The notes under the pieces were generated by a model. That model was not told the origin of the DNA. It saw only the letters and a program-made list of their open reading frames with translations, and did no database searches. From NCBI GenBank assembly GCA_902470835.1, contig CABRHR010000001.1, forward strand, positions 1 through 56,179: a stretch of 56,179 nt of DNA, written 5' to 3'. The DNA comes from an uncultured Collinsella sp. Its GTDB lineage: Bacteria > Actinomycetota > Coriobacteriia > Coriobacteriales > Coriobacteriaceae. The translations under genes were made by a program, and so were the position numbers. Below, in pieces: positions 1 to 56,179 of this stretch; the first letter of the stretch is position 1; each line of letters opens with the position of its first letter.

Positions 1-90
1 GCGCAACGCGTTGCGCTGAGTCCTGAGGCTGTTGCAATGAAAATGATAATCAAGGAAAGACGAGTAAACAGCTCGTTATTTCTGGCGAGA

Positions 91-120
91 TTCAAGAGCA
101 GGTAAACCGCCTGATATACT
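91..120 (+). promoter_or_regulatory. Putative sigma70 promoter for the tandem surface-protein genes
   Basis: TTCAAG (91-96), 18 bp spacer, extended -10 TGaTATACT (112-120), 50 bp upstream of ATG 171. Confidence 0.5.
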
Positions 121-170
121 TACATTAGTGCTACCAAGTTAGTCGCCGACCCTTGAAATGAGGTGCCGAG

Positions 171-1184
171 ATGAACGACATTCTCGCAAGAAGAGCAAGA
201 CGAGCAACCGTGGGCATCGCCCTTTCCGCGGCACTTGCCGCGGGAATCGCCCCCGCAACGGCGATCGCGGCAGAAACCAGCGCCCCCACCGGTGCAGTTG
301 CCTTGCAGACGGAAGATGCGGCCGCCGCAAAAGAAAAAGCGTATGCAGCCATGCAGGAAGCGCTCAAAAACCTCGAGGCCGCAAAAGACGCCGCAAGTCC
401 CGAGAAACTTGCGGAAATCGATGATGACATTGCCGCATTTCAAGAACTCTACGACATGGTGGTGGCGGAAGCCGCCAAACGGAGGGCACCCCTTCCCGCC
501 ATGCAAGCGAACGTCGATGCAGCCCAAGCCAAATACGATGAGGCCCACAACCGGACAAGCGGCCTTCAGGCAGAATTAGATAAGGCACTTGAAGCACTCG
601 GCGACGAGGAGCCCAGCACAGCTATTAAGGAGCAAATAAAGCAGTTGCGCAGTGAGATCATGTCGGCAGAAAGGCGAGAAAAATCTTGTGAAGATGATCT
701 TCACCGCTACCAACGCCGGCTCGAAAGCCAGGAAAAACAGGTTCAGTATTTCGAAAGTGAGGCAGAGGAAGCTAAAGCCCACATCGACGAGGACATAGCC
801 AAGCGAAATGCGCTCCTCGGCGATTTGGAAAAGGCGCAAGCGGCCTATGACGACGCCTGCAAGGCATACGAAGAGGCAAAGGCCGCGGCAGACAAGGCCA
901 CCTCGCCCGAGATAACGAAACCCGCCGAGACGACAAAACCCTCCAGCTCAGCGCAGCCGGCCGAAACGGCACAGCCCGCTAGCTCGCCCGCGACCGGCAA
1001 ATACGCTCCATCGAGCTCCACCAAGCAGGCGAACATGAGCAGCGGCAAGCAAGCAGATACGACCGCCGACAAGCTCGCGAACACGGGCGACGCAGCACCG
1101 AGCGCAATCGCACTAGCAGGAATCGCCGCCATGGGGCTCGGAATAACCGCCACAGCCACCCGCCGCATCAAGAACTCAAAATAG
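171..1184 (+). CDS. Sortase-anchored coiled-coil surface protein (337 aa), copy 1
   Basis: RBS GAGGTG; basic+hydrophobic signal peptide ending AIA-AE; E/K/A-rich helical body; P/S/T linker; LANTG + hydrophobic segment + RRIK tail. Confidence 0.9.
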   Translation: MNDILARRARRATVGIALSAALAAGIAPATAIAAETSAPTGAVALQTEDAAAAKEKAYAAMQEALKNLEAAKDAASPEKLAEIDDDIAAFQELYDMVVAEAAKRRAPLPAMQANVDAAQAKYDEAHNRTSGLQAELDKALEALGDEEPSTAIKEQIKQLRSEIMSAERREKSCEDDLHRYQRRLESQEKQVQYFESEAEEAKAHIDEDIAKRNALLGDLEKAQAAYDDACKAYEEAKAAADKATSPEITKPAETTKPSSSAQPAETAQPASSPATGKYAPSSSTKQANMSSGKQADTTADKLANTGDAAPSAIALAGIAAMGLGITATATRRIKNSK

Positions 1185-1212
1185 CCTCCGACCCTTGAAA
1201 TGAGGTGCCGAG

Positions 1213-2205
1213 ATGAACGACATTCTCGCAAGAAGAGCAAGACGAGCAACCATGGGCATCGCCCTTTCCGTGGCACTTGCCGCGGGAATTGTCCCCGCAA
1301 CGGCGATCGCGGCAGAAACCAGCTCCCCCGTCGATGCGGTCGCCTTGCAGACGGAAGATGCGGCAGCCGAAAAAGAAAAAGCGTATGCAGCCATGCAGAA
1401 AGCGCTCAAAAACCTCGAAGCCGCAAAAGCCGCCGCCAGTCCCGAGATAATTGCGAAAATTGATGATAACATTGCCTTTCTTCAACCGTTCTACGATAAA
1501 TATTCGGCAGAAGCCGCCAAATGGAGGGAGCCCCTTCCCGCCATGCAAGCAAACGTCGATGCAGCCCAAGCCAAATACGACGAGGCCAACAATCGTGTAA
1601 GCGAGGTTAAGACAAAATATGAAAAGGCACGCAGCGACGGGGCTTCCTACGAAGCTCTTAGTCAGTTGCGTCGGGAGATCAGCATGGCGCAAGCAGAAGT
1701 AGAACCCTGGGAAATTGAGCTTAGGCACCGGCGAAGCGAGCTCGAACGTCAGGAAGAACGGTTTAAGCGTTACGAAACCGAGGCGGAGGGAATGAAAGCC
1801 AAGATCGACGAGGCCAAAGCCAAGCGAGATGCGCTCCTCGGCGATTTGGAAAAGGCACAAGCGGCCTATGACGACGCCTGCAAGGCATACGAAGAGGCAA
1901 AGGCCGCGGCAGACAAGGCCACCTCGCCCGAGATAACGCAACCCACCGAGACGACGCCTCCCTCCGGCTCGACGCAACCGGCCGAGACGACACAGCCCGC
2001 CAGCTCGCCCGCGACCGGCAAAGACACCGCACCGAGCTCCTCCAAGCAGGCGAACACGGGCAACGGCAAACAAGCGAATACGACCGCCGGCAAGCTCGCA
2101 AACACAGGCGACACAACGCCGAGCGCAATCGCACTAGCAGGAATCGCCGTCGCAGGACTCGGAATAACCGCCACAGCCACACGCCGCCTCAAGAACTCAA
2201 AATAG
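1213..2205 (+). CDS. Sortase-anchored coiled-coil surface protein (330 aa), copy 2
   Basis: Same RBS/leader, signal peptide and LANTG anchor as copy 1; divergent central region. Confidence 0.9.
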   Translation: MNDILARRARRATMGIALSVALAAGIVPATAIAAETSSPVDAVALQTEDAAAEKEKAYAAMQKALKNLEAAKAAASPEIIAKIDDNIAFLQPFYDKYSAEAAKWREPLPAMQANVDAAQAKYDEANNRVSEVKTKYEKARSDGASYEALSQLRREISMAQAEVEPWEIELRHRRSELERQEERFKRYETEAEGMKAKIDEAKAKRDALLGDLEKAQAAYDDACKAYEEAKAAADKATSPEITQPTETTPPSGSTQPAETTQPASSPATGKDTAPSSSKQANTGNGKQANTTAGKLANTGDTTPSAIALAGIAVAGLGITATATRRLKNSK

Positions 2206-2248
2206 CCGCCAGAGCATATCGTTCCCACCAATCTTCAAGCCCATAGAC

Positions 2249-2296
2249 AAAAGAGGCCCGTTTCCCCAACCAAACCCAGGGAAACGGGCCTCTTTT
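2249..2296 (+). terminator. Intrinsic (likely bidirectional) terminator
   Basis: 18-bp inverted repeat aaaagaggcccgtttccc / gggaaacgggcctctttt. Confidence 0.85.
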
Positions 2297-2439
2297 CTTA
2301 CTTGTAAAAACAGATGGTAATGCCGCCGTCTCTTGAAGCGCGCAACTATCAATGCCCAGGCAACGCCAACAAGCAGCACAAAACACGGGATTCAATTCTT
2401 CAGATAAATGCGCCTTTACGGGTGATTTTTGGACGACGG

Positions 2440-2534
2440 GGCCCGGCCGGCGGCGAGGTATTTGGTAGTCGAGCGATCCCGCAGGCGCAGCCGAGGACCA
2501 GCGAGACACCAAATACCTCGCCGCCGGCCGGGCC
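2440..2534. repeat. Perfect 27-bp inverted repeat with 41-bp spacer
   Basis: ggcccggccggcggcgaggtatttggt (2440-2466) / accaaatacctcgccgccggccgggcc (2508-2534). Confidence 0.9.
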
Positions 2535-2553
2535 ATGTCGCGGTAACAAAAAA

Positions 2554-2671
2554 GCGCCCGTGCGCTCGATGGATTCGGATGCCCGACAGAGGCTCCTTAT
2601 GGCTGCTTCCTTCCGGACCTGACCAGATTCGGAACATGTCGTCATCCGAACCCATCGAACGCGCTAGGCGC
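2554..2671 (-). ncRNA. ffs: Signal recognition particle RNA (small bacterial 4.5S type)
   Basis: Minus strand carries the conserved domain IV sequence GGTCAGGTCCGGAAGGAAGCAGCC at the tip of a long hairpin closed by GCGCC...GGCGC; U-tract follows (A-run 2548-2553). Confidence 0.95.
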
Positions 2672-2678
2672 TCGGTAT

Positions 2679-2707
2679 ATCTTACCCGCTCCCGCCCAAC
2701 AGGGCAA
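2679..2707 (-). promoter_or_regulatory. ffs promoter
   Basis: Minus strand TTGCCC (2707-2702), 17 bp, TAAGAT (2684-2679), 7 nt before the RNA 5' end. Confidence 0.75.
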
Positions 2708-2741
2708 GTGGGGCGAACCCATCGGATGGATCCGCCCCACT
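2707..2741 (-). terminator. Hairpin after the giant adhesin stop codon
   Basis: agtggggcg / cgccccact stem, 12 bp downstream of stop at 2753; weak U-tract. Confidence 0.5.
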
Positions 2742-2752
2742 CGTGCATATCG

Positions 2753-5700
2753 CTAGCGGCGCCTGCGGTACAGGGCCGCACCGCCCGCGACGGCCAGCGC
2801 GCCGATGCCGGCCATGGCGCCGAGTGCCGTCGCCGGCAGGCTGCGGTCGCCGGTGTCGGGCATGCCGCCCTTGGAGCCGCCGCCGCCGGAGCTGTCGCCG
2901 GAGCCGCTATCGGAACCGCCGCCCGGCGTGCCGGGGTTCTCCGGGGTGCCGGGGGTCTCCGGGGTGCCGGGCTCCTCGGCGTAGCTGTTGGTGAAGACCG
3001 GCGGCAGGTTGGCGTCGCCCTCGTAGGAGACCTTCGCCGACAGGTAGCCCGTCTTGGTGCCGTCTGCCGCCTCGTCGCTCACCGTGACGACGATCTTGTG
3101 CACGGCCTTGTCGTAGGTCACATGCGCCTGGCCGTCGTCGATCTCGCTCACCGTGAAGGTGTAGGTGACGGCTTGCTTGAAGGTCAGCGCGTCGAACGTG
3201 ACGCTGCCGTCGGCGGCGTTCTTGGCGGTCGACATCACCTTGCCGTCCCGGCTCTTGAGCTCGAAGCTGAACTGCCCCGCCTTGAGCTCGGCGCCCTTGA
3301 GCACCTTGGCGGCACCCAGCTTGAGGATGACGGGCGCGGCCTTGTAGCCGTTGGTGAACGTCACCGAGTCATCGCCCGTGGGGTTGCCCTCGGCATCCGT
3401 GAGCTCGTGCTTGACGGCGAGCGTGCCGTTGCCGGCGTCGGTGACCGTCGTGCGCACGCGGCGCGTCGCTTTGTCGTAGGTCACGCCGCCCGCCGTGCCG
3501 GTGACCTCGCGCAGCTCGTAGCTGTGCGTGCCGGGCGCGGTGTAGGTGACCGGGTTGAGTGCGACTGTGCCGTCTGCGGCGTTCTTGCCCGTCGCCGCGA
3601 CGCTCTCGCTGCCGTCGGCGTTGATCTCGATCAACTGGAACTCGAACTCGCCCTCGGCCAGGTCGCGGCCTTTGAGCTTCTTGTTCACCTTGATCTGGTC
3701 GGTGACGGAGCTCGGGGCGGGGCCGACGCCGTAGGTGTTGGTGAACTCGAACGCGCCCTTGCCCTCGGGCGTGCCCTCGGCGGGCAGGACCTCCGCGAAA
3801 AGCGTGCCCGCGCTGGTGTCCTCGACTACTTTGACCGTGAAGGTCCTGGTCGCCGTCGCGTCGTTGACCACGCCGTCGACCGAACCGGACTCGCTCACCC
3901 GGTAGGCGAACGTCTTGGTGCGCATGCCGTCACCGTCGATCTTGACGTCATCGAGGTCGCTCGGCTGCTTGAACGTGACGCGGCCCAGCTCGACGTTGCC
4001 GGCGGCGTCGTTGGTCGCCTCGGTCACCGTCTTGCCGGAGACGTCGACCGGCGCGGGCGCGCCATCCAGCGGCTCAACCTTGAAGGTGAACTTGTCCGCG
4101 ATGTCGGCCTGCGTCAGGCCGAGGCCGGCCTGGCCGAGCGCCAGCGTCTTGGTGCCCGCGAGGTCGACCGTCGCCTCGTTGGTGCCGTAGCCGTTCACGA
4201 ACGACAGCTTGCCGTCGCAGCCCTTGGGATAGGTCACGGCAACATCCAGCCCGCCCTTGCCGTTATCGGTCACCTTGACGGTGATGTCGAAGCTCGACGC
4301 AGTCGCCGTCACGCCGGCGGGCAGTGCCGCCGTGCCCTCGGACACGGTATAGGGGATGGACCAGGAGCCGTCGGCCGCCTTGGTGGCGGTACCGTCCGCC
4401 GCCATCTGCTCGAGCGAGCCGGTGGTGTAGGCGATGGGCGAGAACGCGAGCCCCGCGACCTCGCCGTCGTCGGAAGCGCGGTTGGACGCGGTCGCGACCA
4501 CGTTACCGTGGGCATCGCGGACGGAGAACGAGAACTCGCCCGCCGCCGCGGCGCGGCCCGTCAGCGTCTTGGTGGCCTCGATGGACGCGCTACCCTCGCC
4601 GCCGAGCGTGCCAGTGGCCTCATAGGAGTTCTGGAACGCGACCGTCACGGGCGCGGGCGCCGCCGTGGCGTCATCGGCCGTCGAGACCTCGCTGCGGGCG
4701 ACCTCGATGCCGTCCTTGACGACCGTGGTCGTGACCGTGAGCTCGCCCGTCGCGGCGTCGTAGGCGGGCGCGATGGCCACCGTGCGCGGCTCGGCGTCGT
4801 TGGCGTAGCCCTCGCCGCCGAGCTTGGTCTCGGTGACGGTGAAGCTGTAGGTCTTGCCCGCGTCGGCGTCGGTGAACGTCACGTCGCCCTTTGCGGCGCC
4901 GCCGATGAGGTCGATCAGGTCGGTTTCCCCGTCACCAGCTGCGGAAACGGCGTAGGCGTCCTTGCCGGTCTTGAGGCCGAGCTTGGCGGCCGTCTCGTCG
5001 TCGGCGGTCACGGTGAAGGCGAACTGGCCCGCCTCCATCGCGCGGCCGGAGAGCGTCTTGGACAGGCGCACGCCCGCGCGGGCCGAGTAGTCGAGCTCGG
5101 TCGTGTAGGTGTTCACGAAATCGCCGCCGCTCGCCTGCGCGATCGCGGGCGTCGAGGCCGTGAGGTTGCCGGAGCCGTCGTCGGTCACGGTCACCGTCAT
5201 CGTGGCGACGTGGCCGTCGTAGGACACGCCGGCGATGGCAGAGCCGTCATCGGGCCTGGCCTCGCTCACCGTGTAGGTGAAGGTCTTGGCGCGCACGCGC
5301 TTGCCGCCGACCTCGGCGAACCCGGCGTCCCTGATGTCGTCGAGCGTGTAGCGGATGTGGCCAAAGTCGAAGGCGACCTTTTCGCCCGCCTTGGTCCCGG
5401 CGGCATTCACACTGACGGTCTTGGAGCCGTCGGAGGAGCCCTCGGGCATGGGCGCGCCGTCCTCGCCCGTGAGCGCGAACTGGAAGCTGTCGCTCTCCGC
5501 CCAGTCGCGGCCCTTGAGCGTCTTGGTGAAGAGCCCCGCGGTGGAGACGTCCCTGCCCTCGGTGGCCGTTCCGTACGTGTTGGTGAACGCCGCGGTCGCG
5601 CCGGCCTCGGTCACGGTGCCCTCGGCCCCGTCGGCCGTGGTCGCGTAGCCCTCGGCCGCATCCTCGGTCACGGTGTAGCGCGCGCCCACGGGTAGGCCGG

Positions 5701-8700
5701 CGATGGTCTTCTCCCCGCCGTCCTTAAGCGCAAAGGCCGCCTTGCCGTCCGTGAACGTCACGGCGTTCTCGCCCTCGCCGAAGGTGCCGGAGACGGGCTC
5801 GCCGTCCCCGTCGGTCAGCGCGACCGTGAAGCCGAACTCGCGCTGGCTGTCGCCGCCGACGACCGTCTTCTTGACGGTAAGGCTGCCGGTCTTGGCGGTG
5901 TTGGTAAAGACCGCCGCCTCGACCGTGCGCTCAACAGCGTCGCCCGCATCGTCGGTCAGCTGTGCAATCTTGGTCTTGGCAGACAGCTTACCGGCGCCAT
6001 CGTCGGTCACCGTGACGGTGGCACGATAGGTGGCCTTCGAGAAGATGAGCGACGTCTCGTCACCCGGCTGCTCGGCGACCACATAGGTATAGGTACCGGG
6101 CTTGGTGTACTCGATGGTACCGAAGTTACCAACCTGGGCATCCTCGTGCAGTTTAATCGTCGACACGCCGTCCTTGGCGCCCTTGGGCATGGGCGCCTCG
6201 CCCTGGGCGGTCAGCGTCATGGTAAAGGCATCCGCCTTAGTCCAGTTGCGTCCGGAGATCTTCTTTTGAACCTTAAAGGCGTTTTCCACCTTTGTGGACT
6301 CCACGCTGTAGACGTTGGTGAAGCCCACCTGCGTCGCCTGTCCGACGGTACCCTTCTGGGGGTTCGCCTTATCGGCAACCGCAAAGCCGTCCTCGCTCGT
6401 CATGAGGTTGCCCTTGGAGTCGAGCTCCTGCACCTCGTAGCGAGCACCCACGGGCACGGCAATCGTCACGGAGCCGCCGGCCTTAAGCGCGATGGTGTCC
6501 CCGCTCTTGATCTGTCCACTTACATAGGTGCCGTTGGTGCCGCTGGGGCGGCCAGCATACGCAAAGGTACCGGTCAGAGGCGTTGCGCCATCGGCCTGGT
6601 AGAGCAGCACCTTAAAGGTGAATGCCTTGTTGGGCGCGACAATGCCTTCGGCGGCCGTGACCGTCTTGCTCAGCGTCAGGCGGCCGTCAGAGACCTCATC
6701 GGTAGTGGTGTTGGTCTTAACGGCAGGGTTGTTGCCAACCGCCACCGACGCCTGGTTGGAGATGTCATCCGAAGCGCTGCCGCTCTTGAATGCGTCCTCG
6801 GTCACACGAACCTTAAACTGTACCGTGCCCTCCTCGCCAGCGGGAACGTCCGTCAGCTTCCAGGTGAGGTTACCGTCCTTGTCCTTGGTTGCGATATCCG
6901 CATGGTCGCCCGTAAACTCCACGAACTCAGTTCCCGCCGGAACGGCATCGGAGACCGTCACCTTAGCCGACTTCTTCTCGGTGTTCTTGTAGCCGATGGT
7001 ATAGGTGAGCTCATCGCCCAACTTGACGCCCGACCCCTTCGAATCCTGAGCGTCGCTCTCGGACTTCTTGGGCACGTAGTTGGTCGTGGTGCCAGTGTAG
7101 CTCTTGTTGCCAACCGTTACGGTAGCCTTGTTCTCAACGGTGCCGACAGCGCCCTGAGCACCCTTCACGGCGTCCTCGGTAATCTTGACGCGCACGCGCA
7201 CCGAACCGTGACTGCCCGCAGGTTGCTCGCCCAGGTTCCAGGTGAGCAACTGGCCACTCGCGGAACCCTTATCGGCATTCTTGCCCTCAAAGGCCTCGAA
7301 CGCGACGCCAGTGGGAAGCTCGTCGGTCACGGTCACCTTGGCCGGAACCAGGTTGCCATTGGCATCGGCCTCGGTGTTGACCCAGTTAATGGTGTAGACG
7401 TAGGAGTCGCCCACGGAGAGCAGCTGCCCGTCGATATCCACATCAGGCTTCGCGACCGTGCCGATCGTCTTGACCTTATCGCGTGTGTTGTGGAAGACGA
7501 TCTTGCCGTTCTCGGTACCGTCGCGATAGGTCACCTTGGACATAAGCTTGCCGTTGTTGTTATCGGTCACCTCGAGCAGCACGCGGCACGTCGCGGACGT
7601 GTCCACGGGACGCACGCCCTCGGGCAGGTTGGCCAAGCGCTCTTTTGCCACCAGGTTAAAGCTGTAGGTAGTGGTGTGGTCGGCATTGTGTTGCTTGGTG
7701 GCAACACCATCCTTCACAGCGCCAGCAAGGTCAATCGTCAGCTCATGGGATCCGCCGAGAGCGCCGCCAAGCTTAAAGTTAACCTTGCCGAAGTCGACCT
7801 TTGCGGTACCGTTCTCGCCCGCCTGGGTCTTACCCTCATCCATCCATACGAGCGAGCCGTCGGCCTTCTCCGCATACAAGTCAAACGTATACTGACCCGC
7901 CTCAATCTTGTCGCCGGAGTCCATTACCTTCTCGGCAGCAAGGCCCTCAAAAGTTCCCTTCGCGACGTAACTGTTGGTAAAGGACACCTGGGCCTTAGCG
8001 GTACCGTCCGCGGAGCTAAAGGTCTTTTCATCCTCAGAAAGCTCGTCGTTCTTGGCGTCATAGTGCTTGACCGTAGTCACGGTATAGAGCGAACCGTTAT
8101 CGCGCTTCTTAACCGCAATCTCTACCTTCCAATAGGTAGAGTCGTATGTATAGCCGCCCTGGTTACCCTTATTTTCGACGATCTTGTAGGCAAACGTCTT
8201 ATCCGCATCTTCCGTCGCAAAGGTCAGGCCACCTAAAATACCGGTATGGGACGCGCCATCGGCCTGCGGCTCATCGTTTGTAACGACAAGCTCGCCCTTA
8301 TCCTTGTCCGCACGCAGCAGCGCCTTAAGCTTTTCAGTTGAGACGGTGTCTTCGCCCGTTACCGTAAAGCCAAACATGCCGGCATGCAGGTCGTGCCCAT
8401 TGAGCGTCTTGACGATCTCAAGACCGCCCTGGAGCTCGTAGCTCGTTGAAGTTCGATAGCTATTGGTAAAGATGAAGCCTTCCGAGCCGGTCGTGCCATC
8501 GGCACGCGCCACAAGCTTGCCGCCCTCATCGGTTACCTTAACGGTCAGGTTATAGGTGTGCGTGTCATAGTTCCATTCGCCGGAACCGCCGTTCGGGGCC
8601 AGCTCCTTTATCGCAAACTCATACGTACCCGGCTTGTTGAAGGTGAGCTTTGAGAAGTCAATCTTTTCGTGCTCTCCGTCCTTGAGGCCCTCCTTCGTTT

Positions 8701-11700
8701 GCTTCTGCTCGGCGTAGCCGTTGTCCGCACTCATCGAAGAGCCGGTAATGAGATTGCCGCTGATGGCAGCCTTGGTAGCATCGTCAGCCGCGGTCATAGC
8801 AAAGGTGAACCTGCCCGGAGCATCGGCACCGGCAACCACCTTCGTCACGGACGGGGTGTAGGTTGCCGCCTCGGTGACCGTATAGGTGTTCTTGAATTTG
8901 ACCGTCGCGACACCGGTGGACGTTACACCAGACGGATAGATCCACTGGTCCTCGAGCTCGTCCTTGCCATCGACCTGCTTGCTTACCGCTGTCGTGACTC
9001 TAAGCGTACCGTCGCCGTTATCCGCCACGACGATTCTGACCGTATGGGTCGTCTCGTCGTACGTATAGCCCGTCGTCTTTTCTTTGATCTCGCTCACCGT
9101 ATAGGTGAACGTCTTTCCGGCATCATTCTGCGTGAAGGTGAGCCCACCCGTGGGAACCAGGCTTACGGTCTTGGGGGTATCCGCCTCGACGTTTGCAGTC
9201 TCGTAAACCTTGCCGCTCTCGGGAATGCCAAGCTTGTTGGCAGAGGCCTTGTCGGCAGGTTTGACGGTATAGTAGAACGTGCTCTTAGGCGAGCCGAACA
9301 CCGTCGCGCCCTCGGGGTACGTCAGCGTCTTCTCGATCTGCAGGCCACCAGCGTCACCATAGTCGAGCCTTGCCTCATAGCGATTCACAAACGAGACAGC
9401 GGGCGTTGTGGTGCCGGCCTTGCTCGCATCGTACTGCTGCACGTAGGTATTCGCATCTTGCTTGAGCTTAGCAATCTCCTCGTCCGTCAGTGCGCTCGCA
9501 TCGCCGGCATCGCCCAGCAGCGCCGTCACGCCCGCGCCCTTGAGCACGGTCGTCACGGTATAGAGCTTGGCGGGGTCGTTCTGGCGTGCAAGAATCTTGA
9601 CGAGCACGATGGCGTCGCCGGTGTAGCCGGTGTCATAGGTGTAGCCGGCAGCCGCAGGCTGGTTCTCGCGGATGCGATAGGCAAACGTATGGCCAAGGTC
9701 CTGCTCCGTAAGCTTGCGGGCAAAGAGATTCTCTTTCCCGCTCGTGCCCTCCACGGCACTAGACGCGCCGGCCTTCGCCGCCTTGTTGGACAGATTGGCC
9801 TCGGCGCCATCGACCGATGTCTGAACGCCGTCGTACCAAAGACCGGTCACGGCAAAGGTAAACTGGCCCGCAGTAGAGGCGCGCCTCAAGGGTCTTGCTC
9901 ACCGTCACGCCACCAAAGGTGCCCGACGCATGGTATGCATTGGTAAAGGCGGCCTTGTCGGTTACGGCCTTATCCGCATCGGAAGCACCGGTATTGGCGT
10001 AAGCCACGCTCGACACGCGCAGCTTGCCCGTATGGTTGCCCGACTCGTCCAGATCGGTCACCACGACGGTCGCACGTGCGGTGTGCATGTCCATGGACAT
10101 GCTGGCCTGGACATCCTGTGCGGCGTTCTCGGTGATATTGAAGCTAAAGGTGCCTGCGCGGTTGAACGTCACGGTCGGAGTGGCTTCGGCGCCAAAGGCG
10201 AACGAGGCAACGCGTCCCGACTCGGGTGCGCTGGCGACTGCCTGGTTGGTGTTAATGACAACAACACCATCCGTTACCGCCTGCTTTGTGGTCTTACCCA
10301 GACTAGTTGCGCTGTCATCGTCCGTAGCGGCGGTAAGGTTAAAGGTGTAGCTCTCGCCCTGGTTCCAGTCGCGACCGCTCACGGTCTTTTGGCCCTGAAG
10401 GGTCACGCTCGTGGGCTCCACGCTATATTTATTGGTAAAGGAAGGTGTGGCGTCCTTGTCCAGCTTTATCGGGCCATTCTTTTCGGCCTTGTAGTATTCG
10501 ACCGAAGTCTGGATGCCAGCACCCTTCTTGGCGTTGCGCACCACGGCGTAATAGACCGATTCGTCGTAGGTCATGCCGTAGGTCACGCCCGTAACGCTGC
10601 CGGGATTCTCGGCGAACTTGTACACGTAGGCGCGTCCCGTATCCGCCTGGGCGGTATAGGAGATCGCCGGCCACGTCACCGTGCCATCGGCATTGTTGCC
10701 CACGGTGGCAGCGTTGCCTTCGGCGCCCTGGGGCATGGGAGCCGTCATGTTCTTATCAACCGTATCGAGGCTGAACGCAGCACTGTCATCCGCATAGCCG
10801 CCCACACCCTCGAGCTTAAAACTAAAGGCATTCTGGGCAAGCGGGAACGTCCCCGCGTTGTCGACTAGGGTCTTTTGAGCATGGAGGATGATGCTATGTT
10901 CGTGCGTATCGTAGCGATTGGTGAAGGTTGCGGTCTTATCGGCAACATCCGTCTTGGTGTCGACTCCCGCGTCGTCGCACTCCTGCACCACCTTCACGCT
11001 CTTAACGACCAGAGCACCAGCGTGATTGTCCTCCACCACGACCGTCGCGGTATAGACGGCGGCGGAATAGCTTATGCCGCCCGCACGGGCGTCTGAGCCA
11101 GGGATAACCTCCGAGATGGTATAGGTGTAGGTGCCCGGCTGGGTATAGGTGATGTCGCCAAACGTTGCCGTCTTATAGGTGATGTCGCCAACCGTTTGCG
11201 TCTGGGCATTCTTGGTAAGCTCGACCGTCGACACCTTGCTCTTGGCGCCATTGGGCATGGGGACGCCGTCCTCGGCCGTAAGCTGCGCGGTAAAGGTATC
11301 GCCATCGGCCCAAGGGCGGCCGTCGAGCAGCTTCTTGGCACTCAGGCCATTAAACGTTACCGAGTCGGCGCTGTACTTGTTGATGAACTCGAGTTTGTTG
11401 CTCGCAGGGATCTTCCCGTCCACGAGTGCGGCGATCTTGCCCGTGATGGTGTTGCCGGTTCCCGCCTGCTCCTGACCACCGGCCATGCGGCTCACGAGGC
11501 TAAAGCCAGCCGGAAGCACCGACTCGCCGGCAGAGCCGGTCACGGTGTTGACGATGGTCGCCAGCACATTGCCGCTGGACTCCTCGCCCTTGGTGGTGAG
11601 CTCGCTCACGCTATAGCTGTCGTCCTTCTTAAGGTCGTATACGCGAATGGTCTCGCCGGCCTTGATGGAATGGGTGCTGCCGTTCTTGAGCGTGAAGGAG

Positions 11701-14700
11701 TTGCCCACGGCATTGCCGTTCGCATCGAATACGCGTGCCTCGTAGCCCTTTTGGGACTCCGGCAGGGTGAACCTAAATGTAAACGTCAGGTCGTTGTTGC
11801 TCGCGTCCTTGGTAGGCGCGGTAAGGCCATTGTCTGCCGTCACGGTCTTGGTCACTTGTAGGCGTGCCACGCGACGATCGGTATACTGCACGGTCGTTGC
11901 CGTGGTAAAGAGGTGATTGAGCTGAAGTGTGCCCAGGTTAGTACGAGCCTTGGAGGCGTCATCGATATATGATGAGTCGTCCTCTTGGTAAAGGGCCATG
12001 CGGTTGATACCCGTGTCGGCATAGATAATCGCCCGCTGGCCGTCGCGGTCTCCGCCGTCCTCGACATAGCGCAAGACGGTCTTGGCGCTTTGCGTTGTCT
12101 TGTCATAGCGCATGTGCATCAAGTCGTTCGCAAGCGAGGGCGTCACGCCCTCGGCGGTGCACGTCTGGCCCCACGTCAGGCTTCCGTTGGCGTTAACGGT
12201 CGCGCTTTGCAGCTTTCCCTTGATGTGCGTAAGCGTGTTGTCGATTGAGTCGGGCGAGCCAAACTGCGCCAGCGAGGCAATGAGCGAACCCGGGCCGCTC
12301 ATGCTGCGCACGCCGTCGTTCGCCTCGCCGGCATCAACGTACACACCCGAATCGTCCACGATCACCTTGGTAATGGTGGCATTTGACTCGTAGCCATCCG
12401 GACTTACAGACTCACGCAGATAGTACGTGCCCTTGGTAAGGGGCGCGTGGTTTGTCGAATCGAGCGGGAAGCATGCGGTGCCCTTGAGGTCAAACGGGTA
12501 GGTCGCGTCGTTTGCCTGCACGGTGTCATACGGCGTGGCACCAGGCCTAATGGCATAGGTGCTAGGGCTATCGCCGGTAACGTCGTCCGCCTTGTACAGT
12601 TGAAACGTTGCGCCGTTGACGGGCTCACCCAAGTCGTCGACCTTCTGCACAAACAGACGATTCTGAACGTTCGTGAGGTGAATCACGGTTGAGAACTGCC
12701 TGTTTGTCGCCTGGTATTCAACCATGGAGGTGTTGTCCGTGGTTGCCTCTGCCAGAGACGATGCCGTGGTGTGGTAGACCGCCACGGTATATTCGGACTT
12801 GGACTTATCTTTCAACATGGCGGCGTACTTCTCGATATCGCCGGGCAGCGACCTGACCGTCACCTCGTAGTCGCCCCTGGTGTTGACGGCGAAGACGCTT
12901 GTGTCCGCCGATTTAGCAGCTTCGACGGCACCGGCAATGCCGTGTGCGGAGCACAGCTTGTAGCCATCGAGTGGATTGCCCGTGACTGGCGTCCATGCGT
13001 TTTCATCCGTGTCTTTCTTGCTCTCGTCGGTGCGCTTGAGCACGACGGCAAAGGTCGTGCCCGAGTTAATGGGTTTGTTATTATTGTCTTTTGTGTTTTG
13101 AGAAAGGGAAATGGTCTCTTTGGCGGCAAGGTAGCCACCGTTGAGCCACATGCGGCTACCCGTCCATGGTTTGCCGTCGGCCGTGGTGACCGTCGTTTGC
13201 GGTGCAACCACCACGCCGCCCGAGCCGCTCGTCGCAGCCTCTTTGTACTGCAGGTGCAGCTCACCTGGCGTTGCGGAAGTCGATGAGGTCAGGCTCGAGC
13301 GATATCCCGCGGGCAGGTCTGTCTCTTTGAGCACAAAGTAGTCGTGCCCCGCGGTATGCTGGTTATCGAACGAAAGAACGGAGCCGTCTGACTCCAAAAG
13401 CACCAGCTGACCCTTATCGTCCGTCGTACCCTGAGCGATGGGGTCGCCCTGCGTCTTCCAGTTGGCACCCGACTGATACAGCGCAAACTTGGCGCCCTGG
13501 ACTGCCTCACCGTTCTGATTGACCTTCTCGACCTCGGACGACGGCAGCGTGGTGAGGTTGAACTTGAGCTTCATGTTCGATGCGCCCGCGCCACGCTCTA
13601 GGTAGAAGAAGCTCAGCGTATGCTTACTGCTCTCACGGAAGGTGCTGCCGGAGAAGTTGGAGGTATCTGCCTTGGCGGCTTCGAACATATTTAGGATGGT
13701 TGTATCTTCAATTGTCTGTTCTTCATCATTTGCGTTGTCGACATGGCCGACATGCACTGCGCCCGTGGCAAAGTTGATCTTGAGCGTCGCCTTCTCGTGA
13801 ATGCCGCCCAGATCACCCACGAGCACGCCATCGATGTAGACCCAGACGTCGTCATCACCCGAGAACTCAAAGACCATGTCACCATCGGTGGTCTGTCCAC
13901 CCTTAGGCTGGACAAACTCCGTGGTCATGGACATGCCAAAGTGATGGTTGAGGCTCGTGTTTCCGTCCACGATCTTTTTGGGAGAGAGCTTATTGCCCTG
14001 TTCGTCGAAAACTTTCTCAGCCGAGTCAAAGGGGAAGAACTGGCCTAGATTGGTTTCGCTATCAGTACTTCCCTTGTATACGCCCGCGGAGTCGTAGACG
14101 TTAAAGGAGTTCGTCGTGGAGTTGTACACGGCATAGTTGCCATCAGAACCATACGAGTCGTAGACGTAGTATCCGCCCTCAAGCTGGAAGAGGCCCTTCA
14201 CGTTGTTGTAGACGGCCTTACCGTCCTGATCGCCATTAGCCTGACTGGCGTTGTTAAAGAGATAGGCCAGCGACTCATCGGTGTAGTTAACGCCATTGCC
14301 TTGGGAGGTGTAGGTGCCTTTCTTGATTGCCGGATAGCCATTTACAAGCTGATTCTCAACAAACCGAAGGCGGCCGTAGCCAGCGGTACCGCTCCTGCCC
14401 GTCCACTTGTTAATGCCTGTGCCGGCGCCGCCATTAAACTTGAGCTGATGGTCTTTATTGATGCCGGTGTTGTCATTCTTGTTGTCGTTGTTAACATTGG
14501 CGGACTTGTCGTTATCGCCGTTCACGACCCAGTAGTCGAACAGGTTGACCGTGGTGCCGGTGGGATTCACCGTCTTTACGGTATGGTTGCTATAGGGAAC
14601 CGTCTGGTCGGCCGATGCGCTCGTCGCACCAAACATGAGCGCGCACGCCGCCAGCGGGACGGTCAAAACCTTTAGGACGCGCTTGGCTTTATTGGTTTTT

Positions 14701-14750
14701 GCGCCAAAAGGCTCCAGCATTTCTCGAACTCTCGCACATACGCGATTCAT
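2753..14750 (-). pseudogene. Giant sortase-anchored adhesin (~4000 aa if intact) with a single frameshift at ~9884: signal peptide, fibro-slime/PA14-like domain, SpaA-like domains, many Spy0128/FctA-like Ig repeats, DUF11-like repeats, MPDTG anchor
   Basis: ORFs 9759-14765 and 2753-9889 join as ...VSKTLE|RASTAGQFTF..., matching the repeat motif KTLxGR...GxFxF; RBS GGGAGG before ATG 14750; FSGDDDVWVYIDG..DLGGIH motif; recurring YTxxE...YD...F-x-N-x-Y repeats; C-terminal PGTP repeats, MPDTG, TM, YRRRR. Confidence 0.85.
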
Positions 14751-15071
14751 GAAGGCCCTCCCCAATCCATGAGGACGGCAAGCAGTAGCTCGTTATATGT
14801 ATGTCGTCGCCCTCATCGATGCAAACATACGCCCCCCGCAGAAACGCAAGGCGGGACATCGCAATATACTTAAAAGTGTAGCAATTTGGCTGACCCAAAA
14901 TTCCGCATCAGGTTGCCACTCAGGCGTAAAAACGAACCATTCGCGCCATCGACATACCCCAGTAGGACAAATCGACCGGCAATCTATATCCCCCACATCC
15001 CACAAAGTAGCTATTTTGGGACGGGGCTATTTTGACTACTCGGCCAAACCGGACTCCCGGGGAAATAAGTT

Positions 15072-16853
15072 CTAGAGGCGAGCGAGGTCGTAGGATCGAG
15101 CGGCCGCTTCACCGGCGCAGATGAGGTTGGTTGTGGCTTCTTGCACACCGAGCGCCCGGTCAAGGTCCATGGGCTTGCGGCAGATCGGAAGCACCAAGTC
15201 GACGCCCTGCCCATACACCGCATCGAGGTTGTCAGCACGACCGCCCACGACAGCAATCACCGGCTTGCCATATCGCTTCGCACGACGGGCCACACCCACC
15301 GGCGCCTTGCCAGCGGCGGACTGCTCGTCCATGTTGCCCTCACCCGTTATGACCAGGTCGACATCGCGTACGCGCTCGTCAAACCCCACGAGATCGAGCA
15401 CCGTCTCCACACCCGAGCGTAGCTCCGCACCGAGTGCCAGCAACGCCGCGCCCAATCCACCGGCAGCGCCCGCGCCGGGCACGCCGAGCACCGAGCCAAA
15501 TGTCCGTGCGCCCTCGGGCACGCGCAACAGCCCCTGAGCCCGCACCCCGATAATCGCCGCATCGAGCAGGCGGCCGTAGCCGACCATCCAGCTGTCGTAC
15601 CTGCGCAGTACCTCGGCATCATCCGTCGGCAGGCCCTTCTGTCCGCCGAACACCGCAAGCGCGCCGCGACGCCCTACGAGCGGATTCTCGACATCCGAAA
15701 GCACAACAATACGCACGCCATTCAGTGCCCGAAGCGCTGGCGCCAAATCGATACTCGCCACGTGTTCAAGGCCCGTAAGACCGGGGGCGACATCGCAGCC
15801 CTGATCATCGACCACACGCGCGCCCAGCGCCTGCAGCATGCCGGCGCCACCGTCGTTGGTGGCACTGCCGCCCAGACCAATATAGAGCGTCTTTGCGCCC
15901 ATGCGAACCGCGCGAAGTATGAGTTCGCCCACGCCATAGGTTGTAGCAGCCAACGCCGACGACTCCCTGCAAGGCGAATACCCAATGCCGGCCGCCTCGG
16001 CCATCTCAATTACAGCCGAGTCGCGCTCGTCGTCCACCAGCATCCGGGCAGGCACACGCTCGCCAAAGGGGCCTGCAACCTCGCAGGCCACAAGCTCGCC
16101 ACCGCGCGCGGCGATGGCATCGAGCGTTCCCTCGCCACCATCTGCCAGCGGCAATGCGCGCACCTCGGCATCGGACCACACACGGCGCACGCCTTCGGCA
16201 ACCGCCGCCTCCGCCTGCGCACTCGAAACGCTGCCCTTAAAGGAGTCGATCGCCAGCAGCACACGGCGGGGCCGGCGGCACGCAGGACCAAAGTCAACCG
16301 CCGTGTCAGCATCCTCACCGGCACCTGCAAGCGCTGCGGCGTGAGCGGCGTGTGCTTCAAGATCGGCCCCACAACCGCAATCAGCGCCGCCCGCTCCGCG
16401 CAGACCGCCAAAATAGTTACTCAGCAGCTCGCGACATTCATCCGCCAGGACCCCAGCCGTCACGTTAAACCGATGATTCAGGCGCGAGTCGGCATTCAAA
16501 TCGTATAGGGATCCCAGCGCGCCCGCCTTGGCATCAGCCGCGCCATACACGCAGCGCCCCACGCGCGCGTTGACCATAAGCCCCGCACACATGCAGCAGG
16601 GCTCGAGCGTCACGTAGACCGTGCAATCGGAAAGGCGCCAGCGACCGAGCGACCGAGCGGCAGCGCACAGGGCCGCGAACTCTGCATGAGCCGAAGGATC
16701 CTGATCGAGCTCGCGCCGATTGTGCGCCCTCGCGACGATCTCGCCGTCGCGCACCACTATGGCACCGATGGGCACCTCGCCCACCGCCGCGGCGGCGCGC
16801 GCCTCCGCCAGCGCCTCGTGCATGAACTTCTCGTCGATTTCGGTGATCGTCAT
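15072..16853 (-). CDS. tadA: Fusion of tRNA adenosine(34) deaminase TadA and glycerate kinase (GlxK/GarK family)
   Basis: N-terminal EVPIGA, AHAE, TLEPCCMC, HRF motifs; C-terminal DSFKGS, ADGGEGT, GGSATNDGG, GAGAAGGLG, TGEG motifs; one continuous ORF; ATG 16853 with GGGAAGG RBS. Confidence 0.9.
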   Translation of the reverse strand: MTITEIDEKFMHEALAEARAAAAVGEVPIGAIVVRDGEIVARAHNRRELDQDPSAHAEFAALCAAARSLGRWRLSDCTVYVTLEPCCMCAGLMVNARVGRCVYGAADAKAGALGSLYDLNADSRLNHRFNVTAGVLADECRELLSNYFGGLRGAGGADCGCGADLEAHAAHAAALAGAGEDADTAVDFGPACRRPRRVLLAIDSFKGSVSSAQAEAAVAEGVRRVWSDAEVRALPLADGGEGTLDAIAARGGELVACEVAGPFGERVPARMLVDDERDSAVIEMAEAAGIGYSPCRESSALAATTYGVGELILRAVRMGAKTLYIGLGGSATNDGGAGMLQALGARVVDDQGCDVAPGLTGLEHVASIDLAPALRALNGVRIVVLSDVENPLVGRRGALAVFGGQKGLPTDDAEVLRRYDSWMVGYGRLLDAAIIGVRAQGLLRVPEGARTFGSVLGVPGAGAAGGLGAALLALGAELRSGVETVLDLVGFDERVRDVDLVITGEGNMDEQSAAGKAPVGVARRAKRYGKPVIAVVGGRADNLDAVYGQGVDLVLPICRKPMDLDRALGVQEATTNLICAGEAAARSYDLARL

Positions 16854-16904
16854 CGTTCGCCTTCCCTGTTGCAAATTCAAAACGATGCTATCATTACGAC
16901 TCAC

Positions 16905-16994
16905 GGAGAGATGGCAGAGCGGTTGAATGCGGCGGTCTTGAAAACCGTTGAGCGCGAGAGCGTTCCGGGGGTTCGAATCCCCCTCTCTCCGCCA
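16905..16994 (+). tRNA. tRNA-Ser (anticodon TGA), CCA encoded
   Basis: GGAGAGA acceptor stem, anticodon loop CTTGAAA, long variable arm, GTTCGAATC T-loop, TCTCTCCGCCA end. Confidence 0.97.
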
Positions 16995-16996
16995 CT

Positions 16997-17593
16997 TTAG
17001 TGATTCACCGGTGTCATGGTCCGCTCAAACAGTGCATCGACCACGTCGGCTATCTCGGGTCGACGCTCAAGATCGTGGCCCGATTCCCACCATATCGTGA
17101 AAAGTCGAATAATACCGCCGGCGACAAACTCAGACGTCGTCTCAAGTGACACGGGGGCCAGGGCATCCTCGGCAAGCACGTTCATCACACGCTCGCGGAT
17201 GGAGCGGGCAATGCGGTCGCAAATAACGTTGGTCAACATGCCCGACATGCTGCTTGCCAAAATGTTATCCATGAGCTGCTCGTGCGCCAGAATCAAATCC
17301 ATGGCATCGTCCAAAATCGCGTGTCGAAGCGCGCGCACGTCCTCGGCAGACACTGCGCCGGCCTCATCGGGCTGTTTTTGCGGCAAGCCCGACATGAGCC
17401 CATCGATATAAAAGGCAAAGTAATCGTTCTTGTCGCGAAAGTGCTTGTAGAACGTCGTGCGGCGAATCATGGCGCGGTCGCACAGCATGGCAACCGTCAG
17501 GTCCTCAAAACGATGCTCCTCGAGAAGCTCGGTGAAGGCATCGAACAGGGCGCGGTAGGTTTTCTTAATGCGAAGGTCCACTGGTATCGCCAT
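16997..17593 (-). CDS. TetR/AcrR family transcriptional regulator
   Basis: DLRIKKT..LTVAMLCDRAMIRRTTFYKHF HTH; start MAIPV at 17593. Confidence 0.9.
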   Translation of the reverse strand: MAIPVDLRIKKTYRALFDAFTELLEEHRFEDLTVAMLCDRAMIRRTTFYKHFRDKNDYFAFYIDGLMSGLPQKQPDEAGAVSAEDVRALRHAILDDAMDLILAHEQLMDNILASSMSGMLTNVICDRIARSIRERVMNVLAEDALAPVSLETTSEFVAGGIIRLFTIWWESGHDLERRPEIADVVDALFERTMTPVNH

Positions 17594-17792
17594 CCTCAGG
17601 GCAAAGACAACACTCGTCAATCTGTCGCATATCTTACACCTGTACCTCGCGCGCTTTGCCCCGGTGCCAACCCCGCCGAAAACACAACGCTTGCCGGAAA
17701 GTTCGGCACGGCAAAACGTTGCGGGTATACTAGTAGCGTTATACCAACGGCAGCTGGCGCATGCCGCCGCGGCCATTCGAAACGGAGACATC

Positions 17793-18344
17793 ATGATTAC
17801 CGTCATCATCGGCATCGTTGTTGTCATTGTGATTGTCTGCGCCATCGCCGGCATTTACAACAACATGGTCACCAAGCGTAACCGCATCGATAACGCCTGG
17901 CAGAACATCGATACGCAGCTGCAGCGCCGCAACGACCTGATCCCCAACCTGGTCGAGACCGTCAAGGGCTACGCCAAGCACGAGCAGGAGACGCTCTCCG
18001 CCGTGATCAGCGCGCGTAACACCGCCGTCAAGGCCACCACGCCCGAGGCCAAGATGGAAGCCGACAACGTGCTGACCGGTGCGCTGCGCCAGCTCTTCGC
18101 CGTGGCCGAGGCCTATCCCGATCTTAAGGCAAACACCAACTTTACGCAGCTGCAGGCATCGCTCGAGGATACCGAGAACAAGATTAGCTATGCACGCCAG
18201 AGCTACAACGATTGCGTGCTCAGCTACAATAATGCCATTCAGACGTTCCCGGCTGTCATCTTTGCCGGCATCTTCCAGTTTAAGGAGCGCCAGGGCTTCG
18301 AGGCCGCCGAAGCAGCCCGCCAGGCCCCGACCGTCAAGTTCTAG
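17793..18344 (+). CDS. lemA: LemA family protein
   Basis: N-terminal TM; AWQNIDTQLQRRNDLIPNLVETVKGYA; EAYPDLKAN; RBS GGAGA. Confidence 0.95.
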   Translation: MITVIIGIVVVIVIVCAIAGIYNNMVTKRNRIDNAWQNIDTQLQRRNDLIPNLVETVKGYAKHEQETLSAVISARNTAVKATTPEAKMEADNVLTGALRQLFAVAEAYPDLKANTNFTQLQASLEDTENKISYARQSYNDCVLSYNNAIQTFPAVIFAGIFQFKERQGFEAAEAARQAPTVKF

Positions 18345-18380
18345 TAGTTTGGCAGCGCATCCTTAATCGGCCAAATGTAT

Positions 18381-18426
18381 AAACCGCCCCGTCGAATGCA
18401 TACTTCGACGGGGCGGTTTCCTTTTT
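18381..18426 (+). terminator. lemA intrinsic terminator
   Basis: aaaccgccccgtcgaa / ttcgacggggcggttt stem followed by T-rich tail. Confidence 0.85.
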
Positions 18427-18449
18427 CGCGAAGGTCCCCCTCTGAGCGC

Positions 18450-18652
18450 CGTGCATTTTCAGGAGTATTCAACATAACCAAGAGCTTCGGGCGCCACGAT
18501 AAATGCCAAAGACCGCGAATATCCCTGCAAATCAAACGCTGCCAGCCCATAACCCCGCCCATCATTCGTAGAAAACATCGAGAAATCCCGATTTTTTGCC
18601 CGAGGTCGGTATGCAGGGCCCTTCGATTGCAGAATACTCGCAAAAATGCACG
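18450..18652. repeat. ~200-bp non-coding element bounded by imperfect 21-bp inverted repeats
   Basis: cgtgcattttcaggagtattc (18450-18470) vs gaatactcgcaaaaatgcacg (18632-18652), 18/21 complementary; related inverted copy at 18517-18538. Confidence 0.6.
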
Positions 18653-18691
18653 TCGCCACCACCCCCACATGGCGCGACCCAAAACAAAAGC

Positions 18692-18798
18692 GCGGCCTTC
18701 CTTTCCGGCGCACTTCGCAGGACGAAAGAACCCCCGCCGCACGTAGTGCGCAGCGGGGGTTCTTTCATGTCCGAGGACGCGCCGGAAAGGAAGGTCGC
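18692..18798 (-). terminator. Long nested hairpin downstream of ilvE
   Basis: Outer gcggccttcctttccggcgc / gcgccggaaaggaaggtcgc; inner gaaagaacccccgc / gcgggggttctttc. Confidence 0.65.
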
Positions 18799-18823
18799 CC
18801 TCGGGCCGGACAGCTAAGACAGC

Positions 18824-19876
18824 TTACGCCACGGTGTAAACCCAGTTGTGCTTGTCCTCGACAGCACCAGACTGAATACCAGTCAGGGTCTCGCGAAGCT
18901 TCTTCATCACAGGGCCGATCTCGGTGTAGCCAGCCGGGAAGGTCACGGTCTCGTCGGCGCCGTAAACCTTGTTGTCGATCTCGCCAACCGGAGAGATGAC
19001 GGCAGCGGTGCCGCACAGGCCGCACTCGACAAAGGTGCCGGCCTTGACCTCGGCCCACTCGACGGGACGCTGATCGACGGTCATGCCCAGGTCCTGAGCA
19101 ACCTGAACGAGCGAACGACGGGTGATGGAGGGCAGGATGGAGTCGGTGTGCGACTGCGGAACGACGAGCGTGCCATCCTCTTTCACGAACAGGACGTTGG
19201 CGCCACCGGTCTCCTCGACATAGGTGCGGGACTCGGAGTCGAGATACAGGTTCTCGGCATAGCCCTCGCGATGGGCCTCCATCGTGGGCTTGAGGGACAT
19301 GGCGTAGTTCAGGCCGGCCTTGATGTTGCCGGTGCCGTGCGGTGCGGCGCGGTCGTACTCGGAAACGCGCAGCTTGACGGGCTTGAGGCCGCCCTTAAAG
19401 TACGGACCGACCGGGGTCACGAGGATGCGGAACGTGTACTCAGGAGCGGGAGCCACGCCGATCACGTCACCGGAGCCGATCATAAACGGACGCACGTACA
19501 GGGTCGCGCCGGAACCGAAGGGCGGAACCCAGGCGGCGTTGGCAGAGACGACCTGCTTGACGGCCTCAACGAACTTATCCTTGGGGAACGGGGGCATCTC
19601 GAGGCGCTGCGCAGAGTTGTACATACGCTCGGCGTTCATGTCGGGACGGAAGCAGACGATGCTGCCGTCCTCGGCGGTGTAGGCCTTCAGGCCCTCAAAG
19701 ACCTCCTGGCAGTAATGGAAGATGCCGCCGCACTCGGAGACATGCAGGGTGTGATCGGTGGTCAGGCCACCCTCGTCCCACTCGCCGTCCTTCCAATGGG
19801 CCTCGTAGCTGTAATCGGTCTTCATGTAGCCAAAGCCGAGGCTACCCCAATCGATATCCTTCTTCTCGACAGTCAT
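18824..19876 (-). CDS. ilvE: Branched-chain amino acid aminotransferase
   Basis: IDWGSLGFGY, HYCQEVFEGLKAY, LYVRPF, GNIKAGLNY (PLP Lys), ILPSITR, GTAAVISP; RBS AAGGAG. Confidence 0.95.
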   Translation of the reverse strand: MTVEKKDIDWGSLGFGYMKTDYSYEAHWKDGEWDEGGLTTDHTLHVSECGGIFHYCQEVFEGLKAYTAEDGSIVCFRPDMNAERMYNSAQRLEMPPFPKDKFVEAVKQVVSANAAWVPPFGSGATLYVRPFMIGSGDVIGVAPAPEYTFRILVTPVGPYFKGGLKPVKLRVSEYDRAAPHGTGNIKAGLNYAMSLKPTMEAHREGYAENLYLDSESRTYVEETGGANVLFVKEDGTLVVPQSHTDSILPSITRRSLVQVAQDLGMTVDQRPVEWAEVKAGTFVECGLCGTAAVISPVGEIDNKVYGADETVTFPAGYTEIGPVMKKLRETLTGIQSGAVEDKHNWVYTVA

Positions 19877-20165
19877 ATGTCGCTCCTTACATACACAGTT
19901 GCAAACTCGCGAACCCGCACGCAAGGACCGAGGCCGACCGCGTCGCAACGTCGCACGCCCGGAGCGTAGAGCCGGACGGGACACGCGAGCAGCATCAAAG
20001 CCGATGGCACGTCGATTCGCATGCACGAGATTGTACTCCGCACGCGCGTCGGATAAAACGTTTTTCTTTAACTAACTAAAGTATTTTCATTTGACCGAAG
20101 CTGAAGAGGCCAGCCACCGTAAACGGTGACGGGCCTCAACTGCACGGTTTGCGCGCTGGCTCGAG

Positions 20166-20813
20166 CTACGCGTTCTTTTTGCCCAGCTTAGCCTTAACCA
20201 GACCGACCACGGTCGGGATGATCGACACGGCAACGATGCCAACGATTAGCAGCTCAAAGTGCTCCTGCACAAAGGGGATGCCGCCAAAGAAGTAGCCCAG
20301 CAGCGTAAAGACCGTCGACCAGGTAATACCGCCCAACACGTTAAAGATGACAAAGTTGCGCCAGTGCATGCCGCCCATGCCGGCGATAAAGGGCACAAAG
20401 GTGCGGATGAACGGGAAGAAGCGGCCGAGGAAGATGGCCAGGTGGCCCCACTTGTCCAGGAAGTCCTCGGACTTTTTGATGCGCTCGGGCGTCATGGCCT
20501 TCACCTTGCCCGAGGCGATGATCTTGCGGCCAAAGAAGTGGCCGATCATAAAGTTGCACTGATCACCCAAGATGGCCGCGGCCCACGCAGTGGCCAGCAG
20601 GGCCACGATGTTAAAGCCACCGTTGTGGGCGAAGAAGCCCGAGGCAAACAGCAGCGAATCGCCGGGAAGGAACGGGAAGAACACGACACCTGTCTCGATA
20701 AAGATGATCAGGAACACGCAGCCGTAGGCCATAAGCGGGCCGGCGGCGATCCAGCTGGCGATTGCGGTGCGCGGATCCTTAAGCAGCTCGGCGATAAAGT
20801 TGATGAAACCCAT
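20166..20813 (-). CDS. DedA/VTT family membrane protein
   Basis: FIETG..FPFLPGDSLLF, GRFFPFIRTFVPFIAG motifs; RBS GAGAGG. Confidence 0.92.
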   Translation of the reverse strand: MGFINFIAELLKDPRTAIASWIAAGPLMAYGCVFLIIFIETGVVFFPFLPGDSLLFASGFFAHNGGFNIVALLATAWAAAILGDQCNFMIGHFFGRKIIASGKVKAMTPERIKKSEDFLDKWGHLAIFLGRFFPFIRTFVPFIAGMGGMHWRNFVIFNVLGGITWSTVFTLLGYFFGGIPFVQEHFELLIVGIVAVSIIPTVVGLVKAKLGKKNA

Positions 20814-21037
20814 GAAGTAAAACCTCTCAGTTGTGGGCGCGGACACGTCCAAGTTGACCAGTATACGGTTGCAACGCGGGCGCGGGTCAAACCCCTCAAA
20901 AGCCTTACTTCATTACCAGCAAGTGTGCATAACTGACACCTGTCGTGCAAAGCCAAGCAAGATTGCCCTTCCTAATCCCTAGCGAATCGCTATACTTTAT
21001 TGAATCGCATTGTCACGGCGCTAAGGGAGGGCGGCCG

Positions 21038-21748
21038 GTGAGCTTTATCAATACCATTCGCGAGGACATCAAGACCGTCCAAGCGCAGGACCCCGCTGCG
21101 CAAAATGCCCTGGTCATCTTCTTGTCTTATCCCGGCCTGCACGCCAAGTGGAATCACGTGCCCGAGCACTGGCTCTGGGAACACGGCCATCGCTCGCTCG
21201 CCCGCGTGCTCTCGCAGATCACTCGCCATATCACCGGCGTCGAGATTCACCCCGCCGCACAGATCGGCAAGCACTTCTTTATCGACCACGCCATGGGGGT
21301 CGTCATCGGCGAAACCACCATCGTGGGCGACAACTGCGTGCTCTACCAGGGCGTCACGCTCGGCGGCACCGGCAACGAGACCGGCAAGCGCCATCCCACC
21401 CTGGGCAACAACGTCACCGTGGGCACGGGCGCCAAGGTGCTCGGTAATATCCGCATTGGCAACAACGTCAAGATCGGCGGCAACTCGGTCGTCGTCAAGG
21501 ACGTACCCGACAACTGCACCGTCGTGGGCGTGCCGGGACGTATCATCAAGCGCAACGGCTGCCGCGTGTTCGAGGAGAGCTTCGACGCCAAACAGCATCG
21601 CGAGTACATGCCCGACGATGCCGCCGAGCAGAGCGCCCTCAATCGTCAGGGCATCACCGAGAACGCCCGTCGCGTCAAAGAGCTCGAGCAGGAGGTGGCC
21701 GAGCTCAAGGCCCTCGTCGCCAAACTCGTGGACGAGCGCCAGAAGTAG
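21038..21748 (+). CDS. cysE: Serine O-acetyltransferase
   Basis: [42 protein letters not shown] hexapeptide repeats; GTG start after GGGAGG. Confidence 0.93.
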
Positions 21749-21777
21749 ACGGCCGCGGTCAACATCGACGCCAACGC

Positions 21778-21819
21778 AAAAGGCGCGCCGGGAAATCCAT
21801 CCCCGGCGCGCCTTCTTTT
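21778..21819. terminator. Bidirectional terminator between cysE and ABC operon
   Basis: aaaaggcgcgccggg / cccggcgcgccttctttt. Confidence 0.8.
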
Positions 21820-21852
21820 CGAATGTGACAAAGGGACTGTCTCTTTGTCACC

Positions 21853-23856
21853 TTATGCGAACTGGCTCAAGTAGAGGTCGGCATAGGCGCCTTCTGCTGC
21901 CAGCAGCTCCTTGTGCGTGCCCTGCTCGATGATGTTGCCGTGATCCATGACCAGGATCAGGTCGGCATCCACGATCGTCGACAGGCGATGAGCGATCACA
22001 AAGCTCGTGCGCCCGCGCATGAGCGCGTCCATGGCGCGGCCGATGGCAAGCTCGGTGCGCGTATCCACGCTCGACGTCGCCTCGTCCAAGATGAGGATCG
22101 CGGGGTTGTTGAGCAGCACGCGCGCAATGGTCAGCAGCTGGCGCTGGCCCTGGCTGATGCTTTCGGCGTCGTTAGCCACACGTGTGTCGTAGCCCTGTGG
22201 CATGGTGCGCACAAAGAAGTCGACCTGCGCGGCACGGGCGGCCGCCACAATCTCGTCGCGACTCGCTTCGGGACAGCCGTAGGCGATGTTCTCGGCAATG
22301 GTGCCATCGAACAGCCACGCATCCTGCAGCACCATGCCAAACTGCTGGCGCAGCTCGCCGCGGTCCATGCGGCTCGTGTCCACACCGTCGAGCGTGATGC
22401 GCCCGCCGTCAATCTCGTAAAAGCGCATGAGCAGGTTGATGAGCGTGGTCTTGCCCGCGCCCGTGGTTCCCACCACGGCGATCTTCTGACCCGGCTCAGC
22501 GGTAAACGAAACGTCGCGCATAAGCGGCTTGTCGGGCGTATAGCCAAAGCGCACATGCTCAAAGCTAACGCGGCCCTCCACGCGACCCGGCAGCTTGGCG
22601 GCGTCGCCCGGTAGCGGATCGGCTTCCATCTCGGGCTCATCGAGCAGGTCGAACACGCGCTCCGCACTCGCCAGCGCGCTCTGCAGCGAGTTGAAAGTGA
22701 ACGACAGCTGCGTCATGGGTTCGGACGCCTCGTAGATAAACTGGAAGAACGCCTGGAACACGCCGACGGTCATGTGACCGGCAACCAGCATGCTGCAGCC
22801 CACCAGCGCGATCACAATCTGCGCCAAACGGCCGATAAAGCGCACCGCAGGGCCGACGGCATTGATCATAAAGTCGGCCTTGGTACTCACGCGCGCTAGC
22901 TCCCTCGAGGCCTCATGCACTTCGGCAGAACTCTGACGCTCGCGGTTGAATGCGCGAATCACCAAACGGCCCGAATAGCCTTCCTCGACCGCGCTCGTGA
23001 TTTTGGACACCCACTCCTGACGCTCGCCGGTCACGGCATGCGTGCGGGCCGAGACCACCTTGGTCACCAGCAGCGACACAGCCGTAAAGCCCAAAAAGAC
23101 CAGTGTGAGCTGAACGCTATACACGAACATCATGATTATGGCGCCCGACACGGTGCCGATCGACACCAGCAGCTGCAGCAGTCCGCGCTGCATGCTCTCG
23201 GACATCTTGTCCAAGTCGTTGGTCGCGCGGCTGACCACCTCGCCGGGACGATGCGCATCAAAGTAGGCGAGCGGCAGGCGGCTGAGCTTTTGTGCGATGC
23301 GGTTACGCAGACGTAGGTTGAGGCGCTCGGCGACGCTCGACATCAAAAAGCTCTGCAGCGCATAGAACGAACCGGCGGCGGTCCAGATCATAAAGTAGAC
23401 GAAGATGGTCCTACCGCAGTTCTCCCAAGTAATGCTGAAGGTGGTGTTGTTGGCAAACGCCACCTGCATGCGCTCCCATAGTTCGTCGATGACAAGAGCG
23501 CTGTACGCCGGCGCAGCAGTGTTAAAGATGACGTAGAACACGATGCTCACGAACACGATATAGAAGCGCCAATGATCTCCGGCGGCCTCGTTCCACAGAC
23601 GGCGCACCGTCGCCCAGGTATCGCGGGGCGTCTCGTCCTCGTCTTCGTCGTCCACGTCGCGCATGCGCTCCGCCTCGGCGCGGGCGCGCTCGTCCTCGGC
23701 GCGCTCATTTTCCTCGTAGAGCGCCTGGCGACGGGCCTCGCGCTCGGCCGCGGCCTTGGCGGCAGCGTCAAGCTCGGACGCGGCCGCCGCCTCCTCGACT
23801 GCCCCTGCAACAGCGGCGTCATCAACGCCGCCCTGTTTCTTAAGCTCCTCAGTCAT
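21853..23856 (-). CDS. ABC exporter, fused permease/ATPase, subunit 2 of heterodimer
   Basis: TM domain; GTTGAGKT, ISQGQRQ, ILILDEATS, IAHRLST; RBS GGAGGTG. Confidence 0.93.
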   Translation of the reverse strand: MTEELKKQGGVDDAAVAGAVEEAAAASELDAAAKAAAEREARRQALYEENERAEDERARAEAERMRDVDDEDEDETPRDTWATVRRLWNEAAGDHWRFYIVFVSIVFYVIFNTAAPAYSALVIDELWERMQVAFANNTTFSITWENCGRTIFVYFMIWTAAGSFYALQSFLMSSVAERLNLRLRNRIAQKLSRLPLAYFDAHRPGEVVSRATNDLDKMSESMQRGLLQLLVSIGTVSGAIIMMFVYSVQLTLVFLGFTAVSLLVTKVVSARTHAVTGERQEWVSKITSAVEEGYSGRLVIRAFNRERQSSAEVHEASRELARVSTKADFMINAVGPAVRFIGRLAQIVIALVGCSMLVAGHMTVGVFQAFFQFIYEASEPMTQLSFTFNSLQSALASAERVFDLLDEPEMEADPLPGDAAKLPGRVEGRVSFEHVRFGYTPDKPLMRDVSFTAEPGQKIAVVGTTGAGKTTLINLLMRFYEIDGGRITLDGVDTSRMDRGELRQQFGMVLQDAWLFDGTIAENIAYGCPEASRDEIVAAARAAQVDFFVRTMPQGYDTRVANDAESISQGQRQLLTIARVLLNNPAILILDEATSSVDTRTELAIGRAMDALMRGRTSFVIAHRLSTIVDADLILVMDHGNIIEQGTHKELLAAEGAYADLYLSQFA

Positions 23857-23857
23857 G

Positions 23858-25594
23858 CTACTCACCTCCCTTCATCTGCGACTCCGCGATGGCGCGGTAC
23901 ACCTCGCAGGTCTTCATAAGCTCGCCGTGCGTACCCAGGCCCACGACCTCGCCGTCCTTGAGCACCACGATCTGATCGGCATGCAAAATCGTCGAGATGC
24001 GCTGGGCGATGATGAGCACCGCGGCATCGCGCGTCTCGTCCTGCAGCGCATGACGCAGGGCTGCATCGGTCTTAAAGTCCAAGGCCGAAAAACTGTCGTC
24101 GAAGATATACAGGTCGGCGCGCTTCATGAGCGCGCGGGCAATCGCCAGGCGCTGGCGCTGACCGCCCGAGAAGTTCGTGCCGCCCTGCGCCACCGGGGTA
24201 TCGAGCCCCTGCGGCTGTTCGAGCACAAACGTGCTCTGGGCAACTTGCAGCGCGTGGAGCATATCCGCCTCGGTTGCGTCCTCGTTGCCAAAGCGCAGAT
24301 TGCTCGCCACGGTGCCCGAAAACAGCCACGCCTTCTGCGGCACATAGGCGATGCGCCCGCGGATCTCGTCTTGCGAAAGCTCGCGTAAATCGACACCGTC
24401 CAGGCGAATAGCACCCTTCGTGGCATCGTGGAAGCGCAGCAGCAGCTTTGCCACCGTCGATTTGCCCGAGCCCGTCGAACCCACAATCGCCGTGGTCTGC
24501 CCGCGGCGGCAGGCAAAGTTCAGATCGCACAGCGTGTCCTCGTCGGCATCGTCAAAACGGAACGACATATGGTCGAACACGGCGACCACGTCCGCTCCAT
24601 CCTCGGACTCTAGCGCGCCATCGTCCAATGTGCGCTCGCCGTCCACGATGCTCGGCTCAATCTCCAGCACCTGCTGCGCGCGGTTCAAACACGCTGCGGC
24701 ACGCGGCAGCGTCAGCACCACCATCTGGGCCATCATCACAAAGAACAGAATCAGAAGTGCATACTCCAGCACCGCCGAAATACTCGCGATCTGCATGGCG
24801 TGGGCGCCCACGCGGTTGCCGCCAACCCACAGCACCGCCACCTCGGCGATGTTCATCAAAAAGAAGCTGGAGCTGTCGAGACCCACAAACAGGTGGTTGA
24901 CCTTGATGGCGTTGGCCGCGTAATCGCTAAACACCTCGTCCAGGCGCTGCTCCTCGTGACGCTCCTTATTGAACGCGCGGATGACACGCACGCCCACGAT
25001 GTTCTCGCGCAGCACCACGTTCATGCGATCGATAAAGCTCTGCAAGCGCATAAAAATCGGTGCCGCATTGGCAACTGTAAAGACCGCCGCCACCAGCACG
25101 ATCGCGACCACCACGCCCAAAAGCGTGCCCATGGCAGGGTCGATAAACCAGGCAAAGACGATGCCCGCCACGGCCAAAAACGGCACGGGCAGTACCAGCT
25201 GAATCGTCTGCAGAATCGCCTGCTGGATCACGTTGATGTCGTTGAGCGAGCGCGTGATCATCGAGCCCGTGCCAAAGCGCTCAAAGTCGCTAGCGCTCAG
25301 CTCGAGCGACTTATCGTACACGGCATTGCGGATGTCGCAGGCCACGTTGGCCGCCAGGCGCGCCGAAAGGTAGCAGCCCAGCACCGCGCCGCCGCTGGCC
25401 ATGCCGGTCGCGATAAGCATGTAGAAGCCATTGCGCAAAATGTAGTCGACATCGCCCGTGGTAATGCCGGTGTTAACCATGTTCGCCAGCATCGTGGGCA
25501 CCAGCAGGGTGCCGATGTTGTCTATCAGCAACACCAGCAGCGTCACCGCGACAAGCCTACGGTACGGCTTCATAAACCTCATTAAGAGTCGCAC
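23858..25594 (-). CDS. ABC exporter, fused permease/ATPase, subunit 1 (degenerate site)
   Basis: GSTGSGKS, FSGGQRQ, YIFDDSFSALD and IIAQRIST typical of heterodimeric multidrug exporters. Confidence 0.93.
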   Translation of the reverse strand: MRLLMRFMKPYRRLVAVTLLVLLIDNIGTLLVPTMLANMVNTGITTGDVDYILRNGFYMLIATGMASGGAVLGCYLSARLAANVACDIRNAVYDKSLELSASDFERFGTGSMITRSLNDINVIQQAILQTIQLVLPVPFLAVAGIVFAWFIDPAMGTLLGVVVAIVLVAAVFTVANAAPIFMRLQSFIDRMNVVLRENIVGVRVIRAFNKERHEEQRLDEVFSDYAANAIKVNHLFVGLDSSSFFLMNIAEVAVLWVGGNRVGAHAMQIASISAVLEYALLILFFVMMAQMVVLTLPRAAACLNRAQQVLEIEPSIVDGERTLDDGALESEDGADVVAVFDHMSFRFDDADEDTLCDLNFACRRGQTTAIVGSTGSGKSTVAKLLLRFHDATKGAIRLDGVDLRELSQDEIRGRIAYVPQKAWLFSGTVASNLRFGNEDATEADMLHALQVAQSTFVLEQPQGLDTPVAQGGTNFSGGQRQRLAIARALMKRADLYIFDDSFSALDFKTDAALRHALQDETRDAAVLIIAQRISTILHADQIVVLKDGEVVGLGTHGELMKTCEVYRAIAESQMKGGE

Positions 25595-26082
25595 GACTCC
25601 CCCTCACGTTGATCCTCTGCCTGGCCTGCGTCTGCCACCTGTTGTTTGAATACGTCGCACTCGTCGCCGAGCGCCTGGGAAAACTTGCCGATTAAGCGCA
25701 TAATCTCGCGCTGTTCCCAGGGCTCGAGCGTCTCGAAAGCACGCTGCTCGGCCCCTTGCGCCGGCAGCGCATACTGCTCGGCAAACCGCATGCCTTCCTC
25801 GGTCAGGCGCACAACCTTGTTCTTGCGGCTGCCTTCGGCAAACTCCAATGTTGCGAACCCCCGCGCCGTCAAGGTTTTAATTGCCGAGTTAATGGTCTGC
25901 TTGCTGTAGAACCATTCGCTCGTCAGGCGGCTTACGGCAATGCTGCCGCCCGCCGTTCCGGTATCGACGAGCATCCAATAGGCGCAGTCCGAAAGACCGC
26001 AAGCACGCGAGAACTCCGAATAGATATGGTCGAGTCCGTTGAGCGTCCGGTCGAAGTCGACCAGCGTAACCGCACTATTCAT
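25582..26082 (-). CDS. MarR family transcriptional regulator
   Basis: GLSDCAYW..SKQTINSAIKTL..SRKNKVVRLTEEG winged helix; first gene of ABC operon. Confidence 0.88.
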   Translation of the reverse strand: MNSAVTLVDFDRTLNGLDHIYSEFSRACGLSDCAYWMLVDTGTAGGSIAVSRLTSEWFYSKQTINSAIKTLTARGFATLEFAEGSRKNKVVRLTEEGMRFAEQYALPAQGAEQRAFETLEPWEQREIMRLIGKFSQALGDECDVFKQQVADAGQAEDQREGESCDS

Positions 26083-26100
26083 CTATCCCACCATTCGATT

Positions 26101-26158
26101 GTCCGAGTTTTGACCAATTTAGTGTCTCTAGATTAGTCCGAGTTTTGACTATCGTCAA
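26101..26158 (-). promoter_or_regulatory. marR-ABC promoter with two candidate operators
   Basis: Minus strand TTGACG (26158-26153), 17 bp, TAATCT (26135-26130); direct repeat gtccgagttttgac at 26101 and 26136. Confidence 0.7.
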
Positions 26159-26200
26159 CAGGCGTGCCGAAAATGGATGCGCCTTTATGACCTATCGCTA

Positions 26201-26237
26201 GAAAAAGACCGCCGGCGCGGGGGCAGCGCCGGCGGTC
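26201..26237 (-). terminator. Terminator of the 96-aa gene
   Basis: gaccgccggcgc / gcgccggcggtc stem with A-run on + strand. Confidence 0.75.
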
Positions 26238-26263
26238 ACGCGAAAATCTTGTTGTGTTGCCTG

Positions 26264-26554
26264 CTAGGCGGCGACGGCCTCGTAGACCGTGGCGCCCGAG
26301 AAGCTATCGTGCAGGCTCTTGCCGCAGATCCAAGGCAGCTCGACGACCTCGCAGACCGTGTTGACCAGCTCGGAGCAGTCAGTAAAGTGGCCCTTATCGT
26401 TGAGGGCCTCGCAATCCTGAACACGCCAATAGCCATCGGTGTGCGTGATGTAATACTCGTGATCTTCGATCGTCACAAAAGCGCGCGTCTTGGAACGCAG
26501 CAGCTTCAGAAATCCTTCGAAGTCGGTCTCGACGACATCTCCAGCCTGGAACAT
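26264..26554 (-). CDS. Small hypothetical protein (96 aa)
   Basis: Strong RBS AGGAGG, high-GC3 codon usage, own terminator. Confidence 0.8.
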   Translation of the reverse strand: MFQAGDVVETDFEGFLKLLRSKTRAFVTIEDHEYYITHTDGYWRVQDCEALNDKGHFTDCSELVNTVCEVVELPWICGKSLHDSFSGATVYEAVAA

Positions 26555-26845
26555 GATGTTACCTCCTGGCCCGGCGCCACCATGGCGCGTTGATAAACGT
26601 TGGTACCCCTTTAGTAAAACCTTTATCAGAGGTTATGCGTCCATCATTTAGGCAAGTGGTAAAAAACCGCAGGGTAGACGGGATAAAACGTTTGACCAGC
26701 TCACCCGCTTCTCACATTTTGCTTGCGATTTTATGCAAACCTACTTTTCCAATTGGTAGTTAGCGTTATTTGAGGTTTCGCGCGCGATTACAGTTTTAGC
26801 TCGACGGGTAAGAACGAGGCATCGAAACCAACGTCAGGAGGACCC

Positions 26846-27367
26846 ATGGAGACCATCGAAGCGCTCATCCATCGCCGCAGCTGCCGCAAATACAGCGATC
26901 GTCCCGTCGAGGCCGAAAAGCTCGCACGTATTATCGAGGCTGGCCAGTATGCACCGAGCGGCATGGACCGCCAGCCGGTGACCTTTGTCGCCGTTACCGA
27001 TCCCGCAACCGTCGAGCGCCTCTCACAGCTCAACGCCCAGGTTATGGGCAGCGATGGCGACCCCTTCTACGGCGCCAAGACCGTTGTGGTGGTGCTCGTC
27101 GACCGCAACGTGCCCACGCATCTGGAAGACGGATCGCTCGCCATGGGAAACCTGCTTAACGCCGCCTATGCGCTGGGCGTCGATTCGTGCTGGATCCACC
27201 GCGCACACGAGGTCTTTGACTCGCCCGAAGGCCTGGAACTGCTAGCCAACTGGGGCCTGCCAGCGGATGGCAGCCTGCGCGGTGTCGGTAATTGCATCCT
27301 AGGCTACGCCGAGGACACGCTCCCCGAAGCAAAACCGCGTCGCGACAACGTAGTGTACATCAGGTAG
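26846..27367 (+). CDS. Nitroreductase family protein
   Basis: RRSCRKYS, APSGMDRQP, AAYALGVDSCWI, ILGY; RBS AGGAGG. Confidence 0.93.
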   Translation: METIEALIHRRSCRKYSDRPVEAEKLARIIEAGQYAPSGMDRQPVTFVAVTDPATVERLSQLNAQVMGSDGDPFYGAKTVVVVLVDRNVPTHLEDGSLAMGNLLNAAYALGVDSCWIHRAHEVFDSPEGLELLANWGLPADGSLRGVGNCILGYAEDTLPEAKPRRDNVVYIR

Positions 27368-27398
27368 CTCAGGAACGTCCCCTTCTGCGGCCCTATTC

Positions 27399-27465
27399 AG
27401 TTGCGGTGAAATACGGACTGTTTTGGCTCTATATGAGCCCATTTAGTTCGTATTCCACCGCAACT
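27399..27465. terminator. Long hairpin between convergent genes
   Basis: agttgcggtg-aatacg / cgtatt-caccgcaact with inner ggctc/gagcc. Confidence 0.55.
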
Positions 27466-27470
27466 TATCT

Positions 27471-28040
27471 TTATGTCTGGTTCGATGCGGCTTCGTTCTC
27501 CTGAGTCGCTTCGGCATCGTCGCCATGTTCGTCCTCGTCCTTTTGCGCATCGGCGATGGTGGAGGCCGCCGCAACGATGCCGCGCTGGGGTGCGACGCCC
27601 GTCTGGGTCTGAGCGCCCTCGACAACCTCTGTGCCTGCATGCGCGAGCTCGGGCGATTTAAACACTGCGTCCAAGTTGGCGCCGCCACCGGCGTAGCCGA
27701 GCGCAGCGAGCGCGATGACGATCACCGCAACGACGGCCACGATCGGCACATAGCGATGCCAACCAGCCGGGTTGAGCCCGCTGCGGCGAGCCGCCCCGCG
27801 ACTGATGTAACCAAGCGTGCCGTCGTGCTTGAGCTTTGAGCCCACCACGCGTTTGCGGCCCAACAGCGAGGACTCTGCCTGCATTGCCAAGCGGGCGCTT
27901 GCCGAAGGATAGCCGTATTTAGTGCGCTTGAACGAGCCATCAAACCCCGAGGCGTGTTTGCCCCACGTCACCGATGTCGTGCGTCGGTTAACCGGCGCGG
28001 CGCTCCGCCTTCTGCGGCTCGGTTTTGAAGTCTCAGCCAT
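27471..28040 (-). CDS. Hypothetical single-pass membrane protein (basic N-terminus, acidic C-terminus)
   Basis: ATG 28040 after GAGGG; one hydrophobic stretch VPIVAVVAVIVIALAALGY. Confidence 0.7.
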   Translation of the reverse strand: MAETSKPSRRRRSAAPVNRRTTSVTWGKHASGFDGSFKRTKYGYPSASARLAMQAESSLLGRKRVVGSKLKHDGTLGYISRGAARRSGLNPAGWHRYVPIVAVVAVIVIALAALGYAGGGANLDAVFKSPELAHAGTEVVEGAQTQTGVAPQRGIVAAASTIADAQKDEDEHGDDAEATQENEAASNQT

Positions 28041-28124
28041 ATGCCCTCGCACGCCGTAACCAAATCGAAACAATAACGCTTTGGACTGTAGCACACGCGT
28101 CGCGCGCGGTCACGGGCGCCTCGC

Positions 28125-29342
28125 TCAACGGTCATCGTCCTTCAGCAAGCGCCACAGCGTTGTACGGCTTATGCCCAGCACCTCCGCCGCACGGGTTCGG
28201 TTACCGTGGAGATGGTCTACAACCAGATGCGCGATATCTCGCTCGGTATCGGCCAGCGGTCGCAGAATATACAGGTCGCTTTCGAGTGTCGGGGCGCCAA
28301 AGGTTGCGGTCTTAATCACGTCCTCTTGGGCGAGCACTTCCTCCGCCACAGCGCGGTCCACCGTGCCCGCCCCCACCAATATATACAGTCGTTCCGAGAC
28401 CTCGCGGAGCTGCAGATAATTGCGCGGCCAGCGGTAAGCATCGAGCGTCTTCGTCGCCGTGGCAGACAGCGTGGGCGCTGCCGTCCCAAATGCATCAGCG
28501 AGATATTCCAAATAGCGCGCGACCTTCGTCGACGCGGCTCCCTGCTCGGCGATTGCCGGCGCCACGCTCACCGCACAGGCGAAGCGCTCGGTCACAAAGG
28601 CGGCTTGATCACTTTCGCTGCCGCCCGGCATGTCATTCGCCGTCAGCACCACATGACAGCGCGTCGCCAACGCGGTGTCGGCCATCGTGGAGACCAGCTC
28701 GCGGAGGCGCTGGGGGCCAACCGCATTCCAGCCCTCAATGCAAAGTGTCAGCCCCGTTTGGAACAGCGGCGATTCGGAGCTTTTGAGCACATGGCGCCAA
28801 CCGCGCTCGGTGAGCTCATCGAGCGCAACGGAAACAAAGGGCTGATCGGCAAAAGGACCGTCCAGATAGAGGCACTTGGCGATCTCAACCTGACCCGCTC
28901 CCAGCTCGCCCTCGAGCATAAGGGGCACACCGCGCGCGTAGCTCTCGGCAACCGGCGCAGCCACCGAGGCCGCCCCCTCAACGATGCCGTACGCGCTCGA
29001 TTCGTAGCGGGCCTCAACTTCGTCGGCGTTGAGCCATTCGATGCCCGCATGCGCCGCGGCACCGCGCACCTCGCGGACCACGACGACCCAAAGGCCCCCG
29101 CCCTCTTTGTCGGTGGGGCGAACGGTCAGGCTCAGGCGCGTACCCGCACGCCCCATAACCAGACGCGCGCCGTCTCCTATACGGTCGAGGCGCTCAGCGA
29201 CAAAAGCCGCCACATCCCGCTCAAGCGCCGCGTCATTCATGGTCGAGATCGCGACGCCCCCACGCGCATCGATTGCCAATGCCGAGGCCCCGGCAGCAGC
29301 CAGGGCCTCGGTCAAGATGTTCAGCTTGGCATCGCTATCCAT
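28125..29342 (-). CDS. Fis-HTH transcriptional regulator with degenerate sigma54-activator-like AAA+ domain (PrpR-like)
   Basis: PLMLEGELGAGQ, YRWPRNYLQL, GNRTRAAEVLGISRTTLWRLLK. Confidence 0.8.
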   Translation of the reverse strand: MDSDAKLNILTEALAAAGASALAIDARGGVAISTMNDAALERDVAAFVAERLDRIGDGARLVMGRAGTRLSLTVRPTDKEGGGLWVVVVREVRGAAAHAGIEWLNADEVEARYESSAYGIVEGAASVAAPVAESYARGVPLMLEGELGAGQVEIAKCLYLDGPFADQPFVSVALDELTERGWRHVLKSSESPLFQTGLTLCIEGWNAVGPQRLRELVSTMADTALATRCHVVLTANDMPGGSESDQAAFVTERFACAVSVAPAIAEQGAASTKVARYLEYLADAFGTAAPTLSATATKTLDAYRWPRNYLQLREVSERLYILVGAGTVDRAVAEEVLAQEDVIKTATFGAPTLESDLYILRPLADTERDIAHLVVDHLHGNRTRAAEVLGISRTTLWRLLKDDDR

Positions 29343-29608
29343 GATTTGCCCCTGTCCGCGGCGACATGCAGCCGCCGACGGTCGCACGACCGAGTGTTTC
29401 AAAATTGAACGATATTGCTCACCAAACACTATAGGGCAGAAAGCGCCGTCCTGCGAGTATAGATGTTGCCCCGCATCGCCATCCTGGCGGGGCGATAAGA
29501 GCTCTTCGGGACTTATAAACCTGCGGACAAGCCATACCCGCAAGAGCTCCTATCGCTCCACCGCAGGCTTGCGCTCACCAGCAACCAGCACACAAACAAG
29601 CTACTTCT

Positions 29609-30643
29609 CTACCAGATTCCCAGTACGTGTTGCATTCCCAAACTCATGCACGCAATGCCAATCCAGCAGCAAAAGCCCAATGCGATGGGCTTGCCGCCCT
29701 TTTTGACCAGCTCGACGATATCGGTATTAAAACCAATAGCCGCCATGGCCATCACAATAAAGAACTTCGACAGCTCCTTGATGGGCGCCGTAAAGGACGC
29801 GGGAAGCTGAAACACCGTAGTGATCACGCTCGCCAGCACAAAGAACAGCACAAACAGGGGAAACGCGCGTTTGAGGGAGAACGTGCTTTTGGCGTCGCCG
29901 CCGGCCTTGCGCGCCAGATGCATCTGCCAGCAAGCAAGCGCCAGCGTGATGGGAATGATGGCCAGCGTCCTGGTGAGCTTGACCACCGTGGCGCTCTCGA
30001 GCACATTGGCGCCGGGATGCATGCTGTCCCAGGCGCTCGCCGCAGCCGTTACGGACGAGGTGTCGTTGATGGCGGTGCCGGCAAACAGGCCAAAGCCCTC
30101 GTTGGTCAGCCCGAGCATACCGCCGAGCGTTGGAAACACGAGCGCCGCGATAACGTTAAACAGGAAGATGACCGAAATAGCCTGGGCAATCTCGCGATCG
30201 TCGGCATCGATGACGGGTGCGGTCGCGGCGATGGCCGAACCGCCGCAAATCGACGAACCCACACCCACAAGCGTCGCGATCTTGCCCGGCACGTTCATAA
30301 CGCGGCAGAGCACAAAGGCGATGACAAGCGAGGTCGAGATCGTCGCCACGATAATCGGCAGCGACTGAGCGCCCTTGGACAGAATCTGCGAGAGGTTCAT
30401 GCCAAAGCCAAGCAGGATAACCGCGCACTGCAAGATCTTTTTGGATGTATAGGTGACACCGGCAGCGAGCGGTTCGCGACGATTCTTGGGAAAGACGAGC
30501 GCCAGGACCATGCCAAAGAGGATGGCAAACACCGGGCCGCCGACCACTTCAATTTGTTTGCCGAGCAACGTCGCGGGAATGGCGATGATCAGGCAGAACA
30601 AGACGCCTTTCCAGCGCTCGCGTACGATATTTGCCAGTTGCAT
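29609..30643 (-). CDS. YeiH / putative sulfate exporter family membrane protein
   Basis: GVGSSICGGSAIAA, GTAINDTSSV, VKLTRTL motifs; ~10 TM. Confidence 0.92.
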   Translation of the reverse strand: MQLANIVRERWKGVLFCLIIAIPATLLGKQIEVVGGPVFAILFGMVLALVFPKNRREPLAAGVTYTSKKILQCAVILLGFGMNLSQILSKGAQSLPIIVATISTSLVIAFVLCRVMNVPGKIATLVGVGSSICGGSAIAATAPVIDADDREIAQAISVIFLFNVIAALVFPTLGGMLGLTNEGFGLFAGTAINDTSSVTAAASAWDSMHPGANVLESATVVKLTRTLAIIPITLALACWQMHLARKAGGDAKSTFSLKRAFPLFVLFFVLASVITTVFQLPASFTAPIKELSKFFIVMAMAAIGFNTDIVELVKKGGKPIALGFCCWIGIACMSLGMQHVLGIW

Positions 30644-30806
30644 ATGGGATTCCTTCTTTCTATTTCACGTTTGCGACGGCTTATGATACGGCAACATTGA
30701 GCACAGCCTTGCGCAAACACAGACTAAGATGCCGCAATAGTTCTCAGGCAACAGCCGAATTACCCACCGCGGAGAGCTGATTCGCGGCATAATTAACAAC
30801 TGACAT

Positions 30807-31538
30807 ATGAGTTTGATAGAACAGTTGCGAGGCGCTATGGAAGAATCGATGCACGTCGGCGAGCAGGAAACGAGCCTACAGGACCAGTCCTACCACACCA
30901 TCCGACGCAAAATCGTCTACCTGGACTACAAGCCGGGCGAAAAGCTGGGCGTCAAGCAACTTTGCGACGACCTGGATATGGGGCGCACCCCTGTGCGCGA
31001 GGCACTGGTGCGTCTGGCGCAAGAGGGCCTGGTGCGCACCGTGCCCCAGAGCGGTACCTACGTCTCACCCATCAACCTCACCCTTGCCGAGAGTGCCTGT
31101 TACATCCGCGAGCATCTGGAAAAGCAGGTGATTGTGGAGTGCTGTGCGCGCGCCACGTCGGCCGGCATCGAGCAGCTCGACCGCGCCATCGCGCTGCAGG
31201 AAAAGGCCATGGCCGAAGAGGATCGCATCGGCTTCTTTTTGAGCGACAACCTCATGCATCACATGATTTTTAGCATCGCATGTCGCAGCACCGTGTGGTC
31301 GTGGCTCGAAGAGACCAATGCCGACCTGGAGCGCTTCCGCTGGCTGCGCGCTGCCACGCAGGTTCTCGACAATCAGGACATCGTGAACGAACACAAGCAG
31401 ATTCGCCGCGCTATCGCCGGTCGCGACCCCATCGAAGCGAGCTTTTTGGTCAGCAAGCACCTGCATATGATGTTCCGCAACCAGACCGAGGTTCTGGACC
31501 AGTTCCCCGAGTACTTCGAGACCAGCAAGCTCCGCTAA
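30807..31538 (+). CDS. GntR (FadR/FCD) family regulator; start may be at 30837
   Basis: PGEKL..MGRTPVREALVRL..PQSGTYV; EHKQIRRAI..HL. Confidence 0.92.
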   Translation: MSLIEQLRGAMEESMHVGEQETSLQDQSYHTIRRKIVYLDYKPGEKLGVKQLCDDLDMGRTPVREALVRLAQEGLVRTVPQSGTYVSPINLTLAESACYIREHLEKQVIVECCARATSAGIEQLDRAIALQEKAMAEEDRIGFFLSDNLMHHMIFSIACRSTVWSWLEETNADLERFRWLRAATQVLDNQDIVNEHKQIRRAIAGRDPIEASFLVSKHLHMMFRNQTEVLDQFPEYFETSKLR

Positions 31539-31598
31539 CCTGCCAAAAAGGGACAGGTTCATTTTGGCAGGTTTTATCTGGTCAAATGCAAAAAAGGC
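31537..31598 (+). repeat. GGGACAG-core hairpin repeat, near-copy of 44791-44852
   Basis: aacctgccaaaaagggacaggttcattttggcaggttttatctggtcaaatgcaaaaaaggc. Confidence 0.8.
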
Positions 31599-31629
31599 TC
31601 GGCTCCGTCTTGATGCGGAGCCGAGCCTT
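31594..31629 (-). terminator. glmS terminator
   Basis: aaggctcggctccg / cggagccgagcctt with A-run on + strand. Confidence 0.8.
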
Positions 31630-31652
31630 AGTCGCTAGAACGGCGGAACCAA

Positions 31653-33500
<1,848 letters not shown>

Positions 33501-33652
33501 AAGATAAATCCCTTCGTTCGCGTGACTGCAAGACGTCCACGCACAAGGGGCGCTGAGACGTACAACGTTCGAGTATTGTACTCACGCAAGCGCAAGCTGA
33601 TATACCAGAAGTGGTATCTCAACTTAGATACCACCCGATGTACACACGTCCA

Positions 33653-33933
33653 GCCGGTCCAAACCACCACAAAGGGGACAGGTACCTTTGTGGTGGTTTT
33701 GGCCGGGGCGGCGGCCCGTCCCGGCGATTTATCTCGATCTGTAACATCTAGGACACCAAAAGCGGACTTACTGTTACAGATTGAGATTTTCCGTCCGACC
33801 TCGACGTTTTGTCTCAATCTGTAACAGGTAGAACCGGTTTTGCCGTCCAGATGTTACAGATCGAGACAGTTGAAGGCCGGAACAGCAAAACCGCCACGAA
33901 GGGAACTATCCCCTTCGTGGCGGTTTGGACGGC
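33653..33933. repeat. Composite ~280-bp palindrome: two inverted GGGA(C/T)AG hairpins flanking four alternating 15-bp motifs
   Basis: Hairpins 33661-33699 and 33888-33926; TCTCRATCTGTAACA at 33732(+), 33772(-), 33812(+), 33852(-). Confidence 0.9.
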
Positions 33934-33942
33934 GGCGTTTGT

Positions 33943-35559
33943 CTATGAGGCTTGCTTGGGGAAGGTCGTTGCGAGCGCTGCAACGGCAAGTCCTGCCACC
34001 ACGTAGAAGGCCGTGGCCGCAGACTTTGCGCGAACCTCGGCATTGTCCGCCAAGAGCTCCCCCTGCGCCTCGGACGCAACGCCCATCGATTCCAGGCGCG
34101 CCATAAACGCGGCATCACTCTCGTAGGTATAAACAACCTCTTCGAGCGCCGCTTTACTCTGTGTGTCGACCACATTGCTCGCATCAATACGTGCATCGAG
34201 ACCGGTGTTGACAGCGATAAGCAGGACCGAACCCATGGCGGCAGAGCCCAACGCGAGGCCCAGGTTACGCGCCGCACCCTGGATGCCGCCCGATTGCTGG
34301 GCGTCACTCGGCGGCACGGCGGAAGCGACAATGTTGTTGGCCTGCGAGTTTACCAGGCCAACGCCCACGCCACCAAAGAGCGTACCGACCACCATAATGG
34401 GCGTCAGCTCGGACGCGCGCACGCCAAACGCCATGCTCACACAGGCTGCCGCCATAAAGACATAGCCCGTACGCACCACAGACCAAGGCTTAAGCTGCGG
34501 AAACTTGCGCGGCACAAACATTGCGAGCACCAGCATGGGCACACCCGAGATGATACCCAAAAGCGCTGTCTGCATGCCGCCAAGGCCAATTACAAGCTGA
34601 TAGTACGAAGTGCCGACCAGACCCTGAGCGCCCATGTAGAAAAACGGCAGAGCAATGGCGATGACGCCGGAGCGAACGGTGGGATTGCGCACAAAGCTCG
34701 ACGGCAAAATCGCTATGCCGTGGGCGCGCTCCATCCAGTGCTCGACCGGAATCAGCATCACCAGCAATAGCAGGCCGACGCCGACAATAGGCAAAGCGGG
34801 AGAAATACCGGCGATCGTGAAGGGAGCCTGCGGCAAGGGAGCAAATACGCCCCAGGTCGAGATGCGCGAAAGACCGCACATAACGGCGAACAATCCCAGA
34901 GAGGCAATAACCGCACCCGGCGCGTCAAACTTGCCCGCGTGCAGCCCGCCACCCGTCGGCAGCTTTGCGCTCGCAACGAGCAGTGCGACAAAATAGGCGG
35001 CGAGCACGCCGAAGGTCACGCGAAAACCTGCGATATCGACCAGAATGCCCAGCGCGATAGGAATAATCGTCGCAAGCGCCGCCGATGCGGCAATCACGCC
35101 ATATGCCTGCTTGCGCTCCTCGCCTTCGTACAGCATGGACACCATGCCCAGTACCGAAGGGATAATGAGGCTTGCGCCCAGCCCGACCATCAGTCGGCCA
35201 CCCCAAATAAGCAGCTCAATGCTCGGTGAAAACGCGCACAGCAGCTCTCCCACCACAGCAAGCACCAATCCGGCACGGAAGTTGCGGCACCACCCGATAA
35301 CCATGCCGAGCAAACCGCTCGCAAGCATAAAGGTGCCCGCCATAAGCGAATAGACCGTGCTCGCCATCTGCACGTCCGAGAGCGGACATCCAAACACGCG
35401 CATCATCTCGGCCATGGCAACCGAAAACGCACCGTTGTCTGCCGAGGTACCCACCTGAGCGCATGCCAGCACGATCAGCGGCGCCAGTCGCGCCAAACGA
35501 GAAGGCGCCACAGGCTCCATCCCCGAGTTCGAAACCGCGCGATTCATGCACATCACCAT
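33943..35559 (-). CDS. MFS transporter (about 14 TM, DHA2-like); start uncertain (35559/35547/35520)
   Basis: Many TM segments; GRLMVGLGAS; paralog of 39281-40897. Confidence 0.88.
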   Translation of the reverse strand: MVMCMNRAVSNSGMEPVAPSRLARLAPLIVLACAQVGTSADNGAFSVAMAEMMRVFGCPLSDVQMASTVYSLMAGTFMLASGLLGMVIGWCRNFRAGLVLAVVGELLCAFSPSIELLIWGGRLMVGLGASLIIPSVLGMVSMLYEGEERKQAYGVIAASAALATIIPIALGILVDIAGFRVTFGVLAAYFVALLVASAKLPTGGGLHAGKFDAPGAVIASLGLFAVMCGLSRISTWGVFAPLPQAPFTIAGISPALPIVGVGLLLLVMLIPVEHWMERAHGIAILPSSFVRNPTVRSGVIAIALPFFYMGAQGLVGTSYYQLVIGLGGMQTALLGIISGVPMLVLAMFVPRKFPQLKPWSVVRTGYVFMAAACVSMAFGVRASELTPIMVVGTLFGGVGVGLVNSQANNIVASAVPPSDAQQSGGIQGAARNLGLALGSAAMGSVLLIAVNTGLDARIDASNVVDTQSKAALEEVVYTYESDAAFMARLESMGVASEAQGELLADNAEVRAKSAATAFYVVAGLAVAALATTFPKQAS

Positions 35560-35703
35560 CCGCTTTTTTCATTCCGTATATGCGGCAAGGATTTAAAACC
35601 AACCCTTCCCCTACTCATCATAAAAAATGCGTATCATGACAGGTGCCACGCTCTTTTCCAGATATACGGCAAATCGAGCTTTCTCGCGACCCTAGGGAGC
35701 CCC

Positions 35704-37536
35704 ATGAGCATCAATCAGCGACAAGCAAAGCTGCTTAAAATCCTGCTCGACCAGGCGGGCTACACCCCGACAGTCGATATCTCCGATGCCCTTGCTTGCT
35801 CGGAGCGCACCATCCGCAACGACATGCGGGCCGCTAACGCCTTCCTCGACGAAATGGGCATCCAAGCGGCAATTGTCTCCAAGCGCGGCAACGGCATCCG
35901 CATCGATGGCGACAGCACGCAGCGCGGTCAGATATCGGACATCATCAAGGAACGTTCGCTTTCCATGGACGCCGGTCTTGACCGCTTCTATCGCGGCATG
36001 TTGCTGCTCACCTGCGACTACCGGCACCAATACACCACCGAATCGCTTGCGCGGGCCATCCTCACCAACAAACAGCAGGCCCAAGACGACCTGCGCACAT
36101 GGAACGAGCTCATGACGCCGTTTGGAGCCCAAATCGTACGCGGGCGCCGCATTACGGTCGAGGGTCCCGAGGAGTACATCCGATTCTTCGTCGTCTATTA
36201 TCTGTTTGAGCTCGCGTCGACCGCCATGAAACGCCGCATTGAGCCGCAGCTCTTTGGCGGCAACGAGCAATTCTTCAACGACCTCATCGCATACGTCGAG
36301 CGCGAAAGCCGAACGCTCTATACCGACAACGCCCGCCACCAGCTTGCCGTCTACCTGCAGATTATGGTCCTGCGCATTCTTAAGGGCAAAGAGGTCGGTG
36401 GTTACACCTCGGCGATTCCCGTTGTGTACGACGACGTCGCCAACCGTATTGAGCAGCACTTTGGCATCGAGGTCTCCGCCAACGAGCGCGGCATCATCCG
36501 CGACCTCTTTACGGTCTCCACGCGCCGCTGGACGCCCGAGTTCCAGCGCACATATCAGCCCACACCCGAGGCGGCGCGCCTCACCGAGGAGTTATTCTGC
36601 ACTCTCGGCGAACGCTTTGGCACGCGACCGCCGCTTCATCTTGAAAAGCCCTGCGCCGCGCTCATCGAAGCCGGACAAACTCACATGCGCTATGAACGCG
36701 CCATCTCACTGCCCCAGGAAAACACCTGGACGGTGCGATACGAAAACATGGCCTCGTTTATGCGCCTGTCCGAGGTGCTGCGCGACGCGCCCGGCCTATC
36801 TGGGCTGAATCTATACCAGACCGACGTGACGCGCCTGGCGATGCTATTGCTCTCGTATATGGACGGCCTGTCCTCGCACGATCAATGGCGTGTCGGACTC
36901 GTGGTCAACTGCGGCATTGAGCAGGTCTTCTATGCGCGCGATCGACTTGAGCGGCTCATTCCCTGCATGCGGGTCGCGCGTGTGCTGACCGAAACAGAAG
37001 TCGCCGAGATTGAATCAGACCCCAAGCACAGCAGCCTCGACTTCCTGGTCTCATTCGACCCCATCAAGACGACGCTTCCACTCTGCGTGCTGAGCAATGC
37101 CATCGATGACGCCGATCGCAGCCGCATCGAGCTGCTGCTCATGAAGCTTGGATGCCCCCACGCACTCGACGACGCCCCGCTTGCCGGCGGTCTTCCCGAG
37201 CGCGAGCTCGATATCTCGCACGCGCGCATGCTCACGCGCACCCTTCACGCTGCACTTGTCGAAGACGGCCTCTGGCGTGGCACGCTCTCCGGCTTCTCGA
37301 ACACCTTCGAGATGCTGTCGTTCACGCACGGACCTTGGCTCTTGCTGACCGTATGTTCCCAAGATGTCGCTCAAACCGGGGCCGTGCATTACCGCGTGGA
37401 AACACGAGTCGGCTTTACCGGCGACCGCCTGCAACACATCCTGGTGCTCTGCGTCGCCCCAAGCGATGAGCGCGTCCTCACTCCGGCCACACAGCGCTTC
37501 CGCAAGCTCGCATCCGAGGCCGGTCTCAAACGGTAG
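35704..37536 (+). CDS. HTH + PRD-like multidomain regulator (BglG/MtlR/Mga-like)
   Basis: N-terminal ISDALACSERTIRNDM..SKRGNGI HTH; second HTH and GPEEYIR; degenerate EIIB-like VVNCGI; RBS AGGGAG. Confidence 0.75.
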   Translation: MSINQRQAKLLKILLDQAGYTPTVDISDALACSERTIRNDMRAANAFLDEMGIQAAIVSKRGNGIRIDGDSTQRGQISDIIKERSLSMDAGLDRFYRGMLLLTCDYRHQYTTESLARAILTNKQQAQDDLRTWNELMTPFGAQIVRGRRITVEGPEEYIRFFVVYYLFELASTAMKRRIEPQLFGGNEQFFNDLIAYVERESRTLYTDNARHQLAVYLQIMVLRILKGKEVGGYTSAIPVVYDDVANRIEQHFGIEVSANERGIIRDLFTVSTRRWTPEFQRTYQPTPEAARLTEELFCTLGERFGTRPPLHLEKPCAALIEAGQTHMRYERAISLPQENTWTVRYENMASFMRLSEVLRDAPGLSGLNLYQTDVTRLAMLLLSYMDGLSSHDQWRVGLVVNCGIEQVFYARDRLERLIPCMRVARVLTETEVAEIESDPKHSSLDFLVSFDPIKTTLPLCVLSNAIDDADRSRIELLLMKLGCPHALDDAPLAGGLPERELDISHARMLTRTLHAALVEDGLWRGTLSGFSNTFEMLSFTHGPWLLLTVCSQDVAQTGAVHYRVETRVGFTGDRLQHILVLCVAPSDERVLTPATQRFRKLASEAGLKR

Positions 37537-37592
37537 ACGGCGTGGGCGCCCATCGCGCGTGCCCATGCAAGCCTTCAAATACGCTTAAGCGC

Positions 37593-37632
37593 AAAGAACC
37601 CGTGACCGCCCCTGCAGCCACGGGTTCTTTTT
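37593..37632. terminator. Bidirectional terminator
   Basis: aaagaacccgtg / cacgggttcttttt. Confidence 0.8.
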
Positions 37633-37660
37633 AGCGTCTATGGCCTATGCCATGACAAAG

Positions 37661-39277
37661 CTATTTGCGCGTCCAGACAGTCTCGCCCTCTTTGACCGTC
37701 TCGAGAACGCGCAGGTTGCGCACCTCGTCGAGCTCGATCTTGAGCGGGTTCTTCTCGACAATGCAGAAGTCGGCCAGCTTGCCGGCCTCGAGCGTGCCCT
37801 TACGGTCGAGCTCGCCATACTGGAAAGCGCCGTTGACCGTGATGGCCTTCAGACCCTCGTACACGCTGATCTTCTGATTCTCGTCCAGCTGAGCGCCGCC
37901 CTTGGTGACGCGCTTGGCGGCGCACCACACAGCCTCAAAGAAATTGGGGCGCAGCACCGGCGTGTCGGTGTGGAAGGTAAACGGCAGGCCGCACTCCAGA
38001 GCGTCATGGCAGGCAGACACGCGACCGCCGCGCACGGGACCGAAGTTCTTAAGATGCACGTCGGCCCAGTACCAGATATGGCTGGCGAAAATCGACGGGA
38101 TCATGTTGATCTCGGCCATCTGCTCGTACTGATCGCGGCGGGCAGTCTGGCAGTGGATCATGACCGGGTGCAGGCTCGCTTTATCGGGATTAGGCGAATC
38201 CTCCAGCGCGCGCTTGTACACGCGCAGGTACTGGTCGGCAGCCGCATCGCCGTTGGTATGGGCGAGCAGCTGATGATTGCCGTCGATGGCCTTGCGCATA
38301 AAGTCATACGCGGCCTTGTCGGTCATGGTGCCATAACCGCAGTAACCCTCGCCCTCATCGCCGGGAGTGTAGGGCTCAGTCATCCACGCCGTACGACCCT
38401 GGGGAGAACCGTCAAAGAACATCTTGAGGCCGCCGATACGGAAGTGACCGGTGTAGTCCTGCGAGACAAAAGGCTCGTGGTCGGCCAAGATTTTGTCGAC
38501 ATCCTCGCCGTACATGGGATAGCTCACGACGTCCATCTTGAGCAGGCCCTTGTTCGCAAGGCCGCAGAACAGCGCTGCGAAGTCGGCGGTGGTAGCACCC
38601 TCCTGGCAGGTGGTGATGCCGTTTTCCAGGTAGATGTCCTGCATCTCGCCGATCATGACGTCCATGTCCATCTTCTGACGCGGCTGAATCACGGCAAAGA
38701 CCGGCCACATAGCGCCTGGCTCCTCGCAGTAACCGTCCGGCGTGCCGTCGGCCTCGCGGCCGTAGCGAGCGCCCTCGGGATCGGGAGTCTCGACGGTAAT
38801 GCCGGCAAGCTCCAGCAGCTTGGTGTTGGCAACAACCATGTGGCTCGAAGCGTGGACGGCGATAACCGGAATGGTCTCGCTCACGCGGTCGAGCACGTGA
38901 CGGTTAGGGTGCTCATGCTCGGCCAGGGAATTCTGGTCGTAGGAAACACCCATGATCACGCCGTCCTCGCCAATGCCGCGCTGCTCGGCAAAGGCAGCCA
39001 GACGCTCGACGATCTCATCGAAATCCGCCGCGCCGTTAAGGTCGGCAGCCACGATGTACTGCGTGCAGCCAGAGATGTGGCTGTGGGGGTCAATCAGACC
39101 GGGCATAAGGCAGGCGCCGTTGAGATCAATCTCCTCGGCATCCTCTGCCTGAGCGCGAGCCTCCTCGAACGAGCCGGTAAACGCGATGGTGCCGTCGTCT
39201 GCAACCAGCAGGGCCTCAAAAGTATCGCCCTCGCCGGTCATGGGAACAAAGTCGCCGTTAAAGTACAGCTTCTTCAT
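37661..39277 (-). CDS. Metal-dependent amidohydrolase (amidohydrolase-3 / YtcJ-like)
   Basis: MPGLIDPHSH, KMFFDGS, HTNGDAA, IHCQ, HTDTPV, GTLEAGKLADF. Confidence 0.92.
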   Translation of the reverse strand: MKKLYFNGDFVPMTGEGDTFEALLVADDGTIAFTGSFEEARAQAEDAEEIDLNGACLMPGLIDPHSHISGCTQYIVAADLNGAADFDEIVERLAAFAEQRGIGEDGVIMGVSYDQNSLAEHEHPNRHVLDRVSETIPVIAVHASSHMVVANTKLLELAGITVETPDPEGARYGREADGTPDGYCEEPGAMWPVFAVIQPRQKMDMDVMIGEMQDIYLENGITTCQEGATTADFAALFCGLANKGLLKMDVVSYPMYGEDVDKILADHEPFVSQDYTGHFRIGGLKMFFDGSPQGRTAWMTEPYTPGDEGEGYCGYGTMTDKAAYDFMRKAIDGNHQLLAHTNGDAAADQYLRVYKRALEDSPNPDKASLHPVMIHCQTARRDQYEQMAEINMIPSIFASHIWYWADVHLKNFGPVRGGRVSACHDALECGLPFTFHTDTPVLRPNFFEAVWCAAKRVTKGGAQLDENQKISVYEGLKAITVNGAFQYGELDRKGTLEAGKLADFCIVEKNPLKIELDEVRNLRVLETVKEGETVWTRK

Positions 39278-39280
39278 GAC

Positions 39281-40897
39281 CTACTCCTCCTCTTTGGAGA
39301 ACTTCTTGATAGCAGGGGTGGTGGCCAGGCCAAGCACGATGATGGCAGCGCCCACGTAGTAAGCGAAACGCGTGGAGTTGAAGCGGGACTGGGCATTGAT
39401 CTCGACCAGGGCGTCGCGCTCCTCATCGCTCATATCGATGTCCTTAATAGAAGCGCGGAAGTTCTCATCGGAGACGAGGTCGATATTGCGCTCGGAAATA
39501 GCGGCGACGGTGGACTCGGAAATGCGGGAATCGTTAGCGGCCGCATCCTTCACGGAGTTGGTGATACCAAAGAGCAGCACGGCACCCAGCAGGGCAATGC
39601 CGATAGCCTGGCCAACGTTACGCATGGTGGTCTGAATGCCGCCGGACTGGGAAGCGTCGCGCTCGTTCACGGCAAGGGCGACAACGTTGTTGGCCTGGGC
39701 GGAAACGATACCGGCGCCCGAGCCGGCAACAACGCAGCCAATGAGAATGCCCGGCAAGGAAGCAGCGTCGAGCGTAACGGAGAACGCCATGATGATCAGG
39801 GCGGCGGCAAGGGTGAGGTAGCCGACCTGGATGACGCGACGCGGGTTAGCCTTCGGCATGAACTTGGGGATACCGATGGAGAAGGCGAAGGTCGGAACGC
39901 CAACGACGATGGAGAGCACGCCAACGATAGCCGGAGACCAGCCAGCAACGAGCTGCAGGTAGGGGGCCATCAGAATGGACTGAACACCCATGAAGAAGAA
40001 CGTGATGGCGGAGGCGGCGAGACCGGCGAGGACCTGCGGGGTCTTGAGGAAGGACTGGGGCAGCAGGGCAAAGCCGTTCTTCTCCTCGACCTTCTTCTCG
40101 ACGCTGATCATAACGATGAGGATGATCACGCCCAGGACAGCCATGGGCAGGCAGGGGGAGATACCGGCGATGGTGAAGGGGCATGCCGGGAAGGGCTCGA
40201 CGAGGCCCCAAGCGGAGATGCGGGACACGCCGACCAGGAACAGGAACAGGCCGGTTGCGGCAAGGGCAACGCCGACGCCATCGAACTTGAGCTTCTCATC
40301 GGACTGCTCGATCTCGGGCAGCTTGAAGGACAGCAGGAACACGAGTACAAAGTAGGCGGCGAGGACGAAGAACGTCACGCGCATGCCGGCGGCCATGAGC
40401 ACGATCGAAAGCAGCAGCGGCAGCAGGGCGGAAAGGCCGGAGGCGGCGCCTATGCAGCCAAAGGCAAGCACGCGGTTCTTACCGTGATAGATCTTGGGAA
40501 CGAGGCCCAGAACCGAGGGAATCATGAACGACGCGCCGAAGCCCACGAGGGTACGGCCGCCCCAAATGAAGACGGTCATGTTGGGGGAAACGGCAAGGAC
40601 GACCTCGCCGGCGGCGCACAGCAGGGCGCCCATGCGGAAGTTCTTCTTCCAGCCGATGATGGTACCCATCATGCCACCGGCGATCATAAAGGCGCCGGCC
40701 ATGAGGGAGTAGACCATGTTGGCGAGCTGGATGTCGGCGGTGGTGGCGCCGAGGTCCTGCGTCAGGGCGGTTGCGGCGAGCGAAAGGGCGCCGTTATCGC
40801 CCGAAGTGCCCATCTGGGCCAGGATCAGAACGAGAACGGGGAGAAGCATGAACTTCTCGGCACCCTTCTCCTCTGCCACAGCTTTAGCTTTAGCCAT
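39281..40897 (-). CDS. MFS transporter (about 14 TM), co-transcribed with amidohydrolase
   Basis: GRTLVGFGAS, DGVGVAL, SGGIQTTMRNVG; RBS AAGGA; 3 bp from downstream gene. Confidence 0.9.
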   Translation of the reverse strand: MAKAKAVAEEKGAEKFMLLPVLVLILAQMGTSGDNGALSLAATALTQDLGATTADIQLANMVYSLMAGAFMIAGGMMGTIIGWKKNFRMGALLCAAGEVVLAVSPNMTVFIWGGRTLVGFGASFMIPSVLGLVPKIYHGKNRVLAFGCIGAASGLSALLPLLLSIVLMAAGMRVTFFVLAAYFVLVFLLSFKLPEIEQSDEKLKFDGVGVALAATGLFLFLVGVSRISAWGLVEPFPACPFTIAGISPCLPMAVLGVIILIVMISVEKKVEEKNGFALLPQSFLKTPQVLAGLAASAITFFFMGVQSILMAPYLQLVAGWSPAIVGVLSIVVGVPTFAFSIGIPKFMPKANPRRVIQVGYLTLAAALIIMAFSVTLDAASLPGILIGCVVAGSGAGIVSAQANNVVALAVNERDASQSGGIQTTMRNVGQAIGIALLGAVLLFGITNSVKDAAANDSRISESTVAAISERNIDLVSDENFRASIKDIDMSDEERDALVEINAQSRFNSTRFAYYVGAAIIVLGLATTPAIKKFSKEEE

Positions 40898-41135
40898 GTG
40901 TTGGTTCCTTTCTTTTCCGTTTCACGCGGGCATTGAACCCCTTTGAGCCCGCGCGTCTTGTCGAGGCAAATATAGGCTGGAGCGCAATACGGACGGCATC
41001 AGAGCCATTGCCGTAGATACGGCAATTCTGACGGCGGGCCTAAAGGGCATCTGCTTTTTCTCGTGAAAAGCAAAACGGCCGACCCCTTTGCTCGGGCCGA
41101 CCGTTTTGAAGAGAAAGTTTGATTGTTGGAAAATC

Positions 41136-41642
41136 CTAGGCAGTCGCGGCGACTTCCCCAGCGTCGACGCCCGCGGTGGTGGCACCGATGACGACGTAGC
41201 CGCTCACACAGCCGGCAACAGCGCACATAACGCCCTTAAAGATCATCATGCCCGTGCGCGAAAGCGGCAGCGGGAGCACAAAAGTGCAAAGCCATGCAAG
41301 GGGCGTGGCAACTACAAGGGCAATGATGCCAACGACGATCGACAGGGGAATCGACTTTTTGGGCAGCTTGGCCAGCCAACCATAGCCTTCGGAATTGCCC
41401 AGGTAAACGCCCTTGTTGAAATCCATCTTGGTCAGCGGCACCACGCACCAGGTCAAAATGAGACCAAGCAGGGCGCCTGTCAGCGCAATCTCCTCGACAA
41501 CCTTACCGGCGGCAAAGGTAATATCGGCGTCCCCCGCATGCATGCCCATAAAGATGAGCGCGTTAACGATGCCGTTGACGATGCCGTAACCGACGATGCA
41601 CTTGTTCTTAAGATAGCTCTGGTAGTCCTTTGCGGCGGCCAT
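41136..41642 (-). CDS. Hypothetical membrane protein (about 4 TM)
   Basis: ATG 41642 after GGGAGG; four hydrophobic segments. Confidence 0.78.
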   Translation of the reverse strand: MAAAKDYQSYLKNKCIVGYGIVNGIVNALIFMGMHAGDADITFAAGKVVEEIALTGALLGLILTWCVVPLTKMDFNKGVYLGNSEGYGWLAKLPKKSIPLSIVVGIIALVVATPLAWLCTFVLPLPLSRTGMMIFKGVMCAVAGCVSGYVVIGATTAGVDAGEVAATA

Positions 41643-41749
41643 ATGCCCTCCCCATTTTCGCAGTGTCATTTGTGTGGGGCCAGTGTATCCTCACGCATCA
41701 CGCCCGCTGACCAGAAGGATTGCCGTTTTTACGGCAACAGCCACACCCC

Positions 41750-41789
41750 AAACCACCACAAAGGGGGACAGGCACCTTTGTGGTGGTTT
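41750..41789 (+). repeat. GGGACAG-core hairpin, near-identical to 33661-33699
   Basis: aaaccaccacaaagggggacaggcacctttgtggtggttt. Confidence 0.85.
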
Positions 41790-41804
41790 TCAACATGGCG
41801 GGCT

Positions 41805-41860
41805 TTGACACCCCAGGGGCAGGCGATGCTACAATCTGGCTTGTACTTGAAACGCATCAA
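41805..41860 (+). promoter_or_regulatory. lacI-family gene promoter and candidate autoregulatory operator
   Basis: TTGACA (41805), extended -10 TGcTACAAT (41827-41835); pseudo-palindrome TTGAAACGCATCAA (41847-41860) with central CG. Confidence 0.6.
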
Positions 41861-41870
41861 AGGGGCCGCT

Positions 41871-42983
41871 ATGGCAAAGGTTAAGATCAGCGACGTCGCG
41901 CGCGAAGCCGGGGTTTCGTTGGGCACGGTTTCCAACGCGCTCAACCACCCCGAAAAGCTGCGCCCCGAGACCCTCAAGCTCATTAACGAAACCATCAATC
42001 GCCTGGGCTACCTACCCAACCAAAGCGCTCGTCAGCTCGCGGGCGGCGCCACCAAGTCCTTTGGCCTGGTGCTCCCCCGTCTCGATCACGGCTTTTCGCT
42101 CCAAATCGCCAGCGGCGCCCACAACGAGGCCCGCAAGCACGGCTACGACTTGCTCATCGCCAACGCCGATAACGACGACATTCTCGAGGACCATTACCTG
42201 CGCTACTTTATGGGCACCCAGATGTCCGGCGTCATGGTTCAGCCCATGGCGTCCCCCGACTGGCACCCCGCCATGACCAAGATGCCCGTGCCGATCGTCC
42301 ATCTGGACATCCATTGCTCCGGGCCCGGCTACTACGTGGCTGCCGACAACGAGGCCCAAGGTCGCATCATCGCCGAGCTCGCCATTGCCCGCGGTGCACG
42401 CCATATCACCGTTGTGGGTAGAGCAGCATTTATGCAACTCACCCTGCGCGTCCTTGGCATTCATAAGGCGCTCGCCCTGCACCCCGATATCAAGATCGAA
42501 GTCATCGACGCCGGCGAATGGAATACCGCTGCCGACGGCTACGGCATCGGTGCCCAAATCGCCGAGCGCCCCGCGGACGAACGTCCCGATTTTGTCGTCG
42601 GCCTGACCGATGTGTTGGCCTCGGGCGTCGTTTCGGCACTGGTCGACAAAGGCATCTCCGTCCCCGAGCAGGTTCGCGTGGCCGGATGCGACGGCAACCC
42701 GCTCGCTTGGAGCGGATCGGTCCCGCTCACTACGGTAGCGCCCCCGGGCTACGAGATTGGCCGCAAGGGTGTCCAACTGCTCATGGAGCAAATCGAGAAC
42801 AAGGTCCCGACAAAGACCAAGCATATCCACGTCGGCTCTGCAGCGCGCACCGTCACCGCAGCCACCACCGCGGAGGACATCAACCGCCAAGAACTCGTGC
42901 GGCCGTTCCTGCTGGAACGCGCCAGCACCCAGGCAAGCAGCCAGACCGACTCCACGGCCATCAACCTCGGCGCGTATCTATAG
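41871..42983 (+). CDS. LacI family transcriptional regulator
   Basis: KISDVAREAGVSLGTVSNALN..LGYLPN..ARQL; SVPEQVRVAGCD, LTTV. Confidence 0.93.
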   Translation: MAKVKISDVAREAGVSLGTVSNALNHPEKLRPETLKLINETINRLGYLPNQSARQLAGGATKSFGLVLPRLDHGFSLQIASGAHNEARKHGYDLLIANADNDDILEDHYLRYFMGTQMSGVMVQPMASPDWHPAMTKMPVPIVHLDIHCSGPGYYVAADNEAQGRIIAELAIARGARHITVVGRAAFMQLTLRVLGIHKALALHPDIKIEVIDAGEWNTAADGYGIGAQIAERPADERPDFVVGLTDVLASGVVSALVDKGISVPEQVRVAGCDGNPLAWSGSVPLTTVAPPGYEIGRKGVQLLMEQIENKVPTKTKHIHVGSAARTVTAATTAEDINRQELVRPFLLERASTQASSQTDSTAINLGAYL

Positions 42984-43096
42984 CACGCCCGCAAGTATGC
43001 TAAGTCGCCGCTCAAGCAAAAGAGGCCCGACCATTGCCGGACCCCTTTTGTTTAAGCGCAAACGTAAGCAATTGCTCGTTTTAACGCCGCAATTGT

Positions 43097-43747
43097 CTAG
43101 CGCACGGCCTTGACCGCCGCCGCCAGATCGAACAGCGTATCGAGCACGGCCTCGCAGCCATCTACCACGTCCTGCGGCAGCGGCACGATATCGGGGACGG
43201 CAAAGACATGGCAGCCGGCCGTAATGCCCGAGACGCAGCCGTTGCGCGAATCCTCGACCACGGCACATTCCTCGGGAGCAAAGCCCGCGCGCTCGCAGGC
43301 GAGCAGATACATCTCGGGGTCGGGCTTGCCGTGCACGACGTCCTCGCCACACGTTACCGTTTCAAACTTGTCAAAAAGACCGACCATCTTAAGGTTGCGC
43401 TCGGCCGTAACGAGGCGCGACGACGTCGCTAGACCCACGTGATAGCCCGCAGCCAGCAGCTCGTCTAGGCACTCGGCGGCGCCGGCCTTAAGTTCCAGTT
43501 CGGTCTTGACCATCTCGTCGCGAATCTCCTTGTGGCGGACATAGACCGCCTCGGTGGTTTCGTGGCTGCCGTAATGCTTATCGAGGATGTCCATGACATC
43601 GGGCAGCGTGCGACCGATAAACTGATGGATCAGCGCATCATCAATCGCGAGCCCCAGCTCAGCGGCGCCTGCCTTCCAGGCCTTAATCCCCAAACGCTCG
43701 GTGTCGACCAGCGTTCCATCCATGTCAAAAATAACAGCCTTGATCAT
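43097..43747 (-). CDS. HAD family phosphatase (beta-PGM/CbbY-like)
   Basis: FDMDGTLVDTE, ATSS, GKPDPEMY, VVEDSRNG. Confidence 0.93.
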   Translation of the reverse strand: MIKAVIFDMDGTLVDTERLGIKAWKAGAAELGLAIDDALIHQFIGRTLPDVMDILDKHYGSHETTEAVYVRHKEIRDEMVKTELELKAGAAECLDELLAAGYHVGLATSSRLVTAERNLKMVGLFDKFETVTCGEDVVHGKPDPEMYLLACERAGFAPEECAVVEDSRNGCVSGITAGCHVFAVPDIVPLPQDVVDGCEAVLDTLFDLAAAVKAVR

Positions 43748-43913
43748 ATCGGCCCCCTCACCGGATTGTGTTACTACCACTCTACCGCACTTACAAACTT
43801 GTATATAACGTATATAGCATATTGCACTTTCGTTACATAGATAGAAGACTTATGGCAAGTAACGCATTAGGATTATAGTTTTCGACCGAGTACTCAATGG
43901 TAAGGATCGTTTC

Positions 43914-44792
43914 ATGATTTTAGACACCACGGCACCCGCAGAGGAGCTTCAAGACAAGCTATCGGCGCTCGAACAGCTGCTTTTGGCATACGGGCGCGTG
44001 GCTATCGGGTTTTCCGGTGGCGTCGACAGCAGCTTTTTGGCCGCCGTATGCGCCCGCATCATGCCTACCAATACCCTCCTCGTCCATCTCACCACGCCGC
44101 TCATCGGCACGCCCGAACAGGCCTCGTTTGAGCGGTCTGTTGATGGACAAGCCAATGAAGGGGCGCATTTTAAGCTCCCCGTGCTCAATCTTTCGGTCGA
44201 TCAGCTGCAGCTCCCCCAAGTAGCCTGCAACGATGCCAATCGCTGCTACCACTGCAAGCACGCTGGCTTTACCACCATCGTCAACCACGCCAAGTCGCTC
44301 GGCTTTCCCACCGTCATCGATGGCAGCAATGCAAGCGATCGCGGTGACTACCGCCCCGGCATGCGTGCGGCAGAAGAGCTCGGCGTACGCTCACCCCTTA
44401 TGGAGGTCGGCTTTACCAAGGACGAAGAGCGCGAGCTGCTGCGCGCATGGGGCTATCCCGTTTGGAACCTGCCGGCGGGAGCCTGCCTTGCCACGCGCGT
44501 CCCCACGGGCGAGGAGCTTACGCGTGAGAAGGTCGATTTGATCCGCGCCTGCGAGGATTACCTGCACGATCTTGATCTGGCACAGGTACGCGCGCGCCTG
44601 GTCGGCGGCTGCATGCATATCGAGGCCGCTCCTGCAGATGTCGCCAAGATTGCCGCCCTCGGCGGTGCCGCCGTCGACGACAAGGGCAAGACCCCGCTGC
44701 CCGCCGTTATCGAGTCCGCGCTGCGCGAGCTGGGCTGCGACCATATCTCCCCTGAGGTCACCCCCTACATCCACGGTGCCATGAATCAGTAA
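43914..44792 (+). CDS. larE: LarE-family ATP-dependent sulfur transferase
   Basis: PP-loop FSGGVDSS, RCYHCK, DGSNASD..DYRPG, SPL, ACLATRVP. Confidence 0.88.
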   Translation: MILDTTAPAEELQDKLSALEQLLLAYGRVAIGFSGGVDSSFLAAVCARIMPTNTLLVHLTTPLIGTPEQASFERSVDGQANEGAHFKLPVLNLSVDQLQLPQVACNDANRCYHCKHAGFTTIVNHAKSLGFPTVIDGSNASDRGDYRPGMRAAEELGVRSPLMEVGFTKDEERELLRAWGYPVWNLPAGACLATRVPTGEELTREKVDLIRACEDYLHDLDLAQVRARLVGGCMHIEAAPADVAKIAALGGAAVDDKGKTPLPAVIESALRELGCDHISPEVTPYIHGAMNQ

Positions 44793-44852
44793 CCTGCCAA
44801 TAAGGGACAGGTTTATTTCGGCAGGTTTTATCTTGGGAAACGCGAACAGGGC
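44791..44852 (+). repeat. GGGACAG-core hairpin repeat, near-copy of 31537-31598
   Basis: aacctgccaataagggacaggtttatttcggcaggttttatcttgggaaacgcgaacagggc. Confidence 0.8.
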
Positions 44853-44922
44853 CGTGACACCCATACGGCGTCGCGGCCCTTTTCCTTGGAGAAGGATCAA
44901 TTGATTGAACGGGATGACCGTT

Positions 44923-45375
44923 CTAGTCTTCGAGTCCGCTATTGATGAGCTCCGCAATCTCAACGGGATCGGTGCTCGCGCGCACCTTGTCACGGAAGCC
45001 GGCGTCCATCAGCATCACGGCAGCCTTGGAGAGCAAGCGCAGGTGCGTGGTTCCTGCCTCGCCGGCAGGCACGTACAGCGCGAGCGCAACATCGACGGGC
45101 ACACCATCGAAGCTCGGCCATTCAACGGGCTCGACCAGCTTAAGCACGGCAACGCCCGGCGTGTGGATAGCATCGCTTTTGGCATGTGGAACGGCAAAAC
45201 CGGCGACAAGCCCGGTCTCGGCCTCGTTCTCGCGAGCAATAAAGGCAGCCTCTACGGCAGATGCGTCATCGGCAAAGCCGAGCTCGATTGCCTGCTCGGA
45301 CAAATAATGCAGGGCGTCCTCGCGCGAGGCGGCGGTATACCCTATCGTCACTTGGTTGGCAGATACAAATCCCAT
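44923..45375 (-). CDS. PTS fructose-family EIIA component
   Basis: RENEAETG..GFAVPHAKS phospho-His motif; HLRLLSK. Confidence 0.93.
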   Translation of the reverse strand: MGFVSANQVTIGYTAASREDALHYLSEQAIELGFADDASAVEAAFIARENEAETGLVAGFAVPHAKSDAIHTPGVAVLKLVEPVEWPSFDGVPVDVALALYVPAGEAGTTHLRLLSKAAVMLMDAGFRDKVRASTDPVEIAELINSGLED

Positions 45376-45386
45376 GGAAACCTTCC

Positions 45387-46325
45387 TTACAACACAGACC
45401 TGACCGCAGCTTCGATGCCGTCGGCGTCCAAACCGTACTTGTGCAGCAAATCGACCGCAGGGCCGGACTCGCCATACACATCGCGCACGCCGACGCGACG
45501 CATCGGCACCGGATACTGCTCCGCTAGCACCGAGGCAACGGCCTCGCCAAGACCGCCGACAATCGAATGCTCCTCGGCAGTGACCACGCGACCGGTCTTC
45601 TTGGCGCTGGCTACAACCAGGCGTTCGTCGAGCGGCTTGATCGTATGCATGTTGATGACCTCGGCATCGATGCCATCGGCAGCGAGCGCCTCGGCAGCCT
45701 CAAGCGCCTCGGCGACCATAAGGCCACAAGCGATGATGGTCACATCGGACCCCTCGCGCACGACCACGCCGCGACCAATCTTGAACTCATAGTCCTCGTG
45801 ATCGTTGATGACCGGTGTTGCCAGGCGGCCGAAGCGCATGTAAACCGGGCCCTCAAACTCATAGGCGGCGCGCACGCAAGCGCGAGCCTCGATGTCATCG
45901 GCGGGAACGATTACCGTCATACCCGGGATCGTGCGCATGAGCGCGATGTCCTCGCAGCACTGATGCGTGGCGCCGTCTTCACCGACCGAGATACCCGCAT
46001 GCGTGGCACCGATTTTGACGTTGAGGTGCGGATAGCCAATGGAATTACGCACTTGTTCGTACGCGCGACCGGCGGCAAACATCGCAAAGGTGCTCGCAAA
46101 GGCGACGTGGCCCGTGGTCGCGATGCCGGCGGCGAGCCCCATCAGGTTGCTCTCGGCAATGCCGGCGTCGTAGAAGCGCTCAGGGTGCGCAGCCTTAAAC
46201 TTACCGGTCTGCGTGGCGGCGGCCAGGTCGGCATCGAGAACCACAAAGTCATCGCGCTCATTGCCCAGCTCGACAAGTGCCTCGCCATAGCTAACGCGCG
46301 TGGCGACTTTCTTGACGTCTGCCAT
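45387..46325 (-). CDS. Transketolase, C-terminal subunit
   Basis: LDADL, GIAESN, GEDGATHQ, GPVYMRFGR, EEHSIVGGLG. Confidence 0.94.
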   Translation of the reverse strand: MADVKKVATRVSYGEALVELGNERDDFVVLDADLAAATQTGKFKAAHPERFYDAGIAESNLMGLAAGIATTGHVAFASTFAMFAAGRAYEQVRNSIGYPHLNVKIGATHAGISVGEDGATHQCCEDIALMRTIPGMTVIVPADDIEARACVRAAYEFEGPVYMRFGRLATPVINDHEDYEFKIGRGVVVREGSDVTIIACGLMVAEALEAAEALAADGIDAEVINMHTIKPLDERLVVASAKKTGRVVTAEEHSIVGGLGEAVASVLAEQYPVPMRRVGVRDVYGESGPAVDLLHKYGLDADGIEAAVRSVL

Positions 46326-47155
46326 TAGAGCTCCTCCCCTGCCGCTGCGAGCTCGGCCATGGCCTGCTCAAACTGTTCATCGTTGGGTGCCTTGCCGTGC
46401 CAGCCCACCTGGTTTTCCATAAAGGAGACGCCCTTGCCCTTCACCGTCTCGGCGATAATGGCCACGGGCGAGTCGCTCACTTTGCGGGCCTCGGCAAAGG
46501 CGGCGGCAATCTGCGCCATGTCGTTACCGTCGGCGAGCTCGATCACATGCCACTTAAAGGCGCGGAACTTGTCAGCGAGCGGCATGGCCGAGTTAACTTC
46601 ATCGATCGTGCCGTCAATCTGCAAGCCGTTGTGGTCGACGACGGCAACAAGATTGTCGAGCGCATGGTTGCCGGCAAACATGGCCGCCTCCCACACCTGG
46701 CCCTCCTCGCACTCGCCGTCGCCCAGCAACGTGTAGACGCGGTAGCTGTCACCCCAGTGCTTTGCGGCGAGTGCCATTCCAACCGCGGCGGAGATGCCCT
46801 GACCGAGCGATCCGGTGGACATATCGATGCCAGGGGCGTCGTTCATGTTGGGATGGCCCTGCAGTCGGCTGCCAATATGACGCAGCGTCTCGAGCTCTTC
46901 GACGGGAAAATAGCCGCGATTTGCCAACACCGAATACAGGCCCGGCGCCGCGTGACCCTTGGAGAGCACAAAGCGATCGCGATCGGCCTTGTGAGGGTCG
47001 GCAGGATCGATATTCATTTCCTCAAAGTACAGATACGCCATGATGTCGGCAGCACCGAGCGATCCACCCGGGTGTCCCGACTTGGCCGCGTGAACCGCAG
47101 TCACGACACCCTTCCTGACCTCATTGGCGACCTTCGCCAGCTCCTGGTTGGTCAT
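46325..47155 (-). CDS. Transketolase, N-terminal (TPP-binding) subunit
   Basis: SGHPGGSL, DRFVLSKGH, TGSLGQG, GDGECEEG, KGKGV..WHG; ATG 47155 after GAGAGG. Confidence 0.94.
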   Translation of the reverse strand: MTNQELAKVANEVRKGVVTAVHAAKSGHPGGSLGAADIMAYLYFEEMNIDPADPHKADRDRFVLSKGHAAPGLYSVLANRGYFPVEELETLRHIGSRLQGHPNMNDAPGIDMSTGSLGQGISAAVGMALAAKHWGDSYRVYTLLGDGECEEGQVWEAAMFAGNHALDNLVAVVDHNGLQIDGTIDEVNSAMPLADKFRAFKWHVIELADGNDMAQIAAAFAEARKVSDSPVAIIAETVKGKGVSFMENQVGWHGKAPNDEQFEQAMAELAAAGEEL

Positions 47156-47218
47156 ACGAATTCCTCTCTTGAGAACAACCCCGGCACCGGATGACGCGAT
47201 GCCGGGGCAATCCACTCG

Positions 47219-47902
47219 TTAAGCCTGAGCGACGACCTTCTGCCAGTCAGCCTCAAAAGAGGCGAGGCCCTGGTCGGTCAGCGGATGATGCAGGCACTTC
47301 TTGAGAGCGGCCATGGGCACGGTCGCAATATCGGCACCGAGTAGCGCGGCCTGGGTCACGTGGTTGGGCGTACGAACCGAGGCGGTGATGATCTCGACGG
47401 TGTCGTCGACGTTCTTGCCCGTCCAGTCGTAGTTCTTAATGCAGGTCACGACGTTGTCGAGCTGCGAGATACCGTCCTCGGCGATGTCATCGAAACGGCC
47501 GACAAACGGGCTGATGTAGCGAGCACCGGCATTGGCGGCCATAAGGGCCTGCGTCGGCGAGAAGACGAGCGTCATGTTGACGCGCACGCCAGCATCGGCC
47601 AGCGCACGGCAGGCGGCAAGGCCGGCCTCGCACACGGGAAGCTTGACCACGATGTTGGGGGCGAGGGCGGCAAGGCGCTTGCCCTCCTCGATCATACCCT
47701 CGGCAGTGGTAGCGGTAGACTCGGCGGAAACGGGCAGGCCCTCGCAGAGCTCGGCAATCTTGAGCATATGCGGCTCAAAGTCGGCAAGCTTGCCGCCGGT
47801 CTTGGCGTACAGGGACGGGTTGGTGGTAACACCGGCCAGGCAGCCCCAGCTCTTGGCCTCGGCGATCTCGTCCAGATTGGCGGTATCGATAAAGAACTTC
47901 AT
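47219..47902 (-). CDS. Transaldolase / fructose-6-phosphate aldolase family (TalC/FSA type)
   Basis: FIDTAN, GVTTNPSL, VVKLP, NMTLVFS, YISPFVGR, ASVR, HPLTDQG. Confidence 0.93.
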   Translation of the reverse strand: MKFFIDTANLDEIAEAKSWGCLAGVTTNPSLYAKTGGKLADFEPHMLKIAELCEGLPVSAESTATTAEGMIEEGKRLAALAPNIVVKLPVCEAGLAACRALADAGVRVNMTLVFSPTQALMAANAGARYISPFVGRFDDIAEDGISQLDNVVTCIKNYDWTGKNVDDTVEIITASVRTPNHVTQAALLGADIATVPMAALKKCLHHPLTDQGLASFEADWQKVVAQA

Positions 47903-48027
47903 GGTGCAAACTCCTTCGAAGGAATCCAAAACTCAAAAAATAGGACAAAGGGGATGTCCCTTTGTCCTATGTGCCGGGCCTGCGGCTGGGACATGCCCCA
48001 GGCCCGGCGTCGCGTAGGAAAAGCTAC

Positions 48028-49302
48028 TTACTCGGCAAGAGCGGCCTCGATGCGGGTCGTGACGCCCTTGAGGTTAAGACCGACGACGTACTGCTTGATC
48101 GGGCGCTTGATGTGCTCGATGACAAAGCGCTTGCCGTCGATGTCCTGAGCGGCGAGGTTGCGGTAGAGCTTCTCGACCTGCTCCTTGACCTCGGGATCGT
48201 TGAACGCATAGTGACCGGAGACATCCAGGATCTTCAGGCTGAGCTCATCGTCGGCAAGAATGTCGTCGACCTGCAGGTTGACGTCGTCGCCAGTCATCCA
48301 CTTGCGCCAGCGCTCGGTCTTGATAGCCTTGACCAGCAGGGTGTGATACAGGTCGGAGGGGTCATCGCACAGACCGTTGTCGACCAGGATCTGCTCGGTG
48401 GCGCAGAGCTTGAGGTAGGCGCGGGTCTCCTCGGTGCCATACTGCGGAGCAACGTTGGAGGCGGTCACGTGTGCCGGGATGTGCTCGAGCAGCGTCGCGT
48501 CGTCCAGATAGTCGGCGTTGTGCTCCTTCAGGCCCACGCCGTAGCGCTTAGCCATGTCGGCGAGCTCGCGGGCATTCTTGAAGTTGTAATGGCCGACCTG
48601 CTCGGTCCAACGGGTGAGCGTACCGGTCTGGCCGACGATAAAGGTGGGCATGGGGCAGCCGCGCTTCTCGAGCTCGGGCTGCAGCTGAGAAATGAACTCC
48701 TCGTACTTATCGGTAGAGGTCAAGCCGCCATTGGTCTCCTCGGTACCGACCTCATAGGCAACCTCGGGCAGGTTATGCTCGCGACGGTACTGCTCAAGGT
48801 AGTCGATAAGATCGATCGTGCGGCGAAGCACCACGTCGAGCGGAATAACCTTGCCGATCTGATAGGGGTCCTTGGTGGGGTCGACCATCAGCAGGTCAAA
48901 GCCCGCCTCCATGTCGGCGACGAAGGACTTGCGGGCGAGCTCCATGGCCTCGTCCTCGGGCAGGTGGGCGTTACGCTCCTCGTCGCGCTGCCACGGACCG
49001 CCGTGATCGCGGCACAGGTAGTACGGACCGGTGTAACCCACCTCGTCGGCAACCTTCTTGATGTCGGCGGCAAAGCGCGTCTGGTCCCAACCGTTGACGT
49101 AGCCGGCGCCCATCTCGTCCATATCGACCTGGTTGCGGCTGGCGATAAACATGGGCGGGAAATCCTCGTCCTTGGCAAGCTCGAACACGGCCTGAATCAG
49201 GTTGGGGCTCATGGGGCCAATGCCGACCATGGTTGCGTGATCGCCGCTATCCTGCAGCTTGAGCATGCCCTGAACGGCCTGACGGATGGTGAGGTTGGAC
49301 AT
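48028..49302 (-). CDS. GatZ/KbaZ family protein (likely ketose-phosphate epimerase)
   Basis: IASRNQVD..GY, CRDHGGPW, EAGF..VD, YEVGTEE, VGQTG, KEHNADY, NVAPQYG. Confidence 0.8.
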   Translation of the reverse strand: MSNLTIRQAVQGMLKLQDSGDHATMVGIGPMSPNLIQAVFELAKDEDFPPMFIASRNQVDMDEMGAGYVNGWDQTRFAADIKKVADEVGYTGPYYLCRDHGGPWQRDEERNAHLPEDEAMELARKSFVADMEAGFDLLMVDPTKDPYQIGKVIPLDVVLRRTIDLIDYLEQYRREHNLPEVAYEVGTEETNGGLTSTDKYEEFISQLQPELEKRGCPMPTFIVGQTGTLTRWTEQVGHYNFKNARELADMAKRYGVGLKEHNADYLDDATLLEHIPAHVTASNVAPQYGTEETRAYLKLCATEQILVDNGLCDDPSDLYHTLLVKAIKTERWRKWMTGDDVNLQVDDILADDELSLKILDVSGHYAFNDPEVKEQVEKLYRNLAAQDIDGKRFVIEHIKRPIKQYVVGLNLKGVTTRIEAALAE

Positions 49303-49446
49303 TTTGTTCTCCTTCTCCAGAGGATTTTTGACAAAAGTTCCCTGGGACCCAGATGTGGGCCCTATCAGTACGGATGGATTTTGTTGTGTAGGGGCGGTTG
49401 TGCGGAGTCAAATCCATCCCTCCGCACAACCGGAGTCCTTAAAGGT

Positions 49447-50919
49447 TTACTTGGCCTGCTTATCGAGCGTGGGCTTCATGGCAATCAGGATTGCAGCGGC
49501 GACCACGGCGCCAATCACGATGTCCAGGCAGAACAGCGCGACGTTGTTGGTGGCAAGGGCGACGATAAAGCCACCGTGCGGGACGTAGCAGTCGATGCCC
49601 TGGAAGGCGGCAAGTGCCGCACCCACGGCAGAGCCGATGCAAATGCCGGGCAGGGTGTGACCGAGGTCCTTGACCGCGAAGGGGATAGCGCCCTCGGTAA
49701 TACCGATGCAGCCCATGAACAGCGCGGAGATGCCCATCTGGCGGTCAGCGTCATCGAACTTGTTCTTGGCGATGAGCGCAGCGAGGCCACAGGCGATCGG
49801 GGGAACGGCGACGGCGACGCGGAACATACCGTTAGGACCGTAGATACCGGAGGCCATGATGGCCATGGTGAAGGTCGAGGCGGTCTTGTTGATGGGGCCA
49901 CCCATATCGAAGGCGGTCATAACGCCAATGACCAGACCCAGGACAACTGCGGAACCGCCCTGCAGGCTGCCGAGCACGCCGGTGAGCCAGTCCATCACAA
50001 AGCCAAGCGGCGTGGCCAGGATGTAGATATAGGCCATGCCCAGGACAAGCGAGGTCAGAATCGGGATGATCAGGATGGGCATGATGGTCTGGATGGTGTT
50101 GTTGACCTTCCAGGTCTTCATCCAGCGGACAAAGTAGCCGCAGATGACCGCCATGATCATGGCGCCCAAGAAGCCGGTCGAAACGCTGTTGCCGTTAGGG
50201 GTAACGACTGCGTTGTTGACCAGGTAGCCCAGGACAAAACCGGGGGCGAGCGCGGGCTTGCCGGCCATCGAGTAGGAGATGTATGCCGCAAGCACCGGGA
50301 TCATCATGGAGATGCCGGCCATGCCGATGGTGTTAAGGCTCACCATCAGCGGGTTCGTAACCTCCATGCCGTTGGCGCCGGCGGTACCGGATGCCAGCGA
50401 GAAGGCAAGAAACACGCCGCCGATAACGACGATGGGGATAAAATAGGAAACGCCGGTATTGAATGCATTGAGCAGCGTCTTGCCAGGATCGGCAAAGATA
50501 GACTGCTTGGACGCCGGTGTCGGGGCCTGCGGGGCAGCGGAGACGGCCTTCTTCTCTGCCTTGGCCTCGGCCTTGGGCGCGTCAACGGCGCCACCCGTCG
50601 CCTTGATGATCTCAATGGCCTGGTCGATGATCTTTACCGGATCGGCGATTACATCCGAGGTGCCGACCTTCAGGAACTTGCCCTCGGCCATCTTCTGCTC
50701 AAAACGGTCCTCGTTCTCGACACCCACGTCGACGGACTCCAGGACCAGGTCGGCGGAGTCCACGTCTTCCTGCGTGAGCTCATTCTCGATACCCAGGCCA
50801 CCCTGAGCCTCGACCTTGCACTCGATGCCACGGGCGGCGCATTCATCCTGAATCGCCTTCTGGGCCATATACGTGTGGGCGATACCCACAGTACAGGCGG
50901 CAACGCCTACGATCTTCAT
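49447..50919 (-). CDS. PTS fructose-family EIIBC component
   Basis: ACTVGIAHTYMA, KVEAQG, TGVSYFIP, AFDMGGPINK, GITEGAIPF, PHGG; ATG 50919. Confidence 0.94.
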   Translation of the reverse strand: MKIVGVAACTVGIAHTYMAQKAIQDECAARGIECKVEAQGGLGIENELTQEDVDSADLVLESVDVGVENEDRFEQKMAEGKFLKVGTSDVIADPVKIIDQAIEIIKATGGAVDAPKAEAKAEKKAVSAAPQAPTPASKQSIFADPGKTLLNAFNTGVSYFIPIVVIGGVFLAFSLASGTAGANGMEVTNPLMVSLNTIGMAGISMMIPVLAAYISYSMAGKPALAPGFVLGYLVNNAVVTPNGNSVSTGFLGAMIMAVICGYFVRWMKTWKVNNTIQTIMPILIIPILTSLVLGMAYIYILATPLGFVMDWLTGVLGSLQGGSAVVLGLVIGVMTAFDMGGPINKTASTFTMAIMASGIYGPNGMFRVAVAVPPIACGLAALIAKNKFDDADRQMGISALFMGCIGITEGAIPFAVKDLGHTLPGICIGSAVGAALAAFQGIDCYVPHGGFIVALATNNVALFCLDIVIGAVVAAAILIAMKPTLDKQAK

Positions 50920-51081
50920 TGCTTCCCTCTTTTCATAGAGTTGCGTGCGCAAGACACCGTTTGCGGAGGCCTCCGGAGCATCCCCTGCCGTTTGGACTTG
51001 CTGTCTTTTCGACAAGAACAATATAGGTGCTCGTTTTTCTTAATGCCAGCTTATTTCGGTAAACGCGCAGGTCAGAGCGTT

Positions 51082-51109
51082 GGTTATGCGATTTAGTTAT
51101 GCGTTTAAC
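51082..51109. promoter_or_regulatory. Candidate LacI-type operator(s) upstream of the PTS operon
   Basis: Pseudo-palindrome GTTATGCGTTTAAC (51096-51109) with adjacent similar GTTATGCGATTTA (51083). Confidence 0.5.
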
Positions 51110-51334
51110 CAAAAATGAATCCTGCGATTTTGCCCTCGATTTCAAAAGTCAAGAAGTATTTGATTTTCTCGGTAGACGGCAGATGCGCATGCCGGTCACA
51201 AATTTCGACCCCACCCGTATGCCGCATTTGTTGCATACTCATATGAAAGGAAAAAGCCGCTCACCGAAGCGTATCCTTCACCAAGACTCAAAGTCATCAT
51301 GTTGGAAAATGCTCATCTGTCGGAAGGAGTCGCT

Positions 51335-52345
51335 GTGGCAAAACAGCGCGTTACGATCGCAGACGTCGCTCGAGAGGCGGGAACCTCGACGGCAAGCGTC
51401 TCGTATTACCTCAACGACAAACGAGAAAAGCTTAGCGAGAAGACGCAGAACAAAATCGCGCGCGTCATTAAGGAACTCGGATACGTTCCCAACGCCCAAG
51501 CGCAGACGCTCACCGGCAAGCAAACCCACGTCATTGCCATCATCATTTTGGATAACACCAACAAATGGGCGGGGCTCGTTCTCAATGGCATGGAGCAGGT
51601 CATGCTCCCCGCGGGCTACCAGACGGTCGTTTGCACGAGCAACTTTAACCCCGAGACCGAGCTCATGTACGTCGACAAGATGCTCTCGCTGGGCGTCGAT
51701 GGCTTTATCATCCAGCCCACGGCAAACTTCAAAGCCGTGCATGACCGCATTAGACGCGCCGGCAAGCCGGTCGTCTTTTTCGATGCGGCCATCTATAGCC
51801 CAGGTACCAGCTGGATCAAAACCAACCTTTACGACGGCGTGTACAACGCCACACAGGCACTCCTCGACGCCGGCTACGAAGATTTCTTTTCCATTGCCGC
51901 CAACATGACCGAAATGCGCACCCGCATGGAGCGTTTTCAGGGGTATGCCGAGGCGCTGGCAGCGAACGGGCAGCTCTACAAAGCGATTCCCATCGATCAC
52001 AACAAGCCGTCAATCAACGAGCTCACCGAATACTTTAAATTCAAGTTCAATCCCGCCAAGCGAACCCTTATCTTCGTGCAAAATCAGTGGGCACTTCCCC
52101 GTGTCTACAAGGCCCTCCAGCCAATGGCCCATCTGCTTCCGCAGCAAATCGGCCTTTTGGGACTCAACTGCGAAGACTGGACTAATCTCACCACACCGAC
52201 CGTCTCCACCATCATCGAGCCCGTCGACCAAGAAGGTCGCGAAGCAGCCGAGATGCTGCTCGCCCTACTTGACGGAAGCAGCGAACCCGGCGAGCAGCGC
52301 ATTCTCGAGTGCAAGCTCAACTGGCTCGACTCCACCTCGATCTAG
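51335..52345 (+). CDS. LacI family transcriptional regulator, divergent from PTS operon
   Basis: VTIADVAREAGTSTASVSYYLN..LGYVPN; GTG start after AAGGAG. Confidence 0.93.
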   Translation: MAKQRVTIADVAREAGTSTASVSYYLNDKREKLSEKTQNKIARVIKELGYVPNAQAQTLTGKQTHVIAIIILDNTNKWAGLVLNGMEQVMLPAGYQTVVCTSNFNPETELMYVDKMLSLGVDGFIIQPTANFKAVHDRIRRAGKPVVFFDAAIYSPGTSWIKTNLYDGVYNATQALLDAGYEDFFSIAANMTEMRTRMERFQGYAEALAANGQLYKAIPIDHNKPSINELTEYFKFKFNPAKRTLIFVQNQWALPRVYKALQPMAHLLPQQIGLLGLNCEDWTNLTTPTVSTIIEPVDQEGREAAEMLLALLDGSSEPGEQRILECKLNWLDSTSI

Positions 52346-52464
52346 ACCGCGGGACAAATGAATCAGTAGCGTTTGTCTCAAATCTTAAGTATTTGTTCGA
52401 CAGAACGGCCCTTGCCGGCTCCTGCTAGACTGGTAGATTCCCAACCGTCCATCCAGGAGCCTCA

Positions 52465-53448
52465 ATGTCGCGCAAGCCCGCCTACAAGCAAATACTTTCC
52501 ATCGGCACCACCGTGGTGCTAGGGTTTGCGCTGTTTACGGGATCGCTTGACGGGGCGCCCAAGCTGCTGTCGCCGCAAAGCGATGAGCAAGCGGCGGCTC
52601 TGGCCGAAAAACAAAACGAGAGCCCCAGCCGCACCGACGACGAGGCAGACCTGGTTGCCCGGCTCGAATCGGGAACGGCGAGCTCCCCGGACCCTCAAAA
52701 CGGCCAGGACTCTGGCGATGGCTCCGATTCCGCCGCAACCGACACCGATGACGACGTTTCCGCGGACAGTGCCGCCACCCCCATCGACGAGGTCGAAAAC
52801 CCCGACCTCAACCGCGCCCGCGGTGTTTATCTCAGCAGCATTCCCGACTACGCCGGCAACCCCTACGTTGCCCTTCGCGCCGACAGCACGCACCCGCTCG
52901 GCACGCCGTCATTCACACTCGATGAATACGATCGCGCCACCGAAGAGGGCTGCTTTAAGAAATTCTCCAAGCTCGACAGCCTGGGTCGCACTCGCAAGGC
53001 GCTCGCCTGTGTAGGCCCCGAGTCGCTCGGACAGGGAAAGCGCGGCGATATCTCGCGCATCCATCCTGCCGGTTGGCACCAGCAGCGCTACGACTTTATT
53101 CCGGGCCAGAGCCTCTACAACCGCTGCCACCTTATCGCCTGGTCGCTCTGCGGCGAAAACGCCAACCGCAAGAATCTCCTCACCGGCACGCGCTATCTCA
53201 ACGAGACGGGCATGCTGCCGTTTGAAGAGCAGATTCTCAACTATATTCGCGATACGGGCAACCATGTGCTCTACCGCGTCACGCCTATGTATAACGAAGA
53301 GGAACTTGTCTGCCGTGGCATGCGCCTTGAGGCGCAATCGGTCGAGGACCACGGCAAGACCCTCTGCTTCCACGTATATTGCTACAACCTGCAGCCGCAC
53401 GTGCAGATCGACTACACCACCGGCCGCAATCAGGCCTCGGGAGACTAG
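52465..53448 (+). CDS. Secreted/membrane-anchored DNA/RNA non-specific endonuclease
   Basis: N-terminal hydrophobic anchor, acidic linker, LDSLGR, PAGWHQ, YNRCHLIA, NLLTGTRYLN, LYRVTP. Confidence 0.9.
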   Translation: MSRKPAYKQILSIGTTVVLGFALFTGSLDGAPKLLSPQSDEQAAALAEKQNESPSRTDDEADLVARLESGTASSPDPQNGQDSGDGSDSAATDTDDDVSADSAATPIDEVENPDLNRARGVYLSSIPDYAGNPYVALRADSTHPLGTPSFTLDEYDRATEEGCFKKFSKLDSLGRTRKALACVGPESLGQGKRGDISRIHPAGWHQQRYDFIPGQSLYNRCHLIAWSLCGENANRKNLLTGTRYLNETGMLPFEEQILNYIRDTGNHVLYRVTPMYNEEELVCRGMRLEAQSVEDHGKTLCFHVYCYNLQPHVQIDYTTGRNQASGD

Positions 53449-53506
53449 GACCGACCAAGCTGCCCCAAAGCCTAAATGATCCGTTTTCCTCCGTCCCCAA
53501 GGAATC

Positions 53507-53542
53507 AAAAAGAGCCGCCCCGGTTACCCAGGGCGGCCCTTT
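53507..53542. terminator. Terminator between convergent nuclease and EF-G paralog genes
   Basis: aaaagagccgccc / gggcggcccttt. Confidence 0.65.
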
Positions 53543-53575
53543 CGTCAGCACCTACATTGCAGACAAAATCACGCG

Positions 53576-55651
53576 CTACTTGGCGCGGCCCTCCTCATAG
53601 CGCTCGACCAGCTTGGCCTGAACGTCATAAGGCACCTGCTCATAGCCTGCGGGCTTCATGGTAAAGTCACCCGTGCCGCGCGTGATAGAGCGCAGGCGCG
53701 TCGAATAATCCGTCAGCTCTGCCAGCGGCGCCTGGGCAATAACCACGGTATCGCCGCGCTCATCGGTCTCCATGCCCGTCACGCGACCGCGCGATGCCGA
53801 GATGTCGCCCATCACAGCGCCGGCGTAGCTCTCGGGGATGGTCACCGTAATTTCCTCAATGGGCTCCAGCACCACCGGGTCGGCATCGGCACATGCCTTG
53901 CGCAGGCCGATGCGAGCTGCCGCGCGGAACGCCATCTCGTTGGAGTCGACGCTGTGATACGAGCCGTCGTACACAGCCACGCGAATGCCCGTGAGCGGGT
54001 AGCCGGCAATGATGCCGTCCTTCATGGTCTCCTGGACACCCTTGTCCACGGCGGGGATCAGCGAGCGCGGAATACGGCCGCCCACGACCTCGTCCACAAA
54101 CTCATAGCCATCGCTCGTGCCGTCGGGCCCAATGAGCGGCTCCACGCGCAGCCAGCAGTCGCCGTACTGACCGGCGCCGCCGGTCTGCTTCTTATGGCGG
54201 CCCTGGGCACTTGCCGTACGGCGAATGGTCTCGCGATACGGAATGCGGATCGGCACGCTCTTGGCCACGACTTTGGTGCGATCCTCCAAACGGTTGAGCA
54301 GCACCGAAACCTGCGCCTCACCAACGGCGGAGATAATGGTCTGGCCGGTCTCCTCGTCGCGGTCGATGCTCATGGTCGGATCGGCCTTGCAGGCCTTCTC
54401 GATAAACGTGTAGAGCTTCTCTTCGTCGCCGCGATTCTCGGCCTCGATGGCAATGCGGTACTGCGAGTTGGGGAACTTAAACGCCGCAGCCTCGACCTTG
54501 CCGGTAATCGAGAGCGTATCGCCCGTCTCGGCCGCCAGCTTGGGTGCCACGATAATGTCGCCGGCATAGGCGTGACCGACCTCGGTCATGTCGCGGCCGC
54601 ACATCACATACAGGTGAGCCAGACGGTCGCCCTTGCGGGTACGCGCGTTGATCAGCTCAAGACCCGGCTCAAGCGTACCCGTCAGCACCTTGATAAAGCT
54701 GATGCGACCCTGCTGCGGATCGGCCAGGGTCTTAAACACAAACGCCACCGGACGGTCATCGTCGCTCGAGATTTTGAGCGAATCACCGTCGATGAGCGGC
54801 ATCTCGCCGTAGTCGGTCGGCGCCGGGAAGTACGTCGCGATGTCGTCCATCAGCGAGTTGACGCCCTGCTCCTTAATGCAATCGCCCGCAAAGACCGGCA
54901 CAAAGATGCGCTCGGCGATCGCCTTCGACAGCAGGCCCTCAAGCTCCTCCTGCGTCAGCGTCTCCTCGCCTTCCAGGTACTTCATCATCAGCTCATCGTC
55001 GGCCTCGGCCACCAACTCGCACAGATGGTCATGGGCCTCCTCGGCCTGGGCACGATACTCCTCGGGAATCTCCGACTCAACGGCTTCGGTGCCGTTGCAA
55101 TGGCGCGCCTTCATGCGCACCAGGTCGATGATGCCGTCAAAGTCCTCGCCCTCGCCCCAGGGAAGGGTCACGGCGCCCAGGCGCGTGCCAAAGCGCTCCT
55201 GCAGCAGGTCCATCGTGGTCGCAAAGCTGGCCTCGGAGCGCGACAGGCGGTTTACGAACACCGCACGCGCCAGACGCAGGTCCTCGGCGGCATACCAGAG
55301 CTTAACCGTCGTAGGCTGTGGGCCGGCCTCGGCGTCGACCACAAACAGAGCCGTCTCGCAGACGCTCATCGCGGCAAAGGCGTCGCCGATAAAATCGGGG
55401 TAGCACGGGGCATCGAGCACATTGATGCGCGCGCCCTTCCAGTCGATCGGCGCGATGGTCGTCGAGATGGAAAATGCACGCTTGACCTCTTCGGGGTCAT
55501 AGTCGAGCGTGGGCTTGGTGCCGTCGTGGCCGCCCAGGCGGGCGGTCTTGCCGGAAAGGTGGAGCATGGCCTCGGCGAGTGAAGTCTTGCCCACCCCGCC
55601 TTGGCCTACGAGCACCACGTTCCTTACATTGCCGGTCTTGGGAGCACCCAT
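53576..55651 (-). CDS. Elongation factor G paralog (EF-G2-like)
   Basis: GQGGVGKT, PYRETI, HKKQTGGAGQYG, GYP, DGSYHSVDSNEMAF, LEPI; ATG 55651 after AAGGAGG; not in a str operon. Confidence 0.92.
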   Translation of the reverse strand: MGAPKTGNVRNVVLVGQGGVGKTSLAEAMLHLSGKTARLGGHDGTKPTLDYDPEEVKRAFSISTTIAPIDWKGARINVLDAPCYPDFIGDAFAAMSVCETALFVVDAEAGPQPTTVKLWYAAEDLRLARAVFVNRLSRSEASFATTMDLLQERFGTRLGAVTLPWGEGEDFDGIIDLVRMKARHCNGTEAVESEIPEEYRAQAEEAHDHLCELVAEADDELMMKYLEGEETLTQEELEGLLSKAIAERIFVPVFAGDCIKEQGVNSLMDDIATYFPAPTDYGEMPLIDGDSLKISSDDDRPVAFVFKTLADPQQGRISFIKVLTGTLEPGLELINARTRKGDRLAHLYVMCGRDMTEVGHAYAGDIIVAPKLAAETGDTLSITGKVEAAAFKFPNSQYRIAIEAENRGDEEKLYTFIEKACKADPTMSIDRDEETGQTIISAVGEAQVSVLLNRLEDRTKVVAKSVPIRIPYRETIRRTASAQGRHKKQTGGAGQYGDCWLRVEPLIGPDGTSDGYEFVDEVVGGRIPRSLIPAVDKGVQETMKDGIIAGYPLTGIRVAVYDGSYHSVDSNEMAFRAAARIGLRKACADADPVVLEPIEEITVTIPESYAGAVMGDISASRGRVTGMETDERGDTVVIAQAPLAELTDYSTRLRSITRGTGDFTMKPAGYEQVPYDVQAKLVERYEEGRAK

Positions 55652-55961
55652 GATGACCTCCTTGCAGGGCCGCGCGCAATGCGCGACGCCAACGGGGAGA
55701 GTTCGCGGTCGGTGCCATCCCGGGAGCAGCATGGTCGGCAGCCGAGCCGACTCACCCTCCAAATGTCCTATGCCACCACCCTACCCTCACGGGCGACCGT
55801 CCATGCATACCTTTCGGCGCACGTATGAATACAGGCGGCGAGAGGAAGAGACAAGCTTGTGAGGCGATTATTGAACCCCGTCGATGCAAACAAAAAGCCG
55901 CCACAGACCGTAAGACCTGCGGCGGCTTCGCCTTAATTAATAGTTGAGTAAATACCTGAGC

Positions 55962-56179
55962 CTATCCCTCGATACGGCTCAAGAACTCACGGGTGCGCTG
56001 CTCACGCGGATGGTCGATGACCTGCTCGGCAGGACCCTCCTCGACAATGCGGCCGCCATCCATAAAGACCACGCGGTCGGCAACATCGCGCGCAAACTGC
56101 ATTGCGTGGGTCACAATCACCATCGTCATATTCTGCGCGGCAAGGTCTTTAATGACACGCAGCACCTCGGCCGTCAGCT
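55962..56179 (-). CDS. Polar amino acid ABC transporter ATP-binding protein, 3' part
   Basis: MTMVIVTH.MQFARDVADRVVFMDGG..RTREFL; truncated by window edge. Confidence 0.85.
   Translation of the reverse strand, partial: LTAEVLRVIKDLAAQNMTMVIVTHAMQFARDVADRVVFMDGGRIVEEGPAEQVIDHPREQRTREFLSRIEG

What the first reader, a model, noticed from the sequence alone, without database searches (positions are those of the whole stretch)
33653..33933. Composite palindromic element with four 15-bp motifs at exact 40-bp pitch, bracketed by inverted REP-like hairpins
Seen: TCTCRATCTGTAACA at 33732 (+), 33772 (-), 33812 (+) and 33852 (-), each separated by exactly 25 bp. Spacers 1 and 3 are diverged reverse complements, so 33732-33866 can fold as one long or two short hairpins. 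Outside lie two GGGA(C/T)AG hairpins in opposite orientation whose stems differ by compensatory changes (ACCACAAAG/CTTTGTGGT vs GCCACGAAG/CTTCGTGGC). Inference: motif, spacing and pairing are conserved while spacers drift, implying selection. Candidates are a non-autonomous mobile unit with cargo, a phased protein-binding or recombination array, or a structured ncRNA. This is the best candidate for an undescribed system here.
Basis: partly seen in the sequence, partly recalled or inferred. Interest (0 to 1): 0.75.

Follow-up and report, generated by a model that had tools for sequence, protein, structure and literature searches.

The report
Collinsella-wide intergenic inverted-repeat array
The four phased 15-base motifs upstream of glmS are one copy of a repeat family found between genes throughout the gut genus Collinsella, in which the motif and its exact spacing are conserved while the spacers drift; this suggests an unidentified DNA-binding protein.

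Summary
TCTCRATCTGTAACA occurs at 33732(+), 33772(-), 33812(+) and 33852(-), exactly 40 bp apart, and is bracketed by two inverted GGGACAG-loop hairpins.

It is not unique and not specific to glmS.

- **Unit:** 15-mer, 25-nt spacer, inverted 15-mer.
- **Arrays:** the unit repeats every 80-81 bp. Array lengths are quantised (55, 135, 216, 296 ... 618 bp). All arrays lie between genes, next to about 50 unrelated housekeeping gene families and no transposase.
- **Orthologous arrays:** they keep their spacers across species but gain or lose 80-bp units.
- **Divergence:** motif 4-5%, spacers 15%, flanks 9%.
- **No sign of pairing selection:** arms do not covary, spacers are not self-complementary, and no spacer is inverted between species.
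- **No database match:** nothing in Rfam, the phage collection or the literature searches.

Best reading: a new BIME-like dispersed repeat whose 15-mers are phased double-stranded binding sites for an unknown protein. Its main rival is a REPIN/MITE-like selfish element. It fails the membership tests for REP, CRISPR, inverton and glmS operator. Moderately interesting.

The parts
33654..33706 (+). Left flanking hairpin (type 1). The stem holds CCACCACAAAGG / CCTTTGTGGTGG and the loop holds GGGACAGG read toward the array.
   Evidence: I3, 22-nt arms, 91%. (-38.2 kcal/mol, z -4.9). Conserved in 3 orthologous loci. The same orientation relative to the array holds in 21 of 23 array-adjacent hairpins.
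33702..33725 (+). G+C-rich short hairpin in the linker between the left hairpin and the array.
   Evidence: I12; terminator-like scan hit. Conserved in the glmS-locus orthologs. Related linkers occur in L094 and L124.
33732..33746 (+). Motif copy 1, TCTCGATCTGTAACA.
   Evidence: exact match.
33747..33771 (.). A-type spacer 1: 25 nt with a central A tract and TAG / CTA-like ends.
33772..33786 (-). Motif copy 2, TCTCAATCTGTAACA on the minus strand. It closes unit 1.
33787..33811 (.). B-type spacer between the two units: 25 nt with T-rich ends on the plus strand.
33812..33826 (+). Motif copy 3, TCTCAATCTGTAACA.
33827..33851 (.). A-type spacer 2: 25 nt with a central T tract.
33852..33866 (-). Motif copy 4, TCTCGATCTGTAACA on the minus strand. 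It ends the 135-bp, two-unit array.
   Evidence: 135-136 bp is the commonest length class together with 215-216 bp.
33888..33926 (-). Right flanking hairpin, an inverted copy of the left one. It lies 17 nt beyond the stop of the MFS gene and is followed by a T run on the minus strand.
   Evidence: I5 100%; I2 84% to the left hairpin. (-32.9 kcal/mol, z -6.2)..
31653..33500 (-). glmS, the downstream neighbour. It is not part of the element.
   Evidence: SIS, GATase_6 and GATase_7 domains.
33943..35559 (-). MFS transporter gene, the upstream neighbour. It is not part of the element.
   Evidence: MFS_1. (relatives in Collinsella).
41749..41790 (+). Third copy of the type-1 hairpin. It stands alone in a divergent intergenic region.

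Best explanation
The feature is one two-unit member of a multi-copy intergenic repeat family of the genus Collinsella.

**Shown**
- The unit is a 15-mer, a 25-nt spacer and the inverted 15-mer, with short A/T-rich flanks.
- Units are stacked head to tail every 80-81 bp, so motifs alternate in orientation at a 40-bp pitch.
- Arrays always consist of whole units, lie only between genes and are inherited vertically.
- Arrays change length in 80-bp steps.
- A polar GGGACAG-loop hairpin often sits beside an array.

**Inferred**
- Each 15-mer, together with the weakly conserved TAG at +10 to +12 and the neighbouring W tracts, is a binding site on double-stranded DNA for a sequence-specific protein not yet identified.
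- Two-fold axes at the centres of both spacer types let protomers contact each other head to head and tail to tail.
- The fixed 40-bp pitch and the roughly 10-bp periodic A/T patches keep all sites on one helical face, so the array assembles a bent or wrapped nucleoprotein complex.
- That complex would act on chromosome architecture, as a topological or transcriptional boundary, rather than regulate glmS in particular.
- Unit number changes by recombination or slippage between direct 80-bp repeats.
- Whole composites were occasionally copied to new loci.
For: 120 of the 136 titles name Collinsella. A 900-kb C. aerofaciens record holds 26 matching places.

**Anatomy.**
- In the profile of 598 units the 15-mer is nearly invariant outside its R position. 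This includes the outer TCTC (0.99, 1.00, 0.99, 0.82), which was not part of the search pattern.
- The A spacer is 25 nt in 242 of 244 distinct spacers. The B spacer is 24-26 nt.
- Array lengths are quantised. Length differences between orthologs are 0 (38 pairs), 1-2 (4), about 80 (25), about 160 (18), and 402 and 482 (1 each).

**Selection on sequence rather than pairing.**
- Divergence in 87 orthologous pairs: outer TCTC 3.9% (71/1800); inner 10-mer in copies outside exact hits 5.3% (76/1439); spacers 14.9% (1313/8808); flanks 9.1% (1892/20688).
- The R position of paired arms is 141 concordant against 114 discordant across A spacers, and 55 against 101 across B spacers.
- Spacers are less self-complementary than shuffles.
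- Adjacent spacers are no more alike than random pairs; 1 of 109 exceeds the 99th percentile. The arrays are therefore old, yet motif and spacing persist.

**Position.** 0 of 80 unique arrays lie inside a called gene. Contexts are 21 divergent, 20 tandem, 20 convergent and 19 undetermined. Divergent promoter regions are hard to reconcile with a purely RNA-level role.

**Geometry.** The W content of the spacers has its strongest harmonic at 10.0 bp (power 24.9, next 14.4).

**No mobility gene nearby.** Of 50 neighbouring gene families, 39 carry Pfam domains and none is a transposase or recombinase.
Against: - No binding protein was identified and no binding was tested.
- In the full W profile, with motifs included, the 10-bp harmonic is only fourth, and it comes from a single averaged profile.
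- Ascertainment: every locus was retrieved by an exact 20-nt match, which inflates conservation of the inner 10-mer. The outer TCTC and the non-matching copies are only partly free of this.
- Gene conversion among copies could also keep motifs alike without selection.
- Gene contexts rest on a crude GC3-based gene caller, and orthologous loci are counted repeatedly.
- Paralogous composites at unrelated loci show duplicative spread, which a selfish-element model explains as well. The window against L094 is 79% over 204 nt.
- 11 of the 50 neighbour families have no Pfam match, so a novel enzyme among them is not excluded.
Confidence: 0.5

Rival explanations
1. REPIN/MITE-like selfish element. 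The unit (inverted 15-20-nt arms around a 25-nt loop), or the hairpin-array composite, is a non-autonomous mobile DNA copied by a single-copy transposase encoded elsewhere in the genome. That enzyme would recognise the arms or the polar hairpin, perhaps as single-stranded DNA. The motif stays conserved because the enzyme needs it.
For: - Arrays end in whole inverted-repeat units.
- The inverted repeat extends into the GTTTG / CAAAC flanks.
- Unit number is polymorphic between species.
- Composites at unrelated loci share hairpin, linker and spacers. The window against L094 is 79% over 204 nt. The window against L094 and L041, and two arrays on one contig (L031), give 0.67-0.71 spacer identity against a median of 0.46.
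- The hairpin orientation is tied to the array in 21 of 23 cases.
- REPINs are likewise vertically inherited and long-lived (abstracts listed).
Against: - None of the 39 Pfam-annotated neighbour families is a transposase.
- E. coli RayT finds no Collinsella record among 35 tblastn hits in the plasmid collection, although that collection holds the 900-kb C. aerofaciens record with 26 array places.
- Three IS copies in 200 kb of that record (two IS21, one IS30) do not carry the motif at their ends.
- No target-site duplication is evident at the window copy (read).
- Spacers between old units are saturated while the motifs are not. Relics without a function should decay evenly.
- There are no compensatory changes between arms.
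- A 25-nt loop of exact length is unusual for known hairpin-recognising transposases (recalled).
Confidence: 0.25
2. Structured RNA. The arrays are transcribed and the 15-bp stems act as RNA hairpins, for example as mRNA 3'-end stabilisers, RNase III sites, terminators or an sRNA.
For: - Very stable predicted folds on both strands (-80 and -83 kcal/mol, z about -13).
- 40 of 61 classified arrays lie 3' of at least one gene.
- In co-directional contexts the A-rich polarity of the B spacers follows the sense strand 12 times against 4. Orthologs are not independent in this count.
Against: - 21 of 61 classified arrays lie between divergent genes.
- There is no covariation at the variable arm positions. 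The R position drifts as fast as the spacers (17.6%) without compensation.
- Spacers are anti-self-complementary.
- Loop length is fixed to the nucleotide.
- The element is symmetric on both strands.
- No Rfam family reaches threshold. The best is 24.9 bits against a gathering score of 80, for a miRNA model.
Confidence: 0.12
3. Site-specific recombination or inversion array (inverton- or shufflon-like). A recombinase flips segments between the inverted 15-mers.
For: - The repeats are inverted.
- The central A or T tract of the A spacers points either way with no rule (A..A neighbours: aa 41, ta 26, at 25, tt 15).
Against: - Of 132 spacers compared in 38 flank-anchored orthologous pairs of equal length, 120 are direct, 12 match in neither orientation and 0 are inverted.
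- B spacers are co-oriented within arrays (aa 17, tt 10, at 2).
- A 25-bp segment is too short for known invertases (recalled).
- No recombinase gene lies next to any array.
Confidence: 0.03
4. Operator array specific to glmS (or to the MFS gene), bound by a local transcription factor.
For: The array lies 232 bp upstream of the glmS start and is conserved there in 3 other species.
Against: - The same arrays flank about 50 unrelated gene families at some 25-30 distinct sites.
- The invariant part of the glmS upstream region is a different set of palindromes at 33594-33634.
Confidence: 0.02

Closest known systems
BIMEs (bacterial interspersed mosaic elements: clusters of REP / palindromic units) of enterobacteria and pseudomonads
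   Same: - Extragenic and multi-copy.
- Regularly spaced copies in alternating orientation within clusters (abstract of PMC2817692, listed).
- Mosaic with other modules; here that is the GGGACAG-loop hairpin.
- Variable unit number between relatives.
- Reported to serve as protein-binding sites (same abstract).
   Different: - The repeated 15-mer is not itself a palindrome.
- It has no GT(A/G)G or CGTC head.
- The arms are 25 nt apart and the spacers vary in sequence.
- No RAYT was found.
- The host is an actinobacterial genus. The 2010 survey found RAYT/REP only in Proteobacteria (passages of PMC2817692).
- Arrays are as frequent in divergent promoter regions as elsewhere.
REPINs (two inverted REPs around a spacer, copied by RAYT)
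   Same: - Two inverted arms around a spacer form the unit.
- Vertical inheritance over long times (abstracts of PMC3337134 and 10.1101/2022.05.22.493013, listed).
- Some duplicative spread to new loci.
   Different: - In REPINs each arm is itself a REP hairpin and the whole sequence is conserved.
- Here only the 15-mer and the spacing are conserved.
- No RAYT homolog was detected in the 900 kb that could be searched.
Neisseria intergenic mosaic elements (short dRS3 repeats separating variable segments). Recalled, not checked in a paper here.
   Same: Intergenic arrays in which a short conserved repeat alternates with variable segments.
   Different: As recalled, the variable segments there are 50-150 bp repeat families and the short repeats are targets of phage integration. 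Neither feature is seen here.
STAR elements of Staphylococcus aureus. Recalled, not checked in a paper here.
   Same: Short conserved intergenic motifs recurring at about 40-nt intervals with variable sequence between them.
   Different: As recalled, those motifs are G+C-rich direct repeats. Here the motifs strictly alternate in orientation.
Plasmid centromere-like and iteron arrays (phased protein-binding repeats). Recalled.
   Same: Tandem, exactly phased binding sites that assemble a higher-order nucleoprotein complex. This is the working model proposed here.
   Different: Those occur once per replicon next to their partition or replication genes. This family is dispersed at tens of chromosomal sites with no dedicated neighbouring gene.

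Membership tests
REP / BIME (RAYT-associated) | Each repeat is a compact 20-40 nt imperfect palindrome with a short non-complementary middle (PMC2817692 passages; PMC3733652 abstract). | tested here: not met
   The 15-mer is not self-complementary. Its partner lies 25 nt away.
REP / BIME (RAYT-associated) | An unpaired GT(A/G)G (or CGTC) head at one end. | tested here: not met
   The profile of 598 units has no such head on the 15-mer. Spacers starting GGTAG are a minority (GG at +8/+9 in 76 of 598).
REP / BIME (RAYT-associated) | Regularly spaced copies in alternating orientation within clusters. | tested here: met
   Orientation alternates strictly at a 40-bp pitch in the window and in the loci.
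REP / BIME (RAYT-associated) | The palindrome is preserved by compensatory mutations. | tested here: not met
   The variable arm positions (-3, -4, -8) do not covary between partners.
REP / BIME (RAYT-associated) | A cognate rayt gene flanked by two inverted REPs. | tested here: inconclusive
   No transposase among the 39 Pfam-annotated neighbour families. No Collinsella record among 35 tblastn hits of E. coli RayT. No whole Collinsella genome could be searched.
MITE | Terminal inverted repeats. | tested here: met
   15-nt arms, extended by GTTTG / CAAAC in many copies.
MITE | Target-site duplication, and a parent IS with the same ends. | tested here: inconclusive
   No duplication is evident at the window copy. 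T-rich pentamers recur on both sides of units but form part of the repeat. The ends of 3 IS copies in 200 kb of C. aerofaciens lack the motif. No IS library was available.
CRISPR | Direct repeats, unrelated spacers and neighbouring cas genes. | tested here: not met
   The repeats alternate in orientation. The spacers share a loose consensus and are conserved at orthologous sites. No cas domain among the neighbours.
Any Rfam RNA family | A score at or above the family's gathering threshold. | tested here: not met
   The whole window at gathering gives only SRP RNA and a tRNA. In 33450-34000 at E up to 10 the best score is 24.9 bits against 80.
Inverton / shufflon | The segment between the inverted repeats is found in both orientations, and a recombinase gene lies nearby. 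| tested here: not met
   0 of 132 orthologous spacers are inverted. No recombinase neighbour. Within-population reads could not be examined.
glmS-specific operator or riboswitch | Restricted to glmS upstream regions. | tested here: not met
   Only 3 of the 136 loci are glmS orthologs. The rest flank other genes. No glmS ribozyme match.

The most novel reading that the evidence does not exclude
The arrays are assembly platforms for an undescribed, Collinsella-specific DNA-binding protein. The protein would polymerise head to head and tail to tail along alternating 15-mers, with one protomer per 40 bp and eight helical turns per 80-bp unit, and would wrap the DNA. This would create tens of fixed architectural or topological boundary points per chromosome. 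The polar GGGACAG-loop hairpins would be a second, co-evolving module of the same system. If so, it is a chromosome-organising system with no described counterpart in Actinomycetota.
Probability: 0.2. Interest if true: 0.75.

Novelty: new variant of a known kind. Interest (0 to 1): 0.55.

Why it matters
Collinsella is among the most prevalent and most species-rich actinobacterial genera of the human gut, yet its non-coding genome is essentially uncharted.

- A 15-mer held nearly invariant across more than 100 species-level genomes, at an exact pitch, in tens of intergenic sites per genome, implies a conserved trans-acting partner that nobody has named.
- Finding that partner would give a handle on nucleoid organisation or on a new mobile-DNA mechanism in Coriobacteriia.
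- The unit-number polymorphism, in 80-bp steps at fixed loci, is also a ready-made strain-typing marker.
- These arrays are unannotated in RefSeq.
- They and the companion hairpins mark at least one boundary of gene-content variation: the 7.8-kb segment next to this copy.

Tried and rejected
- **Rfam.** Nothing relevant at gathering or at E up to 10.
- **Phage collection.** No match.
- **Plasmid collection.** The only match is a 900-kb C. aerofaciens record that is evidently chromosomal.
- **First 200 kb of that record.** It holds 0 arrays and 1 type-1 hairpin, so the density is uneven. I did not fetch the remaining roughly 660 kb.
- **Spacer self-complementarity and arm covariation.** Both negative.
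- **Spacer inversion between species.** A first attempt was uninformative, because loci are stored in arbitrary orientation. The flank-anchored repeat gave 0 of 132.
- **First hairpin detector.** A regular expression found nothing because it was faulty. It was replaced by a loop-plus-stem search.
- **Inward-facing terminators.** Rejected: T runs are no stronger on the array side (9 against 9, with 5 equal).
- **The 880-bp difference between L058 and L031 beside an array.** It is an ordinary phosphoglycerate-mutase-type gene, not a mobile element.
- **A 364-aa protein flanked by arrays (L047:3054-4148).** It has no Pfam match. I did not pursue it further, since an Nramp gene is flanked in the same way.
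- **Motif strings in the literature.** Only primers and one unrelated CRP site in M. tuberculosis.
- **Fremin & Bhatt 2021 supplement (PMC8040213).** It lists many Collinsella RNA candidates, but neither motif string occurs in the 8 files searched. Files 7 and 8 were not searched, so overlap with that catalogue is undecided.
- **Not checkable here.**
Empty sites upstream of glmS, other Coriobacteriia genera and a whole-genome census therefore stayed unchecked.

Full report
**1. The observation**

TCTCRATCTGTAACA occurs exactly at 33732(+), 33772(-), 33812(+) and 33852(-). The only other match in 56 kb needs 3 mismatches. The 8-mer core occurs 4 times against 0.66 expected, and 0 of 100 shuffles reach 4. 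All three spacers are 25 nt.

The repeat finder reports the following:
- 55-nt arms at 33732-33786 and 33812-33866, 76% complementary;
- outer arms at 33657-33701 and 33886-33930, 84% complementary;
- the outer arms are themselves hairpins (I3 91%, I5 100%).

As RNA the array folds into one long hairpin on either strand (-80.4 and -83.2 kcal/mol, z about -13.5).

The element lies between the start of glmS (31653-33500, minus strand) and the stop of an MFS transporter gene (33943-35559, minus strand). The MFS protein's named relatives are from Collinsella, at 67% identity to C. intestinalis. Unnamed sequences reach 98%. The window has about 60% G+C.

**2. It is a family, not a singleton**

Titles name Collinsella in 120 of 136. 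The rest are 14 'uncultured bacterium', 1 'bacterium' and 1 'Acutalibacteraceae bacterium'. With 20 specified bases and 26 gap lengths I estimated about 14 chance hits before the scan. This is my own calculation, not a tool result.

In every locus the core motifs alternate with start-to-start spacings of 33 and 47-48, which is a 40-bp pitch. Arrays hold 2 to 16 motifs.

A 900-kb C. aerofaciens record in the plasmid collection carries ribosomal, recA and ftsK genes and so looks chromosomal. It holds 26 places matching the array and 20 matching the hairpin. Because the element is palindromic, the true number of arrays may be about half of 26. The density is uneven:
- one array in the 56-kb window;
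- one in a 40-kb stretch, between dxs and a glutamate ABC transporter gene and unannotated;
- none in the first 200 kb of the record.

**3. Anatomy from 598 unique oriented units**

- The 15-mer is nearly invariant except at position 5 (A 0.48, G 0.51) and position 4 (C 0.82).
- The outer TCTC was not part of the search pattern and stands at 0.99, 1.00, 0.99 and 0.82.
- Outside the 15-mer there is a W tract at -11 to -9 followed by R at -8.
- Inside the A spacer there is TAG at +10 to +12, a WWW tract exactly at the spacer centre, and CTA before the partner motif. The remaining positions are G+C-rich and variable.
- There are 244 distinct A spacers among 319 instances. 242 are 25 nt and 2 are 26 nt.
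- B spacers are 25 nt (96), 26 nt (60) or 24 nt (4).
- Arrays start with a plus motif and end with a minus motif, so they consist of whole units.
- Array lengths fall into classes at 55, 134-136, 215-216, 294-297, 376-377, 458 and 618 bp.
- B spacers have A-rich or T-rich ends and are co-oriented within an array (aa 17, tt 10, at 2).
- The central tract of the A spacers points either way (aa 41, ta 26, at 25, tt 15).
- In the W-content profile of 138 complete 80-bp units, the spacer positions give their strongest harmonic at 10.0 bp (24.9 against 14.4 for the next). With the motifs included, that harmonic ranks fourth.

**4. Evolution**

Arrays at orthologous sites in different species keep the same spacers in the same order but differ in unit number. 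At the dxs site, 1, 2 or 3 units are seen.

Among 87 flank-anchored orthologous pairs, length differences are 0 (38), 1-2 (4), 79-82 (25), 159-161 (18), 402 (1) and 482 (1), and never about 40.

Divergence in 87 end-to-end aligned pairs:

| Class | Divergence | Count |
|---|---|---|
| Outer TCTC | 3.9% | 71/1800 |
| Inner 10-mer, copies outside exact search matches | 5.3% | 76/1439 |
| Inner 10-mer, copies within exact search matches | 0.9% | 27/2998 |
| R position | 17.6% | 79/450 |
| Spacers | 14.9% | 1313/8808 |
| 120-bp flanks | 9.1% | 1892/20688 |

Motif divergence is lower than spacer divergence in 74 pairs and higher in 6. The 0.9% figure reflects ascertainment, because those copies were selected by exact match.

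Neighbouring spacers in an array are no more alike than random family members; 1 of 109 exceeds the random 99th percentile. Most units are therefore old.

Some arrays at unrelated loci share hairpin, linker and spacers:
- the window against L094, which lies next to a tRNA gene: 79% over 204 nt, from the left hairpin to the last motif;
- spacer identities of 0.67-0.71 against a median of 0.46, including two arrays on one contig. That list also contains some orthologs that my ungapped flank test missed.

**5. Tests of pairing and inversion**

- Spacers are less self-complementary than shuffled controls at most positions (z down to -10).
- Across A spacers the R positions of the two arms agree 141 times and disagree 114 times. 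Across B spacers they agree 55 times and disagree 101 times. Position 4 variants do not co-occur.
- Pairing between arms is therefore not what is being preserved.
- Of 132 spacers compared between orthologs of equal length, 120 match directly, 12 match in neither orientation and none is inverted.

**6. Context**

A simple GC3-based gene caller was checked on the window. With it, none of 80 unique arrays lies in a gene. 21 lie between divergent genes, 20 between co-directional genes and 20 between convergent genes, and 19 could not be classified. Orthologs are counted repeatedly in these figures.

The 162 flanking proteins fall into 50 families. 39 have Pfam domains, including Nramp, glutamate synthase, DXP synthase, ClpB, RF3, GH1, PTS, LacI, DeoR and GntR regulators. 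None is a transposase, recombinase or Cas protein. 11 have no match.

E. coli RayT finds 35 plasmid-collection records by tblastn, none from Collinsella. Two IS21 copies and one IS30 copy in C. aerofaciens lack the motif at their ends.

**7. The flanking hairpins**

They form a second repeat family. In the window there are three type-1 copies:
- 33659-33701;
- 33888-33926, with a diverged loop;
- 41749-41790.

There are also two type-2 copies with a different stem but the same GGGACAGG, placed directly after stop codons at 31537-31573 and about 44790-44836.

With a conservative detector, 24 of 158 unique array ends have such a hairpin within 150 bp, at distances of 7-105 bp. 22 of the 29 hairpins in the array-centred loci are that close. 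In 21 of 23 cases the loop reads GGGACAGG toward the array.

T runs show no preferred side (9 against 9, with 5 equal). I therefore dropped the idea of inward-facing terminators.

The full hairpin-array-hairpin composite recurs in L136. Hairpin plus array recurs in L094, L124, L092, L083 and L127. At the glmS site both hairpins and the two-unit array are conserved in three other species.

**8. Interpretation**

The following observations point to recognition of each 15-mer as double-stranded DNA by a protein, and to arrays as phased assemblies:
- the spacing is exact;
- conservation is of sequence rather than of pairing;
- a W tract sits on each dyad;
- the spacers show 10-bp A/T periodicity;
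- arrays lie in every kind of intergenic region, including divergent promoters;
- old arrays have saturated spacers yet intact motifs.

None of this identifies the protein or shows binding.

The main rival is a REPIN/MITE-like selfish element. It explains the inverted arms, the whole-unit ends, the duplicative spread and the polar hairpin. It explains less well the differential decay and the lack of any associated enzyme.

The RNA model, the inversion model and the glmS-operator model are each contradicted by at least one direct test.

**9. Comparison with known systems**

The family works most like the BIMEs of Proteobacteria, in which regularly spaced REPs alternate in orientation (abstract of PMC2817692). 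It fails the REP definition on three points: there is no compact palindrome, no GT(A/G)G or CGTC head, and no compensatory maintenance. No RAYT was found (passages of PMC2817692; abstract and passages of PMC3733652; neither paper's text mentions Actinobacteria or Collinsella). NIME, STAR and centromere-like arrays are resemblances that I recall and did not verify.

Literature searches gave nothing on this repeat. The term sets were:
- 'Collinsella' with 'intergenic repeat';
- 'Collinsella' with 'REP', 'palindromic' and 'repetitive';
- the two 10-mer strings;
- 'Collinsella' with 'inverted repeats' and 'intergenic';
- 'Coriobacteriia', 'repetitive extragenic' and 'miniature inverted-repeat'.

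A catalogue of microbiome RNA motifs (PMC8040213) lists Collinsella candidates without searchable sequences.

**10. Verdict**

The feature is real, non-random and conserved. It is a member of an apparently undescribed Collinsella-wide repeat family, which is a new variant of the interspersed-repeat-array kind. The mechanism is inferred, not shown.

Noticed in passing
window 33594-33634: Nested palindromes lie between the element and glmS (TGATATACCA-GAAG-TGGTATCTCA and GTGGTATCT-N6-AGATACCAC). They are invariant in all four species aligned, unlike the array spacers. This is probably the real glmS operator or leader.
   Followed up: partly
window 33934-41748: In L089, and at its start in L128, the sequence right of the right hairpin continues into what lies at about 41800-41875 in the window. 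The roughly 7.8-kb segment between them (MFS gene, Mga-like regulator, other genes) is therefore an insertion or deletion difference between species. It is bounded on both sides by copies of the GGGACAG hairpin family.
   Followed up: partly
window 31537-31573 and about 44790-44836: A second hairpin type (stem AACCTGCCAAAA / TTTTGGCAGGTT around GGGACAGG) starts at the stop codon of two plus-strand genes and is followed by a T run. It also occurs beside arrays in several loci (L003, L013, L029, L057, L074).
   Followed up: partly
window 41749-41790: A solitary type-1 hairpin lies in a divergent intergenic region, between a minus-strand gene starting at 41669 and a plus-strand gene starting at 41872. 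It cannot be a terminator for either gene.
   Followed up: no
L137, L139-L142 (NZ_OY725717.1): The record is titled 'plasmid 6' of C. aerofaciens TSDC17.2-1.1 (899,693 bp). It carries ribosomal protein genes, recA, ftsK, rpoZ, mreB-type genes and aminoacyl-tRNA synthetase genes. It looks like a piece of the chromosome.
   Followed up: partly
L010 2600-5005: Two arrays 1.7 kb apart have paralogous left flanks (gene 3' end, hairpin, array). This points to a tandem duplication that carried the array along. Relative to L028, part of the region is inverted.
   Followed up: partly
L047 3054-4148 (also L014, L022, L063, L066): A 364-aa protein without a Pfam match is flanked by arrays on both sides in five genomes. 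From recall, its C-terminus looks like a restriction-endonuclease-like fold. This was not tested.
   Followed up: no
L041: A contig titled Acutalibacteraceae bacterium carries two typical arrays and Collinsella-like flanks. It is probably a mis-binned Collinsella contig.
   Followed up: no
window 37640-40936: The 1098-aa plus-strand ORF has no Pfam match and the codon-position G+C pattern of an antisense frame. The two 538-aa minus-strand ORFs (37661-39277 and 39281-40897) have the pattern of real genes.
   Followed up: no
window 2563-2658 and 16905-16991: The only Rfam matches at gathering threshold are a bacterial small SRP RNA (minus strand) and a tRNA (plus strand).
   Followed up: no
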